Assembly (NCBI GenBank): GCA_002419365.1
Contig: DIGA01000117.1
Span: forward strand, 12,261 to 76,260
DNA from: Mageeibacillus sp. UBA5734
GTDB lineage: Bacteria > Bacillota > Clostridia > Saccharofermentanales > UBA5734
Reading direction: 5' to 3'
DNA: 64,000 nucleotides
Part shown: piece after piece, positions 1 through 64,000 of the stretch
Layout of the letters: each line of letters opens with the position of its first letter
Position numbering within the stretch: position 1 is the first letter of the stretch
Translations under genes and position numbers: made by a program
The notes under the pieces: generated by a model
What the model was told of the DNA's origin: nothing
Seen by the model: only the letters and a program-made list of their open reading frames with translations
Databases searched by the model: none

Positions 1-140
1 TTCACGAACAGTTTGGCTTCAAGACCTGTGGCGAGCTCAAAGACATTGGATTCAAGAACGATCATTGGCTGAGCCTGATCCTGATGGAACTCGATCTGGC
101 AGAATACATGGACCTCAAGCAGGATAAACCCTCCGTCTAA
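1..140 (+). CDS. GNAT N-acetyltransferase (phosphinothricin-acetyltransferase-like), 3' part only
   Basis: Frame from position 3 reads HEQFGFKTCGELKDIGFKNDHWLSLILMELDL...*, TAA at 138-140. Matches the HxxFGF..G.L..VG.K...W C-terminus of Pat/YncA-type GNATs. Confidence 0.7.
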   Translation, partial: HEQFGFKTCGELKDIGFKNDHWLSLILMELDLAEYMDLKQDKPSV

Positions 141-190
141 TCGTACTGACGAACAATCGAGTGCCCGCTAACCAGTGAACAATCCCTGGG

Positions 191-234
191 AGGAGGCTCA
201 TGACCAGCTCAAGCTGGAAATGGCCTCCTTTTTC
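191..234 (+). terminator. Probable intrinsic terminator of the GNAT gene
   Basis: AGGAGGC (191-197) pairs with GCCTCCT (223-229), with an inner CCAGC/GCTGG stem, followed by a T run. Confidence 0.55.
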
Positions 235-247
235 AATTTCCCCCCCC

Positions 248-287
248 CTTCCAACTAGACAAAATTATTATTTTGTCTAGTTGGAAG
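248..287. repeat. Perfect 18-bp inverted repeat with 4-nt loop
   Basis: CTTCCAACTAGACAAAAT-tatt-ATTTTGTCTAGTTGGAAG read directly from the sequence. Confidence 0.95.
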
Positions 288-290
288 TTC

Positions 291-333
291 AAGAATAAAG
301 GCGGCTGTCCAGGCCAACCTGTCCAAGCCGCCT
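291..333 (-). terminator. Possible terminator of the 365-829 gene
   Basis: AGGCGGCT/AGCCGCCT 8-bp stem followed on the minus strand by TTTATTCTT. Confidence 0.45.
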
Positions 334-364
334 CCTCTGCCAGCTTTTCAAGCAGAATCAAGGG

Positions 365-829
365 TTACGGAGCCGCTGAAGTGCCGAGATTAATGGCATC
401 ACCCAGATGTTTGACCCCGATGATGCGGTACCATTCGGAAAGATCCTGGATCGGATTGTAGATATTCATTAAAAGGATTGCCAGCAAAATGGCAAACAGG
501 ATCAGCAGGACACGGCGTAGAAAACGCTGCTGCCGTTCTGACTGGCGCTTGCGGTTAATCTTGGCAACGGTGGTGTAGCCTTTGAGACGATAGACTCGTT
601 CCTGGCCGACGCGTCGGATGGCTTTGACTGCCTGCTTGCTGTCACGCTGGACATCCAGCTTGATCTGGCGCAGCCAATAGGGTCCATGCTTTTTAACATA
701 GGCCAATCCTTGCTGTACATGATCCTGGACGACCTTCTTGATCGCGAAAAAGCGATCGAGGCCTTGCGGCTGTACCGGCCGGACGGGATGTTCGGGTTTG
801 GTTTCCAAACTTTTCAAATGCAAGTCCAT
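365..829 (-). CDS. Hypothetical membrane protein divergent from lexA (basic N-terminus, one C-terminal TM helix)
   Basis: 154-aa ORF with the hydrophobic segment VLLILFAILLAILLMNIY preceded by an Arg-rich stretch; TATAAT on the minus strand at 854-859. Confidence 0.7.
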   Translation of the reverse strand: MDLHLKSLETKPEHPVRPVQPQGLDRFFAIKKVVQDHVQQGLAYVKKHGPYWLRQIKLDVQRDSKQAVKAIRRVGQERVYRLKGYTTVAKINRKRQSERQQRFLRRVLLILFAILLAILLMNIYNPIQDLSEWYRIIGVKHLGDAINLGTSAAP

Positions 830-884
830 CCTTCACGAGCGAATAACACAGCTATTATAGCGTAAAAAGCGGACTGCAACAAAA

Positions 885-898
885 CGAACATAAGTTTG
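885..898. promoter_or_regulatory. LexA (SOS/Cheo) box 1
   Basis: CGAAC-ATAA-GTTTG fits the Bacillota consensus GAAC-N4-GTTY and overlaps the lexA -35. Confidence 0.85.
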
Positions 899-924
899 AC
901 AACCCCATGACAGTTTGTTACGAT
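896..924 (+). promoter_or_regulatory. sigmaA-type promoter of lexA
   Basis: TTGACA (896-901), 17-bp spacer, TGn-TACGAT (919-924). Confidence 0.7.
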
Positions 925-929
925 TGTCT

Positions 930-943
930 TGAACAAGTGTTTG
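930..943. promoter_or_regulatory. LexA (SOS) box 2
   Basis: TGAAC-AAGT-GTTTG between the -10 and the GGAGG RBS of lexA. Confidence 0.8.
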
Positions 944-960
944 TTTTTGGGAGGCCTGAC

Positions 961-1590
961 ATGACGACTTATCCATTTACCCGTTCCAATGTCGATGACA
1001 CGGTCAACCGGGTCTATGAATACATCGTCGACTACATCCGGGATAAAGGATACCCACCTGCCGTGCGTGACATCTGCGCTGGTGTCGGGATTCGCTCGAC
1101 CTCAACCATCCACAGCCACTTGCAGCGATTGCAGCAGCAAGGCAAGATCGTTTATTCCTCTGGCAAGCGCCGGGCGATCACGATTCCAGAACAGGAGTCC
1201 AATCGCGTAGTCTCACTCCCCCTGGTCGGTGAAGTCACAGCAGGTATGCCGATCTTTGCCCAGGAAAACATCGAGCGGTTCTTCCCTTTTCCTGCGGATT
1301 TCCTGCCTGATGACCGCGATATCTTTATTCTCAAAGTCAAAGGCGACAGCATGGTCGGTGCAGCCATCCTCGATGGCGATTATGTCATTGTCAGAAAGCA
1401 ATCGAATGCCCGGACTGGAGACATCATTGTTGCCCTGGTCGGTGACGAAGCCACCGTTAAAAAACTAGCCAATGTCGATGGACAGATCGTACTCCAGCCA
1501 CAAAATCCAGCCTATCCCCTGATACCTTTCGATAAGCCGGACTGCCAGATCCTGGGCAAGGTCTGCGGACTCTACCGCGACCACGGCTGA
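961..1590 (+). CDS. lexA: SOS repressor LexA
   Basis: GYPPAVRDIC..VG.RSTSTIHSHL winged helix, VTAG cleavage site, GDSM Ser and TVKK Lys. ATG 961 chosen after GGAGG at 949-953. Confidence 0.97.
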   Translation: MTTYPFTRSNVDDTVNRVYEYIVDYIRDKGYPPAVRDICAGVGIRSTSTIHSHLQRLQQQGKIVYSSGKRRAITIPEQESNRVVSLPLVGEVTAGMPIFAQENIERFFPFPADFLPDDRDIFILKVKGDSMVGAAILDGDYVIVRKQSNARTGDIIVALVGDEATVKKLANVDGQIVLQPQNPAYPLIPFDKPDCQILGKVCGLYRDHG

Positions 1591-1594
1591 GCAC

Positions 1595-1909
1595 CTACTG
1601 CAGTTGGAATGGTTTCGCAGAATCTTCTGCGCGCTGTGGATCGTTGAAAATGTAGGAAAAATCTTCTTGCGGATCGATCATGCAGATGGCCGATTTAAAG
1701 ACAATACGCTGATGACCGTTGGTTCGCAAGATGATGCTATGATGGTCAAATCCAATGATGTGTCCGTATTTGATGCTTTGGTCGACAAAATGAATGGCAA
1801 CTGGCACACGTTCACGCCGGCATTGATTGAGAAATGCATCCTGGAGTTTAAGATCAAAGCCATGTCTTTCGTGGTTTAACCGGTTCGTAGTTGACGCATT
1901 TGAATTCAT
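1595..1909 (-). CDS. hfq: RNA chaperone Hfq (divergent)
   Basis: LQDAFLNQCRRERVPV...G.I.GFD...FKSAI Sm fold; conserved miaA-hfq synteny. Confidence 0.85.
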   Translation of the reverse strand: MNSNASTTNRLNHERHGFDLKLQDAFLNQCRRERVPVAIHFVDQSIKYGHIIGFDHHSIILRTNGHQRIVFKSAICMIDPQEDFSYIFNDPQRAEDSAKPFQLQ

Positions 1910-2009
1910 GGTGCGCCCTCCTTTCTTGTTTCAAGAAGAGCGTACTACAATCTTCATCTGATGAACATGAACTGATTCAGAAATTTCGCGACAATGCGGC
2001 TGTTTTTGT

Positions 2010-2957
2010 TTAGATTTTTGCCTGCTGTTTCATCGATTCAATCATGACCCTTGCTGCTTGTTCGGGACTCAGGTCCTGTAGCCAATGGACTTCTTCCATG
2101 TTGCGGAACCAGGTGAGTTGGCGTTTGGCATAGCGTCGGGTGGCCTGAGCAATTTCAGAGATGGCTTCCTGGAGCGTTTTCTGACCCTGTAAATAGGCGA
2201 TGATCTCTTTGTAGCCAATGGCTTGCCAGGCGGTCGGCAGCTGTAGGCCAGCAGTCGTGGCGAGCAGTTGTCTGACTTCATCCACCAGACCGCTATCGAC
2301 CATCCACTGGACGCGCTGGTTGATTTTATCATACAAAACCTCTCGCTGATGCGTCAGGCAATAGACAATAAAATTAAAATCCGGACCCTTGAGGCGGGAT
2401 TGTGCCAGGTGTTCTGTTTTTGGTTTTCCTGTCTGGTGGAAGATTTCCAGGGCCCTGATGATCCGCTTCTGATCCTGTGGCTTGATGGCCTGGGATGCTG
2501 CAGGATCGACGCGGCTTAGTTCCAGGTACAAAGATTCGAGTCCCTCTTCCCTCGCCCGCTGGTTCAATGACTCGCGCAAGTGCAGGTCTACCGGGATGTC
2601 GACATAGTCGATGCCTTGGGTGAGCGCACTGATGTACTGGCCGGTTCCGCCACAGACAATCGCCAGTTTACCGCGGGACTGGATGTCCCGGATCGCTGCT
2701 GTCGCCAATTCTTTGAACTTCGCGACACTGAAGGAGTCCCCGGGTTCGCAGCAGTCAATCAGGTGATGGCGAACCAAAGCCTGTTCCTCAGGTGTGACTT
2801 TGGCTGTTCCGATGTCCATGCCACGGTACAATTGCATCGAATCTGCAGACACGATTTCACCATGAAGCTCAAGAGCGACCTGAATGGCCGTGCTCGATTT
2901 GCCTGATGCTGTAGGGCCGCAGATGACCAGCACAGTGGGAGATTCGAGCTCAATCAT
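2010..2957 (-). CDS. miaA: tRNA dimethylallyltransferase
   Basis: GPTASGKS, SADSMQLY, GGTGQY and RRYAKRQLTWF motifs. Start moved to ATG 2957 immediately after the mutL stop. Confidence 0.97.
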   Translation of the reverse strand: MIELESPTVLVICGPTASGKSSTAIQVALELHGEIVSADSMQLYRGMDIGTAKVTPEEQALVRHHLIDCCEPGDSFSVAKFKELATAAIRDIQSRGKLAIVCGGTGQYISALTQGIDYVDIPVDLHLRESLNQRAREEGLESLYLELSRVDPAASQAIKPQDQKRIIRALEIFHQTGKPKTEHLAQSRLKGPDFNFIVYCLTHQREVLYDKINQRVQWMVDSGLVDEVRQLLATTAGLQLPTAWQAIGYKEIIAYLQGQKTLQEAISEIAQATRRYAKRQLTWFRNMEEVHWLQDLSPEQAARVMIESMKQQAKI

Positions 2958-2958
2958 C

Positions 2959-4824
2959 TCAGACGATCCTTTTGAACTGCTTTTCCAGCTCATAACGGCT
3001 GATCCGGATGATGACCGGACGGCCGTGAGGACAATGGTACGGATCCTCCAGTTCACCCAGATCTGACAAAAGCTGTTCCATTTCACGGACATCCAGCTTG
3101 TCATGCGCCTTGATGGCAGCTTTGCAGGCCATGGAGTAATACAGCTCATCGATTTGTTCTTCCGAGCGCAATTTGTCCGACATCAGGGTGTCGAGGAGTA
3201 CACGGATCGCAGCCTGTGGCCTGAGGACAAAACGGCCACTGTCAGGCAGGCTGCGCAGGAGAATGGACTGGTTGCCAAACGCTTCGAATTCAAAGCCCAG
3301 CTGCAGGAGGTTTTCCTGCTCAGCCAGAAGGATCGCCTGTTCCCTGGCCGATACTTCGATGGTCTGGGGAATCAGCAACGGCTGGACGGCTGCCGGACCC
3401 CGGGCCCGGTGGCGAGCGACCAGCTGCTCAAACAAAATCCGTTCATGAGCAGCATGCTGGTCCAGGAGCAACAGATCCTGCTCATGCTCCAGAACCAGAT
3501 AGGTGGCAAATAGCTGGCCGATCAGGCGCGCCGAATGCAGGCTGGAGATCGACTTGGGCCGGGAGATTGTCGAGGGTTCCGGCTGGCTCTGTTCCAATTG
3601 GTGATCTGTTTTTTCCTGCATGGTTTGAGCGACAACCTGGTCCGGCAAGTCTGACCTGGCAGGTGCATCCTGAATGACGACACCAGACAGATCTGGTCCA
3701 GCCGCAACTGGATCTGTCGCATAGCCTGCAGCAGCCGAGGCTGGTTCGTTGACCGGTCGTGGCAAGGACATCTGGACCGGAGCTGGTGCAGGGGCGTGGA
3801 CAGCACCAGAAAAGGGCGTGCTTTCGACAATGGCACCACCCGACTGCAGGGCGTTCTGGATGCCATGGTAGACGGCCCGGAAGACTGCTTGTTCATCCCA
3901 GAAACGGACTTCCATTTTCTGGGGATGGACGTTGACATCGACCAGTGGGGTGGGCAGATCGATTTTCAGGACTGCCAGGGGGTGTTTGCGCTTCATCAGG
4001 TGTGTGGCATAGGCTTCGTCGATGGCGGCACTGACTGCGCGTGATTTGACCAACCGGCCATTGACATAGATGCATTGCTGGTTTCTGCTGTTGCGGGCTG
4101 CTTCAGGGGTGCCAATATACCCTGAAATTTGGACCGGAGCCATTGTGTAGTCCAGTTGATGGATCGAACTGGCAGCTTCTTTGCCAAAAACTGCAAAAAT
4201 GGCGCTGCGCAGGTCATTGTTGCCCGGCGTATGGAGCAATTCATTGCCTTGGCTAACGAGCCGAAACGACACATCTGGCCGGGCCAGGGCGATCCGTTCC
4301 AGGACATCAGCCACTGCTGCCGCTTCTGAACTGTCTTTCTTCAAGAATTTAAAACGGGCCGGGGTGTTGAAAAAGAGATTTTCGATGACCAGGGTTGTTC
4401 CTTCCGGGCAACCTGCCGGTCGTAGAGCGACCAACTCCCCTGCCGTGATTTCGACCGCTGTTCCACTGGCCTGGCCGATAGGACGCGTTTCGAGCCGGAC
4501 TTTGGCCACAGCAGCGATGCTGGCCAGGGCTTCTCCACGAAAACCCATGGTGGAAAGTTGTTCAAGGTCATCGATCGAGCGGATCTTGCTGGTGGCATGA
4601 CGGCCAAATGCCAGCTGGGCATCGGTTTCATCCATGCCGCAGCCATTGTCAGTCACCCGGATGGAGCTGATTCCACCTTGGCGAATCTCGACATGGATCA
4701 CCGAAGCGCCCGCATCGAGGGCATTTTCGACCAGCTCCTTGACCACGGAGGCAGGGCGTTCGACCACCTCACCGGCGGCGATGCTGTTGGCAGTCTGGGT
4801 ATCCAGGACCGTGATGACACTCAT
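2959..4824 (-). CDS. mutL: DNA mismatch repair endonuclease MutL
   Basis: GEVVERPASVVKELVENALDA, GFRGEAL, DQHAAHERILFE, ACKAAIK and CPHGRP motifs. Confidence 0.98.
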   Translation of the reverse strand: MSVITVLDTQTANSIAAGEVVERPASVVKELVENALDAGASVIHVEIRQGGISSIRVTDNGCGMDETDAQLAFGRHATSKIRSIDDLEQLSTMGFRGEALASIAAVAKVRLETRPIGQASGTAVEITAGELVALRPAGCPEGTTLVIENLFFNTPARFKFLKKDSSEAAAVADVLERIALARPDVSFRLVSQGNELLHTPGNNDLRSAIFAVFGKEAASSIHQLDYTMAPVQISGYIGTPEAARNSRNQQCIYVNGRLVKSRAVSAAIDEAYATHLMKRKHPLAVLKIDLPTPLVDVNVHPQKMEVRFWDEQAVFRAVYHGIQNALQSGGAIVESTPFSGAVHAPAPAPVQMSLPRPVNEPASAAAGYATDPVAAGPDLSGVVIQDAPARSDLPDQVVAQTMQEKTDHQLEQSQPEPSTISRPKSISSLHSARLIGQLFATYLVLEHEQDLLLLDQHAAHERILFEQLVARHRARGPAAVQPLLIPQTIEVSAREQAILLAEQENLLQLGFEFEAFGNQSILLRSLPDSGRFVLRPQAAIRVLLDTLMSDKLRSEEQIDELYYSMACKAAIKAHDKLDVREMEQLLSDLGELEDPYHCPHGRPVIIRISRYELEKQFKRIV

Positions 4825-7475
4825 CGACTCTTCCCTCCGCTGGCTTTGGCTTTCTGCTGCAAGTCATAGAGCGTGTTCAAGGCATCCAGCGGGGTCATCT
4901 GGCTGATATCAAGCTGGCGCAGCACAGCGAGTAACTCACCGGCACCCTGACCGGCCATCGCTGAGGCAAACAAATCAATCTGGCCATCCATGGGCTTGGC
5001 ATATCGCCGGACTTTCCCCTTCGTTCGGGCGTCGTTTTCGGTTTCAAGCTGGACCAGCAGTTCCCTGGCCCGCCTGACAACAGGGTCAGGCACCCCGGCA
5101 ATGCGGGCAACCTCGATGCCATAGCTGTCATCCGATCCACCTTCGCGGATCTGGTGCAGGAAAATGACCTCGCCTTCTGAATCGTCCACTGCTACATGGC
5201 AGTTGAACACACCCGGCATGCTCTGGGCCAGATCGGTCAATTCATGGTAATGCGTGGCAAACAAGGTCCGGCAGCCAAGAATTGCTGGATCCGAAATGTG
5301 TTCAATGACAGACCAGGCGATGGACAAACCATCATAGGTACTGGTTCCGCGGCCGATTTCGTCGAGAATCAGCAAACTCCGCGCAGAGGCATGCTCCAGG
5401 ATGGTCGCGACTTCACTCATTTCCACCATGAAGGTCGACTGGCCACCACCCAGGTCATCCGAGGCGCCAACCCTTGTGAAGACTCGGTCGACCAGGCCGA
5501 TCCGGGCCGACTGGGCCGGGACAAAACTGCCAATCTGGGCCAGAAGGACGATCTGGGCTACCTGGCGCATGTAGGTTGACTTACCGGCCATGTTCGGTCC
5601 GGTCAAAATCATCAGGCGGCGGTCGTTCAGGTTCAGTACGGTATCATTGGGGACAAACTGGCTGTCACCAAGCATTTTTTCGACCACAGGATGGCGACCA
5701 CCGCTGATCAGCAGCTGGTCGGACAGATCGACCTCGGGCCGGCAATAGTGCTGGCGATCTGCCAGTTCAGCCAGCCCGGCCAGACAATCGATGGCGGACA
5801 AGGTTTTGGCAGTCTGCTGCAGCCGCGGCAGATGCAGCAAGACCTGGTCCCGGATTTCACAAAACAGTTCGTATTCCAGAGCAGTCGATTTTTGCTCCGC
5901 GCCCAGGACCGTGTCTTCCATTTCCTTGAGCTCGCTGGTGATGTAGCGCTCCCCGTTGGCCAAAGTTTGTTTGCGGATGTAGTCATCTGGTACCTGGCTC
6001 AGGTTGGATTTGGTTACATCCAGGTAAAAGCCAAACACTTTGTTGTAACCGACCTTGAGGCTGCGGATCCCCGTGCGCTCGCGCTCGCGATTCTCCAGGT
6101 CGATGATCCATTGCTTGCCATCGCGGGCGGCCGCGCGCAGTTCGTCCACCTGCTCGCGGAAGCCTTCCTTGATCAGCTGGCCTTCCTTGAGGCTCAAGGG
6201 TGGCTCGTCATGGATCGCTGCTGTCAGCAAGGCTTCGATATCAGCCATGGGATCGAGCTTTTCTGTCCAGGAACGGATCGACAGGCTGTCAAGTTCCGAA
6301 AGACTCGCCACCAGGCCAGGCAGTTTGGCCAGGGATCGGCGCAAGGCAACCAAGTCGCGGGCATGGGCCGTTTTGAGCGCCAGTTTGCTGCACAGACGTT
6401 CCAAGTCGTGCAGGCCGTGCAGACGCTCCCGGATTTCCTGCCGCACCAGATAGGCAGCTTTGAAATCAGCTACGGCATCTTGGCGTGCTTTGATGTCATG
6501 GAGACTTAAGAGCGGTTGTTCAACCCAGCGACGCAACAGGCGAGATCCCATGCTGGTCATGGTCCGGTCGATCGCCCACAGGAGGCTGCCTTTGCGTTGT
6601 TTGTCACGCAAGGTCTCAGTCAGTTCCAAGTTGCGCCGGGCATTGGCGTCCAGGGTCATGAAATCGGCGGTCTGATAGGGTTCGATCCGGGCAATGTGGC
6701 CAGGGGCCTGGTGCTGGGTTTCCTTGAGGTAATGGATCAGGACAGCTGAAGCCCTGGCCCAGAGCGCATGTTCATCTGCCTGGGGCAGGATTTCGTGCAT
6801 GAATTCGGGCAGAAACTCATTATCAGGACGACAGGACATCGTTACGCCAGAACGAATAATGGATTGGATTGAAGCCGCAGTTTCCGTAAAAAGACTGTTG
6901 TGGACAATTTCAGCTGGGTTCAACCGAGCCAGTTCATCAGCCAGCTTGGCTGTGGTTTGGCCGACGACCAGCTGGGTGGTTTCAAACAAGCCCGTTGATA
7001 AGTCACAGGCTGCCAGACCGAAATACTGGTTGAGCTGATAGACAGCGACGATGTAATTGTTGCGTTTTTCATCCAGTGCGGATGGCTCGAGAACAGTTCC
7101 GGGTGTGACCACCCGGATGACTTCCCGTCGTACGATCCCTTTGGCCAGGGCCGGGTCTTCCACTTGTTCGCAGATCGCCACTTTATAACCCCGGCTGACC
7201 AAACGGTTGATGTAGTTTTCTGCCGCATGGTAGGGCACGCCACACATCGGAGCTCGCTCACTCTGGCCACAATCCCGCCCGGTCAAGGCCAGCTCCAGTT
7301 CACGGGCTGCTGTCACAGCGTCGTCGAAGAACAGCTCGTAAAAATCACCCAGACGGAAAAACAACAGGCAATCTGGCCAGGCTTGTTTCTGGTCGAGATA
7401 CTGCTGCATCATCGGTGTGATGCGTGTCAGATCAATGTCGGCGTAGGTCAACCCCACGGTATCAAGCACTCCCAT
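4821..7475 (-). CDS. mutS: DNA mismatch repair protein MutS
   Basis: TPMMQQY, FRLGDFYELF, TGPNMAGKSTYMRQ and DEIGRGTST motifs. Confidence 0.98.
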   Translation of the reverse strand: MGVLDTVGLTYADIDLTRITPMMQQYLDQKQAWPDCLLFFRLGDFYELFFDDAVTAARELELALTGRDCGQSERAPMCGVPYHAAENYINRLVSRGYKVAICEQVEDPALAKGIVRREVIRVVTPGTVLEPSALDEKRNNYIVAVYQLNQYFGLAACDLSTGLFETTQLVVGQTTAKLADELARLNPAEIVHNSLFTETAASIQSIIRSGVTMSCRPDNEFLPEFMHEILPQADEHALWARASAVLIHYLKETQHQAPGHIARIEPYQTADFMTLDANARRNLELTETLRDKQRKGSLLWAIDRTMTSMGSRLLRRWVEQPLLSLHDIKARQDAVADFKAAYLVRQEIRERLHGLHDLERLCSKLALKTAHARDLVALRRSLAKLPGLVASLSELDSLSIRSWTEKLDPMADIEALLTAAIHDEPPLSLKEGQLIKEGFREQVDELRAAARDGKQWIIDLENRERERTGIRSLKVGYNKVFGFYLDVTKSNLSQVPDDYIRKQTLANGERYITSELKEMEDTVLGAEQKSTALEYELFCEIRDQVLLHLPRLQQTAKTLSAIDCLAGLAELADRQHYCRPEVDLSDQLLISGGRHPVVEKMLGDSQFVPNDTVLNLNDRRLMILTGPNMAGKSTYMRQVAQIVLLAQIGSFVPAQSARIGLVDRVFTRVGASDDLGGGQSTFMVEMSEVATILEHASARSLLILDEIGRGTSTYDGLSIAWSVIEHISDPAILGCRTLFATHYHELTDLAQSMPGVFNCHVAVDDSEGEVIFLHQIREGGSDDSYGIEVARIAGVPDPVVRRARELLVQLETENDARTKGKVRRYAKPMDGQIDLFASAMAGQGAGELLAVLRQLDISQMTPLDALNTLYDLQQKAKASGGKSR

Positions 7476-8947
7476 TGTCCTTCGAGGGAGAAGGTCTTGG
7501 CCCGCGTGATCCGCACCTGGCCAATCTGGCCTTCCAGGCGAGCTGGATCAACCGAGCCATCCGGATGGCAGAGTCCAGCCGGAAAGGGATAGTCGTCCGG
7601 CAACCGGAAATTAACCAGGCGATTGTGGGCGGTACGGCCACTGAAGACCAATGGATCATTCTCACTGCGTCCTTCGATCAGGATCTCCTGAAGCTCACCT
7701 TCCACAGCCTGGTTACTGGCCAGGCTGTGCTCATTCTGCAGCGCGGTCAGGCGGGAAAACCGGTCGCGCAGGGTCTTGTCATCGATCTGTTCCGGATAAT
7801 CTGCAGCCGGCGTCCCCGTTCGCCGACTGTACTGGAACGTAAAAGCGGCATCAAACCGGACCAGTTCCATGGTTTTGAGCGTCTGGACGAAGTCTTCTTC
7901 AGTTTCGCCAGGAAATCCGACGATCAAGTCGGTCGAAATCGTCAGGCCGGGGCGAAGGGATCTGGCTTTCTGGGCGATTGCGATAAAATCAGCCTGAGTA
8001 TAATGCCGGTTCATGGCGCGAAGGATCCGGTCACTGCCTGATTGCAGGGGCAAATGGATGTGTGGTTCGATCGCAGGATAAAGGGCGATCGTGTCCAGGA
8101 GCTTGGACGATAAATCTTTCGGGTGCGAAGTCATGAAACGGATCCGGTAGATGCCCGGGATCTGAGCGACTTGTGCCAGAAGATCGGAAAAATCGGGTTG
8201 TCCGGGATCTTTTATTTGCAGGTCCAGTCCATAGGAATTGACATTCTGGCCCAGGAGCATGATTTCCTTGTAGCCTTCCGTCACCAGGTCCCTGATTTCC
8301 AAAAGGATGTCAGGCATCAGCCGGCTGCGTTCCCGGCCCCGGGTGTAGGGGACAATGCAATAGGTGCAGAAATTGTTGCAGCCGTGCATGATTGTGACCA
8401 ATGCCCGGTGTTTTCTGGCCCGATGGATGGGCAGGCCCTCGACCAGTGTGTCATCTTCTCCTACTTCATAGACGCGGCGCGTGTCGGTCAGGCGATGATA
8501 CAACAACTCCGGCAGGCGGTAGATGTCCTGGGGGCCGAAAACGAGGTCGACAAAAGGATAGCTCTGGCGAATCTTGGCCACCGCTTCTCCTTGCGTCATC
8601 AGGCACCCTGCCAGACCAATGATCAGGTCTGGTCGATCGCGCCGGATGTTCTTGACGATACCAAGATGGCCGAAAAAGCGGTCGTCGGCATTTTCGCGCA
8701 CACTACAGGTGTTCAGCAGGATCAGGTCTGCCTCCCGCGGTGTGGCAACCGCCTGGTAGCCCATTTCATCCAGCAGGCCAGCCATGCGTTCGCTGTCGTT
8801 TTCATTCTGCTGGCAGCCAAAGGTGATGATGTGATATCCCAGAGTCCGGTTCAAAAGCTGGGCCCGTTCCTGGCAGGCCTTTTGCACCCAGCGGCTGTAC
8901 TGGGCTTGCTGTTTCAATTCTTGCTCGGTGATGGTTCGGATTGACAA
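7448..8947 (-). CDS. miaB: tRNA methylthiotransferase MiaB
   Basis: TFGCQQNE, NTCSVRE, radical-SAM GCNNFCTYC and a TRAM-like C-terminus; TTG start after GAGG. Confidence 0.95.
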   Translation of the reverse strand: MSIRTITEQELKQQAQYSRWVQKACQERAQLLNRTLGYHIITFGCQQNENDSERMAGLLDEMGYQAVATPREADLILLNTCSVRENADDRFFGHLGIVKNIRRDRPDLIIGLAGCLMTQGEAVAKIRQSYPFVDLVFGPQDIYRLPELLYHRLTDTRRVYEVGEDDTLVEGLPIHRARKHRALVTIMHGCNNFCTYCIVPYTRGRERSRLMPDILLEIRDLVTEGYKEIMLLGQNVNSYGLDLQIKDPGQPDFSDLLAQVAQIPGIYRIRFMTSHPKDLSSKLLDTIALYPAIEPHIHLPLQSGSDRILRAMNRHYTQADFIAIAQKARSLRPGLTISTDLIVGFPGETEEDFVQTLKTMELVRFDAAFTFQYSRRTGTPAADYPEQIDDKTLRDRFSRLTALQNEHSLASNQAVEGELQEILIEGRSENDPLVFSGRTAHNRLVNFRLPDDYPFPAGLCHPDGSVDPARLEGQIGQVRITRAKTFSLEGQWECLIPWG

Positions 8948-8961
8948 TGCTGTATACCTCT

Positions 8962-9990
8962 TCAGGCCAAATCGGCGATGGTCAGGACCAGTTCACGTGA
9001 ATCTTGCCAACCCAGGCAAGGATCGGTGATGGACTTGCCGAATACGCCGCCGCCGATGGACTGGCTGCCTTCTTCGATGTAGCTTTCGATCATCAGGCCT
9101 TTGACCAGGCTTCTGATTTCGGGTGACAGGCGTCTGCTGTGCAACACTTCTTTGGCGATGCGGGGCTGTTCTTTGAAGCGTTTGTTGGAATTGGAGTGGT
9201 TGGTGTCGATCAAACAGGCTGGATTGGCCAGTTCACGCTGGCTGTACATCTTCGCCAGCATCTGGAGATCTTCATAATGGTAGTTGGGGATCGAGCGGCC
9301 GGAATGGTCGACGGCACCGCGCAGGATGGCATGGGCCAGGGGATTGCCGCTGGTGCGGACCTGGTAGCCCTGGTAGGCAAAGACATGCCCATGCTGGGCG
9401 GCGTAGATCCCATTGAGCATGACGCTCAAGTCACCACTGGTCGGGTTTTTCATGCCGGCAGGCATATCGATGCCGCTGACCGTCAGGCGGTGCTGCTGGT
9501 TTTCGACCGACCGGGCACCAATGGCTACATAAGACAACAGGTCAGCCAGGTAGGTATGGTTTTCCGGGTAGAGCATTTCATCTGCTGCCGACAGGCCCGT
9601 CTGCTCGATCGCGTGCAAATGCAGGCGGCGCAGGGCAATCAGGCCACCCACCATGTCGGGCTCGCGTTCCGGGTCTGGCTGGTGGGAAATGCCTTTATAA
9701 CCCTCTCCTGTTGTGCGCGGTTTGTTGGTGTAGATGCGCGGCACGAGCACGAGACGGTCGGCAACCTCCTCTTGCAACACGGACAAGCGGTGGCAATATT
9801 CCAGAACGGGTTCTTCGGAATCTGCCGAGCAAGGACCGATGATCAACAGGAATTTGTCTGACTGGCCGGTCAGGATGTCCTGGATCTCCTGGTCGCGCCG
9901 GGCTTTGATCGCCAGTACGCTTTCCGTGGCAGGGAACTGGCGGATGATTTCTTCGGAACTAGGGATGCGGGTGATGTATTCAAAACCCAT
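8962..9990 (-). CDS. aroF: 3-deoxy-7-phosphoheptulonate (DAHP) synthase, class I-alpha
   Basis: IIGPCS, YTNKPRT, IGARSVENQ, GMKN, DTNHSNS and SITDPCLGW motifs. ATG 9990 follows AGGAG. Confidence 0.9.
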   Translation of the reverse strand: MGFEYITRIPSSEEIIRQFPATESVLAIKARRDQEIQDILTGQSDKFLLIIGPCSADSEEPVLEYCHRLSVLQEEVADRLVLVPRIYTNKPRTTGEGYKGISHQPDPEREPDMVGGLIALRRLHLHAIEQTGLSAADEMLYPENHTYLADLLSYVAIGARSVENQQHRLTVSGIDMPAGMKNPTSGDLSVMLNGIYAAQHGHVFAYQGYQVRTSGNPLAHAILRGAVDHSGRSIPNYHYEDLQMLAKMYSQRELANPACLIDTNHSNSNKRFKEQPRIAKEVLHSRRLSPEIRSLVKGLMIESYIEEGSQSIGGGVFGKSITDPCLGWQDSRELVLTIADLA

Positions 9991-10010
9991 GGGTTCTTCT
10001 CCTCTTTTCT

Positions 10011-10640
10011 TCATGTCGGTTTTACAGCGGCAACATCCGGTATGAAATCATAGACACGGTTCATAAGGTCTTCCCGCTGGATCATTTTATTCAATTCTCT
10101 CGGATTGGTATAGGATAAGATCAGGATATCGGCTTCGCTGTCATCCTGATCCGTACTTTTAATCTTCAGAAACAAAAGGCGCGAATGACTCAGAGACGCA
10201 TATCCACGGCGGATCTTCTCCCGCACCAGGGATAAAAGTCTGGAACTGCCTCCTGACAGCGCTTTGAGGATCTCCCGGTCCGGGAGGGAATGGATCTGGT
10301 CCGCTGTCATGATCACGATCTTGTCAATCTGGTTGCGGGAGCATTGCCAGAGGTCATGATCGGTTTCAAACCGGATGTAATCCGGAGTGAGGAAAAGATT
10401 GACCGGCGTCGGGATCGGAAACGGCAAGCCGCCCAAGTGGCGGACCCGGCTGGCACTGGTTGCACCAAGTTCGTGGCTTCTCAGAATCATTCGGTGATGA
10501 TCCTGATGGCGGCGGAAATTGATGGCAAACAAGGCAATCCCGCTGCCAATGACAAGAGCAGCTGCCTCGGCAGGTGTCAACGAACCTGTCATAGCCAGTA
10601 GCAGACTGCTGATGATCAAGACCAGGATCAGGCCTGTCAA
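10011..10640 (-). CDS. Hypothetical membrane protein (two N-terminal TM segments)
   Basis: 209-aa ORF filling the gap between co-oriented genes; no recognised motif. Confidence 0.6.
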   Translation of the reverse strand: MTGLILVLIISSLLLAMTGSLTPAEAAALVIGSGIALFAINFRRHQDHHRMILRSHELGATSASRVRHLGGLPFPIPTPVNLFLTPDYIRFETDHDLWQCSRNQIDKIVIMTADQIHSLPDREILKALSGGSSRLLSLVREKIRRGYASLSHSRLLFLKIKSTDQDDSEADILILSYTNPRELNKMIQREDLMNRVYDFIPDVAAVKPT

Positions 10641-10680
10641 ATCGGTACACCTTCCTCATCTTTTGGATCAAACGATTGTA

Positions 10681-11475
10681 TCACAACTTTCCAGTTGCTC
10701 CCAGAACTTCTGTGACTGATTTGAACAGAGTCCAGGGTTCCTGATCAGGGGGTGGCAGCTGAAAGATCAGCCGTTGCTGGCTCAGAGGATGCAGAAACGA
10801 AACTTGAGCAGCTTGCAGCGCAATCTGTCCTGGTTTGGCTTCAAGGAACTGGCTTCCGTATTTGCCATCGTTGATGATGGGACACCCGAGATGGGACAGC
10901 TGGACACGGATCTGATGATGCCGTCCGGTCATCAATTCGACGGTCAACCAGGCAAGATCTTGCCCTTGCCAGGTGATCCGGCCAGCAACCTGGAAGGATA
11001 AGCGGGCTGTTTTCTTGTCTTTGACAGGATCCTGGGCGGCAACGACCCGGCTGGTGTTTTGACCTGGCAGCTTGACCAGATCGTTGACCAGCTGGCCGCT
11101 TGGCTGCTGAGGCGCGGGGCTGACCAGCGCCCGGTAGACTTTCCGGAATTCACCCCTGGCCATCTGGCGCGTCAAAGCGGTCTGGGCTGCGGCCGTTTTG
11201 GCCAGGACAACAAGACCTGCGACCGGTCTGTCCAGGCGGTGGACCAGGAAAAGGGGGTCACGGGGGTGGCTTTCCTGGAGCTGGTCCAGCACATTGTCCG
11301 AGCCTGCCTTGTCAGGCTGTACGGCCAGACCCGCTGGCTTGGCAACAACCAAGATGGTTTCATCTTCAAAAACCACAGGCACGGGCAATTGGGCCGGCGA
11401 TGAGCGCTTCTGTCTGACTGGGGACCGCGGCTGATCCCAGAAGCTGGCATCAAATGAAAGTGAACCTGGCATCAT
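10681..11475 (-). CDS. RluA-family pseudouridine synthase
   Basis: VVAKPAG, VHRLDRPVAG, TGRHHQIRVQL and ALQA motifs. Confidence 0.92.
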   Translation of the reverse strand: MMPGSLSFDASFWDQPRSPVRQKRSSPAQLPVPVVFEDETILVVAKPAGLAVQPDKAGSDNVLDQLQESHPRDPLFLVHRLDRPVAGLVVLAKTAAAQTALTRQMARGEFRKVYRALVSPAPQQPSGQLVNDLVKLPGQNTSRVVAAQDPVKDKKTARLSFQVAGRITWQGQDLAWLTVELMTGRHHQIRVQLSHLGCPIINDGKYGSQFLEAKPGQIALQAAQVSFLHPLSQQRLIFQLPPPDQEPWTLFKSVTEVLGATGKL

Positions 11476-11483
11476 TCGATCCT

Positions 11484-12032
11484 TCAGGCGAGCAAATACC
11501 GCTGCAAGGCCCGGCGTTTAGCCTGGGCTCCGGGCAACAGTTGTTCCAGCTGGCGATGAAAACGCGGGCTGTGGTCAAAATGGATCAGATGGCACAACTC
11601 ATGGACGACGATGTATTCGAGCAGATCATCAGGCAAGAGTCCTGCACAAAGATTGATGGATATGACACCGCTTTTGCTGCAACTCCCCCAGCGTCTTTTC
11701 TGGCGCCGGATGATCAGTTGTGCGGGTGCCAGACGGGGAAAGCGCTGGATGACATCCATGGCCTTCTGTCTGGTCTGGTGGCGCAAGGCAGCGATCTGGT
11801 CTGCACCTAGAGGAATCTGGACTGGAATCAGGCGGCTGTTTTCCGTCATTTTGCGCTTGATCCAGGCTTCCTTTTCCTGGATGAAACGCTGGATGTCAGC
11901 CAGCGGCATTTTCAGGCCACAGCGCACTTCCAGCTGGTTATCAGGGTGCAGCACCAGGGCCATGGTCTTGCGCCGGCTGCGGATGACCGTATAGGGTATG
12001 GCGATCTCAGGCAAAAGGTCAGGCTTGGCCAT
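11484..12032 (-). CDS. M48/SprT-like (YgjP/DUF45) zinc metallopeptidase family
   Basis: SRRKTMAL, RWGSCS and YIVVHELCHLIHFDHSPRF motifs. Start moved to ATG 12032. Confidence 0.85.
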   Translation of the reverse strand: MAKPDLLPEIAIPYTVIRSRRKTMALVLHPDNQLEVRCGLKMPLADIQRFIQEKEAWIKRKMTENSRLIPVQIPLGADQIAALRHQTRQKAMDVIQRFPRLAPAQLIIRRQKRRWGSCSKSGVISINLCAGLLPDDLLEYIVVHELCHLIHFDHSPRFHRQLEQLLPGAQAKRRALQRYLLA

Positions 12033-12876
12033 AACCTTGGTCGAGGCATCTCTGGGCTCGTTCGGCAGCTTTGCCCCCCAGCTTGATTTGTTCAGCCAGG
12101 AAATCCGGATGTTCGGACAAAAACCGGACCATGTACTGGTGCGGGTCCTGAATGAAACGAATGACCTGATCCGTCTGTTCCTGTGACAACAGTCCAACCG
12201 AGGTGGCCTGTTCAAACAAATCCAGATCGATTTTTGCCAGGGCGGTCAACTCAACGCCTGCCTGTTGGAGAATTTCCCGGCCCCCCTGGTCACGGTCGAC
12301 CACGACCGCTGTGTCCGAGATGGATCCACCCAGACGGGCGATGGCAGGCAGCCAGGCTCTCGTATAGCTGGATGCCTCGGTCACCAGGTCAGCAACATGC
12401 AGGAATGTCTGTCCCTTCAGGTCATTGTCAGACAATTCGCGCACGGCCTGGAAATTCTGGTCGCTCCAGTAAGCCCTGCCATCCTTGAGAATGGCGACAT
12501 GAGGTTTGCCAGTCCGTGCGGCCACCGGAATGGAAAAGAAGTAATCCCGCCTTTCACCACCGGATACAACATCAAAATCGAGGGTGGAAACGGCATCGAC
12601 CATCTGGTCGATGACTGCTTTGAAAACAGGCTGCTGCTGGTAATGCTCCAGAATCACTGCGGCGAGCATGCCCGGTAATTCAAGAGGTGTCTGAACAGCC
12701 TGCTCGATCAGGGTCAGGAGCTGGTTGGCCTGGGCTTCACTGCCATACAGGAAATGGGTGTTGATGTAATAGGGCCCAAGGGTGCCGGACGTATACCAGA
12801 ATGGCTGGTCAGCCGGACTGACCCGGACGGCCATGGTATCGAACAATGCTTTGATGATCGATTGATCTTGTTCCAC
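12019..12876 (-). CDS. pyrE: Orotate phosphoribosyltransferase (long, atypical clostridial type)
   Basis: Last gene of the pyr operon; PFWYTSG..GPYYIN and VVVDRDQGG; the PRPP loop reads VADLVTEASS. Confidence 0.75.
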   Translation of the reverse strand: MEQDQSIIKALFDTMAVRVSPADQPFWYTSGTLGPYYINTHFLYGSEAQANQLLTLIEQAVQTPLELPGMLAAVILEHYQQQPVFKAVIDQMVDAVSTLDFDVVSGGERRDYFFSIPVAARTGKPHVAILKDGRAYWSDQNFQAVRELSDNDLKGQTFLHVADLVTEASSYTRAWLPAIARLGGSISDTAVVVDRDQGGREILQQAGVELTALAKIDLDLFEQATSVGLLSQEQTDQVIRFIQDPHQYMVRFLSEHPDFLAEQIKLGGKAAERAQRCLDQGYGQA

Positions 12877-12915
12877 GGAATAATTCCTCCAAAAAGTCCT
12901 GATGCAAACAGGATA

Positions 12916-13830
12916 TCATGACCAGGGTTGCAGCAGACCTGTGTATTGGCTCAATTGATCCATCTTTTCCGAGCGGGCGATTGATTCCATCTCTATAATG
13001 ACATCATGACAGGCTGTCGGCTTGATGAGATTGGCAGTTCCGACTTGGACTGCAGCGGCTCCAGCGAGCATGAATTCGATCGCATCCTCCCCGTTCATGA
13101 TCCCACCCATGCCGATGACCGGGATCCGGACGGCCCGGTAGACATCCCAGACCATACGCAAGGCGACGGGCTTGACAGCAGGGCCAGACAAACCGCCGGT
13201 ATTGTTACGCAAAACCGGACGGCGCGCCTTGCGGTCGATGGACAGTCCCAGCAGTGTATTGATCAGACTGACTGCATCAGCGCCAGCGGCTTCAGCAGCC
13301 AGGGCCATGTCTGCGATGCTGGTGACATTGGGTGTAAGTTTAACCCAGAGCGGTTTGTGGGTCTTGGACCGGACCGCGCGGACCACTTCTTCGATCATGG
13401 GAGCTGAACTGCCGAAAGCCATGCAGCCTTTGCTGACATTGGGACAGGACAGGTTCAATTCGATCCCGTCCACATTGGTGGCATCAAGCTGTTCAGCCAT
13501 GGCAACGTTTTCTTCCAGCGAATGGCCGGCAATATTGGCCACGATCGTGGTGCCGAGACTTTTCATGAAAGGAAGCTCGGTGGAGATGAACGCCTGGAGC
13601 CCTGGATTTTGCAAGCCGACACTGTTCAACAAGCCGCCTGACGTTTCGGCCACCCTGGGAGGATCATTGCCCAGGCGAGGATTCAAGGTCAAGCCCTTGG
13701 AGCTGATCGCCCCCAGTTCAGACAGGTCGTTCCACTGCTGCATTTCCCGGCCGAAACCGAAGGTTCCGGAGGCAGCAATGACCGGATTTTTCAGAGTCAG
13801 AGCCCCAATCTTGACAGCCAGGTTCACCAT
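12916..13830 (-). CDS. pyrD: Dihydroorotate dehydrogenase (family 1B) catalytic subunit
   Basis: ASGTFGFG, NSVGLQNPG, ELNLSCPN, VKLTPN and GGLSGPAVKP motifs. ATG 13830 overlaps the pyrK stop. Confidence 0.95.
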   Translation of the reverse strand: MVNLAVKIGALTLKNPVIAASGTFGFGREMQQWNDLSELGAISSKGLTLNPRLGNDPPRVAETSGGLLNSVGLQNPGLQAFISTELPFMKSLGTTIVANIAGHSLEENVAMAEQLDATNVDGIELNLSCPNVSKGCMAFGSSAPMIEEVVRAVRSKTHKPLWVKLTPNVTSIADMALAAEAAGADAVSLINTLLGLSIDRKARRPVLRNNTGGLSGPAVKPVALRMVWDVYRAVRIPVIGMGGIMNGEDAIEFMLAGAAAVQVGTANLIKPTACHDVIIEMESIARSEKMDQLSQYTGLLQPWS

Positions 13831-14612
13831 ACGACAGCCTCCGCCGGAAAGACCGGTCCTTCGACACAGCATCGCTGATGACTGATCTCCCCTGTTGCTT
13901 GTTCCTTGATTTTGCAGACACAGACGAGACAGATGCCGATGCCACAGCCCATGCGCTCCTCGAGGGAGACCTGGCAAGGCAAACCAGCCCGGGCTGCCCG
14001 TTCAGCCACCGCCTGCATCATGATTTTCGGACCACAGGTCAGGATGACTGTCCCTTCCACTGGACCGAGATCCGCCAGGACTTTATCCAGCGCCATGGCT
14101 GCGTGGCCTTCTATATCCATGCCGCCGGTGTCCGAGGCAAAAATGGATTGGCTGGCAACGTGGCGGAATTCATCGACGAGGATGGCGTCTTGAGGGCTGC
14201 GGTAACCGCAGACCGCCACCGTTTCGACACCAGCTGCCTGGCAATGCTCCTGGACAAAATACAGTGGGAATACGCCTGTTCCGCCACCGACCGTGATGAC
14301 CCGGCGGTAGCCATCCAGATCAAAACCATGGCCCAAGGGGCCCAGGACTGACACGACAGCACCCGGTTTAAAATCCTTGAATTCCTGTGTCCCTTTTCCT
14401 TTGACCTGGATGCCGATCTGGAACGTACCGTTGATCCGGTCGACCGCCATGACGCCAAAGGGCCGGCGCAGGAACTGCTGGCAAGACACATTGACAAACT
14501 GGCCTGGCTGGGCAGTCCGGCTGATGGCCTCCCCCTGTAGCGTCCATATGAAAAATTGGTCGTTCAGAGTCTTGTTTTCGAGGACGGTGCACGCCCATTC
14601 GATCTGCTGCAT
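13824..14612 (-). CDS. pyrK: Dihydroorotate dehydrogenase electron transfer subunit
   Basis: PGQFV, LRRPF, GPLGHGF, GGGTG, CGP..MM, MGCGIGICLVC and CVEGPVF motifs. Confidence 0.95.
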   Translation of the reverse strand: MQQIEWACTVLENKTLNDQFFIWTLQGEAISRTAQPGQFVNVSCQQFLRRPFGVMAVDRINGTFQIGIQVKGKGTQEFKDFKPGAVVSVLGPLGHGFDLDGYRRVITVGGGTGVFPLYFVQEHCQAAGVETVAVCGYRSPQDAILVDEFRHVASQSIFASDTGGMDIEGHAAMALDKVLADLGPVEGTVILTCGPKIMMQAVAERAARAGLPCQVSLEERMGCGIGICLVCVCKIKEQATGEISHQRCCVEGPVFPAEAVVW

Positions 14613-14624
14613 ACCAATATCCTC

Positions 14625-17600
14625 TTACTTTTTCAGCATGTCATTTTGCATGGGCATTTCATTTAAAGGCAAAATGTTTTCCCGGGTTGCAGCTACAATA
14701 TCAGCAAAAACCTGGATCTCATAGGGCTTGAGGTCGGCAGGCGTCATTTCTCGCTCCAGGCATTCTACTACAGCCACCAGGGTGTCCAAGGAGGTGATGG
14801 TTGCAATCCCGTGCTCAATCGCGTGGCGGCGCAGACGGAATCCTTCACGGTCATCATTGGAAGTCGAGTTCTCCGTGTTGATCAGCAACTTGACCGTTCC
14901 CTGGTCGATCATGTCAACGGTGGACGGATGACCTTCGAGAGCCCGGCGCGAGATGCTGCAGGGAATGCCGTATTTGTTGAGGTAATTGGCGGTGCCACCG
15001 GTGCCATAGAGTTCATAGCCCAGGTTGTTGAGGCGGCTGGCCAGTGGAACAAGATCCGGTTTGTCACTGTCCCTGACTGTCATCAGGATACCGGCACCTT
15101 TGGGCGGGAATTTGAAATTGGAAGCAAGGATCGCCTTGTACATGGCTTCACTGTACGTTGTAGACAGGCCAAGAACCTCGCCGGTGCTTTTCATTTCCGG
15201 GCCGAGGCTGGTGTCGACATCATGCAGTTTTTCAAAGGAGAAAACGGGAGCCTTGATGGCATAGACCGCAGGGTAGCGGGCGAAGAGTCCTGTGCCGTAT
15301 TCAAAGTCCTTCAAGCGCGCTCCCATCATGACGCGTGTCGCCAGATCGACAATCGGGATGCCAGTGACTTTGCTGATGTAGGGCACGGTCCGTGACGAAC
15401 GCGGATTGACCTCGATCACGTAGACCTCATCATTATACAGGATGAACTGGATGTTGATCAGGCCGATGACCTTGATGGCCCGGGCCAGTTTTCGTGTATG
15501 ATCGACCAGAATATCGCGGATCCGCTCCGAGATGTAGGCCGGGAAGATCGAAATCGAGTCGCCCGAGTGGACGCCAGCGCGCTCGAGGTGCTCCATGATC
15601 CCAGGAATCAAAATGTCTTCGCCATCAGAAACCGCATCGACTTCGAGCTCGACACCCATCAAGTACTTGTCGACCAGGATCGGGTTTTCCTGTTCGACCA
15701 GGTTGATAATCCGCATGTATTCGATCATGTCCGTATCATTGTGGACGATGGCCATGCCCTGGCCGCCCAGGACATAGGAGGGCCGGACGAGAACGGGATA
15801 ACCGAGGCTGGCAGCAGCAGCGAGCGCTTCATCAGCGGTGCGGACCGTCGTGCCACTCGGGCGCTTGATCTCGCATTCCTCCAGGATGGCGTCGAAGCGC
15901 TGGCGGTCTTCCGCTGCATCGACCCCATCGGCGGAGGTGCCGAAAATCGGCAGGCCCATCTCGGTCACTGCCTTGATCAGCTTGATGGCTGTCTGGCCGC
16001 CAAACTGGCAAATCGCTCCATCTGGTTTTTCATTTTCAATGATCGCGCGCACATCGTCCGGTGTCAGAGGTTCGAAATAAAGCCGGTCAGAGGTATCGAA
16101 ATCGGTCGAAACAGTCTCTGGATTGTTGTTGGCGATGATCGCTTCATAGCCCAGTTCGCGCAAAGCCCAGACAGAATGGACCGAGCAGTAGTCAAACTCG
16201 ATCCCCTGGCCGATCCGGATCGGGCCGGAACCAAGCACGAGGACTTTCTTGCGTTCGGTGCGGATGGCTTCGTTCTTCATATCGAAGGTTGAGTAGAAAT
16301 ACGGCGTCACGGCGTCATACTCGCCGGCACAGGTATCAACCATTTTATAGGTATGGACCAGGCCCAGGTCCTTGCGGCGCTGGCGGATCCTGTCAGCCGG
16401 AATCCCGCTCAGCTTGGCAATCCAGGAGTCGGTGAAGGCCATACGGACTGCCCTGGTCAGCAGAGCATCATCGATGGTTTTCATCCCATTGATGGCTGTT
16501 TCGACCGCGACCAGGCTGGACAGTTTTTTGAGGAAGAATTTGTCGATCCAGGTCCGATCATAGATCTCATCGAGCGAAAAACCACGCCGGATGCCTTCCG
16601 CAACCGCAAACAGGCGCATATCATCGGCCTGGATCATGCGCGGCCAGAGATCATGGTCAGACAGCTCCATCATCAGCGGCAACCTCAGCCCATAAAGCCC
16701 CAGCTCGAGGGAGCGGATGGCTTTCATCAGGGACGCTTCAAAGGTATTGGCGATCGCCATGACCTCGCCGGTCGCCTTCATCTGAGTGCCCAGGGTACGC
16801 CGCGCTTTGATAAATTTGTCAAATGGCCATTTCGGGATCTTGGTGACAATGTAGTCGACCGCGGGTTCAAAGCTGGCCTTCGTGGTACCGGTGACTTCGT
16901 TGGGAATTTCATCGAGCGCATAACCGACTGCGATACGTGAGGCAACCTTGGCAATCGGATACCCGGTGGCCTTGGATGCCAGGGCCGAACTGCGCGACAA
17001 ACGGGGATTGACTTCGATGACGGCATAGTCGACCTGGGTCGGATGCTGGGCGAACTGGACATTGCAGCCACCGACAATCCCCAGCTCGGTGACGATTTTC
17101 AAAGCCGCGGTGCGCAGCTTCTGGTATTCGAGATCGGTCAAAGTCTGGGCCGGCGCCACAACAATCGAGTCACCGGTATGGACGCCAACGGGGTCGAAGT
17201 TTTCCATGCTGCAGATGGTGATGGCATTGCCCTTGGCATCACGGACCGCTTCAAATTCGATTTCCTTCCAGCCAGCGATGCTGCGTTCAATCAAGACCTG
17301 GTGCACCCGGCTGGCATTGAGGCCGGACACGGCAAACTGGCGCAGCGCTTTTTCGTCAGCTGCGATGCCGCCACCCGTTCCACCCAGGGTGAAAGCAGGC
17401 CGGACAATGACCGGATAGCCGATCTCCTCAGCCAAACGCAAGCATTCTTCGAGATTGTTGGCGGTACCGGACGGGATGCACGGTTCGTTGATCCGCAGCA
17501 TCGCGGCACGGAATTCCTCGCGGTCTTCACCCATCCGGATCCCTGCAGCTGGTGTGCCCAGCATGGCAATGTTGTGCTGATCCAAAAATCCGGATTCGGA

Positions 17601-17906
17601 CAATTCCATCGCAAAATTCAAACCGGTCTGGCCGCCGAGGGTGGCCAGCAAGCCGTCAACCTTCTCATCCAGCATGATCCTCTGGATGACATCGATTTGC
17701 AGCGGCTCCAGATAGACTTTGTCAGCCATATTGGTGTCGGTCATGATCGTCGCAGGGTTGCTGTTGACCAGGACGACTTCGTACCCTTCAGCTTTCAAGG
17801 CGCGGCAGGCTTGGGTCCCTGCATAATCAAACTCGGCAGCCTGGCCGATGACAATCGGTCCAGAGCCGATGACCATGATTTTATGAATGTCCGTGCGTTT
17901 GGGCAT
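14625..17906 (-). CDS. carB: Carbamoyl-phosphate synthase large subunit
   Basis: MPKRTDIHKIMVIGSGPIVIGQAAEFDYAG, two ATP-grasp halves and a C-terminal MGS domain. Confidence 0.98.
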   Translation of the reverse strand: MPKRTDIHKIMVIGSGPIVIGQAAEFDYAGTQACRALKAEGYEVVLVNSNPATIMTDTNMADKVYLEPLQIDVIQRIMLDEKVDGLLATLGGQTGLNFAMELSESGFLDQHNIAMLGTPAAGIRMGEDREEFRAAMLRINEPCIPSGTANNLEECLRLAEEIGYPVIVRPAFTLGGTGGGIAADEKALRQFAVSGLNASRVHQVLIERSIAGWKEIEFEAVRDAKGNAITICSMENFDPVGVHTGDSIVVAPAQTLTDLEYQKLRTAALKIVTELGIVGGCNVQFAQHPTQVDYAVIEVNPRLSRSSALASKATGYPIAKVASRIAVGYALDEIPNEVTGTTKASFEPAVDYIVTKIPKWPFDKFIKARRTLGTQMKATGEVMAIANTFEASLMKAIRSLELGLYGLRLPLMMELSDHDLWPRMIQADDMRLFAVAEGIRRGFSLDEIYDRTWIDKFFLKKLSSLVAVETAINGMKTIDDALLTRAVRMAFTDSWIAKLSGIPADRIRQRRKDLGLVHTYKMVDTCAGEYDAVTPYFYSTFDMKNEAIRTERKKVLVLGSGPIRIGQGIEFDYCSVHSVWALRELGYEAIIANNNPETVSTDFDTSDRLYFEPLTPDDVRAIIENEKPDGAICQFGGQTAIKLIKAVTEMGLPIFGTSADGVDAAEDRQRFDAILEECEIKRPSGTTVRTADEALAAAASLGYPVLVRPSYVLGGQGMAIVHNDTDMIEYMRIINLVEQENPILVDKYLMGVELEVDAVSDGEDILIPGIMEHLERAGVHSGDSISIFPAYISERIRDILVDHTRKLARAIKVIGLINIQFILYNDEVYVIEVNPRSSRTVPYISKVTGIPIVDLATRVMMGARLKDFEYGTGLFARYPAVYAIKAPVFSFEKLHDVDTSLGPEMKSTGEVLGLSTTYSEAMYKAILASNFKFPPKGAGILMTVRDSDKPDLVPLASRLNNLGYELYGTGGTANYLNKYGIPCSISRRALEGHPSTVDMIDQGTVKLLINTENSTSNDDREGFRLRRHAIEHGIATITSLDTLVAVVECLEREMTPADLKPYEIQVFADIVAATRENILPLNEMPMQNDMLKK

Positions 17907-17936
17907 GTTGATCTCCTTTCAGGAAAAGAGCAAGAA

Positions 17937-17974
17937 TCTGTATAATTATACGTTTCTGTTTATAATTATTCAAT
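17937..17974 (-). promoter_or_regulatory. Internal sigmaA promoter of carB overlapped by tandem ARG-box-like palindromes
   Basis: Minus strand TTGAAT (17973-17968), 17 bp, TATAAT (17950-17945). Two TGnATWWWWATnCA-like cores at 17939-17952 and 17959-17972, each with one mismatch, 20 bp apart. Confidence 0.7.
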
Positions 17975-18916
17975 CGCCCGGCCAGCTCTTTTTAAGGCAC
18001 TGCGCAAATCGTCACGCATGGCGAGCGCCTCCTTTCGCGTGGCTGAGGCAAACGCCTCTGCTGAAAGTCCATACTTTTTATGGGCCAGCATCAAGCTGCG
18101 CGAGGCGTTGACAATGGCACCCTGGCCATCTGGACCAAAGCTGGCGACCGCGTCTTCTGCTGTCGCGCCCTGGGCACCGTAGCCAGGTACCAGGATCAGG
18201 CTGTGGGGCATGATCTGGCGCAGTTTTTCTGCCTGGCGCGGCCAGGTGGCGCCGACAACAGCACCGACCGACGAATAGCCGGACTGGCCAATCAGGTCCT
18301 GGCCCCACTCAGCGACCTTTCCAGCCATTGCTTCATAGACAGTCCGGCCATCATCCAGGACCAGATCCTGGAGATCACCAGCAGAAGGGTTTGAAGTCCG
18401 GACCAGGATATAGACGCCCTGGCCGCCCTTCTGGCATTGGTCGAGGAAGGGCTTGATGCCATCGATCCCGAGATATCCATTCAAGGTGATGCAATCTGCT
18501 CCGATGAAAGACTGGCTGATGGATTCTCCGAGGCTGGTCTGGCCCAGAATGGCCCGGGAGTATGCCTCGGCGGTGCTGCCGATGTCATTGCGTTTGGCAT
18601 CGGCGATAACCAGCAGGCCTTTCGACTGGGCGTAGGTGATGGTTCTCTGCAGAGCTGCAAGCCCTGGCACGCCATACTGTTCGTAATAGGCAAATTGAGG
18701 TTTGACAGCAGGGATCAGATCAGACACGGCATCGATCAGCTGCTGGTTGAACCAGAACAAGGCCAGTCCTGCAGCTTCAGCTGGGTCAGTCGATTCCAAC
18801 GCAGCCTGGTGACGAATGGTCGCCGGGACATAGTCGAGCATCGGGTCGAGACCCATGACGGTCGGATTGCCCGTTTCTTTGATTTTCCGAGTCAGCCGAT
18901 CGGCAAAATTCACCAT
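17966..18916 (-). CDS. pyrF: Orotidine-5'-phosphate decarboxylase
   Basis: MGLDP, VKPQFAYYE, DAKRNDIGST, LVRTSNP, GAVVGAT, LVPGYGAQG and NASRS motifs. Confidence 0.96.
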   Translation of the reverse strand: MVNFADRLTRKIKETGNPTVMGLDPMLDYVPATIRHQAALESTDPAEAAGLALFWFNQQLIDAVSDLIPAVKPQFAYYEQYGVPGLAALQRTITYAQSKGLLVIADAKRNDIGSTAEAYSRAILGQTSLGESISQSFIGADCITLNGYLGIDGIKPFLDQCQKGGQGVYILVRTSNPSAGDLQDLVLDDGRTVYEAMAGKVAEWGQDLIGQSGYSSVGAVVGATWPRQAEKLRQIMPHSLILVPGYGAQGATAEDAVASFGPDGQGAIVNASRSLMLAHKKYGLSAEAFASATRKEALAMRDDLRSALKRAGRAIE

Positions 18917-20175
18917 GGGAAGACCACCTTTCCATCGCAGAGCGTCATCTTGACCTGACCGCGCAGCATCCAGCCATGGTACGGGGTGTTCCGGGCCTTG
19001 CTGGCGGAAGCATTCTTATCAAACATAAAGGGCTTTTCCAGTTCGACCAGAGCGATATCGGCCGGATAGCCCGGTTCGAGACGGCCCATTCTCTGGTGCA
19101 GAAGTTCTGCAGGCCGGGTTGACATTTTTGCCACCAGCTCGGGCAGTGTCAGATGGCCGGGCAGGACCAGATAGGTGTAGCCAAGGGCAAAAGAGGATTC
19201 GAAGCCGATGATGCCGTTATTGGCCAGACCAAATTCAATCTGCTTTTCATCTGCATGGTGCGGCGCATGATCGGTGCCAATCATGTCGATCGTGCCGTCC
19301 CTGAGTCCGGCGATGATGGCATCCACGTCTTTTTGTGTCCGCAAGGGGGGATTCATCTTGGCGCTGGTGTTGAAATCACGGCACGCTTCCTCGGTCAGGG
19401 TGAAATAGTGTGGGCAGGTCTCACAAGTCACCTTCACGCCGCGGGCCTTGGCCTGGCGGACCAGTTCGATCGAGCCGGCTGTGCTCAGATGGGCCAGATG
19501 GACCGGCAGACCGACATATTCGGCAACCAGAATATCCCTGGCTACCATGATCTCCTCGGCAATGGTCGGGATACCCCGCAGACCGAGCTCGAGACTGACC
19601 AACCCTTCATTCATGTGGCCACCTTCTGCCAATGAGGGTTCTTCACAGTGGGAAATCACGGTTAGATCAAACTGGGCGGCATACTGGATGGCCTTTTTCA
19701 TCAGGTCGGCCGTCAGGACCGGTTTGCCATCATCCGAAATGGCGACAATGCCAGCCTCGGCCATCAGACCGATCTCGGCCAGTTCCTTGCCATCCTGGTT
19801 CTTGCTCACCGCGCCGACTGGCAGAACTTTGCAGGCACCTTCACGCTGGGCCTTGTCTCTGATGTAGCGCACAATCGCCGGATTGTCGGTGACCGGCTTG
19901 GTATTGGGCATGCAGGCAACGGCTGTGATGCCTCCCCGGACAGCCGCCCGGGTTCCGCTGACGATGTCTTCACGGTATTCAAATCCGGGGTCACGCAGAT
20001 GGGTGTGCGGATCGACCAGCCCAGGCAGCACAGCCAGCCCCGTCGCATCGATGACCTGGTCCGGATCACCGCTCATCGCTTCGACGATGACACCATTTTC
20101 AATCAGGATGTCCTGTTTAATTTCTTTCAAACCGACCGGATCGACGACATGTCCGCCGGATATTTTAATTTTCAT
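18910..20175 (-). CDS. pyrC: Dihydroorotase
   Basis: DPHTHLRDPG, MPNTKP, HCEE, KMNPPLR and GTDHAPH motifs. Confidence 0.96.
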   Translation of the reverse strand: MKIKISGGHVVDPVGLKEIKQDILIENGVIVEAMSGDPDQVIDATGLAVLPGLVDPHTHLRDPGFEYREDIVSGTRAAVRGGITAVACMPNTKPVTDNPAIVRYIRDKAQREGACKVLPVGAVSKNQDGKELAEIGLMAEAGIVAISDDGKPVLTADLMKKAIQYAAQFDLTVISHCEEPSLAEGGHMNEGLVSLELGLRGIPTIAEEIMVARDILVAEYVGLPVHLAHLSTAGSIELVRQAKARGVKVTCETCPHYFTLTEEACRDFNTSAKMNPPLRTQKDVDAIIAGLRDGTIDMIGTDHAPHHADEKQIEFGLANNGIIGFESSFALGYTYLVLPGHLTLPELVAKMSTRPAELLHQRMGRLEPGYPADIALVELEKPFMFDKNASASKARNTPYHGWMLRGQVKMTLCDGKVVFPW

Positions 20176-21101
20176 CAGCCATTCCTCCTGGCAGAAAGTA
20201 GATACAGGATCGCCATGCGCACGGCGACGCCATTGGTCACTTGTTCGTTGATCACCGACTGCGAACCATCATAGACGCTGGTGGGCATTTCCACGCCATG
20301 GTTACACGGGCCAGGGTGCATCAGGATCGCATCTGGTTTGGCCAGTTGCAGAGTCTTGTCATCGATGGCAAAGAAGCGGGCATATTCGCGGATCGATGGG
20401 TACAAGGCTTTCTGCTGACGTTCCAGCTGGACTCTGAGCCCCATGACAACATCGGCGCCCCGCACAGCATCCTGCACTGTCGGGCAGACGATCGCCGGTG
20501 TCTTGTCGAGGTCTTTCGGCAGCATGGTGCTGGGGGCCGCCATGCGGACCTTGGCGCCCATTTTCTCGAGGGCCCACAGGTTGCTCCGGGCTACCCGGCT
20601 GTGCAGCAGGTCGCCGACAATTGCCACCTCCAGACCCTGGAGGCTGCCTTTGTGCTGGCGCATCGTGAACAGGTCCAGCAGCGCCTGGGTTGGATGTTCA
20701 TTCATGCCATCGCCGGCATTGACCACGGAAGCCTTGACCAGCGGGGCGATCATATGCGGTGCGCCGGACTGGCTGTGGCGCATGATCAGGATGTCGGTGG
20801 CCATGACGTCGATCGTCCGGGCGGTATCGACCAGAGATTCACCTTTGTTGATGCTGCTGCCAGATGATGAAATATTGGCCGAGGACGCACCCATGAATTT
20901 GGACGCCATCTCAAAGGAGAGGCGCGTCCGGGTGCTGTTCTCATAGAACAGCGTCACGACTGACTTGCCCTGGAGATGAGCTGTTTTCTTGCTGCTGGCC
21001 GACAGGACGTGTTTCATGGTTTCAGCGGTGTCAAGGATCAGGTTGATTTCCTCTGCTGAGAGTTCCTTGATACCAAGCAAATCTTTGGATCGCAGTTGCA
21101 T
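20175..21101 (-). CDS. pyrB: Aspartate carbamoyltransferase catalytic subunit
   Basis: FYENSTRTRLSFE, HPTQALLD and MHPGP motifs. Start moved to ATG 21101. Confidence 0.96.
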   Translation of the reverse strand: MQLRSKDLLGIKELSAEEINLILDTAETMKHVLSASSKKTAHLQGKSVVTLFYENSTRTRLSFEMASKFMGASSANISSSGSSINKGESLVDTARTIDVMATDILIMRHSQSGAPHMIAPLVKASVVNAGDGMNEHPTQALLDLFTMRQHKGSLQGLEVAIVGDLLHSRVARSNLWALEKMGAKVRMAAPSTMLPKDLDKTPAIVCPTVQDAVRGADVVMGLRVQLERQQKALYPSIREYARFFAIDDKTLQLAKPDAILMHPGPCNHGVEMPTSVYDGSQSVINEQVTNGVAVRMAILYLLSARRNG

Positions 21102-21105
21102 CCGC

Positions 21106-21861
<756 letters not shown>

Positions 21862-21885
21862 TCACAGAAAGCAAGCCCCGGTCGA

Positions 21886-21914
21886 TTGACAGGATCCGGG
21901 AAGCTTGCTAAGAT
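21886..21914 (+). promoter_or_regulatory. sigmaA promoter of tRNA-Leu(CAA)
   Basis: TTGACA, 17-bp spacer, TGc-TAAGAT. Confidence 0.65.
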
Positions 21915-21938
21915 TGACCAGGAAGTTCAAAAGCGCCC

Positions 21939-22025
21939 GGGGATGTGGCGGAACTGGCAGACGCAGCAGACTCAAAATCTGCCGATTGAGAGATCGTAAG
22001 GGTTCGATTCCCTTCATCCCCACCA
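21939..22025 (+). tRNA. tRNA-Leu(CAA)
   Basis: GGGGATG/CATCCCC acceptor, GCAGA-CTCAAAA-TCTGC anticodon arm, long variable arm, GTTCGATT, encoded CCA. Confidence 0.97.
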
Positions 22026-22028
22026 GAC

Positions 22029-22071
22029 AAAAAGACCTTGGAACCAGAGAAATGGTTCCAAGGTCTTTTTT
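22029..22071. terminator. Bidirectional intrinsic terminator between tRNA-Leu and the hicA-like gene
   Basis: AAAAAGACCTTGGAACCA-gagaaa-TGGTTCCAAGGTCTTTTTT. Confidence 0.9.
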
Positions 22072-22109
22072 CGCTTGGATCGCGCTTCGTTGATGTCACA
22101 TCCAAGAAA

Positions 22110-22346
22110 TCAGGAACGGCCTTTGATTCTCGCCACTAAATCTTTTTTCTCAAGACCCTGTTGCCTTGCCAGAGCCGAAAGGGTTCCTGTCGGAATTTCA
22201 TCATGATCCTTGTGATAGTGAAACGTGACCACTCTGGGTGAACCGTCAAAAATGCCAAGATACAGCGTTTGATGCTTGCCTTTGGCAGAAAAATGATGCT
22301 TCTGCAGGAATCTCAGAAACTCACCCTGGCATACTGAATCAGGCAA
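22110..22346 (-). CDS. HicA-like type II toxin (mRNA interferase fold)
   Basis: 78 aa; GKH at the GSH position and H...EIPTGTLSALARQQGL. TTG start overlaps the upstream stop, with GGAGG RBS. Confidence 0.75.
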   Translation of the reverse strand: MPDSVCQGEFLRFLQKHHFSAKGKHQTLYLGIFDGSPRVVTFHYHKDHDEIPTGTLSALARQQGLEKKDLVARIKGRS

Positions 22347-22767
22347 TCCTCAGGACCTCCCTGACTCGATTCCGATCTCCTTCGCTCAATATAATCAGGC
22401 TGATCACAAGCTGTTGCAAACCATTGAAAATACCTGAAAACACATCGGCGTGATCCAGATAGTCCTGGGCAAATTGTATCGATCCGTCTACCAATCGTTC
22501 AACGGCCTCATCAATGGTCTTGCCTTCGCCAACCAATTGCGGTACGAGTTCATTATAGATCGTATAGATTCCCAGCTTTTTGTCGAATTCAGTCACGTTT
22601 TTCACCTCAAGGGCCTGGAACATGCTCTCAAACATTTTCTCACTGATCAGATACATTGAATCCTGAGTTGATTTGTTGAGCAATTCACTCACCAGACCAT
22701 TTCGCGCATTGGCCTGGATTTCCCTGATTTTACTCCTGGTTTCATGTACAGCATAAACTAAACTCAT
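22339..22767 (-). CDS. Putative antitoxin (Phd/YefM-like N-terminus plus HicB-like core)
   Basis: 142 aa; N-terminal VYAVHETRSKIREIQ and YTIYNELVPQLVGEGKTIDEAVERL...DY; overlaps the toxin start. Confidence 0.65.
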   Translation of the reverse strand: MSLVYAVHETRSKIREIQANARNGLVSELLNKSTQDSMYLISEKMFESMFQALEVKNVTEFDKKLGIYTIYNELVPQLVGEGKTIDEAVERLVDGSIQFAQDYLDHADVFSGIFNGLQQLVISLIILSEGDRNRVREVLRIA

Positions 22768-22785
22768 ATCATCACCTTCACTTCA

Positions 22786-22814
22786 ATTATATACAAGATG
22801 GACACCTTGTACAA
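22786..22814 (-). promoter_or_regulatory. TA operon promoter with inverted-repeat operator
   Basis: Minus strand TTGTAC-17-TATAAT; TACAAG-N8-CTTGTA (22792-22811) fills the spacer. Confidence 0.7.
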
Positions 22815-22876
22815 GCTAATGATCTCAGTGGAAATACTGCGTCGATTTTCGTCGATTTTCTGCAAAAATTTCATGC

Positions 22877-22906
22877 TTGACAAGACAAGCCCCCTTTCTC
22901 TATAAT
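22877..22906 (+). promoter_or_regulatory. sigmaA promoter of the tRNA-Ile2/Tyr pair
   Basis: TTGACA-18-TATAAT. Confidence 0.7.
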
Positions 22907-22945
22907 CTCCCTTGTTGCTGAGGCAAGGTGCCGCGCAAGGCAAAT

Positions 22946-23022
22946 GGGCCATTAGCTCAGTTGGTCAGAGCAGCCGGCTCATAACCGGTCGGTCCGGGGT
23001 TCAAGTCCCTGATGGCCCACCA
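22946..23022 (+). tRNA. tRNA-Ile2 (CAT anticodon, lysidine type)
   Basis: GGGCCAT acceptor, GCCGG-CTCATAA-CCGGT anticodon arm. Pattern resembles Bacillus tRNA-Ile2 rather than initiator or elongator Met; encoded CCA. Confidence 0.85.
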
Positions 23023-23043
23023 CCTCGCATAACAACTTCACAT

Positions 23044-23128
23044 GGGGGAATTCCCGAGCGGCCAAAGGGGGCAGACTGTAAATCTGTTGTCACCGACTTC
23101 GGTGGTTCGAATCCACCTTCCCCCACCA
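23044..23128 (+). tRNA. tRNA-Tyr(GTA)
   Basis: CAGACTGTAAATCTG anticodon arm, long variable arm, GGTTCGAATCC, CCA. Confidence 0.97.
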
Positions 23129-23129
23129 C

Positions 23130-23162
23130 AAAAAGAACCATCCAGCTGGATGGTTCTTTTTT
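23130..23162. terminator. Bidirectional terminator between tRNA-Tyr and murD
   Basis: Palindrome AAAAGAACCATCCAGCTGGATGGTTCTTTT plus T run. Confidence 0.85.
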
Positions 23163-23240
23163 ATCCCATATTTTTCAAGCGGTTTCCAGCAGGTCTGCCC
23201 TTTCCTGGTCACAGGCCAGGGGCGCCGCTGTCCACAGTAC

Positions 23241-24665
23241 TCATTCCAGCCCATTGACCAGATTCTTGAACAGATTGCCCCGTTCTTCGAAATGGCGGAA
23301 CTTGTCAAAACTGGTCCCAGCTGGTGAAAGAACGACGATTTCCCCTGGCTCAGCCAGTGACCGGGCCAAGACCACAGCCTCTTCATAGGAATCAACCCGA
23401 TGGATAGCCAGTTTATCGGGATCGACTTTGGCCATAGGCGCTTCCAGCATCAGGTTATGATGGATCAGATCTGAATTGTCGCCACAGAGGATGATCTTGC
23501 TGGACACTTTCGCAATCGACTCGCCCAGGCCGGAATAATCACATTTCTTGTCCTTGCCACCCGTGATCAGGACCACTTTTTCCTTGCGGTCCCAAAGGGC
23601 TTGCAGGGCAGCTTTGGTCCGGGTCGGGCTGGTGTCGATCGAACTGTTGTAATAGCGCACTCCATCGAGTTCACGCACCAGCTCGAGCCGGTGTTCCACG
23701 CCACCAAAACGGGTCGCCACGGCCGCCACGTGCTCTGGCTGGACATAGCCCAGGGTGGCTGCTGTAGCCGCCAGATAATTTTCGATGTTGTGCTTGCCCG
23801 GGATCACAATGTCTTTGGTTGCGACGACCGGAATGTCCTTGCTTTCTCTCCTGATGCAGATCAAGCCGTCGACGACAACCACGCCCGTCACCAGGCTTGG
23901 ATTTTTGCGGGCAAACAGGACCATTTCACCCCGGGCTTCAGGAATCATCGACCGAGTGACATAGTTTTCACTGTTTAGAACCAGACGCCCCATGAAGGAC
24001 TGGTACAGGTAGATGTTTTTCTTGGCATCGATGTACTCCTGGTAGTCTTTATGGACATCGAGATGATTGGGGGTGATATTGGTCACAACCGCCACATCCG
24101 GACTCTGGCGCATGCTGGAGAGCTGGAAGCTCGATAATTCAAGTACTACCATGTCTTCTGGCTGGACGTGGTCGATCCGGTCCAGGAGCGGGGTACCGAT
24201 ATTGCCACCCAGGTGAACGGTGTGGCCTGCTTCTTTCAGGATCAGGCTGATCAAGGTCGTGGTGGTCGTTTTGCCATCCGAACCGGTGATCGCAAAGATC
24301 CGGGCCGGACAGAGCGCCATGAAGACTTCCATCTCCGATGTGATGATGGCTCCGCGCTCGCGTTCGGCCAGGAGCTGGGGAACATCCGGGCGCATCTTGG
24401 GCGTGCGGAACACCAGGTCAAATCCAGTGAGGCGGTCGAGATAGTCCGGACCAACAGACCAGTCCAACTCGATCCCTTCGGCTGCAAAATCAGCCCGTGT
24501 CCGGCTCAGTACCGGATCGTTCTCGGCCAGCATGTCAAAAGCGGTGATGCGGGCGCCGAGCGCGTGTATGTAGCGGATCAGAGGGCGGTTGCTGATGCCG
24601 ACCCCAAGGACGGCAACCCGCTTGCCACGGATCATGTGTTTGAACTGTTCCAGTTTCTGGTTCAT
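23241..24665 (-). CDS. murD: UDP-N-acetylmuramoyl-L-alanine:D-glutamate ligase
   Basis: VLGVGISN, ITGSDGKTTTT, LELSSFQL, HRLE, YYNSS and LSPAGTSFDKFRHFEERG motifs. ATG 24665 follows GGAGG. Confidence 0.95.
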   Translation of the reverse strand: MNQKLEQFKHMIRGKRVAVLGVGISNRPLIRYIHALGARITAFDMLAENDPVLSRTRADFAAEGIELDWSVGPDYLDRLTGFDLVFRTPKMRPDVPQLLAERERGAIITSEMEVFMALCPARIFAITGSDGKTTTTTLISLILKEAGHTVHLGGNIGTPLLDRIDHVQPEDMVVLELSSFQLSSMRQSPDVAVVTNITPNHLDVHKDYQEYIDAKKNIYLYQSFMGRLVLNSENYVTRSMIPEARGEMVLFARKNPSLVTGVVVVDGLICIRRESKDIPVVATKDIVIPGKHNIENYLAATAATLGYVQPEHVAAVATRFGGVEHRLELVRELDGVRYYNSSIDTSPTRTKAALQALWDRKEKVVLITGGKDKKCDYSGLGESIAKVSSKIILCGDNSDLIHHNLMLEAPMAKVDPDKLAIHRVDSYEEAVVLARSLAEPGEIVVLSPAGTSFDKFRHFEERGNLFKNLVNGLE

Positions 24666-24751
24666 TTTTTGCCCTCCAAAAATATGTGCTCTAAAATTAT
24701 AAATCAGGTCTTGCAATTTGACCATCGGCAGGTTATTATAATCAACGTCCC

Positions 24752-24838
24752 GCGGAGATGGCGGAATTGGCAGACGCGCTAGTTTCAGGTACTAGTGATC
24801 GAGAGGTCATGCAGGTTCAAGTCCTGTTCTCCGCACCA
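24752..24838 (+). tRNA. tRNA-Leu(CAG)
   Basis: GCGGAGA acceptor, CTAGT-TTCAGGT-ACTAG anticodon arm, variable arm, CCA. Confidence 0.96.
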
Positions 24839-24842
24839 TCAA

Positions 24843-24888
24843 GAACTGCATCGTTTCGTGTAACAGCGCATACGATGCAGTTTTTGTT
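24843..24888 (+). terminator. Terminator after tRNA-Leu(CAG)
   Basis: AACTGCATCGT...ACGATGCAGTT followed by TTTGTTT. Confidence 0.7.
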
Positions 24889-24940
24889 TTCCCGGGGATT
24901 TTTCGTGACAAAAAACAGTGTTTCAGGGAGGTCTGTTGAT

Positions 24941-27445
24941 ATGGCACATGATTCCAAACCATCTCAACAGCCCTTGGCCCTGCCAGTCCTGCCGGTCGCA
25001 GTCCGGACCCTGGCTGAGGCGGTTCATCGCCAGGGTGGGCTCGGAGGGCCCGCTTACGCTTCTGTCAGTGGTGCCGAAGGTACTCGCCTGCACCAGAAGT
25101 TGGTCCGGCACTATGTCGAGCGCCTGGGCAAGACCGCGGTCCAGTCGGAATACCGTCTCAGTGGCGAGGCTATCTGCCAGGCTGTCTTACTCCAAGTCAG
25201 TGGCCGATGCGACCTCGTTATCCAGGACGACGGCGAGACAGTCCTGATCGAAGCCAAAAGTTTTGCCGGTTCAGCCCGTTTCTTGCCAGAGCACGGTGAC
25301 CAGGTCCATTGGGCTCAGGTCATGCTGTATGCCTACCTTTTCCTGCTGGCTTCAGACCAGGACCAGATCCGCATCGGTCTTTGCTATGTCAGCCAGGAAA
25401 ATTTCGAACTCATCGAACATCGCCGCACCGAAACCCGGCAAAATCTCCATGACTTTTTCCAGCAGACTACCGAGCGTTTTGCCAGCCTGGCCAGCCAAAT
25501 CCTGTCCGGTCACAAGCTGCGCGATGAAAGCGCCAAGACCGTCCCCTTCCCTTTTGCGGCTCTTCGGCCAGGCCAGAAACGCCTGATGCAGGAAGTCATT
25601 GGTGTCACCCGGCAAAAAGGCGTGCTTTTTGCCCAGGCACCTACGGGGACTGGCAAGACGCTTTCGGTCTTGTTCCCAGCCATCCGCTTGCTGGCCCACC
25701 ATCAAATCGACCGGGTCTTCTACCTGACCGCCATGTCGTCAACGCGCAAGGTAGCCGAACAGGCACTCCATGATTTGCGGACACACGGCCTGTTCCTGCG
25801 CAGCCTGACCCTGCGGGCCAAGGAGAAAAGCTGTCTGGCACCCGAATTGTTCTGCAATGTCCGCCTGTGCCCTTTTGCCATCGCCTATTTCAAGAACCTG
25901 CCAGCTGCCCTGGCCGACCTGCTGAAAACAGGAGGGCATTGCGATCCGGATCAAATCCGGACGATTGCCCAGACTCACCAGGTCTGCCCTTTTGAACTGT
26001 CGCTCGACTATGCACTCTACTGCGATATCATCATCGGTGACTACAATTATGTCTTTGATCCGCGGATCCAGCTGGACCGGTTTTTCAACAACTCAGACCA
26101 GACCCATCTCATCCTGGTCGATGAAGCCCACAATTTGCCTGATCGATCACGGGACATGTACAGTGCCGATTTTGATTTCAACCTCGTCCAGGAAGCCTTG
26201 AGCGTCATCCAGGACCAACATCCTTATCTGGCCCAGGCACTGGTTCGATTGAACCAGTACAGAGAAAGGCTGGACAGAGAAATCACTCCGCCACAGGCTG
26301 AAGGCCAGACAGAAAGGGTGTCAGGCCGGACAGGATTTGCCGCCGTGGAACCGGATCAGCATGGCCGCCTGATGCAGAGTGACCAGTTCCTCGCCATGAC
26401 CCAGAAACCGCTGCAATTGCAAAAACTCCTTGGCCGCGTCATCCATTTCAGCCGCTCGTATCTGGATGATCATGCCGATGAACCAGATGCCAAAAAGATC
26501 CTCGACCTCTTTTTAGCAGCACATTTTTTCACCAAAGTGGCCGATCTCTTCTATGGCCAGGCGTACATCACGACAGCTTTCCAGGAGAATAAGGCCACCA
26601 GAGTCCGTTTGATGTGCCTCGATGCCTCCACCTTCCTGACCGACATTTACCGGGACCGCCATCCGGTCATCTTTTTTTCGGCGACACTGAATCCGCTCGA
26701 TTACTACATCGGCTTATTGGACAGCGACGCCAGCAGCCGGCAGCCGGAAAAGCTCAGCCTGCCTTCGCCTTTTCCACCGGAAAATTTCCGGGTCTTGCTC
26801 GAAACGCGATTCTCGACCCGATTCCAGGACCGCACGTCGACCATCGTACCGATTGTCGAGGATATTCTGGCTGCAGCCCGCACGCGGATCGGAAATTACC
26901 TGGTCTTCCTGCCCTCCTATGCATACCTGGCCAAGGTGCGCCAGATCCTCAGGATGCAAAAAGACCGCACCGACCTGGATTTCATTGTCCAGGTCCCTGG
27001 CATGGATGAAAACCAAAAGCAAGCCTTCCTCAACCGGTTCGAGCGTTTCGGCAGCAAAACCTTGATCGGGCTGGCCGTGCTCGGCAGTCTGTTTAACGAG
27101 GGCATCGACTTGACGGGAGAACGGCTCAGCGGTGTGATGATTGTGGGTGTCGGCCTGCCCCAGCTGAGCCCGGAACGCGAGATCATGAGCCAGTATTTTT
27201 CCAGCCGTCTGGGACGCGGTTTTGAGTATGCTTACCAGTACCCTGGCTTCAACAAAGTCCAGCAGGCCGCAGGACGGGTCATCCGATCGGAAATCGACAC
27301 AGGGTTTGTGCTCTTGATCGATGACCGCTATAAAAAGCCGGAATACCAGGCCTTGTTCCCGCAGGAATGGCAACCAGCCGAGATCGAGGACACGACAGAT
27401 CTGATTGAGATGCTCAAGGACTTCTGGTCCAGTCACAAATCCTGA
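24941..27445 (+). CDS. DinG/XPD-family Fe-S helicase with N-terminal PD-(D/E)xK (RecB/Cas4-like) nuclease domain
   Basis: GTRLH, GRCD..IEAKS, QVMLY nuclease motifs; APTGTGKT, four-Cys cluster, DEAHN, FNEGID, QAAGRVIR. ATG 24941 follows GGAGG. Confidence 0.9.
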   Translation: MAHDSKPSQQPLALPVLPVAVRTLAEAVHRQGGLGGPAYASVSGAEGTRLHQKLVRHYVERLGKTAVQSEYRLSGEAICQAVLLQVSGRCDLVIQDDGETVLIEAKSFAGSARFLPEHGDQVHWAQVMLYAYLFLLASDQDQIRIGLCYVSQENFELIEHRRTETRQNLHDFFQQTTERFASLASQILSGHKLRDESAKTVPFPFAALRPGQKRLMQEVIGVTRQKGVLFAQAPTGTGKTLSVLFPAIRLLAHHQIDRVFYLTAMSSTRKVAEQALHDLRTHGLFLRSLTLRAKEKSCLAPELFCNVRLCPFAIAYFKNLPAALADLLKTGGHCDPDQIRTIAQTHQVCPFELSLDYALYCDIIIGDYNYVFDPRIQLDRFFNNSDQTHLILVDEAHNLPDRSRDMYSADFDFNLVQEALSVIQDQHPYLAQALVRLNQYRERLDREITPPQAEGQTERVSGRTGFAAVEPDQHGRLMQSDQFLAMTQKPLQLQKLLGRVIHFSRSYLDDHADEPDAKKILDLFLAAHFFTKVADLFYGQAYITTAFQENKATRVRLMCLDASTFLTDIYRDRHPVIFFSATLNPLDYYIGLLDSDASSRQPEKLSLPSPFPPENFRVLLETRFSTRFQDRTSTIVPIVEDILAAARTRIGNYLVFLPSYAYLAKVRQILRMQKDRTDLDFIVQVPGMDENQKQAFLNRFERFGSKTLIGLAVLGSLFNEGIDLTGERLSGVMIVGVGLPQLSPEREIMSQYFSSRLGRGFEYAYQYPGFNKVQQAAGRVIRSEIDTGFVLLIDDRYKKPEYQALFPQEWQPAEIEDTTDLIEMLKDFWSSHKS

Positions 27446-28176
27446 AGCAACGAGAGACGCTGATAGTTCTTCTCCATGATGGCAGTCAGATAGCGATCGG
27501 AAAACGTTCGGACTTCTTGCTTGACGGCATCTGAAACATTGAAAGCAAACAGGCGCTCGGCCGGGCTCAGGATAATGTGTTTGAGACAGGCCAGCGCTGG
27601 TGCGGAAAGGTGCAGGACATCCCGGCCCTGGGCTGGCCTGTAGTCTTCCTGACAGATGAACCCATGGGCTTGGAAATCAAACCAGCCTGTCGAAAGATTC
27701 GGATTCCGGCAGGCCTGGCATGCATCGAGCGCAGGCGTGAACCCAGACACCGACAATGCTTTGAGCTGCGCCACATGCACCACCAGGAGTGGATCGGGCT
27801 GGCTCAGGATGGCATGGCACGAGTAGGCCCAGAGGACGTACATCCGGTCATCAGACAGATCATCGCGCACAAGATCATGGAACACTTCGGCCAGATGAGC
27901 GGCACAAACCAGCCGGTCCAAGTCCTCGCGCAAACGCAGGAAAGGCTCGACCAGTTCAGCAGCATCGATGGTGGTGCGGCCCTTATAATTGAACAAGGTG
28001 AAATCGCTCAGGGCAAACATCTGTGTCGCAGCCAGCAACGGACTTTTCACGCGTCTGGACCCACGGGCCAAGGCTGTCACCAGGCCCTTCTGGGCCGTGA
28101 GGATCTCGATCAGGCGGTCCGCTTCACCCAGGGCGACTTCTCTCAGGACAAAGCCTCGGACGTGCTCGTGGGACAT
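27433..28176 (-). CDS. recO: DNA repair protein RecO
   Basis: GFVLRE..LGEADRLIEILT, ARGSRR and C..C...C zinc region; era-recO synteny. Confidence 0.93.
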   Translation of the reverse strand: MSHEHVRGFVLREVALGEADRLIEILTAQKGLVTALARGSRRVKSPLLAATQMFALSDFTLFNYKGRTTIDAAELVEPFLRLREDLDRLVCAAHLAEVFHDLVRDDLSDDRMYVLWAYSCHAILSQPDPLLVVHVAQLKALSVSGFTPALDACQACRNPNLSTGWFDFQAHGFICQEDYRPAQGRDVLHLSAPALACLKHIILSPAERLFAFNVSDAVKQEVRTFSDRYLTAIMEKNYQRLSLLQDL

Positions 28177-28182
28177 CTGCGT

Positions 28183-29103
28183 TCAGGAGTGGTAGCCCAG
28201 GTCATTGAGGATATTCTGGCGGTTGCGCCAGTCTTCCCTGACCCTGACAAACAAGTCGAGGTAGCAGGGGCAGTCCAGCATGGCTTCGATCTCCTTGCGG
28301 GCATCGGTTCCGATTGCCGTGAGCATGCTGCCACGCTTGCCGATGATGATGCCTTTGTGGGTGTCCCGCTCACACAGGATGGTCGCTTCAATGGTGACCC
28401 TGACCCGTTCGCCGGCATCATCGAAATCTTCCTTGAACGACTCGATCGACACCGCAGTGCCATGGGGAATTTCCTCATGGGTCTTGCGCAGGATCTGCTC
28501 CCGGATCAGCTCGGCTGCAATCATGCGTTCTGTCTGGTCGGTCAGGCTGTCTTCCGGGAAATAGCGCGGTCCTGGCTGCAGGTGCTTCTTGATTTCCCCA
28601 ACCAGCACCTCCATGCCATCGCCGGTCTTGGCACTGACCGGGATGATGGCTGTGAAATCGAAGGCCTGGCTGAATGCTGCAATCAAGGGCAGCAGGGCCT
28701 CCTTCTCATTGACATCCACCTTGTTGATGACCAGGATGACGGGTTTCTCACTGCCTTTGAGCTGGTTGAGCACTTTTTGCTCCAAATCCAGGACCCGGGG
28801 AGAAAAGCCAGCCTCGATCAAAAGCAGGACAACATCTGATTCCGCCAGGGCCATGCGGGCGGACTCTGTCATGTAGCGGCCCAGCTTGCTCTTCGGCTGG
28901 TGCAGGCCGGGAGTGTCCAGGAAGACGATCTGGGCATCGGGCTGGTCGAGGATGGCCCGGATAATCGAGCGCGTCGTCTGCGGCTTGGGTGATGTGATAG
29001 CCAGGCGCTGGCCAGCCAGCTGATTGAGCAACGTCGATTTGCCGACATTGGGTCGGCCAACGAGGGAAACAAATCCGGAACGAAAATCGGGTGATTGTGT
29101 CAT
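28183..29103 (-). CDS. era: GTPase Era
   Basis: GRPNVGKSTL, KPQTTR, DTPG, NKVD, HEEIPH and KH domain GIIIGKRG. Confidence 0.97.
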   Translation of the reverse strand: MTQSPDFRSGFVSLVGRPNVGKSTLLNQLAGQRLAITSPKPQTTRSIIRAILDQPDAQIVFLDTPGLHQPKSKLGRYMTESARMALAESDVVLLLIEAGFSPRVLDLEQKVLNQLKGSEKPVILVINKVDVNEKEALLPLIAAFSQAFDFTAIIPVSAKTGDGMEVLVGEIKKHLQPGPRYFPEDSLTDQTERMIAAELIREQILRKTHEEIPHGTAVSIESFKEDFDDAGERVRVTIEATILCERDTHKGIIIGKRGSMLTAIGTDARKEIEAMLDCPCYLDLFVRVREDWRNRQNILNDLGYHS

Positions 29104-29651
29104 GCATGATCTCCTTGTGCTTCTTGGGGGGATGGTCCGCGGTTCAGGCCCAGTTTCTGCAAGACTGCCCGTTGCCGGCGCAGCATGGCCTTTTCCCGCT
29201 CCAACGTATCGTGGTCATAACCGAGCAGGTGGAGAAAACCATGGGCAGCCAGGAAGGCGATTTCACGCTCAAACCGGTGCCCCAGCTCCCGTGCCTGCTG
29301 TTCGGCTTTTTCCAGGCAAATCAGGATGTCACCGAGAAAGACAGTCGGCTGCCCCGAAGAATAGTCCAGGTCAGCTGCCTGCAATGGTACGGTCAACCTG
29401 CCGTCGATCAGGTCTTGCATGGGGAATGACAAGACATCTGTCACTTTGTCGATGCCACGGGTTGCTGCATTGATCCGTCGGATCTCCATCCGGCTGACAA
29501 AGGTGACTGTGAGGGCACAGGTGTATCCCTTGCGTGCCATTCGGCAGCAGAAGGATTCCCTGGTTTCAAGTTCGCCCAGGACTGCATCCGCCAGGTCCTT
29601 GGCTGGACCGGTTGCATATTTGCGTTGCTTATTGACGTATTGGATTTGCAT
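29100..29651 (-). CDS. ybeY: rRNA maturation endoribonuclease YbeY
   Basis: DKVTDVLSFP, LGDILIC and HGFLHLLGYDH motifs. Start at 29651 is inferred. Confidence 0.92.
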   Translation of the reverse strand: MQIQYVNKQRKYATGPAKDLADAVLGELETRESFCCRMARKGYTCALTVTFVSRMEIRRINAATRGIDKVTDVLSFPMQDLIDGRLTVPLQAADLDYSSGQPTVFLGDILICLEKAEQQARELGHRFEREIAFLAAHGFLHLLGYDHDTLEREKAMLRRQRAVLQKLGLNRGPSPQEAQGDHA

Positions 29652-31737
29652 CGGGGTATTTGACCCTTTCGTGGAAATGACCGGCATAGACTTGCAGGAA
29701 CGAAGCGATGATGGTTTCAATGTCTTTGAAAGACAGGCCGGAATGGACCAGCTGGTCCTGTTCATTCTTGATCTTGATGATCCGGCGGATCAGGCTCTCC
29801 GCTGCCTCGAGCTGATGCGTGCTGGTTGATTTCATGGCAGCCTCGACCGAGTCTGACAGCATGACGATGGCGGATTCCCGGCTGGACGGGACAGGACAAC
29901 GGTAGCGGAACACACTGGGATCTGGTTCCTGCATCTCATTTTCCTCGGCCAGCCGCTTGGCCTTCTGGTAGAAAAAGGCCTGCATGGTAGAACCGTGGTG
30001 CTCCTGGATAATATTGATCAGAGGCGATGGCAAGCGGTAGCGGCGGGCAACCCTCACCCCGGCATCTGGATGCGCCAGGATGATCCGGGCGCTTTCGGCT
30101 GGATCGAGACTGTCATGGGGATTTTCCCCAGACTGGTTTTCGGTGAACATCAGAGGCGCTTCCAGCTTGCCGATGTCATGGTAATACGCACCGACACGGG
30201 CCAGAAGCGGATTTGCCCCGACTGCCTCGGCAGCCGCGTCCGCCAGGTTGGCAACCATCATGCTGTGCTGGGACGTGCCTGGTGCTTCGATGAACAGCCG
30301 CCGCAGCAGCGGATTGCCTGGCTGGGACAGCTCGATCAGGCGCAATGGTGAAACGGAATTGAAGATCATTTCAAACAAGGGCATGATGCCGATCGCGGCA
30401 ATCACGGATATGGTCCCGCTGAGCGCGGTCACCGCGCAGTTGAGACTGATGGTCGGCCATTCCTCTTTGAGGAGGATGCCAAATGCCAGTGTTGTGATGA
30501 AATTCGTGCTGGCTGTGGCGATGATGATGTAGGCATAGTTGTCCCGGCGAGAAATACCCTTGGTGAACAAGGCTGCAACACTGCTGCCACTCAAGGCAAC
30601 TACGGCAAACAGCGGGTCGAATCCAGCCATGGGCAGGATGGCGATGGTCAGGATCAGTGCCATCAGGCTGGAGGTGCGGAAACCATAATAGGCCGCCAGG
30701 AGCACTGCCGTAAAATAGACCGGAGCCGCCAGGGGCTCGATCCTGGCTAATGCGGCAGAAGCAACCAGCGGAATCAGGATGGCAACAATCAGGGCAATCC
30801 GGTTATTGCGCAGGTGGATGGATTCGTTTTCATATTTTTTCAGATAAAACCAGGCGATGAAGGCCAGAGGCAGGAGCATCAGTAGAATGCCCAGCAAGTA
30901 GCGGAAATCAAAGCCTTCTTTCTCGATCAGGTCGAGCTCTTCCAGCAAGTCATAGGTTTCGCTGGTGATGACGTCGCCCTGGGAGATGATCCTCGCACCA
31001 CGGTTGATCAGGACAGGATTGTTCTGGACCTTGTCATAGGCTGCCTGGCGGGCATTTTCCGTGGCAATGGAATCATAGGCGATGTTGGGCACCAGGATCA
31101 GGCCCAGGACATTGCCAATCAAGGACACATCTTCGCGGTTGAAATTGGTCGTATCGCTGAGTGATTCCATCCGGTTGCTCAAGGCTGAATTCAACGAATA
31201 CGAATCGACCGGTTCACTCATGATCAGGGTGGCGATGGAACGGGCATGGCCGCGGACGCTTCTGAATCGTTCCGGATCCATTCGCAGGAACGCCTCGAGA
31301 TCTTCTGAAGAGACAACCAGATCCATTTCGCGGTCAAATTCCCGGACGAGTTCGGTCACCGTGTTACGGATGGTTGCATCGGATACGGCTGGCTGGTCTG
31401 GATCCGCATCACTGCCCGGTTCGGGAAAAATCTCCGTCCGCCGGGCTGCCAGCTGGTCGAAAAAAAGGTCGAAACGCCCCATGACCTCAGCCACAATCGC
31501 TTCGGACCGGACCACGACAATTTCCACATCTGCTGCAGCCTTGTTGGCTCGCTGGTCTGTGGCTGACTTGTCGCGGATGCTGCGAGATGCGGTGATGTCG
31601 TAAGGGCTGGTGTCACCAACCGTGAGAGGGTATTTCTCCGGAATCGATCCGTAATAGATCGCGGCCACTGCTATGATCAAAAGGACCGGCACCAGAAGAT
31701 ACGTCAGTAATGTCTGGATCTTCGCTGGAAGCTTCAT
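29629..31737 (-). CDS. pgpH: 7TM-HD (HDIG) phosphohydrolase, PgpH-like c-di-AMP phosphodiesterase
   Basis: Extracellular domain, about seven TM helices, APGTSQHS..VANL, YYHDIGK and DSVEAA; phoH-pgpH-ybeY synteny. Confidence 0.85.
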   Translation of the reverse strand: MKLPAKIQTLLTYLLVPVLLIIAVAAIYYGSIPEKYPLTVGDTSPYDITASRSIRDKSATDQRANKAAADVEIVVVRSEAIVAEVMGRFDLFFDQLAARRTEIFPEPGSDADPDQPAVSDATIRNTVTELVREFDREMDLVVSSEDLEAFLRMDPERFRSVRGHARSIATLIMSEPVDSYSLNSALSNRMESLSDTTNFNREDVSLIGNVLGLILVPNIAYDSIATENARQAAYDKVQNNPVLINRGARIISQGDVITSETYDLLEELDLIEKEGFDFRYLLGILLMLLPLAFIAWFYLKKYENESIHLRNNRIALIVAILIPLVASAALARIEPLAAPVYFTAVLLAAYYGFRTSSLMALILTIAILPMAGFDPLFAVVALSGSSVAALFTKGISRRDNYAYIIIATASTNFITTLAFGILLKEEWPTISLNCAVTALSGTISVIAAIGIMPLFEMIFNSVSPLRLIELSQPGNPLLRRLFIEAPGTSQHSMMVANLADAAAEAVGANPLLARVGAYYHDIGKLEAPLMFTENQSGENPHDSLDPAESARIILAHPDAGVRVARRYRLPSPLINIIQEHHGSTMQAFFYQKAKRLAEENEMQEPDPSVFRYRCPVPSSRESAIVMLSDSVEAAMKSTSTHQLEAAESLIRRIIKIKNEQDQLVHSGLSFKDIETIIASFLQVYAGHFHERVKYPDANPIRQ

Positions 31738-31740
31738 CTG

Positions 31741-32700
31741 TCAGCCTCCCTTGCTGTTTTCATGTTCATAAGCCTTGATGATCCTCTGGACCAGGGCGTT
31801 CCGGACCACGTCGCGCCGGGTCAGCTCGACAAAAGCAACGCCCTCGACTTCGGACAAGATCTTGCGGGCCTCTTTCAAACCAGATTTGCGGTCGCCTGGC
31901 AAATCGATCTGGGTGATATCCCCCGTTATGACAGCCCGGGAATTGAAACCCAGACGGGTGAGGAACATTTTCATCTGCTCAGGTGTGGTATTCTGGGCTT
32001 CGTCGAGAATGATGAAGGCTTCGTCCAGCGTGCGGCCACGCATATAGGCCAGGGGCGAAACTTCGATCAGGCCCTTTTCAAGATTTTTCAGGTATTGTTC
32101 GGGTCCCATGAGCTCATGCAAGGCATCATAGAGAGGACGCATATAGGGATCGACTTTGTTCTGCAAGTCGCCGGGCAGAAAGCCCAGTTTCTCCCCAGCC
32201 TCGACTGCAGGCCGGGTCAGGATGATCCGCGACACATCGTGGGAGCGGAAGGCATTGACGGCCATGGCGACAGCGAGGAATGTCTTGCCAGTTCCAGCTG
32301 GTCCGATGGCGAACGTCACTTCGTGGTCCCGGATGGCCTGGACATACTGGCGCTGGCCAAAGGTCTTGCTCTTGATCGGGCGCCCCTTGGCTGTGACGGC
32401 AATCGAATCCGGAGCATAGTGAGTGACTTGTTCCAGATTGCCATCCCGGGCGGTGTCCGTCAGGTAGGTTACCAGCTGGAGATTGACTGGATGGTTTTCC
32501 CGTGCCAGTTCGAGCAGCCGCTCAAGCACAGCCACGGCCTTCTCGAGATCCAGGCCATCTCCTGTGACCGCAAAGCCCCCGGAAACAAGTTCGATCCTGA
32601 CCCCCAGCATCTTTTCAATCACATTAAAATGGCTGTTGAAACTGCCCGCAACGGCTTGGGCGATTTCTGGCCGGTCCACCATCAACTGTTTTTCCATCAT
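31741..32700 (-). CDS. phoH: PhoH-family ATPase
   Basis: GPAGTGKTFLA, RPAVEAGEKLGFLPGD and DEAQN motifs. Confidence 0.95.
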   Translation of the reverse strand: MMEKQLMVDRPEIAQAVAGSFNSHFNVIEKMLGVRIELVSGGFAVTGDGLDLEKAVAVLERLLELARENHPVNLQLVTYLTDTARDGNLEQVTHYAPDSIAVTAKGRPIKSKTFGQRQYVQAIRDHEVTFAIGPAGTGKTFLAVAMAVNAFRSHDVSRIILTRPAVEAGEKLGFLPGDLQNKVDPYMRPLYDALHELMGPEQYLKNLEKGLIEVSPLAYMRGRTLDEAFIILDEAQNTTPEQMKMFLTRLGFNSRAVITGDITQIDLPGDRKSGLKEARKILSEVEGVAFVELTRRDVVRNALVQRIIKAYEHENSKGG

Positions 32701-32722
32701 CCGTTTGCCACACTCCGTTCCA

Positions 32723-33445
32723 TTACTGACCGGTTGTCTTTGGCATCAGCAAGTCAATTTTAAACGCCAGGCTGTCTTCACTCAATGCGGGAATAGACAA
32801 TTCCTTGACAGGCTGGAACACAATTTCGTACTGGTCATTGCGCAAGGTGGCATCAGACAAGACTGATTTTTTCAAGGTCTCGAGATACGACAAGATATAC
32901 GCCTCTTTGCTGGGATCTGTGATCGCACGGATGGAAAAGGTTCCCTGGCGGTTGTAACCATTGCCATTGATGATGATCGATGAAGCAGTCGCCCGGATTT
33001 CCGAGGTGGCCACCAGTCGTTCATCGTTGACAGATATGGCCTGGGCACCGAGCGCTCTCAGGTCATTGACAAAGGTCCTGATCACACTGTCGCGGATCAG
33101 GCTTTCCGGCGAACAACTGATATCGATCTGGATGCCATAGTTGTTGACTTCCCTGAGTCCGGCAAAAATTGCCAGGCGCTCTTTTTCCTTGATGATCGAC
33201 TCAATGCTGGCACTGCCCTGGGCATAGTCATTCTCCAGCTGGGATATGTATTGGTACAGCTCCGCATTGCGGGTGTTCAGCTCGGCATTCTTGTTAGCCG
33301 TGTCGATCAGCTTGTACTGCAACTCTTCCAGTTTGTCAGCGGTCACGGTGTTCTCGTTGACATTCTTCATCTGCAGGGCGATTAATATGCCGAGAACCAT
33401 GCAGATGATGGTCATGGCAGTATATTGGACCATCCTGGTTTTCAT
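32723..33445 (-). CDS. DUF881 family protein (YlxW/YlxX-like)
   Basis: N-terminal TM, coiled coil, VNDLRALGAQAISVNDERLVATSEIR. Confidence 0.85.
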   Translation of the reverse strand: MKTRMVQYTAMTIICMVLGILIALQMKNVNENTVTADKLEELQYKLIDTANKNAELNTRNAELYQYISQLENDYAQGSASIESIIKEKERLAIFAGLREVNNYGIQIDISCSPESLIRDSVIRTFVNDLRALGAQAISVNDERLVATSEIRATASSIIINGNGYNRQGTFSIRAITDPSKEAYILSYLETLKKSVLSDATLRNDQYEIVFQPVKELSIPALSEDSLAFKIDLLMPKTTGQ

Positions 33446-34224
33446 GCGGCCGGAACCTCCAGTTTGTCAATGTATTGGCTGAGATTATCCGCTCCGGCAT
33501 AAGCCGGGCAAGTCACTTGATCCGATGGTTCGATGCTGACGACAAGCCCGATTTCCGGCGTCTGGCGCAAGCTGAGCATCGGATCGATCTGGACACTCAT
33601 TGCCATGGACGCGGGATCATGGCCGACAGCCCGGATTACATAGGGTGGGGTCAGGCGCTGCATGTTGCACAGGATGGTCGGACCAATGCAGAAGATATAG
33701 GACGCGTTGGTGATCCTCTGGTCATTGACTGATAGAGCTGCCGCACCGGATGATTTGAGCAGTTCGAGCACATGGCGGACGTCACTGTCATGGACGATGG
33801 CATCCGCGGAATCACGGATCACATCATAGCCAGGCTTGTCATTCAAGGTCACGGTGACTCCTGGACCTGTCACATCGGTCAAACCAGCCAGAGCTTGCAT
33901 GCGCTTGAGTTCTTCCATCAGGCCTGGTTGACCTTCCTGGCTCAGAACGCGGGCAATAGTCTCTTCCTTGACCTCGAGCAGGCGGGCATTTTCTGCTTTC
34001 AGGCTGTCATACTGAGCGGTGGCGGCAGCGAGCTCTTCCTGGCGAGATTTGTACAGCGATGCCAGGTTGTTCTGTTCTCTGGTTTGGTTGACCAGGGTTA
34101 CGTGATTGGTCACGATGACGCCAAACAGGAACAGCAGGATAAACAGGAACAGGCTCTGGCGCTTCCGAGGTGTCTGCCAGAGGCCGAAGCCGAAGCCTGT
34201 GGAAAGTCCCTGCCTTACCTGCAT
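33442..34224 (-). CDS. DUF881 family protein (YlxW/YlxX-like)
   Basis: TM plus coiled coil, AGLTDVTGPGVTVTLND, IVHDSDV and GAAALSVNDQRI. Confidence 0.88.
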   Translation of the reverse strand: MQVRQGLSTGFGFGLWQTPRKRQSLFLFILLFLFGVIVTNHVTLVNQTREQNNLASLYKSRQEELAAATAQYDSLKAENARLLEVKEETIARVLSQEGQPGLMEELKRMQALAGLTDVTGPGVTVTLNDKPGYDVIRDSADAIVHDSDVRHVLELLKSSGAAALSVNDQRITNASYIFCIGPTILCNMQRLTPPYVIRAVGHDPASMAMSVQIDPMLSLRQTPEIGLVVSIEPSDQVTCPAYAGADNLSQYIDKLEVPAA

Positions 34225-35129
34225 TGACGGACTGCTTCCAGAAACGACTGGGGCAAGGGGCTCTCAACCACAAGAGTCTGGTGAGTCACTGGATGAACGA
34301 AGGTAAGTCGCGAGGCATGGAGGACTTGGCCGGACTGGCCGTAAGTCGGCCGGCCAGGGGCATAGACTGGATCTCCAATGATGGGATGGCCGATGTACTG
34401 GCAATGGACACGAATCTGGTGCGTGCGACCTGTCTCCAGCTCCACTTCCAGCCAGGTAGCCTTGTCCAGGCGTTCGATGACCTTGAAATGGGTGATGGCG
34501 GCCTTGCCATCCGGGACAATTGCCATCCGCTGGCGATTTTTCGGATCTCGACCGATCGGGGCCTTGATGGTTCCCTCGTCTGCCAAAACCGATCCATGGA
34601 CCAGAGCCTGGTATGTACGCCGGATCTCATGGCGCCGGATCCGTTCGGCCATGACCTGATGCACAGAATTATCCTTGACCACCAAAAGCAATCCAGAGGT
34701 ATCCTTGTCAATCCGGTGGACAATCCCGGGCCTGATCACGCCGTTGAGGTCGGACAGCTGGCCCTGGCAATAGCTGAGCAGAGCATTGACCAGGGTGCCA
34801 CCGGAGTGGCCGGGAGCGGGATGGACAACCATGCCCTGCGGCTTATCAATGACCAGGATAGAGTCATCCTCATACCGTACCACCAGAGGAATCTCCTCTG
34901 GCCGGACTGTAGAATCAACCGGGTCTGGCAACTCGACTACAATCACTTGGCCAGTCTTAGGTTTGAAAGATGGCTTGACCGTTTTGCCTTCAACGCGCAC
35001 ATGCCCCTGGTCTATCAGGTCTTTCAGGAAAGCACGCGAATACAGCGGGATTTTTCCAGCAAGCCAGGCATCCAGACGAACGGTTTCCTGCTCAGTCTGT
35101 TCATAGGTCCATTCAAGAAGTTCCATCAA
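34215..35129 (-). CDS. rluD: RluD-like pseudouridine synthase with S4 domain
   Basis: RLDAWL S4 domain, KPQGMVVHPAPG, GIVHRIDKDTSG and TGRTHQIRVH; lspA-rluD synteny. Confidence 0.92.
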   Translation of the reverse strand: MMELLEWTYEQTEQETVRLDAWLAGKIPLYSRAFLKDLIDQGHVRVEGKTVKPSFKPKTGQVIVVELPDPVDSTVRPEEIPLVVRYEDDSILVIDKPQGMVVHPAPGHSGGTLVNALLSYCQGQLSDLNGVIRPGIVHRIDKDTSGLLLVVKDNSVHQVMAERIRRHEIRRTYQALVHGSVLADEGTIKAPIGRDPKNRQRMAIVPDGKAAITHFKVIERLDKATWLEVELETGRTHQIRVHCQYIGHPIIGDPVYAPGRPTYGQSGQVLHASRLTFVHPVTHQTLVVESPLPQSFLEAVRQCR

Positions 35130-35140
35130 ATCGCCTCATT

Positions 35141-35629
35141 CTAAGACAAGTAGGTTTGCTTTCTGGTAAAAAGGCTGTCCTGATCCTTGTCAAAGAGGAC
35201 AAAAAGAGAAAGCAGGATCGTCCCGACGACCAGGCAGATGTCTGCCAGATTGAACGTCGGAAAAATATAGGAACCGAAATGGAAGTCCAGGTAATCCAGG
35301 ACACCACCATCGCGCACCCGGTCGATCATGTTGCCGATCGCCCCGGCCGCCATCAGGGACAGGACGGCCTGGTAGCGTTTCTTGCGAATGACAAGGGTCA
35401 GGACCACCAGGGCCAGGGATGCAATCACGGAAAGGATCGACAAGACGATGATCCCCCAGGATTGGTCCGCCAGAAAACTCCAGGCAGCTCCGGTGTTGCG
35501 GCGATTGACCAGATAGAAAAAGGAATCAATGACAACTTTGTACGTGTCGCCCGGCAAGAGGCGGATAACCAGACTCTTAATGAGCTGGTCAGCGACTGCC
35601 AGTGCTGCAATGATCAAGATCCAGACCAT
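35141..35629 (-). CDS. lspA: Lipoprotein signal peptidase II
   Basis: DQLIK, NTGAAWS, GAIGNMIDR, V.DY.DF and FNLAD motifs. Confidence 0.95.
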   Translation of the reverse strand: MVWILIIAALAVADQLIKSLVIRLLPGDTYKVVIDSFFYLVNRRNTGAAWSFLADQSWGIIVLSILSVIASLALVVLTLVIRKKRYQAVLSLMAAGAIGNMIDRVRDGGVLDYLDFHFGSYIFPTFNLADICLVVGTILLSLFVLFDKDQDSLFTRKQTYLS

Positions 35630-37296
35630 ATCCACAAATCCTCAATTCCAAGATAAGGTTGCGCAATCGTCGGCTGGCATTGGCCGATGACACGGTCCCC
35701 ATAAGCGATCGCGGCTTCACTTTGCAGGATGCCTCCGCTGGAAACCGAAAAGAGCTGTTCGATGAGCTTCTGGCGATACTGGCTGGACAGCTCTTCAACA
35801 TCTGCTTCATTCTGGGGCAAGCCTTGGCCCAGATACTTGAAAAACGGCCAGCCTGCTTCCAGTACGCTTTGCCTATCATCATAACGGTTTACGCCACCAT
35901 CCGGCAATCCCTCGGTATCTGGCTGTGGCGAGGGGTGATCGGAAGCAAAAAACCAGGAGGGCTCGGCAGACAGAGGGATCTCGCGCACCCGGAAGGCCAG
36001 GTCAAATGTCTGCAAAGACAATTCGGCCGCAAAATCAGCCTCTGGCAAGGCTACTATTTCGGAAGGTTGACCGGCTTGCTCGAACCAGGCTGCAGCTTGC
36101 CGTGCCAATTCCATCAGGATATCCTGATTGTCCGGAACCAGAATGCGCAGACGTTCGCTTTTCAAATTCAGAAGCGTTGCAGGATCAGGCAACGTTGCAA
36201 AGGTCGGCTGGGAAGCTTCGGGACTTGCCAGTCCGTTCTGGTCCAGAAGATCCGGCCACACTGGAGCAAGGTCGAGAGGCTGGCCGAAAAAACAGGCGTG
36301 GAAAGCCGGAACCGGAACATCGCTGGCTTGCCCTGGCAGGGCCAGGCCAGATCCTGACCAGCGTGCTGCCCGCAAGAAATACTTGTATCTGAGCTGGTCG
36401 ACCGGGTCAGAGATGGAATTGCCCAGCGTGAAATAAAAATAGGAACGGCTGGTGAAACGGTCCAGGCGCAGACTGCTGCGCATCTGGTACTGGAACAAAG
36501 CCTCAGTCGGCAGGAAAGCGAGATCCAGTTCATCGTCTTCCAGTCCGCGCATCGCTTGTATGGCCGATGGGTATGTCCTGATGAGTATCTTTTCCAGCCG
36601 CCCCTGTGACGCAGGAGCCGCTTCCAGTCGCCCCAGATAGAGACCTTCCTCTGCCAGACCTTGCATCTTAAAGGTTCTGGTACCCTGCCAGAGGCTACCA
36701 GTTGGCAGGGACACCTCGCTGGCTTTCAGCACCGGGAAGGTCAAGGCATACAGAAACGCCGGATCTGGCCGTGACAACTGAAGAACCATCGTTTGCGCAT
36801 CGATCAGCCGTCCACTGGAATAAGCCGACAATGCATCTGCATAAGGGGACAAAGAGCCCAGCTGCTGGATTTCGCCGAGGGTGGCCAGTACGTCACTGGC
36901 TGTGACCAGGCTTGAATCATGGAAATGGACATCTTGCCGCAAGGACAAAGTCAGCTGCAGGCGTTCTTCACTGTAAGCAAAAGCCTGGACCAGTTCCGGC
37001 TGCAATTGCCAGGTGGAATCCATCTGGAACAATTGACCAAAAACCAGCGAATAGGCAGCCTTGCCACTGGGGCTTGATGCCAGCAACGGGTTTTCCGGCA
37101 GCGAGTAGTCCCACCACAGGCGCAGGGTCCCGGATGGTCCTTTGTCCGTGGACACCAGCTCGGTAGACACTGGGACGGCAGGACCGGTCGTACCGGAGCT
37201 GACTTGGGCTGGCGCAATGCGGGTGCATCCTGTTGCCATGGGCAGACACAGAAGCAGCACCAGAAGGATGCGAATGGGAACGAGACGCTTGATCAT
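35614..37296 (-). CDS. Family-5 ABC-transporter substrate-binding lipoprotein (no permease or ATPase nearby)
   Basis: Lipobox ATGC; LVFGQLF, PELVQ, LRQDVHFHDSS.VTASDV and GTRTF motifs typical of OppA/DppA N-termini. Confidence 0.8.
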   Translation of the reverse strand: MIKRLVPIRILLVLLLCLPMATGCTRIAPAQVSSGTTGPAVPVSTELVSTDKGPSGTLRLWWDYSLPENPLLASSPSGKAAYSLVFGQLFQMDSTWQLQPELVQAFAYSEERLQLTLSLRQDVHFHDSSLVTASDVLATLGEIQQLGSLSPYADALSAYSSGRLIDAQTMVLQLSRPDPAFLYALTFPVLKASEVSLPTGSLWQGTRTFKMQGLAEEGLYLGRLEAAPASQGRLEKILIRTYPSAIQAMRGLEDDELDLAFLPTEALFQYQMRSSLRLDRFTSRSYFYFTLGNSISDPVDQLRYKYFLRAARWSGSGLALPGQASDVPVPAFHACFFGQPLDLAPVWPDLLDQNGLASPEASQPTFATLPDPATLLNLKSERLRILVPDNQDILMELARQAAAWFEQAGQPSEIVALPEADFAAELSLQTFDLAFRVREIPLSAEPSWFFASDHPSPQPDTEGLPDGGVNRYDDRQSVLEAGWPFFKYLGQGLPQNEADVEELSSQYRQKLIEQLFSVSSGGILQSEAAIAYGDRVIGQCQPTIAQPYLGIEDLWIWSGS

Positions 37297-38075
37297 TCCC
37301 GGATCAGGATCCGCTCGATGGCTTTGGCCCGGCCTGTAGCCGGATCGGCCGTGATCACAACAGCTGAAAACTGGCCTTTGCCACCGGCTGCTTCGTAGGG
37401 GGCAGGCAAATGGTCCACCAGGCGGCGCAGTGACGATGCCGGGTCCATACCAATGACGCCTTCGACCGGGCCAGTCATTCCGATGTCGGTTATATAGGCA
37501 GTCCCCCGGTCCAGGATGCGTTCGTCTGCGGTCTGGACATGGGTATGTGTACCCAAAACCGCCGTGACCCGTCCATTCAAATAATAGCCAAGTGCCATTT
37601 TCTCCGCCGTGGCTTCCGCATGGAAATCAACAACGGCCAATGGCACTTGAAGGTCCTGCCTGGTCTGCTGCAGCACCTGGTCCATGGTGGTAAAGGGGTC
37701 ATGAAGGGGTTCCATGAAAACGCGCCCGAGCAGATTGGCAACGAGTACCTTGCCGGCCGGATGGTTGACCACTTTGAATCCTCGGCCCGGCCAGCTGGCA
37801 GGACCATTGGCCGGGCGGATGACCTGAGGCAACGTGTCGATCCGTTCAACCAGTTCGCGCCTGAACCAAGTGTGGTTTCCCAGGGTGATCAGGTCCACGC
37901 CCATGGCTGTGATCTCCTGGGCCAGGCGAGGCGTCAGGCCCAGGCCGGCGGCAGCATTTTCGCCATTTGCCAGGCACAAGTCGATGCCATGGCGTTTTTT
38001 CAGTTCAGGAAGTTTTTCTTTCAGCATCCGCCGGCCCGTGGAACCGACCAGATCACCGATCATCATGATTTGCAA
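37293..38075 (-). CDS. ymdB: YmdB-family (TIGR00282) metallophosphoesterase
   Basis: GDLVG, NGENAAAG, TLGNH, RPAN, DFHAEATAEK, GTHTHVQTADE and TDIGMTGP motifs. Confidence 0.95.
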   Translation of the reverse strand: MQIMMIGDLVGSTGRRMLKEKLPELKKRHGIDLCLANGENAAAGLGLTPRLAQEITAMGVDLITLGNHTWFRRELVERIDTLPQVIRPANGPASWPGRGFKVVNHPAGKVLVANLLGRVFMEPLHDPFTTMDQVLQQTRQDLQVPLAVVDFHAEATAEKMALGYYLNGRVTAVLGTHTHVQTADERILDRGTAYITDIGMTGPVEGVIGMDPASSLRRLVDHLPAPYEAAGGKGQFSAVVITADPATGRAKAIERILIRE

Positions 38076-38180
38076 AACAACTGTCCTCCAGTCATCCGCT
38101 GATTATAATGCAAATCTGTCTAAAAATCGAGATTCGAGCACCCTGACGACTTGTTCCAAGGCATCTGTCTCAGGGACCAG

Positions 38181-38209
38181 AAATAAAAAAGCGTCCCTTG
38201 CGGAACGCT
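38181..38209 (-). terminator. Intrinsic terminator after rny
   Basis: Minus strand AGCGTTCCGCAAGGGACGCT-TTTTTATTT. Confidence 0.7.
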
Positions 38210-38250
38210 CTTCTATTTCTGGTTCGGTTGTTTTCAATTGTGATTCACTG

Positions 38251-39825
38251 TCATTTGGCGAATTCGGTGACTCGGGACTCACGGATGATGTGGACTTTGA
38301 TTTGTCCCGGATAATCCAGTTCTTCTTCGATCTTTTTGCAGATCTCCCTGGCTTTGAGGATCATCTCATCGTCCTTGACATTTTCCGGGCTGACCAGGAC
38401 ACGAACTTCGCGGCCTGCCTGGATGGCAAAAGACTTTTCGACTCCGGCAAAGGAGTTGGCAATCTCTTCCAGCTTCTGGATCCGCTTGACATAATTCTCG
38501 AGATTTTCACGTCGGGCACCCGGACGGGCGGCCGAGATGGCATCAGCTGCAGCAACCAGCACCGAGATCATCGAGTCAGGTTCTACCTCACCATGATGCG
38601 ACAGGATCGCATTGATGACTTCTGGCCCTTCTTTGTACTTGCGGGCTATTTCTGCCCCGAGCGTGATGTGTGAGCCTTCCATTTCGAAATCAGCCGCTTT
38701 GCCGATGTCATGGAGCAAACCGGCCCGCTTGGCCATCATGACATCCAGACCAAGCTCAGCTGCCATCATGCCCGCCATCCAGCAGACCTCGACGGCATGC
38801 TGGAGAACATTCTGGCCATAGCTGGTGCGATAGCGCAGACGGCCGAGCAATTTGATGATTTCCGGATGGATTCCGATCATGCCCGTTTCAAAGACAGCTC
38901 GTTCACCTTCTGCCTTGATGGTGGCATCCACTTCTTTACGGGCTTTGTCGACCATCTCTTCAATCCTGGCTGGATGAATACGGCCGTCGACGATCAGTTT
39001 TTCCAGAGCGATCCTGGCAATTTCGCGCCGGATCGGGTCGAAACTGGACAAAATGACAGCTTCCGGCGTGTCATCAATGATCAGGTCGACACCTGTCATG
39101 GTTTCGATGGCCCGGATATTACGGCCTTCACGACCAATGATGCGGCCTTTCATTTCGTCACTGGGCAGAGCAACAACAGAAACGGTTGACTCTGACACAT
39201 AATCAGCAGCATAGCGCTGGATTGACGTGACGATGATCTCCTTGGCCTTGCGGTCGGCTTCTTCCTTGGCGGCTTCTTCCATCTGCCTCAACATGACAGC
39301 CATGTCATGGCGGTAGGCATTACGGGCCTCATCAAGGACCAGATTGCGGGCATCATCAACCGACAAGCCAGAAATGCGTTCGAGTTCGATGATCTTCTGA
39401 CGCTCAATCTCGCGCGCTTTCTCTTCGAGGGCCAGGACATCACTGACACGGTTGTCGAGTGCTTCTTCCTTTTGCTCAAGCGTTTCAATTTTGCGGTCCA
39501 GTGCCTCTTCCTTCTGGTCAAGGCGGCTGCGCTCACGCTGGAGTTCGGCTTTCTTCTCCCGCACATCTTTTTCAAATTCGAGACGAGCTTTGTGGATTTC
39601 TTCCTTCGCTTGAAGGAGGAGCTCCCTTTTCCTGTTTTCACCGGCCTTCTGGGCTTCGCCGAGCAGTTTAGCGGCCTCGGTTTCTGCTTGTTCAGCAGCA
39701 GATTTCAAGGCAGTCGATTGCTTGGAAAATCCCAGGCGATAGTACGCTATTGTCACAACGGCAGCCAGAATGGCGCCGGTGAACAAGCCGATGACTAAAT
39801 TAATTAGCCAATTAATGGCAATCAC
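38251..39825 (-). CDS. rny: Ribonuclease Y
   Basis: N-terminal TM, coiled coil, KH ([12 protein letters not shown]) and HD (GLLHDIGK). Start codon uncertain (GTG 39825 or ATT 39816). Confidence 0.97.
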
Positions 39826-39889
39826 CTCCAGTATTTATTTTTCAAGTTTCAATTATGGTTGACGCAAATGCGAAATAAGCATCGAAATC

Positions 39890-39919
39890 ATTCTATTAAA
39901 AACGAACGAATGTTGTCAA
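39890..39919 (-). promoter_or_regulatory. Promoter of rny with an overlapping SOS-box-like site
   Basis: TTGACA (39919-39914), 18 bp, TAGAAT (39895-39890); CGAAC-GAAT-GTTGT at 39903-39916. Confidence 0.55.
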
Positions 39920-39932
39920 TAAAAACAGCTCC

Positions 39933-40358
39933 TTATTCCGGGACGGTAAATTTTTCGTGAAGAATGCCATCGACCCTCACAACAGGACCTTTGCTGCAGC
40001 GATGCAGGCAGGAGCAAGTCCTGATTTTCATGGGTCTAGGGGCCAGACTGTGGGATGGATGAGTTGCAAGATGCTCCAGTTGAGTGAGGATGTCCCTGGC
40101 GCCTTTGGCCAAGCACGCTTTGCCGAAGCAGATTTCATAGCGGACTGGCTTTGCAACGGTATCAGGCTGGCCTGACGACAGCTGGTCATGATCACCTTTT
40201 GCAAGTTGAAACTGGACCAGTCGCAGGGCCACTGGTGGTGTAACCTGGTGTGCACGGGCAATATCACGGATGGCGGCATAGGCTGCATGGTGCTCGCCCG
40301 TATCCAGTTCCAGTTCAGACAGTGCCTGCAGGACAGCCCTTTTCTTCTTCTCTTCCAT
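39933..40358 (-). CDS. Stand-alone NuoE/HndA-like thioredoxin-fold [2Fe-2S] protein
   Basis: CFGKAC...CLHRCSKGPVVRVDG cysteine pattern. Confidence 0.8.
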   Translation of the reverse strand: MEEKKKRAVLQALSELELDTGEHHAAYAAIRDIARAHQVTPPVALRLVQFQLAKGDHDQLSSGQPDTVAKPVRYEICFGKACLAKGARDILTQLEHLATHPSHSLAPRPMKIRTCSCLHRCSKGPVVRVDGILHEKFTVPE

Positions 40359-40435
40359 CCCCTGCTCCTTTGCTTGCTTGTGATCCGGACCAGATCGACT
40401 ATAATGCTCTTATTTGAGTATAGGAGAAAACACGA

Positions 40436-41314
40436 TTGGAAATCGTCTACCTTGTTACCGACGCCGATCATGGTCTGCGTGCCGTGGATGTCCTCGTCAT
40501 GAGGACAGGCATGTCCCGCCTGATGAGCAAGCGGATCAGGCTGTATGGTGAATTGCTGAACAATGGCCGCCCCTGGCGCATGATTGATCCAGTTGAACGA
40601 GGTGATCAACTGGTTGCCCGGACTGCGGGTCATTCCGGACAACCCAGTTCACTCCGGCAACCGGCCGGAATCGATTTCATCTACCAGGATGACTGGCTGG
40701 TGATCCTGAACAAGCCTGCAGGTATTGTGGTCCATCCCACCTACCGGCATGAAACCGGAACCTTGACCGATCTTTTATCTGAACAGCCTCTGCATCCCGT
40801 GTCACGGCTTGACCGGGACACATCCGGCCTGGTGATGATTGCCAGAAATGGCCACGCCCATTATGTGGTCATGCAGCAGCCGATGAAAAAGACCTACCTG
40901 GCCCTGGTCCATGGCCGGATGCCTGAACGCCAGGGCTTGATTGACGCCCCCATCAGCAGGGATCCGGACAGCATCATCAAAAGACGTGTCGACCCGTCCG
41001 GGGCAGTTGCCCGGACGCTCTACCGGGAAGTGCACTATTTTCCGGCTGCAGCAGTTTCGACCGTGGAATTTGAACTTCTGACCGGACGGACGCACCAGAT
41101 CCGGGTTCACAGCCAGTTCGCAGGCAATCCTCTGGTCGGTGAGACGCTGTACGGCCATTCAGGAGAAGATCAGACTGACCTCGATCGTCAGCTTGGTCGC
41201 CAGGCCCTGCATGCCAGAAGCCTTGGTTTCATCCATCCTCAGACGAAAGAGCCGGTCCTGGTCCATGCACCCTTGCCATCTGACCTGCGCCAGATTCTGC
41301 ACCAGCTGTCTTGA
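40436..41314 (+). CDS. RluA-family pseudouridine synthase
   Basis: NKPAGIVVHP, VSRLDRDTSG, TGRTHQIRVH and QALHA motifs. Confidence 0.92.
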   Translation: MEIVYLVTDADHGLRAVDVLVMRTGMSRLMSKRIRLYGELLNNGRPWRMIDPVERGDQLVARTAGHSGQPSSLRQPAGIDFIYQDDWLVILNKPAGIVVHPTYRHETGTLTDLLSEQPLHPVSRLDRDTSGLVMIARNGHAHYVVMQQPMKKTYLALVHGRMPERQGLIDAPISRDPDSIIKRRVDPSGAVARTLYREVHYFPAAAVSTVEFELLTGRTHQIRVHSQFAGNPLVGETLYGHSGEDQTDLDRQLGRQALHARSLGFIHPQTKEPVLVHAPLPSDLRQILHQLS

Positions 41315-43004
41315 AAACCCGGGCTGCATCCAGCAAATGGTCGGCCAGCTGACGAGCCTTGTCATCCCCACTGCCACCGGAAAGCAACCGCATCAGTTCC
41401 GTGCTCCGCTCTTCTTCTGACAGGGTGCTGAGTGTCGTCACCGTCTGGTCTTCCCCGAATGTTTTCTGGATCAGAACATGCTGGTCAGCCATGGCAGCAA
41501 TCTGGGCCATGTGTGTGATGCAAAAGACCTGGTGATGACGGGAAATCTGGTGTAGCTTTTCTGCGACGCGGGAAGCTGTCACGCCACTGATCCCTGTGTC
41601 GATTTCATCAAAAATCAGGACGGGCGTTTCATCGGCCTGGGCCAGGATGGTCTTGATCGCCAAAAGCACCCGGGATGCTTCCCCACCGGAGGCAATCCGG
41701 GCCAAAGGTTTCAAGGGCTCACCCGGATTGGCAGAAATCAAAAACGAAACCTTGTCCAACCCGTGACGGGGGATTGGGCCTTCCTGATACTCAACAGGGT
41801 CCACCTGCACCGCAAACTGGACCCCCTTCATGCCCAGGTCCTGCAACTGGCTGGCTATCTGTTCCTCCATCAACCGGGCAAAACGCGAACGGATGTCATG
41901 GATTTTACCAGCTCTGGCTTTCAAGATTTCGATGCCCTTATCCCTTTGCTGGGTGAGCCGGGCAAACAACGTTTCGCTGTCAGACAATCGTTCATGACGA
42001 TTCCTGGCCTTTTCCAGGAACTCCAGGACCCGTTCCAAGTTGCCACCGTATTTCTTTTTCAACCGGTACAACAGGTCCAGCCGATCGTCAATCTGCTGGA
42101 GTTCGCCTGGATCGCCTTCATCCTCGAGCACCAGGTCCTGTAGCTGCTCAATCGCCAGCTGCATGGCTTCCTGAGCTTCCAGCAGCGTATCCTTGACCGC
42201 AGCAGCCTGCTTGCTGGATCTGGTGGCCGGCTCAAGAACTTGCTGGATGCGCGTCAGCCGGCTGGACAGGGACTGATCCTCCAGGCCACTGAGCTCCATC
42301 AGAGCCTGCGATGCCGACTGCAGGATCTTTTCCCGGTTGGCCAGCAATTTGTGCCGTTCTGCCAAAAGGGCTTCCTCACCCGGCTGTATCTGGGCCGATT
42401 CGATTTCCTGGATCTGGTAAGCCAGCAGATCCAGTTCACGGGCGCGCTGGGCTGGATCTTGGCCTAGGTCCTGCATCTGGTCCTTGATTTCCTGGATTTT
42501 GCTGGCTGCAGCCTGATAGAGGCCCATAGGCCCGGCCAATTCCTGGCCGGCAAAACGGTCCAGGAGACGTCGGTGATTCTGGGTGTCGAAAATTCCTTGC
42601 TGGTCGTTTTGCCCATGGATATCGATCAGACACGCAAACAACGTACGCAAGCTGCTGATGGGCACGAGCCGGCCATTGACCCGGCAGGTCGATTTTCCAG
42701 CTGTGCTGATCTCCCGCGACAGGATCAGTTCGGGATCTTCTTCTGCCGCCAGGCCAAGCTGATCTTTGAGGTCTTCTGGCAGCCGATCCCAGACATCTTC
42801 GAAAACAGCCTCGACACGCAGCCGGGATGCCGTGCGGCGCACGTAATCCCGGCCGATGCGCTCACCGGACAGCGCGCTGATTGCATCGATCAGGATCGAT
42901 TTGCCTGCGCCAGTTTCACCAGAAATGACAAACAGCCCTGAACCTGGTGTAAGAACAGCCTGGTCAATCAGAGCAAAATCGCGAATTTCAACACGATGGA
43001 GCAT
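41229..43004 (-). CDS. recN: DNA repair protein RecN
   Basis: SGETGAGKSI, DIHGQND, IASGGEASR, FDEIDTGISG and CITHMAQIAA motifs. Confidence 0.97.
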   Translation of the reverse strand: MLHRVEIRDFALIDQAVLTPGSGLFVISGETGAGKSILIDAISALSGERIGRDYVRRTASRLRVEAVFEDVWDRLPEDLKDQLGLAAEEDPELILSREISTAGKSTCRVNGRLVPISSLRTLFACLIDIHGQNDQQGIFDTQNHRRLLDRFAGQELAGPMGLYQAAASKIQEIKDQMQDLGQDPAQRARELDLLAYQIQEIESAQIQPGEEALLAERHKLLANREKILQSASQALMELSGLEDQSLSSRLTRIQQVLEPATRSSKQAAAVKDTLLEAQEAMQLAIEQLQDLVLEDEGDPGELQQIDDRLDLLYRLKKKYGGNLERVLEFLEKARNRHERLSDSETLFARLTQQRDKGIEILKARAGKIHDIRSRFARLMEEQIASQLQDLGMKGVQFAVQVDPVEYQEGPIPRHGLDKVSFLISANPGEPLKPLARIASGGEASRVLLAIKTILAQADETPVLIFDEIDTGISGVTASRVAEKLHQISRHHQVFCITHMAQIAAMADQHVLIQKTFGEDQTVTTLSTLSEEERSTELMRLLSGGSGDDKARQLADHLLDAARVFKTAGAESGAGQMARVHGPGPALSSEDG

Positions 43005-43015
43005 GGCACTGTCTC

Positions 43016-43507
43016 CTAGCCTTCAGACGGCTGGGTGGTTCCGAAACCAGGTGCGATCAGCCGGGATAGGACCTCTGCCATCTGCTGGGCCTGTTCGGAT
43101 GACCGGGTTGCGATAAAAACAGTATCATCACCAGCCAGAGTTCCGACCAGGTCAGACAGTCGCATGGAATCCAGTGCTGAAGCACAGGCCTGGGCCATGC
43201 CGGGCATGGTCTTGATCACAATCAGGTTCATCGCCAGATCCACCGAAAGGACTGATTCTGCATAGATTTTCATCAAGCGCCCGGAGATCGATTCGCCTGT
43301 GCGCTGCATGGAGACGTACTTCTGGGTCCCGGTCCCGGTCATGACCTTGACGATCCCCAGCTCTTTGATGTCGCGCGATACGGTAGCCTGGGTGACATCC
43401 ATGCCGCTCGAGCGCATGGCCAGGACCAGCTCATCCTGCGTAGAGAGATCCTTGTCCCGGATCAGCTGCAAGAGCCGGGCCTGTCGTTCAATTTTATCTG
43501 TCCTCAT
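43016..43507 (-). CDS. argR: Arginine repressor
   Basis: TQDELV, TQATVSRDIKEL and GTLAGDDT motifs. Confidence 0.96.
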   Translation of the reverse strand: MRTDKIERQARLLQLIRDKDLSTQDELVLAMRSSGMDVTQATVSRDIKELGIVKVMTGTGTQKYVSMQRTGESISGRLMKIYAESVLSVDLAMNLIVIKTMPGMAQACASALDSMRLSDLVGTLAGDDTVFIATRSSEQAQQMAEVLSRLIAPGFGTTQPSEG

Positions 43508-44364
43508 CGAGTCTTTCCCCGCAAGTGGATTTTGCCCGGCAAATCAGCAAAGAAGTGGTCCGGGCTGAGACGGATCAATTGCAGCGTCCGGTCTGCCTTG
43601 CGCACCACGACGCGATCGCCGCTGTTGAGGCAGATCTCCCTGCGGCCATCAATTGCCAGCAAAGCCTGGTAAGGATAGTCCACAATTTCGATCACAACTT
43701 CACTGGTAGATGACGTCAAATAACTCCGGTTGTGCAGCGTGTGCGGGCAGACTGGCGTGATCAGCAGCAACTCCAGCCGTGGATGGACAATCGGTCCGCC
43801 CGCTGACAGGGAGTAGGCTGTCGAACCAGTTGGCGTTGACAAGATCATGCCGTCACCGGGGATGCGTTCCAGAAAGACACCATCGATGGTCAGATCCAGT
43901 GTCAGGATGCGCGATTTGCCACCTCGAGAAATCACCGCATCATTCATGGACAGTCCAGATTCAACCAGTTGTCCCTTGGCATCGTGGACGCTGACTGACA
44001 ACATCATCCTGCGATCGATGTAATAATCACCAGATATCAGACGCTCGACCGCTTCTTCGAGATTTTCCGGCCGGATTTCCTGCAGGAATCCAACACTGCC
44101 GAGATTGACCCCAATGATGGGAATGTCCTGGCAGCCAGGCAGATGGACTGCGCTGAGAAAGGTGCCATCTCCACCCAGAACCATGATCAGGTCGCTGGTT
44201 TCATAGCTGGCAATATCTACGCCATCAATATCGGAAAATTTCTGTCCCAGGCATTGCTCGTCCACAACAGGTATCCCACCCTGGCGGACAATCAGCCTGG
44301 TCAGTTCGCGCGAGAGCAGGCAGTCTTTGTCTTTGTCTTGATTGGTATAGATCCCGATGCGCAT
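43504..44364 (-). CDS. nadK: NAD kinase
   Basis: LGGDGTFL, NLGSVGFL, MNDAVI, GDG..STPTGSTAYSLSAGGP motifs. ATG 44364 follows GGAGG. Confidence 0.95.
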   Translation of the reverse strand: MRIGIYTNQDKDKDCLLSRELTRLIVRQGGIPVVDEQCLGQKFSDIDGVDIASYETSDLIMVLGGDGTFLSAVHLPGCQDIPIIGVNLGSVGFLQEIRPENLEEAVERLISGDYYIDRRMMLSVSVHDAKGQLVESGLSMNDAVISRGGKSRILTLDLTIDGVFLERIPGDGMILSTPTGSTAYSLSAGGPIVHPRLELLLITPVCPHTLHNRSYLTSSTSEVVIEIVDYPYQALLAIDGRREICLNSGDRVVVRKADRTLQLIRLSPDHFFADLPGKIHLRGKTR

Positions 44365-44493
44365 GATGCCTCCCTTTGCAAGTCCATCGTGTGTCTTTGT
44401 TTCATCATAGCGCAAGTACGAAAAAAGGTCACCGCAAATCGTGCGTCAAAAAGCGACAGCATGCGACAAAAACCACGCTTGGATAGCCTGGAA

Positions 44494-46374
44494 TCACACC
44501 CGGACGGAACGGCTGACGAGCATTTTTGCCTGTATGGCCAGGCTCATGGCATCGAGGCCCTGGTCGGAGAGCAACTGGCTGCGCCGTCCCTGGTGCAAGG
44601 GCTCGTCACGAATCGCAGACAGGTGGAACTGGCAGTCCGGGATAGCCTGGATGACTTCGGGCAGGATCATCTGGCCGAGCGAACCTGCACAGACCGTTTC
44701 TTCGGCGACGAGGAGGGTGTGCGTTTTTTGCAGCGATACAATCAGATTCCCGTAATCAAACGGCTTGGCCCGCTGGATCGAAAGAACATCACATTCGATG
44801 CCATCCTGTGCAAGCAGTCTGGCTGCTTCCAGTGCCTCTGGAAGCAAGGTGCCGACAACTGCCAGGGTGCAGTCGCTTCCTCTGCGGACCGTCTGGATGT
44901 TGAAATCCGTGGGATCAAAGGTAGCCATGACTGTAACGGCAGCCCCTCTTGGATACCGGACCGCTGTCGGATGGTTGTTTGTCAAAGCCCGGTCCAAGGC
45001 CCGCTCCAAGGCGCGGCCATCTGCCGGGCAGAGAATCTCGATCGCCGGCAAGGTCAAGAGCAGATTCAGGTCGTAGATCCCCTGGTGGGTCTCGCCATCT
45101 TCACCTACAATGCCAGCCCTGTCAATCGCCAGGACAACTGGAAGATTCTGCAGGCAGATATCATGCAACAATTGATCATATGCCCGTTGCAGGAAGGTCG
45201 AATACAGGGCCAGGACAGGCCTCGCGCCACCGGCTGCCAGACCAGCTGCCAGGGTGGCGGCATGTTGTTCTGCAATACCAACATCATAAAAGCGATGTGG
45301 CAGGGTCTCGGCAAAAGACTTCAGTCCTGTGCCGCTGGCCATGGCAGCTGAAATGGCACAGATTTTCGGATTTTCCCTGGCCCTGGCCAGCAACGCCTGG
45401 CCAAAGATGTCGGAATAGGTCAGGCAGTCTGGCTGGCCGACCGGACAGACGCCCAGTTCAACTTCAAAAGGTGCCACGCCATGATAGATGTCAGGGGCAC
45501 TTTCTGCAAACGTGTAGCCGCGACCCTTCTGGGTGATCACATGAAGCACGACTGGACCATCCACCTCGTCGATATTGGCGAGATGGCGCTGCAAAGCCTT
45601 AAGATCGTGGCCGTCAATCGGTCCGTAATAGCGAAAGCCCAGTTGTTCAAAAAAGACGCCGGACCGTCTCAGGACCAGGCGGTCCATTTTCTTGACCTGC
45701 TGCAGGAACTGCAGCAGTCTGGGACCGACCAGTGGAATCTTGCTGATGAGTGTTTCCAATGCGGTTTTCAGATGAATGTAGCGCCGTGAAATCCTCAGGT
45801 TCTCCAGATGGCGGGCCAGGCCACCGACGTTTTTGCCGATCGACATCTGGTTGTCATTGATGATCACGACCAGGCGCGCTCCAGACATGCCAGCATCGTT
45901 GAGCGCTTCAAAAGCCATGCCACCCGTCAGGGCGCCATCCCCGATCAGGGCAATCACCCGCCCAGGTTCGTGATTGTTGGCCATGGCTCTGACCATGCCG
46001 AGTGCAGCTGAAATGGACGTGCTGCTATGGCCTGTGTCAAAAAAATCATAGGGACTTTCCGAGCGTTTGGGGAAACCTGACAGACCTGACTTCTGGCGCA
46101 GGGTATCAAACTGGTTCGCACGTCCAGTCAGGATTTTCCAGGCGTAGCTTTGGTGTCCGACATCAAACACGATCCGGTCCTTGCGGAAATCGTAAACGGC
46201 AAGCAAGGCGATCGTCAGTTCGATGACACCCAGATTCGATGCCAGATGGCCGCCAGTCGTTGAAACCTGGCTGATGATCATCTCACGCAATTCACTGGCC
46301 AGCTCTCTTTGTTCAGCCAGGGAAAGCTGCTGGATTGCTTCAGGTGAATACAGGTTTTTTAGAATCTGTCCCAT
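44494..46374 (-). CDS. dxs: 1-deoxy-D-xylulose-5-phosphate synthase
   Basis: GGHLASNLG, DVGHQSY, GHSSTS, GDGALTGG and VGIAEQHA motifs. ATG 46374 follows the ispA stop. Confidence 0.96.
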   Translation of the reverse strand: MGQILKNLYSPEAIQQLSLAEQRELASELREMIISQVSTTGGHLASNLGVIELTIALLAVYDFRKDRIVFDVGHQSYAWKILTGRANQFDTLRQKSGLSGFPKRSESPYDFFDTGHSSTSISAALGMVRAMANNHEPGRVIALIGDGALTGGMAFEALNDAGMSGARLVVIINDNQMSIGKNVGGLARHLENLRISRRYIHLKTALETLISKIPLVGPRLLQFLQQVKKMDRLVLRRSGVFFEQLGFRYYGPIDGHDLKALQRHLANIDEVDGPVVLHVITQKGRGYTFAESAPDIYHGVAPFEVELGVCPVGQPDCLTYSDIFGQALLARARENPKICAISAAMASGTGLKSFAETLPHRFYDVGIAEQHAATLAAGLAAGGARPVLALYSTFLQRAYDQLLHDICLQNLPVVLAIDRAGIVGEDGETHQGIYDLNLLLTLPAIEILCPADGRALERALDRALTNNHPTAVRYPRGAAVTVMATFDPTDFNIQTVRRGSDCTLAVVGTLLPEALEAARLLAQDGIECDVLSIQRAKPFDYGNLIVSLQKTHTLLVAEETVCAGSLGQMILPEVIQAIPDCQFHLSAIRDEPLHQGRRSQLLSDQGLDAMSLAIQAKMLVSRSVRV

Positions 46375-46375
46375 G

Positions 46376-47266
46376 TCAGTGATCCCGTTGCAGCAGGAAA
46401 TCAGCCAGCTCCTGCAAAAATGTCGTGTTATAGCCACATCCCGTTGCCGCCTGAAGAGCAGCCTTGGCCTTGAGGGTTGCTTCTTTGAGTTTGTCTTGCG
46501 CCTTTTCAAGTCCATACAGGGTGACATAGGTCGATTTCTGGTCTCTCTGGTCTTTGCCAGTTGACTTGCCCAGCTTTTTTTCCGTCGCAGTCACATCCAG
46601 GATGTCATCCTGGATCTGGAAGGCCAGGCCGAGATTTTCCGCATATGCTTTGAAATGAGCAGTCACCTCCGCTGATACGCCTGCCAGGGCACAAGCGGCC
46701 AGGACCGGAGCCAGGATCAGCTGGCCAGTCTTGAGGCTATGAAGTCGCACCAGTTCATCGGGGGCTATGATCCGGCCCTCAGCCTGCAAATCCAAAGTCT
46801 GGCCGGCAATCATGCCGGACGAACCAGCCGCCTGGGCAATGATCCGGGCAGCTTCAACCTTATTCTGGCATCCGGATGTCATGTCATCCAACATCACTTC
46901 AAATGCGCGATTCAGCAATGCATCACCAGCCAGGACAGCCAGCGCTTCACCAAATTGCTTGTGACACGTGGGCCGGCCTCGGCGCAGGTCATCATCATCC
47001 ATGCAGGGCAGATCATCATGAACCAGTGAATAAGTGTGGATCATTTCCAGGGCAGCCGAGCAGGGCAGCGCCAGCACAAGGTCCGCACCGAGACAGTCCA
47101 TCGTGGCCAGGGCGAGCACGGGCCGGATGCGCTTGCCACCGGATAGCAGGCTGTAACGCGCCGCTTGAACCACATCCCCGCCCCATGCTTTTTCCTGGGC
47201 TGGAAATGCCTTTGCGAGATAAGGTTCGATTAAATCAAGATACGCTTTGTATTGCAGTTCAAACAT
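46376..47266 (-). CDS. ispA: Farnesyl-diphosphate synthase (geranyltranstransferase)
   Basis: GGKRIRP, SLVHDDLPCMDDDDLRRGRPTCH, FQIQDDILD and GKSTGKD motifs. Confidence 0.95.
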   Translation of the reverse strand: MFELQYKAYLDLIEPYLAKAFPAQEKAWGGDVVQAARYSLLSGGKRIRPVLALATMDCLGADLVLALPCSAALEMIHTYSLVHDDLPCMDDDDLRRGRPTCHKQFGEALAVLAGDALLNRAFEVMLDDMTSGCQNKVEAARIIAQAAGSSGMIAGQTLDLQAEGRIIAPDELVRLHSLKTGQLILAPVLAACALAGVSAEVTAHFKAYAENLGLAFQIQDDILDVTATEKKLGKSTGKDQRDQKSTYVTLYGLEKAQDKLKEATLKAKAALQAATGCGYNTTFLQELADFLLQRDH

Positions 47267-47525
47267 CCTGCTCACCAAATGGTTTTTCCATGACAGTCTG
47301 GTCATCGCCAATCAACAGCTGACTGATCTGATGTTCGATGGCAGCCAGTTTATCCGCACAGATCTTGGCCAGTCCCATGCCTTCCTGAAATAAAGTCACT
47401 GACTCATCCAGAGTCGTATCTCCACTTTCCAGGCGGCCGACAATCATCTCCAGCTTGCTGAACGCTTGTTCGTAGCTGAGTTCTGGTTGTTGCACAGCTG
47501 AAGGGGTCTTGTTCAGATTTTCCAT
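47259..47525 (-). CDS. xseB: Exodeoxyribonuclease VII small subunit
   Basis: SYEQAFSKLE.IV..LESG..TLDESV.LFQEG motif. Confidence 0.93.
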   Translation of the reverse strand: MENLNKTPSAVQQPELSYEQAFSKLEMIVGRLESGDTTLDESVTLFQEGMGLAKICADKLAAIEHQISQLLIGDDQTVMEKPFGEQDV

Positions 47526-47527
47526 CC

Positions 47528-48739
47528 TCAAGAAAAGCTCCTTTCACGGATCAGTTTCACGGTACAGTCCAGGATTCCGTCACTGAGCCAGATTTCCACC
47601 GGATCACCGGTGTGGACCAGCGCTGTCGAAACCAGGCTTTTGCCCTGTGCATCCCGCGCCACAGCGTAACCGCGAGCCAGGACTTTCAAAGGGCTCAGGG
47701 CATCCAGTTTACCTGTAAGCACAGCAAAATTTCGTTCAGACCGGCTGAGCCGGGCCTGCTCGGCTGAACGCAAAGCGTTGACAAGCGCAACCAGATCACG
47801 CTGCTCCGTTTCAATCCGTTTCAGAGGCTGGGCCAGGACCGGACGGCTGAGCAGCGCATCAAGGCGCTGGTTTTCCAGCTGGCTTTTTCGACTGAGGGAA
47901 TGGTGCAGTCGATTCTCCAAACGCCTGATCTTGTCTTCTTCTTCACTGCGGACAGGCATGGCCAGTTCAGCTGCAGCAGAGGGCGTTGGAGCCCGCAAAT
48001 CCGCCACAAAATCACAAATGGTGTAGTCGGTTTCATGACCGACTGCCGAGATGACAGGGATGCTCGAACGATAGATGCTGCGGGCGACAACTTCCTCATT
48101 AAACGCCCAGAGGTCTTCCAGCGATCCACCACCTCTGCCGACAATCAGGACATCGACCGTTTGAAGATCATTGAATCGGTCAATCGCTGCCGCTATGCTG
48201 GTGGCAGCACCCTCGCCCTGGACTTGGACAGGGATCAGCTGGAGACGGAAATTGGGAAAACGGCGGCCCAGCACCTGGATGATGTCCCTGATCACAGCCC
48301 CGGACGGGGAAGTGACGACCCCGATGGCCCTGGGCAGACGGGGAATCGGTTTCTTATGGGCCGGATCAAACAAGCCTTCTGCATCGAGCCGCTTTTTCAT
48401 TTGCTCATAAGCCAGATACAAGTCACCAAGGCCATCGGCAGCCATCGCTGATACATACAGCTGGAATTTACCATCACGATCATACAAAGAGGCTTTGGCT
48501 GTCACCACCACAGCGGTCCCGTCAATGGGCTTGAAGCGCAGACGGACCGCTTGGCCTTTGAACATGACACAACTAACCTGGGCGTTCTTGTCTTTGAGCG
48601 TAAAATACAAATGGCCGGAAGCATATGCCTTCAGGCCGGAAATCTCGCCTTTGACCTGGACCGCATTGAGATGCTCATTCTTCTCCAGGTACGCTGCGAC
48701 ATAGCGATTCAGTTCGGTGACACTAATCGGCTGGCTCAT
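47528..48739 (-). CDS. xseA: Exodeoxyribonuclease VII large subunit
   Basis: GEIS, GHLYFTLKD, RGGGSLEDLWAFN, VGHETD and APTPSAAAE motifs. Confidence 0.97.
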   Translation of the reverse strand: MSQPISVTELNRYVAAYLEKNEHLNAVQVKGEISGLKAYASGHLYFTLKDKNAQVSCVMFKGQAVRLRFKPIDGTAVVVTAKASLYDRDGKFQLYVSAMAADGLGDLYLAYEQMKKRLDAEGLFDPAHKKPIPRLPRAIGVVTSPSGAVIRDIIQVLGRRFPNFRLQLIPVQVQGEGAATSIAAAIDRFNDLQTVDVLIVGRGGGSLEDLWAFNEEVVARSIYRSSIPVISAVGHETDYTICDFVADLRAPTPSAAAELAMPVRSEEEDKIRRLENRLHHSLSRKSQLENQRLDALLSRPVLAQPLKRIETEQRDLVALVNALRSAEQARLSRSERNFAVLTGKLDALSPLKVLARGYAVARDAQGKSLVSTALVHTGDPVEIWLSDGILDCTVKLIRERSFS

Positions 48740-49148
48740 CGCCAGGCTCGCCTTTCATCTGGCTGATCTTGCCCAGAACAGCATTGATGTAGTTTTTCGA
48801 TTCTTCGCTTGAATATTTCTTCGCCAGCAAGACTGCCTCGGAAATGGCTACATTGGCAGGAATGTCCGGGCGATAGGCCATTTCATAAACGGCGATCCTC
48901 AGGATGGTCAGGTCAATCCTGGGCAGACGGTCGATGGTCCAGCGCTTCAAAAGCGGGGCAATCCTCTCATCCAGGACGATTTTGTGGTCAGAAACGCCTT
49001 CGACCAGGGCCAGCAGGTAGTCCTGGTCATTTGCTCCGACGTCACGCTCCGACAGGAAATCAGCCAGCTGGCGTGTCTCATCACCCTTCTGGATTTCCAA
49101 TTGGTACAAGAACATGAACGCTTTTTCGCGTGATTCGCGACGACTCAT
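48723..49148 (-). CDS. nusB: Transcription antitermination factor NusB
   Basis: SRRESREKAF, WTIDRL, ISEAVLLAK and YINAVL motifs. Confidence 0.95.
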   Translation of the reverse strand: MSRRESREKAFMFLYQLEIQKGDETRQLADFLSERDVGANDQDYLLALVEGVSDHKIVLDERIAPLLKRWTIDRLPRIDLTILRIAVYEMAYRPDIPANVAISEAVLLAKKYSSEESKNYINAVLGKISQMKGEPGDEPAD

Positions 49149-49163
49149 GGTTGATCGATCCTT

Positions 49164-49400
49164 CTACCGGAATTTTCCCGGTGGTAAAATTTTATCAAGC
49201 AGATTGCGGAAGTCCTCGGGATTCGAAAACAGCCGGCTGCCCAGATAATAGCCACTCACAGTCATGGCCAGGATGAAAACTGTTCTCCAGAAGCCAAAAA
49301 TGACCAGTGACAGGGACAAAGATAAACCGAAACCAGCACCCACAAGCGCCGGATTCTTGTCTTTCAAGACCGAATTCAGATTTTGCCAGACACTTTTCAT
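49164..49400 (-). CDS. DUF2273-like small membrane protein
   Basis: FGFWRTVFIL..GYYLG; conserved position in asp23-amaP-DUF2273-nusB. Confidence 0.8.
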   Translation of the reverse strand: MKSVWQNLNSVLKDKNPALVGAGFGLSLSLSLVIFGFWRTVFILAMTVSGYYLGSRLFSNPEDFRNLLDKILPPGKFR

Positions 49401-49406
49401 GCCAGG

Positions 49407-49958
49407 TCAGCGCTCGACCCGGGCAGCTACAGGCTCGACCCGGGAGACTTTGACCAGAACCTGGCCAACTGAAATACCCGTGTAGCGTTCAATGTCTTTT
49501 TTGATGCGCTCCTGTACTTTAGCCATCATGACTGGCACTTCCACATCCGAATACAAGACAGCTGACAAATGGATGATGATTTTATCTCCTTTGAATGGGG
49601 CAACACGTGCCTTGGCCGTCTTGATCCCACACTGGGCGGTCTTGGCTGAATTGAGGGCGATGCTCTCAATCGCATCGACACCAATGTCAATTTCACCGAT
49701 CTCGTTGGAGCGGACACGCGTCCGCCGTAATCGTCCACTCATGATGGCATACACCAGGGATGTCAGTGAGACAACAATGACAAGTATCGCCAGCAACAGG
49801 CCAGCCAGACGCGAAGAAGTCTGCTCCGTCAGTCGAGTCAGGACCAGGATCATGGCACCCAGGACATCTGAGCTCAGGAGCATCATCAGGAAGATAAAGG
49901 TAAACACAGTCAGGATAAAGGAAAACAGGATCAGGGCTGTGCGGACCAGTGGATTCAT
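49407..49958 (-). CDS. amaP: Alkaline shock response membrane anchor AmaP
   Basis: Two N-terminal TM helices plus an Asp23-like domain (GEIDIGVDAIES; QERIKKDIERYTGI). Confidence 0.8.
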   Translation of the reverse strand: MNPLVRTALILFSFILTVFTFIFLMMLLSSDVLGAMILVLTRLTEQTSSRLAGLLLAILVIVVSLTSLVYAIMSGRLRRTRVRSNEIGEIDIGVDAIESIALNSAKTAQCGIKTAKARVAPFKGDKIIIHLSAVLYSDVEVPVMMAKVQERIKKDIERYTGISVGQVLVKVSRVEPVAARVER

Positions 49959-50290
49959 TTGCGGCTTTCCTCCCTCGTGATCACACCCTTGACATGAACA
50001 TGAACAGCGTCGACGATCAAGCCCGTATATTTTTCGACGTCAGCTTTGACCCGCTCCTGGATCGACCAGGCGACCTCGGGCAGGATCGAGCCAAAGTAGA
50101 TCACAGGATAGACGGTAATGGTGACCAGCTCATCATGCTCAGGCTGGAAGACTACCGTAACGCCTCGTCCTTCGTGTTCGATACCGATCGATTCTTTCAG
50201 CGTGACCAGACTGCCTGGCTCCAGATCAGCCACACCGGCGGTCTGGAGGGCAGCCTGGGCAGCATACTGGGCCACGAAGCCTTTCGACAT
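49955..50290 (-). CDS. Asp23/Gls24 family envelope stress protein
   Basis: YAAQAAL...GV, IQERVKADVEKYTGL.VDAVHVHVKGV; start moved to ATG 50290. Confidence 0.88.
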   Translation of the reverse strand: MSKGFVAQYAAQAALQTAGVADLEPGSLVTLKESIGIEHEGRGVTVVFQPEHDELVTITVYPVIYFGSILPEVAWSIQERVKADVEKYTGLIVDAVHVHVKGVITREESRK

Positions 50291-50341
50291 CGTGCGCTCA
50301 CCGCGGATCGCATGGGCCCTGCCTGTCTCTGGCATCGATCG

Positions 50342-50905
50342 TCAGGCTTTGACGCGTTCCATGTACTCGCCCGTACGGGTATCGATGCGGACGATATCAC
50401 CCTGGTTGACAAACAACGGGACCTTGATGGTTGCGCCGGTCTCAACGGTTGCACTTTTGGTGGCGTTCTGGGCTGTGTCGCCTTTAACCCCTGGGTCACA
50501 GTCCGTGATTTCCAGCTCGACAAAAATCGGCGGTTCAATGGCAAAGACATCACCTTTGTAGGAAACCACTTTGCAGACCATGTTTTCCTTGAGGAACTTC
50601 AGGGCATCGCCGATGGCTGCACCTGAGAATGGCACCTGGTCATAGGTGTCGACATCCATGAAATAATACAGGTCACCATCATTGTACAGATAGTTCATGT
50701 CCCGGCGTTCCAGCTGGGCCTGCTCGAATTTGTCGGAAGGGTTGAAACTGCGTTCAACCACACCGCCAGTCTTGACGTTGCGGTATTTGGTCCGGACAAA
50801 GGCCGCACCCTTGCCTGGCTTGACATGCTGGAATTCGATCACCTGGTAAACCTGGCTATCCATTTCAAATGTCACACCGTTGCGAAAATCACCTGCACTG
50901 ATCAT
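50342..50905 (-). CDS. efp: Elongation factor P
   Basis: [22 protein letters not shown] and DTRTGEY motifs. Confidence 0.98.
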
Positions 50906-51008
50906 ATAAACCTCCTGACCGGTCTCTTTGCGTTAAAATCCAGCCTCATGCTAAAAAATTCTACATTATTCTAGTTGATAGGATACGGCCTTGGCAAGCG
51001 TTTTGTTC

Positions 51009-51536
51009 TCACGACTGTGGCCACAAAGATTGATCCTTGACATACCGGCGCAAAAAGGGCGCTTCGAACCAGCGTTTGAAAGCAACATTCCAGACCTCGC
51101 GGGAATCAAGCGGCAAAACGAGGATGGCCAGGATATGGGCTCTGCGGGCCGCCAGAATGTCCGTAAACAGCTGGTCACCAACCATGGCTGCCGCAGAAGG
51201 TTGAAACCCAGCTTGGCGACATGCCCGGAGCAGGCCGCTGGCAGAAGGTTTGTTTGCCATGCCAATGCAGTCGATCCCCAGTCCAGAAGCAAAGGACCGC
51301 GCCCGGGATGGCTTGGCATTCGAAACTATGAACGGGACCAGGCCTGCATTTTGAATGGTTTCGACAGCTTTTCTTGCATAGGCATCGGGATGATGAAACC
51401 CATGGTGAACCAGGGTATTGTCGATATCCAGCAAAACCAGGTCGATTCCCTGGGCCTTGAGGTTGCGAAAATCAATCTGTTCGATCGACCGGTAGATCCG
51501 GTCCGGTTTCAATTTTTCAGACAGGAAATGAATCAA
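51009..51536 (-). CDS. yqeG: YqeG-family HAD IIIA phosphatase
   Basis: LLDIDNTL, VSNA, KP and MVGDQLFTD motifs. Confidence 0.9.
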   Translation of the reverse strand: MIHFLSEKLKPDRIYRSIEQIDFRNLKAQGIDLVLLDIDNTLVHHGFHHPDAYARKAVETIQNAGLVPFIVSNAKPSRARSFASGLGIDCIGMANKPSASGLLRACRQAGFQPSAAAMVGDQLFTDILAARRAHILAILVLPLDSREVWNVAFKRWFEAPFLRRYVKDQSLWPQS

Positions 51537-51663
51537 TGGAACCCCCTGATCCGTTTGCCGGAACGTATTCTTATTTCAATCTGCAACGTGTGCGGTCATG
51601 AACCAACACGATGTCCTGTTCCTTCCAGTATCGGCCAAGTCACGCACCAGTTCAAGTCTTTGC

Positions 51664-51691
51664 TTGAAATCATGGTCCCCCTTCCCTATAA
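51664..51691 (+). promoter_or_regulatory. Probable promoter of the aspartate kinase gene
   Basis: TTGAAA-16-TATAAT about 30 bp upstream of the ATG. Confidence 0.5.
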
Positions 51692-51721
51692 TTGGTGTGA
51701 TTAAACAAGGAGTCGTATTAC

Positions 51722-53074
51722 ATGAAAGTCTGCAAGTTTGGTGGTACTTCCCTCGCAAATGCCGAACAGATCCGTAAAGTCTGTGACATCGTCCTCAGTG
51801 ACCCTGAACGCCGGATCATGATCGTATCCGCACCGGGCAAACGCACCCGGGAAGACATCAAAGTGACAGATCTCCTGATTGCCCTGGCGAATGCCCGGAT
51901 CAGTGGATATGATGGCGAGAGCGAACTGGCCTCGGTTGTCCGCCGCTTTGCCGACATTGCCGAGGAGCTCGAGCTCGGTCCGGAGATCGTCGCTACCATA
52001 GAGCAGGACCTTCGCTTCCGCATCGAAGCTGATCCAGCCAATTCCCTCAAGTTCATGGATTCGCTCAAAGCAGCCGGCGAAGATAACTGTGCCCGTCTGG
52101 TCGCGGATTATCTCCAGAGCATAGGCAAGAAAGCCCAGTATTTCGACCCGAAAACGGCTGGCATGGTCCTCAGTGACGAATTTGGCAATGCCCAGGTCCT
52201 GGATGAATCCTACCCCCGGCTGGCCCAGCTCAGGGATTATCCGGGCATCGTTGTGTTCCCGGGATTTTTTGGATACACCCGCTCTGGTGAGGTCGCCACT
52301 TTCTCGCGCGGCGGTTCGGACATCACCGGGTCGATTCTGGCTGCGGCAGTCGAGGCAAAGGTCTATGAAAACTGGACGGACGTCGATTCTGTCTATGCCG
52401 TCAACCCCAACCTGGTCAGCAATCCCCATGCCATTTCGGAGATCACCTACGACGAAATGCGGGAGCTGGCCTACGCCGGTTTTACGGTCCTGCACGAGGA
52501 AGCCCTGACACCCGCCTACCGCAAAGCCATTCCGGTCAACATCCGCAATACCAATAACCCGTCCGCCCGTGGGACCATGATCGTGCGCAATCGCATCAAT
52601 TTTGACAGCATCGTCACGGGTATTGCCGGAGCCAAGGGTTTTTGCACCTTGAACATGTCCAAATACCTCATGAACCGAGAAGTTGGCTTTGCCTTGCGTG
52701 TCCTCCAGATCCTGGCTGATGAGTTCATCCCCTTTGAGCACATGCCATCCGGCATCGATTCCCTATCCATCGTCATGCGCCAGGAAGTGTTCACGCCAGA
52801 AAAGGAGAGGCATGTTGTGCGTCGCCTGGTCGATGAGATCGGCATCGAAAAGATCTCGGTAGACCGCAACTTGGCGATTGTCATGATTGTCGGCGAAGCC
52901 ATGGCCCACACCGTCGGTGTCACCGCCCGGGCAGCCAATGCCTTGTCCAAGGCCGGTGTCAACCTCGAAGTCATCAACCAGGGCGCCTCGGAAATCAGCG
53001 TCATGTTCGGAGTCCGTGAAGAATATTGCAATTATGCGGTCAAGGAGTTGTACAAGGAGTTCTTCAACCGCTAA
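51722..53074 (+). CDS. lysC: Aspartate kinase (Bacillus AK III/YclM-like)
   Basis: KFGGTSLA, VSAPGK, TFSRGGSDITG, WTDVD and C-terminal ACT domains. Confidence 0.9.
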   Translation: MKVCKFGGTSLANAEQIRKVCDIVLSDPERRIMIVSAPGKRTREDIKVTDLLIALANARISGYDGESELASVVRRFADIAEELELGPEIVATIEQDLRFRIEADPANSLKFMDSLKAAGEDNCARLVADYLQSIGKKAQYFDPKTAGMVLSDEFGNAQVLDESYPRLAQLRDYPGIVVFPGFFGYTRSGEVATFSRGGSDITGSILAAAVEAKVYENWTDVDSVYAVNPNLVSNPHAISEITYDEMRELAYAGFTVLHEEALTPAYRKAIPVNIRNTNNPSARGTMIVRNRINFDSIVTGIAGAKGFCTLNMSKYLMNREVGFALRVLQILADEFIPFEHMPSGIDSLSIVMRQEVFTPEKERHVVRRLVDEIGIEKISVDRNLAIVMIVGEAMAHTVGVTARAANALSKAGVNLEVINQGASEISVMFGVREEYCNYAVKELYKEFFNR

Positions 53075-54947
53075 ACAGCGACCGCGCCTCCTGGTCAATG
53101 ACCAGGCTCGCCTCAAAAAAACGCTCCAGGCGATACAGTCCAGGATGGGTCAGGCTAAAGCCGCTCACCTGGACTTTGTCTGTGTAGACGGTGTGTTCAT
53201 TCCGGACAATGTAAGGGGTAGCCCCCAGTCCGCTGAAGACTCGGATCCCCTGGCCTTCCAAAAACTGGCGCCGGGGATCGTCGGCCTGAAGCACTGCGCC
53301 ATTGGGGAAGGACAAAGCCGTAACAGGTCCTGTCAGAGATTCGATCTGGGACTGCCATTTGGCCCAGTCCGACTGGACCTGCTCCAGACTGGCATTCTGG
53401 AGATTGATCATGCCATAGGTCGACGTGCCGATCTGCCATCCTGTCCTTAGCAGCTGGCGGATGATGGCCTGGACCTGGGTGCGATTGGCCTCATAATCTG
53501 CTGGACCCAGAACCAGTTCCGGATAGCCCAGTGCTGCCAGGGCCCGGTTTTTATCGTCGAGCTGGTCTGGATCAGTCACCCGTCCGAAAACACCCTCATA
53601 GCCAGACAACGTGATCAACCCTTTGGCTCCATCGAATGAAAAATCCGGATGTGCCTCGACGAATGCATCGAGGATGCCGACGGCCTCGGATTCGCGCCGG
53701 ACGATCAGGTTGCCATCCGGGCCGGGCCACACACCACAGACTTGCCCGGATGCATCCAGCTGCAAATCCCAGCAATTGCCCGTCGCTCTGCGGGTGACGA
53801 AATAGTTCAGCCCTTCCAGAACCAGAACCAGTGGCTTCTTGCCTTCCGGCAGTTCGAGTGCAAACCGCTCCCCTGCCCCGGTCATCAGGCGGGACTGGTC
53901 AACCAGGATGTAGTCATTGGCATACAGGGCTTCAAGAATGCGTTCGAATTCCAAGGTCGTCAGCATGGTGTCGAAAGCAGCTGCCGCATAGGGGTCTCTG
54001 TCGAAAGCCGTTACCGGATCAACGATCAGCGGTTTGATCACCAGGTGCTCGATGGCACCACGGAAGGTCTCCAGTTTCCGGGGAATTTTCTGGCTGCACT
54101 GGTCCAGCGCATCGAGGACAGTCTGGTCCCCCGGGAAGACTGCCTGCAATTGCAGCAATTGGCCATAGGCCGTGACCGTACGATTCTGGCTCACCAGGTC
54201 GAGGGCATCATCCAGCAAAGGCTGGTACATGGCAGTCCTGCAGACCTCCAGTTTCTGGCGGGCAAAGTCCTGGGCAAAGGTTCCTGGCCCAGCCGTATCA
54301 GCCAATTCAGACCAGGCCGCATAGGCTTCATACCACTGCTTGTGCAGCAGCATCTGGTCTGCAGCAATGAAGTCCGGTTTTAAATCTGGCCAGGACGAAT
54401 ATTCGCTCCTCAAGGGGCGTACACTGTCCTTGAGATTAGGTAGATCGGATAACTGGTCGATGGCGAGGGACAAGGTCTTGTATTCGCTCTCGCCCATCAG
54501 GTAGGCGCGGCTCAATTCCCTGGCAAACCGGGACAGGCGCAAGCCGGATAATTCGCCCAATCCGAGAATAAAGGCCTGGTCTGCAGCTGCAAGAGGTTGT
54601 CCCTGCAGCAGCTGGCTTTCGATGGTCTCGAGACGCCCAGACAGTAAGGATTCCAGTTCCGCCAGGGTTTTCTGGTAGGGATTCTCCACCTGTCCGGACT
54701 GCAAGGGTTGTACGGCATTGGCCTGGACTTCACGGTAAATCTCAAGCGCCTTGATATAATCCTCGTCCTCAAGGGCCGATTCGAAATCAGCCCGGGCGAG
54801 TTCTGCGCTCTGCTGATTGCGTGCGATCAGGAACAAGATGATGCTGGCAAGTACAAGCACTGCAGCCAGACTGAGCAGCAGGAACGAATGGAGTCGGGAC
54901 TTGGTTTCCCTGGATGAGCGGACATAAAGCTGATTGGCCATGGTCAA
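53064..54947 (-). CDS. Membrane-anchored protein with helical region and a degenerate CE4 polysaccharide-deacetylase-like domain
   Basis: Single N-terminal TM; EFERILEALYANDYILV and GKKPLVL resemble Bacillota deacetylase-like proteins, but the metal ligands are absent. Confidence 0.65.
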   Translation of the reverse strand: MTMANQLYVRSSRETKSRLHSFLLLSLAAVLVLASIILFLIARNQQSAELARADFESALEDEDYIKALEIYREVQANAVQPLQSGQVENPYQKTLAELESLLSGRLETIESQLLQGQPLAAADQAFILGLGELSGLRLSRFARELSRAYLMGESEYKTLSLAIDQLSDLPNLKDSVRPLRSEYSSWPDLKPDFIAADQMLLHKQWYEAYAAWSELADTAGPGTFAQDFARQKLEVCRTAMYQPLLDDALDLVSQNRTVTAYGQLLQLQAVFPGDQTVLDALDQCSQKIPRKLETFRGAIEHLVIKPLIVDPVTAFDRDPYAAAAFDTMLTTLEFERILEALYANDYILVDQSRLMTGAGERFALELPEGKKPLVLVLEGLNYFVTRRATGNCWDLQLDASGQVCGVWPGPDGNLIVRRESEAVGILDAFVEAHPDFSFDGAKGLITLSGYEGVFGRVTDPDQLDDKNRALAALGYPELVLGPADYEANRTQVQAIIRQLLRTGWQIGTSTYGMINLQNASLEQVQSDWAKWQSQIESLTGPVTALSFPNGAVLQADDPRRQFLEGQGIRVFSGLGATPYIVRNEHTVYTDKVQVSGFSLTHPGLYRLERFFEASLVIDQEARSLFSG

Positions 54948-57145
54948 ATGCCATCCAGGCCAACTTGCCGGTTCTCCAGCGTGCTTTCCTTCAGATAAGT
55001 CCCGACCGCAGGCAAAGTCTTGGCCCGGTAGTAGTTGGGTTCGATAATGGCTGTTTCGCCAAGGCGCTTCAAACTGGTCATGGTGCTGCCTTTTTTGGCC
55101 AGCAACACTTGCACCCCCTGGGTTGTGCGGGTTGTTTTAATTGGAACCAGTTCGCTGTTGAAGACCAGCACCTTGCGGATGCTGCTTACAGCGACAAAAT
55201 CTTCCGGATCGGTCAGGAAGCAGATGGCAGTCAAGGGCGAAGCTGTACTGAAGGCGTTGACCAGTTTTTTGCGGTTGGTTTTGGTTTCATAATACAGGCA
55301 AGGCAAGCGCACCAGTTTACCATTGGTAAACCCGATCAGGAACTGGCCGGAGTAATCTTCAGTCAGGTGAATGAACACAACTCGTTCACCCTCATCCAGG
55401 CTGAGCAGGTTGGGGGTGAATTCGCCGAAGTCGGATGGTTTGTGGTCCTTGATTTCAAAGACTTTCATCTTGTAGACATTGCCCTGGTTGGTAAACAGGA
55501 GCAAGTCCATTTTATTCTTGCCTTCGATCTCCTGGACGATCTGGTCATCTTCCTTCGTCTTGAGATCACCCGCGCTACGCAGAGAAGTCAGCGGGATTTT
55601 CTTGATGTAACCATGGTCCGTCAGGAAAATCCGGAGCTTGAAGTCCTCGATCAATTCATGGTCGGCGATGCGTTCGACATCGTCCGTGTGGACCAGGGTC
55701 GTCCGGCGTTCTCGGCCATGCTTTTTTGCCACAGCCTTGAGCTGCTCGATGATTTTCCGGTCGATTTTCTCCTGGTCGCCCAGCAGATCTTCCAGGGCTG
55801 CTATTTCCTCGGTCAGAGCCTTGATGTCGGCGATCCGTTGCAGCAGATACTGGCGGTTCAGCTGGCGCAGACGGATTTCCGCGACATACTCGGCCTGGAT
55901 GGCATCGATGGCAAAACCATCCATCAGGTGCGGGATGACATCACTTTCCTGCTCGGTTTCCCGGATGATCTTGATCGCTTTGTCGATATCGAGAAGGATC
56001 AGTTCCAGGCCCCGGAGCAAATGAAGCCTGTCCTGCTTCTTGCCCAGCTCGAAAGCGATTTCGCGCCGCAGGCACGACCTGCGCCAGGCATGCCACTCGC
56101 CGAGGATCGATCGGATGCCCATCACTCTCGGGGTGCCATTGACCAGGATGTTGAAATTGCAGGCAAACGAACTTTCCAGCGAGGTCAGGCGGAAGAGTTT
56201 CTGCATCAGGGCCTGGGGATCGGCAGAACGTTTGTAGTCGATCGTCAGTTTGAGGCCCTCGAGGTCGGTCTCATCCCGGACATCATTGATTTCCTTGATC
56301 TTGCCGGTTTTGACCAGATTGGAAATGTCATCGATGATCGCTTCGACGGTCGTCGTGTAGGGGATCTGCAGGATTTCGATGTAGCCATTTTTCTTGTCAA
56401 CCTGGTAAGTGGCCCGCAGCTTGAAACTGCCCCGGCCGGTCTGGTAGATCTGGCGGATCTCCTGCGGATGGTAGATCAGTTCCGCCCCGGTAGTGAAATC
56501 GGGTGCCTGCAGATGCTCTTCGATGTCGCAACCCGGATCCCGAATATAGGCAATCGTGGCCGCACAGACTTCAGAGAGATTGAAGGAGCAGATATTGCTG
56601 GCCATGCCAACAGCAATCCCCTGGTTGCTGTTGACCAGGATCGAGGGGAATGTGGCCGGCAACAGAACGGGTTCCTTCATGGTCCCGTCATAGTTGTCAA
56701 CCAGATCTACACTGTCTTTGTCCAGTCCAGAGAAGATTTCCTGGCAGATCGGATCAAGGCGCACTTCCGTGTAACGGGCAGCGGCGTAATGCATGTCTCG
56801 CGAATAGATGCGGCCGAAATTGCCCTTGGAGTCGATATAGGGGTGCAGCAGGGCATCGTTACCGCGGGTCAGGCGCACCATGGTTTCATAGATGGCCTGG
56901 TCGCCATGCGGATTGAGCTTCATGGTCTGGCCGACAACATTGGCCGATTTCGTCCGGCTACCTGACAGCAAGCCCATCTTGTACATGGTGTAGAGCAATT
57001 TGCGATGGGAGGGCTTGAAGCCGTCGATCTCCGGGATGGCCCGCGAGACAATGACGCTCATGGCATAAGGCATGTAATTGTTTTCCAGGGTCGTCGTAAT
57101 CGGCTCCTGGTGGATAGGTGCTGAAAGTGAGGCTGGTTTGGTCAT
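54944..57145 (-). CDS. Type IIA topoisomerase subunit A (ParC/GyrA-like, no GyrA-box)
   Basis: IDGFKPSHR, PHGD, AAARYTE catalytic Tyr and a short CTD lacking QxRGGKG. Confidence 0.93.
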   Translation of the reverse strand: MTKPASLSAPIHQEPITTTLENNYMPYAMSVIVSRAIPEIDGFKPSHRKLLYTMYKMGLLSGSRTKSANVVGQTMKLNPHGDQAIYETMVRLTRGNDALLHPYIDSKGNFGRIYSRDMHYAAARYTEVRLDPICQEIFSGLDKDSVDLVDNYDGTMKEPVLLPATFPSILVNSNQGIAVGMASNICSFNLSEVCAATIAYIRDPGCDIEEHLQAPDFTTGAELIYHPQEIRQIYQTGRGSFKLRATYQVDKKNGYIEILQIPYTTTVEAIIDDISNLVKTGKIKEINDVRDETDLEGLKLTIDYKRSADPQALMQKLFRLTSLESSFACNFNILVNGTPRVMGIRSILGEWHAWRRSCLRREIAFELGKKQDRLHLLRGLELILLDIDKAIKIIRETEQESDVIPHLMDGFAIDAIQAEYVAEIRLRQLNRQYLLQRIADIKALTEEIAALEDLLGDQEKIDRKIIEQLKAVAKKHGRERRTTLVHTDDVERIADHELIEDFKLRIFLTDHGYIKKIPLTSLRSAGDLKTKEDDQIVQEIEGKNKMDLLLFTNQGNVYKMKVFEIKDHKPSDFGEFTPNLLSLDEGERVVFIHLTEDYSGQFLIGFTNGKLVRLPCLYYETKTNRKKLVNAFSTASPLTAICFLTDPEDFVAVSSIRKVLVFNSELVPIKTTRTTQGVQVLLAKKGSTMTSLKRLGETAIIEPNYYRAKTLPAVGTYLKESTLENRQVGLDGI

Positions 57146-57173
57146 GGAGAAACTCCTCGTTAGTGCAAAAACT

Positions 57174-57269
57174 TAGCCGACGTCGAGATTGATCAAGACC
57201 AACACCACGTCGGCTAGCCGACGTCGAGATTGATCAAGACCAACACCACGTCGGCTAGCCGACGTCGAG
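57174..57269. repeat. 41-bp tandem repeat (2 full copies plus 14 bp) with embedded palindromes
   Basis: Unit TAGCCGACGTCGAGATTGATCAAGACCAACACCACGTCGGC at 57174-57214 and 57215-57255; partial copy at 57256-57269 overlaps the subunit B stop. Confidence 0.97.
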
Positions 57270-59240
57270 TTGGTCTAGGTATTTGTGGCCGTTTTGCTCA
57301 ATGAAGGTTTTGCGGCCGGCCAGATTGTCGCCGAGAAGCAAGTCGAATGTTTCAAGCATATCTTCGGCTTTGTCTGGCATGACTTGGATCAGGCGGCGGG
57401 TCTCCGGATTCATCGTGGTCAGCCACATCATTTCCGGTTCGTTCTCGCCCAAGCCTTTGGACCTCTGGATGGTGCAGCGGTCTGCACCCAGCTTGGCCAG
57501 CAGGTCACTCTTTTCCCGTTCGGTATAGGCAAAAAAGGTTTTCTCTTCCCGTTTGATCCGCTGGGTGATTTCAAAGAGCGGGGACTCCGCAATGAAGATC
57601 TTCTCTCTATCCAGCAAAGTCGGAGTCAGGCGGTAGAGCATGGCCAGGATCAGGGTCCGGATCTGGTAGCCATCGACATCGGCATCGGTGCAAATGATGA
57701 CTTTGCTCCAGCGTAGGCCGTCCAGGTCGAAAGATGACAAGTCCTTGTTGTGGCGGGAATGGATTTCGACACCGCAACCGAGGACTTTGATCAAGTCGAC
57801 GATGATTTCATTCTTGAAGATTGCCTCGTAATCAGCCTTGAGGCAGTTGAGGATCTTGCCGCGCACGGGAATAATGGCCTGGAACTCCGCATCGCGGCCC
57901 ATCTTGCACGATCCGAGCGCGGAATCGCCTTCGACGATGTACAATTCGCGGCGGGCAACATCCCGGGTCCGGCAATCGACAAATTTCTTGACCCGGTTGG
58001 TCAGGTCGACGGAGCCCATCAATTTCTTCTTGATGTTGAGGCGCTGCTTTTCGGCACTTTCCCGGCTGCGCTTGTTGACCAGGACCTGTTCCAGAACCCG
58101 GTCGGCTTCAGCCTTGTTCTCAATGAACCAGATCTCGAGTCGGCTGCGCAGCAGATCGGTCAGGAACTCCTGGATGTATTTGTTGTTGATCGCTTTCTTG
58201 GTCTGGTTTTCATAACTGGTCTGCGTGGAAAAGGAATTGGTGACCAGGATCAGGGAGTCCTCGATATCGGCAAAGGTGATCTTGGCTTCGTTATTCTTAT
58301 ACTTGTCCTGCAGCTTGGCCTGGCGGTCGAATTCATTGACCAGGGCATTGCGCACGGCTTTGTCCGGAGATCCACCATATTCCAGCCAGCTCGAGTTGTG
58401 GTAATACTCGATCAAGTTGATTTCGTTATTGAAGCAGAGTGCCACTGAGGCTTTAACCTTGTATTCCGGTTTGTCAGAACGATCGCGGCCTTTGCCACTG
58501 CCTTCAAAAAACAATGGGCTGGAGATGCCTTTTTCCTGGTCCAGCTCCCGGACAAAGCCCAGGATGCCTTCAGGATAATAAAACTCCTCGGTTGTGCCGG
58601 ATGGTTCATCATGCAGGCGGAAAGTCACGCCCGCATTGACAATGGCCTGGCGCTTCAAGGTCTGCTGGAAATAGTCAAGCGGAATCATGATGTCGGTGAA
58701 GACATCCCGGTCTGCTTTCCATTTCTGGGTGGTCCCGGTCTGTTTCTGCCGTATGGGTGTCTTCGTCAAGCCGCCAACATTATTGCCCTTTTCAAAATGC
58801 AAATCGTAGCGGAAGCCATCCCGCACGACTGAAACATCAAAATATTCAGAGGCGTACTGGGTGGCACAGGCACCCAGGCCATTGAGACCGAGGCTGAACT
58901 CGTAATGGTCACCACTGATGTTGTTGTATTTGCCGCCAGCATACAGTTCGCAATAGACCAGCTCCCAGTTGTAGCGGTTTTCTTTTTCGTTGAAATCCAG
59001 AGGAATCCCACGGCCCTGGTCTTTGACCTCGAGCGATCCGTCCTTGTAACGCTTGACCTCGATCAGGTTGCCATGCCCTTCCCTGGCTTCGTCGATCGAG
59101 TTGGATAAGATTTCGAAAAACGAATGTTTGCAGCCCTCCAGGTCATCGGATCCAAAAATGACACCTGGGCGAAGACGGACCCGGTCGGCCCCCTTCAAGG
59201 CAGAAATACTGGTGTTGTCGTAGGCTTTGCTTTTGGTCAT
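57255..59240 (-). CDS. Type IIA topoisomerase subunit B (ParE/GyrB-like)
   Basis: RLRPG, EILSNSIDE, DQGRGIP, GLNGLG, EGDSA, PVRGKILN and DADVDG motifs. Confidence 0.95.
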   Translation of the reverse strand: MTKSKAYDNTSISALKGADRVRLRPGVIFGSDDLEGCKHSFFEILSNSIDEAREGHGNLIEVKRYKDGSLEVKDQGRGIPLDFNEKENRYNWELVYCELYAGGKYNNISGDHYEFSLGLNGLGACATQYASEYFDVSVVRDGFRYDLHFEKGNNVGGLTKTPIRQKQTGTTQKWKADRDVFTDIMIPLDYFQQTLKRQAIVNAGVTFRLHDEPSGTTEEFYYPEGILGFVRELDQEKGISSPLFFEGSGKGRDRSDKPEYKVKASVALCFNNEINLIEYYHNSSWLEYGGSPDKAVRNALVNEFDRQAKLQDKYKNNEAKITFADIEDSLILVTNSFSTQTSYENQTKKAINNKYIQEFLTDLLRSRLEIWFIENKAEADRVLEQVLVNKRSRESAEKQRLNIKKKLMGSVDLTNRVKKFVDCRTRDVARRELYIVEGDSALGSCKMGRDAEFQAIIPVRGKILNCLKADYEAIFKNEIIVDLIKVLGCGVEIHSRHNKDLSSFDLDGLRWSKVIICTDADVDGYQIRTLILAMLYRLTPTLLDREKIFIAESPLFEITQRIKREEKTFFAYTEREKSDLLAKLGADRCTIQRSKGLGENEPEMMWLTTMNPETRRLIQVMPDKAEDMLETFDLLLGDNLAGRKTFIEQNGHKYLDQLDVG

Positions 59241-59294
59241 GGAAACTCCTGCTTCTTGTCAGAATCGCTTCATTATAGCACAGGCAACCGAGGC

Positions 59295-59331
59295 AAAAAA
59301 TGGACCGCTCCCTTGATCAAAGGAGCGGTCC
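59295..59331 (-). terminator. Terminator after tRNA-Arg
   Basis: Minus strand GGACCGCTCC...GGAGCGGTCC-ATTTTTT. Confidence 0.8.
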
Positions 59332-59408
59332 TGGCGAGCCTAGGAGGACTCGAACCTCCGACCCACAGCTTAGAAGGCTGTTGCTCTATCCAACTGAGCT
59401 ATAGACCC
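59332..59408 (-). tRNA. tRNA-Arg(TCT)
   Basis: Reverse complement GGGTCTATAGCTCAG...ACAGC-CTTCTAA-GCTGT...GTTCGAGTCC...GCCA. Confidence 0.95.
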
Positions 59409-59461
59409 ATGTCTGCCCTGTCCCTGTCCTGATTATACAAAAACGAGGCGGGACGAGGCAA

Positions 59462-59484
59462 GAAAATGGCGGCCCGTGGCCGCC
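59462..59484 (-). terminator. Possible terminator after tRNA-Gly
   Basis: Minus strand GGCGGCC-ACG-GGCCGCC-ATTTTCT. Confidence 0.5.
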
Positions 59485-59497
59485 CTGCAGGCGATGT

Positions 59498-59571
<74 letters not shown>

Positions 59572-59686
59572 AGATAAAAGTCAGCGCCGATCTGCCCGTT
59601 GATTTTACCGCATCATATCTGGTTTGTCCACACCCAATCTTTCAGCCGGTCCGTCCGGTCCGTCTTCAACCCTGAACTCCATTTTG

Positions 59687-60405
59687 TCAGGAAAAATCAA
59701 GCCAGGGTTTGCGTTTTTCCTGATGAGCCCGGAAGGATTCATACGTGCGATTGATGATCTGGGTTTCTGGAATCCCCAGCGACCGGACGAGGTCATAGGC
59801 TTCATCAACCCGGCCAACCTGGTCAGCTGTATGGGCATCGCTATTGATCACGACCGGTACACCCAGCTCCTTGCAGCCGCGGGCAATATCATAACAGGCG
59901 ACATTTTCCGGATCACCTTTCAGGGTCCAGCGATTGACCTCAATCATGGTCCCAGTTGCGCGGCAGGCGTTCAGGACAGCCGGGATATCATACGCATAGC
60001 CACCCCGCCCCGTATGGCCGAGGATATCCACCAGCGGATTTTCTGCAGCGGCAACCAGAGCCCGGGTATGCTCCTCTCTGGTTCCGGGCTGGATGAGAAG
60101 GTCATGGAACGACGCAATCACGACATCAAGCTTTTTCAAAAGCGAATCCTGCAAATCCAGTTTGCCTTCATAATTCATCAAATTGGCTTCGATGCCGCGC
60201 AGGATCTTGACCCCCTGGAGTTCGCGCGGCACCATGCGGATCGCAGAAAAATAGATCCAGTTTGCAGAACCGGGCATAGCCGGTCCGTGGTCTGTCAGGG
60301 CAAACCCATCGAGGTGATACGTCCGGCAATAGGAAGCGATTTCCTCCATTGTGCCAAAGGCATGGCCGCTGGCAACGGTGTGGACGTGGCAATCGAAACG
60401 GATCA
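59687..60405 (-). CDS. PHP-domain phosphatase (YcdX-like)
   Basis: DCHVHT..SGHA, LTDHGP, RGIEAN, ILGH, EVN and NSDAH motifs. ATG 60405 follows AGGAG. Confidence 0.9.
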
Positions 60406-60650
60406 TATTGTGGTCTCCTTTGATCTTGGCCGATACATAAGATGATTGGGTGATCATGACTTGACCTCGATGCTAGCACGAAGTTGGCAGGGTGGCAAAT
60501 CGGGCCAGTGCCTGTCAATTTTCGGGCACCATCTTGTATCCGGTCACAATCATCTTTAAACTGAGAACAGTTCTGATCAAGGGCCCGTAATCCTGCCCAT
60601 CCAGACAATCTCGATGTTTTGTCAGCTAGCAAACAGGTCAAGGAGGTTCC

Positions 60651-61775
60651 ATGTGGATTGCCAGTCTGATCATCAATAGCTTATCCGTTCTCTGTGGTCT
60701 GGCCATGTTGTGGCGATTGCCCAGCTTCAAGCGAACCAGCCCTTACCTGTCTGCCGAAGAAGCAGATACCAACGCTGTCTCTGTCATTATTCCGGCTTAT
60801 AACGAAACCAAGCGTCTCTTGCCCCTGATTGAATCCCTGAACAGCCAGACTCAGCAACCATTGGAAATTTTGGTGGTCGATGACCATTCGACTGATGGCA
60901 CCGGTCCATTGGCCGCCTCGCTGGGCTGCCAGGTGATCCTGGCTGATCCGGTCGAGCCAGGGTGGGTAGGCAAATCCAGGGCTTGCTGGTCCGGTGCCAA
61001 AAAGGCCCAGGGAACTGTCCTGGTTTTTCTCGATGCCGACACCCGCCTCGAACACCCAGAGGCCTTGTCCGAGCTGGTTGCCGCTTTTGCACAGCAGGGT
61101 AAAACGGGCATTCTTTCGGTTCAGCCCTACCATCGCGTCAAAAAGAGATACGAGAGCTTCTCGGCAATTTTTAACATCATCGTCCTTTCCGGGTTGAACC
61201 GGTTCTCCATCCTGGGCAGCCGGATCAAAGGGACGGGCGCGTTTGGACCTTGTCTCATCTGCAATAAGGAAGACTATGTTTCAACCGGTGGACACCAGGC
61301 TGTCCGGGCTGAGGTTCTGGACGATCTGGCCCTGGGTAATCTATTTGCCAGCCATCAGCTGCCAGTGGCGTGTGTGAGTGGCCGCGGAGTTATCTCTTTC
61401 AGGATGTACCCGGAAGGATTCAGGCACTTGTTTGAAGGCTGGACCAAGAATTTTGCCACCGCATCATCCTCTACCCACCCTTTCATCCTGACCCTGATCA
61501 TTCTCTGGATTGGTGGTGGGTTCTCGACGCTGGGTGCATGGATCCGTTCTCTGGTGGTTCATAGCCCCGTCGAGTGGGTGGCTGCCAGCCTTGTGGCACT
61601 GGCATATCTGGCCGTTTTCCTATTCCAGGCCAGGCGAGCCGGGAATTTTCACTGGGTGGTCCTGATCTTCTATCCGCTGCATGTGCTATTTTTCGCCATC
61701 CTGTTCACCTGGTCGCTCTACTTGACCAAAATCCGCCGCTCGGTCTCCTGGCGAGGCCGCAACATCCAGGTCTGA
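60651..61775 (+). CDS. crtQ: GT2 glycosyltransferase, CrtQ-like (4,4'-diaponeurosporenoate glycosyltransferase)
   Basis: IIPAYNE, VVDDHSTDGT, GWVGKSRAC, FLDADT, FGPC, DDLALG, FRMYPEG and WRGR motifs; context with crtO/crtP. Confidence 0.8.
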   Translation: MWIASLIINSLSVLCGLAMLWRLPSFKRTSPYLSAEEADTNAVSVIIPAYNETKRLLPLIESLNSQTQQPLEILVVDDHSTDGTGPLAASLGCQVILADPVEPGWVGKSRACWSGAKKAQGTVLVFLDADTRLEHPEALSELVAAFAQQGKTGILSVQPYHRVKKRYESFSAIFNIIVLSGLNRFSILGSRIKGTGAFGPCLICNKEDYVSTGGHQAVRAEVLDDLALGNLFASHQLPVACVSGRGVISFRMYPEGFRHLFEGWTKNFATASSSTHPFILTLIILWIGGGFSTLGAWIRSLVVHSPVEWVAASLVALAYLAVFLFQARRAGNFHWVVLIFYPLHVLFFAILFTWSLYLTKIRRSVSWRGRNIQV

Positions 61776-61779
61776 TCCC

Positions 61780-62304
61780 ATGCTGCGTCTGTTTGAGCCG
61801 TCCCTGGCCCTGACTATCCTGCTCGATTTTGCCGCCTGGTTTGTGTTCCATATGGCCGCCGTCATCTGCACATTGAATATGCCAGTCCGCTGGTTTGCTT
61901 CGGACCACTGGCTCTACCGGACCAGGGCCTGGGAGAACCAAGGCCAGATCTGGCAACAGGTGTTTCGTGTCCGCACTTGGAAGGAACGGCTGCCAGACGG
62001 AGCCCAACTGGTTGGTCGCGGGTATGCCAAGAAACGGCTGCAAGCCACTCATACAGCAGAATTGTCGCGGTTTGTCCAGGAATCTCGCCGGGCAGAATTA
62101 ACCCATTACCTGGCCATGTTGCCAGCTCCCCTTTTTTTTCTCTGGAACCCGGCCTGGGTGGGATGGTTCATGATCGGATACGCCCTCATGGCCAATGCCC
62201 CCTGCATTATTGCCCAACGCTACAATCGCCCTCGCATCATCCACTTGATTGAGAAACGAACTTCTGGATCCAAAACCCGACCAGCAACAATCGACAGACA
62301 GTAG
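61780..62304 (+). CDS. crtO: Glycosyl-4,4'-diaponeurosporenoate acyltransferase, CrtO-like
   Basis: R.W..FRVRTWKERLPDG, RRAELTH and N.PCIIAQRYNRPR motifs. Confidence 0.85.
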   Translation: MLRLFEPSLALTILLDFAAWFVFHMAAVICTLNMPVRWFASDHWLYRTRAWENQGQIWQQVFRVRTWKERLPDGAQLVGRGYAKKRLQATHTAELSRFVQESRRAELTHYLAMLPAPLFFLWNPAWVGWFMIGYALMANAPCIIAQRYNRPRIIHLIEKRTSGSKTRPATIDRQ

Positions 62305-62315
62305 GAGGTTCTTTC

Positions 62316-63809
62316 ATGGCACAAAAATCAGCAATTGTCATCGGCGGTGGGCTAGGTGGCGTCTCCAGCGCCATAACCCTGGCCCAAAACGGATTTTCGG
62401 TTCGCCTGTACGAGAAAAACCAGCACATCGGTGGCAAATTGAATTTGAAAGAGCAGGATGGCTTTCGATTTGACCTTGGGCCATCGATTCTGACCATGCC
62501 ACACATTTTTGAATCCATGTTTGCCAAGAGTGGCAAACAGATGGCTGACTACATCCCGATCGTCAGGCTGGAACACGAGTGGCGCAGTTTTTTTCCCGAC
62601 GGTACCGTTCTGGACCTGTATGGCAATCTGGACAAAATGGCCCGGGAAAACCCAAGCCTCTCGGCTGACGACATGCGCCAGTACAAAAAATTCCTCGACT
62701 ATGCCAAAGGCTTGGATGACATCACGACGGAGGGCTACTTCAGCCGCACCGGACTGGATACCATCCGGGATGTCTTTGCCCGTCATGGCTTTTTCAAGTC
62801 CATGAGTGGATTTGATTATTTTTCGACCATGTATGGAGCGATCCAGAAGCGTGTCAGTAACCAGAACCTGCGTGACATGCTCGCCTATTTCATCAAATAT
62901 GTTGGCTCATCCCCCTACAACGCACCAGCGGTTCTCAACATGATGATCCACATGCAGCACCAGCTCGGTGAATGGTATGTGCCAGGCGGTATGAACAAGA
63001 TTGCCCTCGGCCTTGTTCGCCTGGCCGAAGAAATCGGTGTCGAAATACACACGTCCAATGAGGTCGTCCAGCTGGAAACCGCCGGCGACAAGCGCATCAC
63101 AGCAGCCATCCTGGCCGACGGATCCCGACAAACGGCCGATTATTTTGTCTCCAACATGGAAGTCATTCCCGCATATAAACGGCTGCTGGGCTGGTCCGAC
63201 CACAAGATGTCTGCTTTGCTCAAGTTTGAACCCGCCTGCTCCGGTCTAGTTCTACATATCGGCGTCAAGCGGCAATACCCTCAGCTGGCCCATCACAACT
63301 TCTTCTTTTCCGGTAACCCGCGGCAGCATTTTGACAGAGTATTCAATCGCCATGAACTGCCGGATGATCCGACGCTTTACGTCGTCAACGTCAACAAGAC
63401 CGATCCGGGCCAGGCACTGCCAGGTCATGAAAATCTCAAGATTTTGCCTCATATTCCCTATATCCAGAATAATCCGGCCACCCGCGAAGAGTATCTGGCT
63501 CTAAAAGAGCGTGTGCTCGACAAGCTGGAGCGCATGGGTCTGTCCGATTTGCGCCAGCACATTGTCACTGAAGATTTCTGGACACCTGTCGATCTGGAGA
63601 CCATGTATTATTCTGACCGGGGAGCCATTTATGGCGTTGTTTCCGACCGCAAGGCCAATCATGGGTTCAAGCACCCAAAGCACAGTTCCCATTTTGACAA
63701 CCTCTATTTCGCCGGTGGAACGGTCAATCCCGGCGGTGGCATGCCGATGGTAACCTTGAGTGGCCAACAAACCGCCCACCTGATCCTGGACCGGGAAAGC
63801 CATGGCTGA
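62316..63809 (+). CDS. crtP: Diapolycopene/diaponeurosporene oxygenase, CrtP (CrtNb)-like
   Basis: VIGGGLGG, FDLGPSILTMP, YFIKYVGSS, SNMEVIPAY, YPQLAHHNFFF, RGAIYGVV and NPGGGMPMVTLSGQQ closely follow staphylococcal CrtP as I recall it. Confidence 0.88.
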   Translation: MAQKSAIVIGGGLGGVSSAITLAQNGFSVRLYEKNQHIGGKLNLKEQDGFRFDLGPSILTMPHIFESMFAKSGKQMADYIPIVRLEHEWRSFFPDGTVLDLYGNLDKMARENPSLSADDMRQYKKFLDYAKGLDDITTEGYFSRTGLDTIRDVFARHGFFKSMSGFDYFSTMYGAIQKRVSNQNLRDMLAYFIKYVGSSPYNAPAVLNMMIHMQHQLGEWYVPGGMNKIALGLVRLAEEIGVEIHTSNEVVQLETAGDKRITAAILADGSRQTADYFVSNMEVIPAYKRLLGWSDHKMSALLKFEPACSGLVLHIGVKRQYPQLAHHNFFFSGNPRQHFDRVFNRHELPDDPTLYVVNVNKTDPGQALPGHENLKILPHIPYIQNNPATREEYLALKERVLDKLERMGLSDLRQHIVTEDFWTPVDLETMYYSDRGAIYGVVSDRKANHGFKHPKHSSHFDNLYFAGGTVNPGGGMPMVTLSGQQTAHLILDRESHG

Positions 63810-64000
63810 TAGGCTTGCGGGCCGCAAGGCACTGCTTCAACTGCGGCAAATGATCACGGATCACGAACAGGCTTTTCTGGCTGCCTTGCAGCAAGACTCA
63901 GGCAAGCCACTGGTTGAAGCCTACGCTGCAGAAATCAGCCTGGTTCTGGATGAAATCCATTTCCTCCTGCGCCAGGGCCATCAAGTTCTCAAACCTGTCA
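63802..64000 (+). CDS. Aldehyde dehydrogenase (ALDH3/AldH-like), 5' part only
   Basis: ATG 63802 overlaps the crtP stop; LRQMITDHEQAFLAALQQDSGKPLVEAYAAEISLVLDEI; truncated by the window edge. Confidence 0.75.
   Translation, partial: MADRLAGRKALLQLRQMITDHEQAFLAALQQDSGKPLVEAYAAEISLVLDEIHFLLRQGHQVLKPV

Follow-up and report, generated by a model that had tools for sequence, protein, structure and literature searches.

An ArgR-repressed promoter predicted inside a clostridial pyr operon would bring carB under both pyrimidine and arginine control

Carbamoyl phosphate is common to arginine and pyrimidine synthesis, and the dual control of one enzyme is a classic question; the Firmicutes are the textbook case of two specialised CPS enzymes. 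In E. coli, carAB has a pyrimidine-controlled promoter, P1, and a second promoter, P2, that is covered by two ARG boxes and at which ArgR and RNA polymerase are mutually exclusive (PMC6245113). The pyr cluster of Streptomyces coelicolor, pyrR-pyrB-pyrC-SCO1485-pyrAa-pyrA-pyrD-pyrF, is also bound by ArgR, at boxes upstream of pyrR, pyrB and pyrA, and mutation of argR derepresses its pyr genes (PMC3293853, PMC5839063). Arginine-specific CPS genes are found in Bacillus subtilis, Geobacillus stearothermophilus and Lactobacillus plantarum (PMC6245113, PMC3616900, PMC5291005), and carAB of the Lactobacillaceae is a member of a predicted ArgR regulon (PMC3616900). The ARG consensus is given in the literature as TNTGAATWWWWATTCANW or AWTGCATRWWYATGCAWT (PMC5291005). 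A 2-bp separation of the boxes is usual for Bacillus-type ArgR operators (PMC5839063), and a separation of 3 bp is found in E. coli (PMC6245113).

The window considered here, by which we mean the whole 64,000-nucleotide stretch that was analysed, carries a pyr operon in which carB lies directly after pyrF. It is likely, on the evidence of the sequence and of its relatives, that the short spacer between these two genes holds an internal promoter repressed by ArgR, and that carB, pyrK and pyrD are thereby subject to control by pyrimidines and by arginine. The genes and the leader element that bear on this proposal are as follows.

21700-21835, minus strand: PyrR binding loop and intrinsic terminator (RF00515), in the operon leader 5' of pyrR
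21654-21106, minus strand: pyrR (NF003549, 8.2e-77)
21101-20175, minus strand: pyrB, 4 nt after pyrR
20175-18910, minus strand: pyrC, in the upstream half of the operon
18916-17966, minus strand: pyrF, type-2 (TIGR02127, 8.9e-82)
17906-14625, minus strand: carB (NF003671, 1479 bits)
14612-13824, minus strand: pyrK, beginning 12 nt after carB
13830-12916, minus strand: pyrD, after pyrK
12019-12876, minus strand: 285-aa phosphoribosyltransferase-like gene, after pyrD
43016-43507, minus strand: argR/ahrC, the presumed trans-acting repressor (PF01316, 2.5e-21; PF02863, 2.6e-27)

An earlier, sequence-only reading of this DNA had named pyrF and carB, and had placed argR at 43016-43507; the profile matches uphold the two gene names, and both ArgR Pfam domains are found where the repressor was placed. 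The same reading had called the gene after pyrD pyrE. That name has one NCBIfam match behind it, to the orotate phosphoribosyltransferase model NF001729 (3.8e-13), but the match scores 49 bits against a cut-off of 245, and the gene has no Pfam match. A gene of 285-287 aa, likewise lacking a Pfam match, follows pyrD in all close relatives.

PyrR attenuation of the leader, which had been assumed, now finds its basis in the pyrR gene and in an RF00515 match with a clear terminator. The match extends over the full model length at E = 0.0003 on a 351-nt search, with a score of 40 bits that is below the gathering score of 54. The binding loop reads CCUUUAACGCAGUCCUGUGAGACUUCAAAGG, and seven U in a row (AUUUUUUU) come after the terminator stem, GCAGCCACCUGUCUUGCAGCGACAGAUGGCU. 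The element carries an insertion of 41 nt where RF00515 expects 20 nt. Terminator and Rfam scans revealed no further attenuator or terminator within the operon. Since the leader attenuator is the only one in the operon, pyrimidine excess should switch off everything downstream, carB included. An RNA-level role for the pyrF–carB spacer itself was considered and rejected: neither a terminator-like structure nor an Rfam element was found there, and the palindrome of the second box described below is too short and AU-rich for a meaningful hairpin.

The minus strand of the spacer, from the end of pyrF to the start of carB, reads GCG ATT GAA TAA TTATAAACAGAAACGTATAATTATACAGATTCTTGCTCTTTTCCTGAAAGGAGATCAAC ATG. 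It is 58 bp long and AT-rich (30% G+C), and its elements are listed here in the order of transcription.

17974-17957, minus strand: ARG box 1, ATTGAATAATTATAAACA, which contains the -35 hexamer and overlaps the pyrF stop
17973-17968, minus strand: -35 hexamer TTGAAT
17956-17955, minus strand: linker GA, 2 bp between the boxes (box period 20 bp)
17954-17937, minus strand: ARG box 2, AACGTATAATTATACAGA, which contains the -10 hexamer and the likely start region
17950-17945, minus strand: -10 hexamer TATAAT, 17 nt after the -35
17907-17936, minus strand: predicted short carB 5' UTR, with the Shine-Dalgarno sequence GGAG at 17916-17913

The strings and coordinates first reported for the two hexamers, their 17-bp spacing, the two 18-bp palindromes and the 2-bp gap between them are exact. 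The predicted promoter, TTGAAT-17-TATAAT, has 10 of 12 consensus matches and belongs to the top three of the 16 candidates in a 12-kb scan; the two boxes cover it. The pyrF stop codon (TAA, 17968-17966, minus strand) begins with the last T of the promoter's -35, and 38 nt separate the -10 from the carB ATG (17906-17904). Transcription would begin at about 17938, within box 2. Both boxes fit the ARG consensus as 18-bp imperfect palindromes, each with one mismatch to the core TGNATWWWWATNCA. Within box 2, GTATAATTATAC forms a 12-bp palindrome without a mismatch; box 1 is degenerate in its right half (ATAAAC as compared with ATnCA), both in the window and in close relatives.

The geometry suggests how such a device might work. 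A sigma-A-type promoter would lie in the spacer with one ARG box over its -35 and the other over its -10 and start region. Because the two 18-mers are only 2 bp apart, the boxes lie on one face of the helix; the arginine-bound ArgR hexamer encoded at 43016-43507 could occupy both, keep RNA polymerase out and silence the promoter. At low arginine, the internal promoter would produce carB-pyrK-pyrD mRNA, even while PyrR with UMP or UTP terminates transcription in the leader, some 3.8-3.9 kb upstream and four genes away. When pyrimidines are scarce, read-through of the leader would supply carB at any arginine level. Control of carB by pyrimidines and arginine would thus be cumulative. The pyrK and pyrD genes are presumably co-transcribed with carB from the predicted promoter. 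We infer the binding of ArgR, the activity of the promoter, the direction of regulation and the contribution of CarB to arginine synthesis from the sequence.

The candidate repressor is well suited to these boxes. It has the same recognition helix, TQATVSRDIKEL, as B. subtilis AhrC, and AhrC (1f9n) is also its best solved relative (E = 1.2e-27). The arginine-binding motif GTxAGDDT is kept, as GTLAGDDT.

Related loci were gathered through PyrF homologues at graded distance, by profile scans of contigs and by protein homology search. Three arrangements follow pyrF in the fetched loci: carB directly, carA-carB, or pyrK-pyrD without a car gene. In all fetched loci whose CarB is 75-95% identical to that of the window, carB comes directly after pyrF. 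The comparison set comprises 15 lineages, the window included, with genomic GC of 33-59%. The sequence-only reading had proposed that conservation of both boxes upstream of carB orthologues be checked, and the boxes are indeed kept: tandem boxes with a period of 20 or 21 bp occupy the pyrF–carB spacer in 13 of the 15 lineages, a single box is present in one, and one has none. The single box, in L101, is a good one and lies over a -10. The lineage without boxes, L098 (7951-7965 of L098; a 2.37-Mb record; CarB 83% identical), has just 13 bp between pyrF and carB, which indicates that the device is dispensable in some lineages. L098 also provides a natural operator-less comparison genome for the question of a compensating second CPS. 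Outside this set, boxes were found in none of L018, L108, L136 and L168, where carB follows pyrF and CarB is at most 64% identical, and no box with two or fewer mismatches lies close 5' of carA in 18 loci with the order pyrF-carA-carB.

It is conceivable, though unlikely, that ArgR binds here chiefly to block or modulate transcription arriving from the leader, so that arginine would lower carB-pyrK-pyrD relative to pyrR-pyrB-pyrC-pyrF. With no terminator between pyrF and carB, read-through transcripts must cross the operator. In four public metatranscriptomes, in which the organism is rare, a few contigs of 150-270 nt were found, without a pile-up of ends. One contig of 151 nt covers 17829-17979 and so crosses the pyrF–carB junction and extends past the -35; if it derives from RNA, it reports read-through only and has no bearing on an internal start. 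In L007 and L008, moreover, a simple scan finds no good pair of -35 and -10 hexamers beside the boxes. Against such a role, promoter matches of 9-11 out of 12 overlap the boxes in the window and in L087, L089, L090, L091 and L022. A roadblock would also starve the cell of pyrK and pyrD at high arginine, which is hard to square with its need for pyrimidines, and in E. coli transcription from P1 seems to destabilise the complex of ArgR with the P2 operator (PMC6245113). Repression of an internal promoter is the reading that we prefer.

The pattern of conservation within the spacer bears on whether the operator or the promoter is under constraint. When seven lineages are aligned, TG-ATAA--A of box 1 and G-ATA--TAT-CA of box 2 stay invariant. 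They correspond to the positions that the ARG core specifies, and the N positions of the core vary among A, C and T. The left half of box 1, TGnATAA, is invariant across the seven. Box 2 and the sequence flanking it, nGTATAATTATACAGA, are the same in relatives whose PyrF is 74-87% identical, and the 5' UTR that follows diverges among close relatives, except for CTGAAAGGAG. The sequence of the window also occurs in a hydrocarbon-degrading enrichment and in other anaerobic metagenomes; strains from three other metagenomes show one substitution only in the spacer, at 17955 in the 2-bp linker. The more distant members of the set carry boxes such as TGCATAAATATGCA, TGAATATATATGCA, TGCATATATATGCA, TGCATAAATATACA and TGCATATATATTCA. 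No -10 coincides with the boxes of L096, L097, L007, L008 and L022; those of L022 lie upstream of a separate promoter, TTCACA-17-TATAAT, and over its -35. The invariance of the core columns, the variability of the N positions and the displacement of the distant boxes from any -10 together indicate that constraint follows the operator, not the hexamers alone.

Specificity was assessed by scanning for two boxes that match the core at a period of 20 or 21 bp. Within the 64-kb window, no tandem site but that of the pyrF–carB spacer (1 + 1 mismatches) has three or fewer mismatches in total, and the mean number expected from 100 Markov-1 simulations of the window is 0.01. When a 70-nt spacer segment was shuffled 200,000 times, a fraction of 1e-5 attained two or fewer mismatches. 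A PWM was made from the boxes of relatives alone, with the window and its nearest relative left out. The consensus of this matrix, AATGCATATATATGCATT, is the same as the one published for Gram-positive ARG boxes, AWTGCATRWWYATGCAWT (PMC5291005). The matrix gives its two highest scores anywhere in the window to box 1 (19.4 bits) and box 2 (18.5 bits), and the tandem score of the pair is 37.9 bits, compared with 10.9 for the runner-up. A lone ARG-like 18-mer, TTTTCATATTTTTTCAGA, scores 16.3 bits at 30827-30844; it falls within a long ORF of the minus strand (29629-31737), lacks a second box in tandem and probably arose by chance.

The related loci scanned for tandem boxes amount to about 1.8 Mb (~1.44 Mb plus 0.39 Mb). 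Matches with three or fewer mismatches occur in pyrF–carB spacers, at L011:3104 and upstream of argG in L009, and nowhere else. The match at L011:3104 is weak and belongs to a locus of 33% GC. In L009, a Clostridia relative, a tandem ARG operator, AATGAATATTTATGCATC and ATTTGTATAACTTTGCAC (2703-2740), stands immediately 5' of the gene for argininosuccinate synthase, argG (NF001770, 2.5e-179). It offers an independent ArgR reference site for this group.

These data also bear on a simpler account, in which the spacer holds an ordinary internal promoter, either constitutive or under some other control, whose likeness to ARG boxes is a by-product of AT-rich hexamers and which ArgR does not bind. 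The sequences TTGnAT and TATAAT are themselves similar to half-sites, and among the four closest relatives the conserved blocks are the -35 and the -10. Given this likeness of the hexamers to half-sites of ARG boxes, some of what is conserved in the closest relatives could be due to the promoter by itself. We nevertheless judge this account distinctly improbable. The conserved stretch TATAATTATACAGA reaches beyond the hexamers, and the distant relatives have boxes of the TGCATAxxxATGCA type, with a 20-bp period, that are off any -10. Nor does a by-product of hexamers explain the recurrence of the tandem motif 5' of argG in L009, or a tandem match with a p of about 1e-5 in the spacer's own composition.

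That ArgR, rather than some other regulator, recognises the boxes is suggested by their symmetry and by the company they keep. Several families use AT-rich palindromes, and a second ArgR/AhrC paralogue in another role, or a protein of the Fur/PerR kind, might in principle respond here to a signal other than arginine. This seems very improbable. The symmetry within each 18-mer is 7-0-7 and the tandem 20-bp phase is like that of ARG operators; the motif also occurs at argG of L009, and the recognition helix of the window's ArgR is the same as that of AhrC. That the consensus derived from relatives coincides with the published ARG consensus (PMC5291005) argues in the same direction. The more specific possibility of Fur/PerR/Zur-type boxes was rejected on the symmetry and on the co-occurrence with argG. 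Fur/PerR boxes have 7-1-7 symmetry.

Chance resemblance without function, for which the mere 30% G+C of the spacer might speak, is effectively refuted by the statistics and by conservation in 13 of 15 lineages across genomic GC of 33-59%, and can be set aside as negligible. Repression by ArgR of a promoter in front of carB thus remains the preferred interpretation of the spacer.

A further feature of the operon is that carB stands in it without carA. This is so in 15 related lineages (the window; L007, L008, L011, L022, L087-L091 and L096-L101). A tblastn search with 18 CarA sequences from related loci matched neither the window nor any of the clade's loci, and carA is also absent from a further 10 kb of the 100-kb contig, beyond the end of the window, and from within 6-10 kb of the operon in relatives. 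No second carB was seen in the window and the related loci examined, and no arginine biosynthesis genes are present in the window or in a further 10-36 kb of its contig. Relatives whose CarB is at most 65% identical have carA-carB after pyrF, or an operon without car genes. ARG boxes are missing from the loci that retain carA in the position between these two genes, a hint that the operator may have been acquired together with the loss of carA from the operon.

In several Ruminococcus-type loci (L042, L043, L047, L048, L055, L059), where carA-carB follow pyrF, a motif CACAATGGCGTG(G/A)... recurs about 60-110 nt 5' of carA. It could be a leader element in the RNA, of the PyrR type or of another kind.

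The predicted ArgR site attached to carB suggests that the CarB of this pyr operon serves arginine synthesis, and a second CPS elsewhere in the genome is possible. A more far-reaching idea, which we regard as doubtful, is that CPS is genetically split in this clade: an orphan carB would be governed by PyrR and by the ArgR promoter, and carA would lie elsewhere, perhaps controlled by arginine alone, or would be missing. If this were so, the large subunit, not the operon for the holoenzyme, would integrate the pyrimidine and arginine signals, and CarB might under some conditions use ammonia or a shared or alternative amidotransferase. In any case the locus sharpens the question of where carA is, and supplies a clean candidate operator for the ArgR of uncultured organisms.

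How far this arrangement departs from known systems has to be judged with care. Dual Pyr/Arg control, as first proposed for this locus, gains support from the tandem operator over a predicted promoter, its conservation, the motif at argG, the AhrC-like ArgR and the attenuator. The accompanying claim of novelty does not fare as well: to call the arrangement different was an overstatement, for its logic equals that of P1 and P2 of E. coli carAB, and a cluster of PyrR type bound by ArgR has been published for S. coelicolor. A limited literature search found no description of such an arrangement in Clostridia. It is possible that uncultured anaerobic Clostridia of one clade, found in hydrocarbon, digester and sediment communities, use a single carB under both PyrR attenuation and ArgR repression.

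With the arginine-specific CPS genes of Gram-positive bacteria the locus shares an AhrC/ArgR-type repressor, an ARG operator of the Gram-positive kind and a CPS target. In B. subtilis, G. stearothermophilus and L. plantarum, however, there are two CPS enzymes under separate control, whereas here the predicted ArgR site lies on carB inside a pyr operon controlled by PyrR. The likeness to S. coelicolor consists in a pyrR-containing cluster with CPS gene(s), there pyrA and pyrAa, and with ARG boxes. The boxes of S. coelicolor are mostly single and weak (Ri 1.8-7.7 bits, PMC3293853) and occur in several places, and the whole pathway responds. In contrast, the present operon has one strong tandem operator, before carB only, and does not contain carA.

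There is a close parallel with carAB of E. coli and Salmonella, in which a CPS gene has an upstream pyrimidine-sensitive promoter and a downstream promoter beneath two 18-bp ARG boxes; the resulting cumulative repression is established in E. coli (PMC6245113) and predicted here. The parts are nonetheless different. The tandem promoters of E. coli are adjacent and lie upstream of carA, whereas in the present operon about 3.9 kb, holding pyrR, pyrB, pyrC and pyrF, separate the two control points, the upstream promoter and attenuator lying near 21700-21900. Pyrimidines would act by PyrR attenuation here, and act through UTP-sensitive initiation with PepA, RutR, PurR and IHF in E. coli. The boxes here are separated by 2 bp and cover the -35 and the -10, compared with a separation of 3 bp in E. 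coli. Finally, the regulated unit of E. coli begins with carA, and that of the present operon would begin with carB, without carA, and include pyrK and pyrD. If the proposal is correct, this locus is a Gram-positive counterpart of the P1/P2 design of E. coli, built from different parts.

Follow-up and report, generated by a model that had tools for sequence, protein, structure and literature searches.

Two overlapping genes were found on the minus strand of the window, by which the whole stretch of 64,000 nucleotides analysed here is meant. The upstream gene encodes a predicted antitoxin of the HicB type and the downstream gene a predicted toxin of the HicA type. The positions of both genes and of the elements around them are collected in Table 1, where L048 denotes a relative of the cassette recovered from a metagenome and L050 the closest relative in the phylum sample. 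The overlap between the end of the antitoxin gene and the start of the toxin gene implies that the two are translationally coupled. The GC content of the cassette was 0.40–0.47, compared with 0.51–0.63 in the flanks. An earlier note on this DNA had described two overlapping frames with the longer one first, an AT-rich composition, a tRNA-Leu flank, the absence of an integrase or att repeat, and a TTGTAC-17-TATAAT promoter with TACAAG-N8-CTTGTA in its spacer; each of these features was confirmed, from the ORF coordinates, the base composition, the tRNA position, the 784-bp insert and the minus-strand sequence, respectively.

Table 1. Positions of the genes and sequence elements of the cassette and its borders within the window
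Feature	Position	Strand	Details
Antitoxin gene, hicB-type	22339..22767	minus	142-aa ORF, ATG start
Toxin gene, hicA-type	22110..22346	minus	78-aa ORF, TTG start
Antitoxin stop/toxin start overlap	22339..22346	minus	8 nt; same 8-nt overlap in L048 and L050
Shine-Dalgarno sequence	22772..22778	minus	AAGGTGA upstream of the antitoxin ATG, read from the sequence
Promoter	22786..22814	minus	-35 TTGTAC (22814-22809), 17-nt spacer, -10 TATAAT (22791-22786)
Putative operator	22792..22815		palindrome CTTGTACAAG and second half-site TACAAG
tRNA-Leu(CAA)	21939-22025		flank of the cassette
Hairpin	22029..22070		tRNA-Leu terminator; perfect 18-bp stem, A-run on one side and T-run on the other
Insert segment	22072..22855		784 bp, absent from the same site in same-genus genomes
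CAT-anticodon tRNA	22946-23022		other flank; labelled Met by ARAGORN; tRNA-Tyr next

The hairpin behind tRNA-Leu could also terminate the cassette, given the A-run and the T-run that flank it, and its reading on the opposite strand is the likely cassette terminator. The wider neighbourhood consists of housekeeping genes (pyrR, murD and tRNAs) and offers no clue to what the cassette does. The acceptor stem of the CAT-anticodon tRNA contains the pairs C4-G69, C5-G68 and G1-C72, a pattern that we take to be a better fit to tRNA-Ile2, the lysidine substrate, than to an elongator or initiator tRNA-Met. The 784-bp insert contains neither an integrase nor an att-like repeat. Its ends show no target-site duplication and no terminal repeats, inverted or direct, beyond a shared T-run; an internal 10-bp tandem duplication is present. 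At window positions 22840-22859, the promoter-distal end of the insert, the 10-bp unit CGTCGATTTT is perfectly duplicated in tandem; one clear copy is present in L048.

The antitoxin was assigned to Pfam family PF12910 (PHD_like) with an E value of 7e-12 and a score of 46 bits, which lies above the gathering cut-off of 27 and compares with 150–190 bits for typical members. NCBIfam has no family for the antitoxin, for the toxin or for four of six typical relatives, the remaining two giving sub-threshold YefM/Phd hints. An AlphaFold2 model built from 35 family sequences had a mean pLDDT of 81.8, and comparison with known structures gave 3k6q as a match by Foldseek (E 7.7e-7) and by VIA (Z 12.6 over 136 of 139 residues). 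This entry is Swol_0700 from Syntrophomonas wolfei, a structural-genomics structure titled as the antitoxin part of a putative TA system; it belongs to the same Pfam family and has the same fold over its whole length, while its identity to the window antitoxin is 16–17%. The PF12910-family profile matched 3k6q at 1.6e-39, compared with E 0.013 for the sequence of the window antitoxin alone.

Two parts could be distinguished within the antitoxin model. Residues 2–55 have the Phd/YefM fold, with a Z of 6.1 and an rmsd of 1.2 to 4zlx (Phd) over 47 amino acids (residues 2–49) and a Z of 5.8 to 2a6q (YefM); Phd/YefM chains overall gave Z 5–6.1 and rmsd 1.2–1.8 over 47–53 residues, and the family profile matched Phd/YefM at E 0.02–0.07. 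Residues from about 50 to 138 resemble the N-terminal, toxin-binding domain of HicB, as judged from 6g1c (Z 5.4, residues 55–138), 6u0i (5.0), 6hpb_B (4.7) and 4p78 (3.9), matches that are of middling strength at about Z 4–5.4. The antitoxin also carries a GEG-x-T-x-E/D-A stretch, presumably typical of HicB. The model thus supports a hybrid protein in which a putative Phd/YefM-like DNA-binding and dimerisation domain (about residues 1–55) is joined to a HicB-like, partial RNase H-like toxin-binding domain (about 50–138), because the HicB matches agree with one another and with the GEG-x-T-x-E/D-A stretch. A C-terminal DNA-binding domain is absent from the model, in which the C-terminus is helical and matches 3k6q, and the antitoxin has no APNR motif.

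The toxin matched Pfam family PF07927 (HicA_toxin) with an E value of 3.6e-5 and 24.2 bits, below the gathering cut-off of 27. When the profile of its branch was aligned by hhalign with a profile of eight canonical HicAs from related genomes, a probability of 98.4% and an E value of 5.1e-15 over 71 columns were obtained. The AlphaFold2 model (pLDDT 87.4) revealed the alpha-beta-beta-beta-alpha fold of HicA with an extra C-terminal helix at residues 67–75. The top five VIA matches to this model were all of the HicA family, namely 1whz (Z 8.2), 6hpb_A (5.9), 6g26_E (5.8), 4p78_C (4.7) and 4c26 (4.0), and the sixth was an unrelated chain at Z 3.0. Foldseek returned nothing at E <= 0.001, its best match being 1whz at 8.9e-3. 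Searches of PDB chains gave noise and a weak HicA match (E 1.6) with the toxin sequence, and 9svk (E 0.016) and 1whz (0.053) with the subfamily profile. The toxin further matched PHROG 353 'toxin' at 1.6e-5, and a phmmer search of 1.84 billion representative proteins gave nine hits at E <= 0.001, six of which are true small relatives. The 78-residue protein is therefore a HicA homologue. The best structural match, 1whz, is TTHA1913 from Thermus thermophilus, which superposes with an rmsd of 2.0 over 67 of 70 residues, the extra C-terminal helix included; it differs in that 1whz keeps the histidine of its GGH motif, whereas the window toxin aligns no histidine there. The earlier note had proposed that the small gene is HicA-like and that the upstream protein has a Phd/YefM-like N-terminus and belongs to the PHD_like family, and the comparison of both proteins by profile and fold that it had put forward as a check bore out the two assignments, that of the toxin in spite of a Pfam score below the cut-off.

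Mutation of the histidine of the G-x-H motif, which opens strand 2, abolished toxicity in all tested HicAs covered by the portions of the literature drawn on here, namely YpHicA3 (His28), BpsHicA (His24, together with Gly22), StpHicA (His36) and EcHicA (His23). In the window toxin this position was aligned to Leu28 by HMMER (with 9svk and 1whz), to a gap after Thr27 by MAFFT (with canonical HicAs) and to a two-residue gap after Thr27 by hhalign. An alternative register in which Gly23-Lys24-His25 corresponds to G-S-H is possible by eye. Position 25 is histidine in two of the eight close relatives and arginine or lysine in the others, and in the wider branch the residue after a retained K-G-S is N, T, K, R, V or F, not H. 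The GKH histidine, which the earlier note had numbered His24 and put forward for mutation, is His25 when the TTG codon is counted as residue 1; as the catalytic residue it is a doubtful candidate, being kept in only those two relatives and not recovered as the canonical histidine by any of the three alignments. RNase activity by the textbook mechanism is consequently not assured for this toxin, since on alignment the canonical histidine has no conserved counterpart and His25 occurs in only 2/8.

A second position was more strictly conserved. All 21 branch members aligned have His45, which is part of a Y-H-(K)-D motif whose Tyr44 is also invariant in the subfamily, and hhalign places a four-residue insertion here, after strand 3. 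Strand 3 of a three-stranded antiparallel sheet ends next to the point at which strand 2 begins, and on this geometric reasoning His45 could reach the old active site. His45 appears to be the best candidate for the catalytic residue, and it is a better target for mutation than the histidine of GKH.

Whether the two proteins are regularly encoded together was examined in 401 sampled genomes of the phylum. PF12910 was found in 63 of these, and in 5 of 61 close relatives with this genome counted. At 34 PHD_like loci of the phylum an intact HicA-like ORF of 74–79 amino acids lies directly downstream in 21 cases; two loci have a disrupted downstream ORF, two more were recognised by the toxin profile, and nine gave none in a simple ORF scan. 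Eleven downstream ORFs were scanned, ten of which matched HicA_toxin at E <= 0.025, one of these above the cut-off. The branch to which the window toxin belongs was found in 30 of the 401 genomes, and among its best 15 places outside this genome 13 are directly downstream of a PF12910 match. The two exceptions are decayed copies (L061 1543-1746 and L063 1350-1755): one is an N-terminally truncated toxin that has no antitoxin, and in the other the toxin follows a 66-aa antitoxin remnant. Disruption was also seen in two Class 5-type HicA genes (L029 1920-2270 and L037 1919-2128), one with an in-frame insertion of about 43 amino acids and one that diverges after about 22 residues in the manner of a frameshift. 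At G089:C24:8172-8726 the PF12910 and toxin-branch matches fall in one 266-aa frame, which looks like a fused HicB-HicA of the Phd-type layout.

The complex of antitoxin and toxin was modelled with an ipSAE of 0.79, against 0.01 for the best of three controls; the runs agreed in at least 98% of contacts, and the pLDDT of the partner was 87. Of 157 solved complexes 116 reach this ipSAE mark, as do 2 of 215 mismatched pairs; the counts are rough here given the use of custom alignments. The modelled interface comprises residues 58–81 and 95–113 of the antitoxin and residues 4, 22–25, 27–28, 30, 37–41 and 50–62 of the toxin. With the usual caveats the model supports binding of the pair, and, because HicAB complexes have already been solved, the score may reflect likeness to these rather than the binding of this particular pair.

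The promoter region contains sequences that resemble the operators of YefM. A promoter scan gave the adjoining register TGTACA-16-TATAAT with 10 of 12 matches. Transcription from the promoter is predicted to begin near 22779. The 10-bp palindrome of the putative operator (22806-22815) overlaps the -35 hexamer and contains TTGTACAA, and the second half-site (22792-22797) abuts the -10 hexamer. The two cores, TGTACA and TGTATA, the latter with one mismatch, are 18 bp apart, together spanning the -35 and abutting the -10. With one mismatch allowed, TACAAG-N8-CTTGTA (right half 22806-22811) occurs a single time in the 64-kb window, against 0.03 expected. The only other TTGTACAA in the window is at 53048-53055 (two found, 0.24 expected). 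Both boxes and both promoter hexamers fall within a 29-nt block that is unchanged in L048, whereas the third codon positions of the antitoxin and toxin genes of L048 differ at 46 of 142 and 34 of 78 sites (32–44%). In L050 the promoter contains three TGTACA-like boxes at a 9-bp spacing, and triple 8-bp repeats of other sequences occur in more distant members. As described in the sections of PMC1802561 used here, the YefM operator pairs a long palindrome (TCATTGTACAATGA) with a short TGTACA box; the two are usually 12 bp apart, with one case of 18 bp. The window resembles YefM-YoeB and Phd-Doc in the Phd/YefM fold of the putative DNA-binding domain and in a palindrome with TTGTACAA and a one-mismatch TGTACA box placed over the promoter; it differs in the 18-bp separation of its boxes, as against the usual 12 bp given in those sections (PMC1802561), and in a partner of the HicA type instead of YoeB or Doc. 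Autoregulation of the cassette by the antitoxin is likely on this sequence evidence, because TGTACA-type boxes lie in the promoter, the block is conserved in L048, and boxes recur in L050. The putative operator suggests that the Phd/YefM domain brought the TGTACA recognition code of YefM with it on being joined to a HicB domain, and together with the hybrid antitoxin it would provide a concrete case of domain shuffling among antitoxins.

The distribution of the cassette across strains, which the earlier note had put forward for examination, revealed a clean difference of 784 bp. The segment 22072-22855 is absent at this site in G001, G002, G004 and G007, where the T-run of the tRNA-Leu terminator is followed directly by the promoter region of the adjacent tRNA; G005 has its flanks about 30 bp apart, with a contig end close by, and G003 and G006 have other short spacers at the site. 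The cassette was thus found at this site in none of seven other genomes of the genus. L048 does have it at this site; the two sequences are collinear over 6332 bp (86.3% identity), and in L048 the cassette is as diverged as the flanks. L048 was the one locus recovered by the related-locus search of metagenome contigs, and the search of genome contigs with the antitoxin gave none. G001, which has the closest flanks (93–96%), lacks the cassette and L048, at 86%, has an equally diverged copy, a pattern that agrees with an old insertion followed by losses as well as with allele exchange by recombination.

Comparison with L048 also gave a measure of selection. The antitoxin genes differ at 60 of 426 nucleotides and 18 of 142 amino acids, giving a dN/dS of 0.098, and the toxin genes at 48 of 234 nucleotides and 10 of 78 amino acids, giving a dN/dS of 0.055; third codon positions account for 46 of the 60 and 34 of the 48 differences. 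Both genes are under purifying selection. In public sequencing data the stretch was found, among the matches listed, in 19 runs from 12 studies, with 6 RNA libraries. Contigs from four metatranscriptome runs of four studies cover parts of 22062-22828 with 0–1 differences; two of them bridge the gene junction and one extends to 22828, upstream of the predicted -35. These contigs are strandless, carry neither a start nor an expression level, and are uninformative for the stretches that they leave uncovered. They were not counted as proof of transcription because DNA carry-over is possible, strand and start are lacking, and one contig reaches to 22828.

The layout of the cassette corresponds to one that is already in print. 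In the parts of the survey by Gerdes (mBio 2024, PMC10865869) drawn on here, the contexts of HicA are sorted into 14 classes, of which Class 5, hicBA, has a reversed gene order, an N-terminal Phd/YefM DNA-binding domain on HicB and genes that often overlap; the complex is modelled as A2B2, and the promoter is presumed to hold the operators. On that analogy an A2B2 assembly would be expected of the window pair. Those Class 5 rows of its Table S1 used here (58 rows are in the sheet) list HicAs of 72–79 amino acids and HicBs of 129–156 amino acids with the NCBI label "Phd-like antitoxin". The listed examples come mostly from Bacillota; their HicAs, of the 72-aa type, carry TDH where the canonical histidine would stand, and their HicBs mostly have APNR (PMC10865869). 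Set beside these descriptions, the window has hicB first and overlapping hicA, a HicB of about 140 amino acids with a Phd/YefM N-terminus and a central HicB fold (of middling Z), and a small HicA, which places it in the Class 5 layout. It differs from the listed members in that its toxin has FHYHKD and not TDH and its antitoxin has no APNR. The FHYH/FDYH motif of the toxin branch gave 0 matches in Table S1 of the same source, as against 18 and 32 for two control motifs. The toxin also has no long three-helix 'Shared Domain', which by the description given in that survey sets it apart from Class 6.

Comparison with canonical HicAB from E. coli (6hpb), B. pseudomallei (6g26), Y. pestis (4p78) and S. 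pneumoniae (5yrz) revealed the same HicA fold and a HicB N-domain-like part that is modelled over helix 2 and the active-site loop. Canonical HicAB (Classes 3 and 4) is toxin-first with a C-terminal HTH or RHH domain on HicB, whereas the window cassette is antitoxin-first with an N-terminal Phd/YefM domain, and the catalytic histidine of the canonical toxins is unconserved in the window branch. No bench experiment on an antitoxin-first, Phd-type HicA module was found in literature on PF12910, on HicA/Phd and, from 2023 on, on HicA/hicBA/YefM. The view of the earlier note that this is a poorly characterised TA subtype was accordingly upheld in one respect and revised in another: the subtype is uncharacterised at the bench but not unrecognised, because it had already been printed as Class 5 hicBA, at least as that class is set out in the parts of PMC10865869 used here. 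As the layout was catalogued in 2024, no new class is opened by the present finding; this layout is already known, and most PHD_like genes in the phylum precede a HicA-like gene. New are the toxin branch in which the canonical histidine is not conserved, the TGTACA-core operator kept in a diverged relative, the clean 784-bp presence/absence and the purifying selection. The main interest lies in this toxin branch, in the YefM-like operator and in the clean empty site of a close relative. The cassette offers a compact test case, with its own promoter, operator, two overlapping genes and a borrowed terminator on 784 bp and a natural empty site in a genome with 93–96% identical flanks, and the branch raises the question of whether a HicA can function without the histidine needed by every tested HicA.

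Taken together, the locus is likely to hold a chromosomal type II TA cassette of the Class 5 hicBA layout; it occupies a 784-bp insert, with tRNA-Leu(CAA) on one side and the CAT-anticodon tRNA on the other. The cassette is real and intact, and as a predicted TA module it is probably active. One promoter probably transcribes both genes, with the 8-nt overlap coupling their translation. The antitoxin most likely dimerises and, by way of its N-terminal Phd/YefM domain, would bind the TGTACA-type repeats that overlie its -35 and -10, so that the operon would be repressed. In the complex model the HicB-like beta-sheet and the helix that follows it (58–81 and 95–113) lie over helix 2 and the beta1-beta2 loop of the toxin, where the catalytic histidine of canonical HicA is located; the antitoxin would neutralise the toxin. 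The free toxin would most likely bind and cut RNA independently of the ribosome, as other HicAs do, and growth would be arrested. More tentatively, this may be a branch of HicA with a rebuilt active site, in which the G-S-H histidine was lost and the invariant His45 of the YHKD insertion stands by the old site; either catalysis would have moved there or the protein would poison cells by binding RNA uncut, with the antitoxin still masking the old loop.

The same module could have abortive-infection defence against phages as its main role, and not selfish persistence or a stress response, which we regard as somewhat improbable. Such a role would agree with the cassette being an accessory insert of patchy distribution and with the argument of Gerdes, in the parts of the survey used here, that HicA modules are generally anti-phage (PMC10865869). 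Against it, the insert lies between tRNA and housekeeping genes with no defence island, the related-locus search of viral contigs gave no relative, and among the PADLOC models the toxin matched none and the antitoxin only an unrelated CARF model, weakly (E 0.0052), which was taken as chance.

It is distinctly unlikely that the cassette is a HicBA-derived pair that is no longer a working TA pair, in which the HicA-like protein has ceased to cut RNA and would serve only as a partner that binds RNA or regulates, or as co-repressor to the Phd-like protein. The replacement of the canonical GSH histidine across the branch, position 25 being H, R or K among the close relatives, speaks for this reading, as does the loss of toxicity without that histidine in every tested HicA of the literature portions used here. 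It accords poorly with the very low dN/dS of the toxin (0.055), with a His45 that is invariant in 21/21 within a conserved YH(K)D motif, with the antitoxin partner being kept in 13 of the best 15 loci, both exceptions being decayed, and with a modelled antitoxin that still covers the old active-site loop. This combination of constraint on the toxin, His45, partner retention and covered loop is how a live toxin under the control of its antitoxin would be expected to look. The small size of the genes, the TTG start of the toxin and its sub-cut-off Pfam score might suggest that an AT-rich spacer merely happens to contain two open frames, by chance or as dead remnants; this is refuted by differences to L048 that fall mainly on third codon positions with dN/dS <0.1, and both the confident folds and the pairing conserved across the phylum stand against it too.

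Returning to the preferred reading of a Class 5 type TA cassette, two further observations concern HicAs of the canonical type. The same genome contains a second HicA (G000:C48:434-577, L002), which scored 51.7 bits, has a KGSH motif and lies near the start of a short contig. In the alignment of canonical HicAs (A9, eight loci) a second histidine, in a P-x-H motif after strand 3, is invariant in 8/8 besides the G-S-H histidine; a structural paper, in the passages used here, describes the reported HicAs as sharing one conserved histidine only.

Follow-up and report, generated by a model that had tools for sequence, protein, structure and literature searches.

Template switching is able to create hairpins and to maintain them, including by multibase compensatory changes (PMC8794818). 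Hairpins of a different kind, the REP palindromes, are described in PMC12306157, according to which ribosomes stall at palindromes lying within 15 nt of a stop codon (citing Liang 2015) and REP hairpins block exonucleases (citing Newbury 1987), the barrier stabilising the upstream cistron. In this study, we report a 41-bp tandem repeat at the end of a topoisomerase gene that shares features with both, and compare its structure, alleles and relatives with those of known systems. It lies in a 64-kb stretch of DNA that is referred to as the window.

Anatomy of the array and its alleles

The array lies on the minus strand between two genes. The upstream gene (57255-59240) encodes a type IIA topoisomerase subunit B of 661 aa which, by the open reading frame list and its translation, ends in ...KYLDQLDVG*. 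The B protein matches the NCBIfam GyrB/ParE models with E-values of 1e-148 to 1e-104, yet scores under all of the curated cut-offs. The downstream gene (54944-57145, minus strand) encodes subunit A (733 aa), and its ribosome binding site GAGGAG (57158-57153) and ATG (57145-57143) occupy 57143-57158 on the same strand.

A tandem array with a 41-bp period was reported by TRF at 57174-57269 (2.3 copies, 100% matches). Within it, the 39-mer GCCGACGTGGTGTTGGTCTTGATCAATCTCGACGTCGGC is found on the minus strand at 57176-57214 and 57217-57255; a search of the 64-kb window found no further site at up to 3 mismatches, and 0 of 100 shuffles matched. The unit has terminal inverted repeats of 8 nt, or 10 nt counting the TA present at both flanks. 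The original prediction, made from the sequence of the window, had described such TA-bounded 39-bp units with a perfect 18-bp palindrome at their junctions, and both descriptions hold: the palindrome ACGTCGGCTAGCCGACGT occurs at 57248-57265, centred on the B stop codon TAG (57255-57257), and again where unit 1 meets unit 2 (57207-57224).

Each unit consists of the last ~25 nt of the B gene itself (a), copied first in inverted (b) and then in direct orientation (a'), as had also been anticipated. The copied source, arm a (57258-57278), comprises the last seven codons of B (CTA GAC CAA CTC GAC GTC GGC). It is followed on the minus strand by arm b1 (GCCGACGTGGTGTTGGTC, 57238-57255), which is an inverted copy of a with two mismatches (GGTG for CGAG), and by arm a'1 (GATCAATCTCGACGTCGGC, 57217-57235), which repeats the gene end in direct orientation (C>T, one T added) and has TA(G) next to it. 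Arm b2 (57197-57214) is the inverted arm again, identical to b1, and arm a'2 (57176-57194) is the second direct re-copy, with TAA next. The junctions read a-TA-b and b-CT-a'. Over 20-29 nt, complementarity between the inverted arm and the gene end amounts to 90-93%; the direct copy is perfect for 14 nt and extends to ~25 nt overall with 2 substitutions and 1 inserted T. Because a' retains the in-frame stop of the gene, each unit also holds a predicted mini-ORF ending in LDVG* (GTG GTG TTG GTC TTG ATC AAT CTC GAC GTC GGC TAG/TAA). These were read on the minus strand at 57249-57214 (GTG...TAG, MVLVLINLDVG*) and 57208-57173 (same peptide, GTG...TAA), in line with the original prediction. A CRISPR-like array was considered and rejected, as the 'spacers' are identical and only 2.3 copies are present.

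Strains with an identical B protein differ in copy number, with one unit in the contigs L001 and L003-L005 and two in the window and in L002; the P0001 lineage, represented by 15 contigs, has none. The one-unit samples are SRR7110663/4, JGI 3300022177 and JGI 3300027914. The spacer from the B stop codon to the A ATG measures 109 nt with two units, 68 nt with one and 27 nt with none. Identical head-to-tail units present in 0, 1 or 2 copies among close strains are what is seen in slippage-type VNTRs.

An assembly artefact does not account for the array. Tandem repeats can be miscounted by short-read assemblers, and the full read-through of two units comes from a single assembly, since one JGI contig, L002, shares 12.7 kb with the window at 100% identity. 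It is nevertheless highly improbable that the true state is one unit everywhere or that the repeat is chimeric. The one-unit form a-b-a' was recovered by four independent assemblies and is also carried by a GenBank MAG from a sister lineage; for the two-unit strain, the independent Logan k=31 assembly of SRR5325361 has contigs that break off and resume precisely at the pair of 31-mers flanking a loop of at least two copies, which branch only if there are two or more units, and in one-unit strains the contigs run straight through the locus. Moreover, a linked SNP (TTTTT vs TTTTC) distinguishes two-unit from one-unit strains. The artefact that the original prediction had named as grounds for abandoning it is therefore not what these assemblies indicate.

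Origin of the unit and comparison with sister lineages

We consider it likely that the array is a locus-specific quasi-palindromic tandem repeat, generated by template switching and varied by slippage, whose hairpin probably has only a small effect. This reading draws on four direct observations: how the unit is built, the allele series, co-variation among the arms, and the lack of other copies in the DNA available. In the common ancestor of three close, uncultured Clostridia lineages (Saccharofermentans-like), a template switch during replication would have copied the ~25-nt gene end onto the opposite strand as arm b, after which synthesis would have returned upstream and re-copied the same nucleotides, including the stop codon, as arm a', giving a-b-a'. 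The 40-41-nt direct repeat so formed could grow or shrink by slipped-strand misalignment to 0, 1 or 2 units. An in-register deletion of 41 nt in one lineage would have dropped the unit, so that a' became the end of the gene (Q to N), and a second template switch in another lineage would have added a further inverted arm. As in template-switch quasi-palindromes generally, the inverted copy lies beside its source, and one switch-and-return with short microhomologies accounts for it. A template-switch triplication later amplified as a VNTR was one of two origins offered in the original prediction, and it fits the anatomy, the 0/1/2-unit alleles and the sister lineages.

The nucleotide identity of the B gene is 91% between the window and L087, and 87% between L007 and either of them. 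L007 carries a homologous a-b-a'. The two mismatches recur in its b arm, and this speaks for a single origin of the unit in the two lineages; independent origins were rejected for this reason. The arms of L007 track its own gene end (CAG/CTG/CAG vs CAA/TTG/CAA in the window, and GGGTAA vs GGCTAG). L007 has in addition an extra arm, b', that matches the reverse complement of a perfectly, lacking the two mismatches, and therefore stems from a separate template switch. No such re-copying of the gene end was found in ~70 more distant relatives. The C-terminal LDVG codons are conserved in relatives that lack the unit, and are thus native to the gene.

In the 0-unit sister population (91% nucleotide identity), the B protein ends in ...YLDNLDVG*, which is exactly the tail produced by an in-register 41-nt deletion of the one-unit allele. 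This deletion leaves 6 nucleotide differences to the natural 0-unit tail, and a deletion retaining Q leaves 8, so that the 0-unit tail looks like one derived from the a' copy by a margin of only two fewer substitutions. The empty site foreseen in the original prediction (...GTCGGCTAAGTTTTTG) does have a natural counterpart (...GTCGGGTAAGTTTTCG), but this looks like a secondary deletion and not an ancestral state. An ancestral empty site is the less likely explanation of the 0-unit allele, since the allele groups with the window lineage, the outgroup L007 has the unit, and the N codon matches the a' copy.

The units of the window and of L007 differ at 7 of 41 positions, compared with 39.5% at 4-fold sites (P = 0.002), and are thus better conserved than neutral sites. 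One stem pair is altered on both sides, from U-A to C-G, between the two lineages; the double change could reflect selection on the RNA structure instead of mutational homogenisation.

Insertion of a mobile element at TA, with duplication of the TA and later doubling of the unit, is scarcely credible, whether the element was an ultra-short MITE, the other origin that had been proposed, or of REP-like type. The unit does have terminal inverted repeats of 8-10 nt with TA on either side, the natural unit-free allele keeps a single TA, and REPs, too, typically sit directly behind a stop codon (PMC12306157). Like REP/REPIN elements, it is an imperfect GC-rich palindrome of 20-40 nt near a stop, the 39-nt unit starting at the stop codon itself. 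Yet the terminal inverted repeats exist because they were copied from the gene end, and the 'TA' flanks because TA belongs to the stop codon. The 'duplication' amounts to 14-25 nt of gene end and not 2 nt, so the flanks are related well beyond a TA, and the interior of the unit is the reverse complement of the flanking gene, whose LDVG codons are its own. The L007 unit bears the synonymous variants and the TAA of L007. MITEs are usually larger than 39-41 bp.

Nor were the dispersed copies expected of MITEs, or the high-copy family with a consensus expected of REP/REPIN elements, encountered: blastn-short with the unit against the window and 109 loci (0.92 Mb) returned only this locus, uniqueness within this genome meaning its 64-kb window, and a scan of viral contigs gave 0 matches. 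Two metagenome DNA scans, with the unique core and with the degenerate b+a', also gave 0 matches but missed the pattern-bearing JGI contigs L001-L003 as well, and the collection therefore does not cover these samples. Rfam contained no family that matched at its gathering score; the only matches were to miRNA-precursor models (28-32 bits vs 69-75), i.e. to generic long hairpins. Judged by these sequence comparisons, the unit is local and locus-specific and is not a mobile or inserted element; the IS630-related origin that the original prediction had allowed for is not supported, and the lack of further copies in the DNA searched makes a low-copy dispersed family improbable.

RNA structure and candidate regulatory roles

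With a fold z-score of -6.6, the RNA structure of the array is far outside what chance would give. The end of the B gene reaches -59.9 kcal/mol, the average over 47 gene ends of the window being -22.0 (sd 7.7). The arms are thus predicted to form a very stable mRNA stem-loop that takes in the last codons and the stop of B. The 10-bp perfect stem base is followed by AG and then by UUUUU in the two-unit or UUUUC in the one-unit form, L007 having only UUU. The U run after the last hairpin that had been pointed out earlier is indeed present (AGTTTTTG, 57173-57166, minus strand) and begins 2-3 nt beyond the mismatch-containing stem. The ribosome binding site and ATG of the A gene are predicted to fold into a short local hairpin (GGAG/CUCC), with no difference between the 0-, 1- and 2-unit alleles. 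Occlusion of this site by the array was rejected, as its probability of being unpaired is 0.17-0.21 with 0, 1, 2 or 3 units, and the accessibility of the AUG is likewise unchanged.

By analogy with REPs, the most likely consequence of the hairpin would be a barrier between the two cistrons, one that impedes 3' exonucleases as well as the terminating ribosome and makes the coupling of B to A looser; a higher copy number would then give somewhat less A relative to B. Such an effect is probably small and not under strong selection, and any regulatory role of the unit looks weak.

The original prediction had gone further and proposed a translation-coupled attenuator whose copy number tunes the A:B ratio. 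That such a device has been selected is, in our view, unlikely. One of the five arms (a, b, a', b, a'), being odd in number, would remain unpaired, and with ribosomes on arm a the last a' would pair, forming a GC-rich hairpin beside AGUUUUU that ends or pauses transcription before A. The predicted switch did appear when the gene end was masked in the folds, the last arm moving into a hairpin beside the U run in exactly this register shift with 1, 2 and 3 units. A genuine terminator nearby has a similar tail (A+TTTTTT), and the structure has survived ~40% synonymous divergence, its arms co-varying and changing less than neutral sites. The remainder of the proposal fared less well. A consensus terminator and promoter scan called none in or beside the unit on the gene strand, and the U run is set off from a mismatched stem. 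This run is older than the hairpin, because TTTTC is also found in the one-unit and 0-unit alleles; the latter have the run with no hairpin and are common (15 contigs). In L007, which has four arms, the polarity of the folding toggle is therefore reversed, and only UUU follows the stem. The start site of A is equally accessible whatever the number of units. The pairing of b with a' while RNA polymerase stands on the U run would also be confined to a narrow window of ribosome positions. In a particular form of attenuator, which we regard as improbable, the array would pass on the presence or absence of ribosomes at the end of B, across however many units there are, to the final arm, and this arm would accordingly form a hairpin beside the U run or fail to do so. 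The mini-ORFs may in that case relay terminating ribosomes, and 41-nt slippage would let strains set the B:A subunit ratio of a type IIA topoisomerase in a heritable and reversible way.

We also considered an element acting at the DNA level, with the 18-bp palindromes serving as the operator of a dimeric protein or as a supercoiling-sensitive cruciform site, the latter also raised in the original prediction. Gyrase is known to act at REP/BIME clusters of E. coli, and two perfect palindromes together with longer quasi-palindromes between the genes for topoisomerase subunits make a suggestive arrangement. Such a role is very improbable: the palindrome of L007 is imperfect (centre GGGTAACC), 0-unit strains and all other relatives have none, and no half-site matches elsewhere in the 64-kb window.

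Relation to known systems

On the template-switch reading preferred here, the locus is a clean natural example of a strong RNA hairpin created in one step from coding sequence and then matched, amplified and lost, its re-copied end even being recycled as a new gene end. It supports the view that apparent compensatory evolution of stems may be mutational (cf. PMC8794818). It also counsels caution, as absent comparative data a TA-flanked palindrome need not be a mobile element, nor a hairpin with a U run a regulator. If the hairpin does alter the A:B subunit ratio, the 0-, 1- and 2-unit alleles form a ready-made test set, for an effect that is probably modest and in an organism that is uncultured.

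Bacterial VNTRs resemble the array in their identical head-to-tail copies and in copy numbers that differ between near-identical strains, but the array has a long period of 41 nt, an internal palindrome and a very low copy number, and overlaps a stop codon. With ribosome-dependent attenuators (trp-type leaders, pyrBI) it shares mutually exclusive hairpins set by ribosome position and a terminal U run. It differs from them in lying at the end of a 661-codon gene instead of a leader peptide, in its weak U tract, and in a logic that the sister lineage has not conserved and that 0-unit strains lack. MITEs that duplicate TA (IS630/Tc1-mariner, e.g. the Correia elements of Neisseria) likewise have terminal inverted repeats, TA ends and unit-free alleles with one TA; the present unit is far shorter (39-41 bp), is homologous to its flank both in its interior and at its ends, repeats 14-25 nt of that flank, and has no dispersed copies among the DNA searched.

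The best functional analogy is offered by the REP and BIME sequences of Enterobacteria, which are GC-rich imperfect palindromes of 20-40 nt right after stops, often within operons, clustered and in alternating orientation. REPs are, in contrast, dispersed in hundreds of copies and mobilised by RAYTs (PMC3116915, PMC3337134), whereas the array is confined to a single locus and derived from its neighbour. In its making, the array is most like the known template-switch hairpins, in which an inverted copy lies beside its source, one event gives a near-perfect stem, multibase 'compensatory' changes keep the arms matched, and switching recurs at the same site, as with b' in L007. It departs from them in that the return switch landed upstream, so that the source was re-copied directly (a') together with its stop codon, in that the product behaved as a 41-nt tandem repeat, and in that one lineage seems to have exchanged its true gene end for the re-copied one.

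Topoisomerase operon and anatomy of the spacer repeat

The B-subunit gene (661 aa; 57255-59240, minus strand; ORF list and translation) and the A-subunit gene (733 aa; 54944-57145, minus strand; ORF list) belong to an uncultured Clostridia lineage related to Saccharofermentans/Fastidiosipila-type MAGs. Both proteins gave strong matches to GyrB/ParE and GyrA/ParC models, yet all scores were under the curated NCBIfam cut-offs (for example, gyrB at 482 versus 882 bits; 54944-59240), indicating a divergent type IIA pair. A divergent paralogue of this kind is widespread among Saccharofermentans-like Clostridia MAGs. The operon has a conserved third gene, a minus-strand ORF (625/627 aa; 53064-54947) whose start lies only a few bases from the A stop codon; every close relative has it alongside B and A. 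It matched no Pfam family above threshold, with a weak Polysacc_deac_1 match at 19.9 bits. Directly upstream of B on the same strand are tRNA-Gly(tcc) (59498-59571) and tRNA-Arg(tct) (59332-59408), each followed by a terminator-like hairpin (59200-59600 region), the stronger of which (59331-59302, minus strand) precedes ATTTTTT. Together with these terminator-like hairpins, an extended -10-like element TGCTATAAT (59280-59272, minus strand) located ~30 nt ahead of the B start suggests that the operon is transcribed from a promoter of its own, with a short leader.

The B gene ends in ...CTA GAC CAA CTC GAC GTC GGC TAG and is separated from A by a 109-nt spacer holding two identical 41-nt units, each composed of arm b GCCGACGTGGTGTTGGTC, TT, arm a' GATCAATCTCGACGTCGGC and TA. 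Between the second unit and the ATG of A lie AGTTTTTG and the ribosome-binding site, GAGGAG. Relative to the last codons of B (arm a), arm b is a reverse complement bearing two mismatches; arm a' repeats arm a in direct orientation and takes in the stop codon, differing by a single substitution and an additional T. TRF called the repeat at 57174-57269 (period 41, 2.3 copies, 100% identity). The 39-mer occurs twice, both times in the spacer, and the 18-bp palindrome ACGTCGGCTAGCCGACGT twice, both times at the array; neither was found elsewhere in the window or in shuffles. The descriptive statements of the original prediction were all correct. No Rfam family was matched by the repeat region.

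An assembly artefact had been named as a risk. The window is identical over 12.7 kb to JGI contig SCADCLC_10003188 (L002), so the complete two-unit reading rests on one assembly. Four other independent assemblies (L001, L003, L004 and L005), encoding an identical B protein, carry a one-unit a-b-a' form accompanied by a linked TTTTC/TTTTT SNP. Logan assemblies use k=31. In that of SRR5325361, whose sequence matches the window at 100% identity, the unit contains both the end of one contig and the start of the following one. These two ends coincide exactly with the entry-side and exit-side 31-mers of the loop that at least two units create in a k=31 de Bruijn graph; in a one-unit allele no 31-mer branches. 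On this evidence the repeat is genuine, with independent support for at least two copies.

Origin of the repeat and the 0-unit allele

Comparison of the spacer, from B stop to A start, in about 90 loci revealed inverted and direct gene-end re-copies together in two lineages only: that of the window and L007, its nearest relative in GTDB (B gene 87% nt, 97% aa). Apart from L097 (below), the spacers of the remaining relatives are ordinary, 0-300 nt long, with matches at background level. The gene end and spacer of L007 read GACCAGCTCGACGTCGGG TAA / CCGACGTGGTGCTGGTG TT GACCAGATCGACGTCGGG TAA / CCGACGTCGAG TTTAGAGGAG. Its arm b has the same two mismatches as that of the window (GGTG for CGAG), which argues for a single origin in a common ancestor, and its three arms track its own synonymous variants (CAG/CTG/CAG for CAA/TTG/CAA in the window; GGGTAA for GGCTAG). 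L007 also has an additional arm, b', which lacks the two mismatches and is perfectly reverse-complementary to a; this rules out a slipped duplicate of b and points to a second, later inverted copy.

Replication template switching is known to make and maintain patterns of this kind: an inverted copy lies next to its source, multibase changes later keep the arms matched, and events recur (PMC8794818; quasi-palindrome literature). The template-switch origin, one of the two offered in the original prediction, fits on each of these points: the switch would copy the gene end inverted, then return upstream and re-copy its source, with microhomologies TA and CT at the unit junctions, and L007 would represent a recurrence. 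The other option, a MITE-like element, was rejected. Its 'TA' flanks come from the stop codon, the repeated flank spans 14-25 nt, the interior of the unit shows homology to the gene beside it, and the L007 version has lineage-specific variants of its own gene; moreover, the C-terminal codons are native, being conserved in relatives without the unit. The proposed search for the 39-mer elsewhere found no further unit in the 64-kb window (to which the uniqueness search of this genome extended), in 0.92 Mb of fetched DNA or in viral contigs. Two metagenome-contig pattern scans returned 0 matches even though L001-L003 (JGI) carry the patterns, and are thus uninformative for this organism. By the defining tests of MITE and REP families, the unit belongs to neither.

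A short direct-only re-copy of its own, different gene end, without an inverted arm, is present in L097 (P0005; 90% aa identity), where 3440-3530 reads CTCGATATTGGATGA / TGATATTAA CGATATCGGATGA TTTTG; its score stands above the background level set by about 70 further relatives. The LD(V/I)G codons hold an 8-bp palindrome (CGACGTCG / CGATATCG), and the L097 case hints that the gene end is prone to such events.

The P0001 population (15 contigs, L087-L096 and L100-L104, some recombinant between the window and L087 types) has a 27-nt spacer, ...CTC GAT AAT CTC GAC GTC GGG TAA followed by GTTTTCGCGCTAACGAGGAG. The arrangement comes near to the empty site anticipated in the original prediction, but is read here as secondary loss. 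In B-gene identity P0001 is nearest to the window (91%), with L007 (87%) outside both; towards the B 3' end the three are roughly equidistant. The protein ends in LDNLDVG* in P0001 and in LDQLDVG* in the window, L007 and several distant relatives. The AAT-CTC string of P0001 agrees with a' (CAAT/CTC) and differs from arm a (CAA/CTC), and when a single 41-nt period is removed in silico at offset 29-30 of the one-unit allele, the product ends in ...YLDNLDVG* and has the fewest differences (6) to the natural 0-unit allele, versus 8 for a Q-retaining deletion. These results favour loss of the unit, the re-copied end having become the gene end; with a margin of two substitutions, this is suggestive, not proven. 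L100-L104 are recombinant haplotypes at the B/A junction, with B of the 0-unit L087 type (6-54 differences; itself mosaic in L100) and an A-gene 5' end of identical window type in L101-L104 and L087 type in L100. DNA thus passes between the 0-unit and unit-bearing populations, the breakpoints lying close to the spacer.

Predicted RNA structure and possible function

The repeat region folds with a z-score of -6.6, and the B gene end has a free energy of -59.9 kcal/mol versus -22.0 ± 7.7 for 47 gene ends in the window (next best, -31.1). With one unit, a:b pairing (-26.8) places the stop codon in a loop, with b:a' (-23.1) as the alternative. The original prediction suggested that the repeat may form a translation-coupled, copy-number-tunable attenuator. 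When arm a was masked to mimic ribosome cover, the whole array did shift register: the last a', unpaired in the unmasked fold, becomes paired, which brings a GC-rich stem directly against AGUUUUU, in keeping with attenuator logic. Several results nevertheless weigh against a selected attenuator: the consensus scan calls no terminator at the repeat, the U run is already there in the hairpin-less 0-unit allele, the even arm number in L007 reverses the polarity, only UUU follows the L007 stem, and 0-unit strains are frequent. Predicted accessibility (P(unpaired)) of the A ribosome-binding site is also 0.17-0.21 whether 0, 1, 2 or 3 units are present. In the predicted fold its GGAG pairs with CUCC just ahead of the AUG (GAGGAGUUUCUCCAUG; 57143-57160), and A translation may rely on ribosomes coming from B irrespective of the repeat.

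The units of the window and L007 differ at 7/41 positions versus 39.5% at 4-fold degenerate sites (P = 0.002), a conservation that selection on structure and homogenisation against the constrained coding arm would explain equally well. We regard the element as a mutational product. By analogy with the effects of REP-like stop-codon hairpins on termination and 3' decay (PMC12306157), its most probable effect is that a stable stop-codon structure slows either process and loosens B-to-A coupling, in which case the A:B ratio would drop modestly with increasing copy number. Uncommon features are the stop codon at the palindrome centre and the probable recycling of the re-copied end as gene end. Otherwise the element newly exemplifies known processes: it most closely resembles a REP/BIME hairpin in its probable mode of working, a template-switch quasi-palindrome in its origin and a VNTR in its variation.
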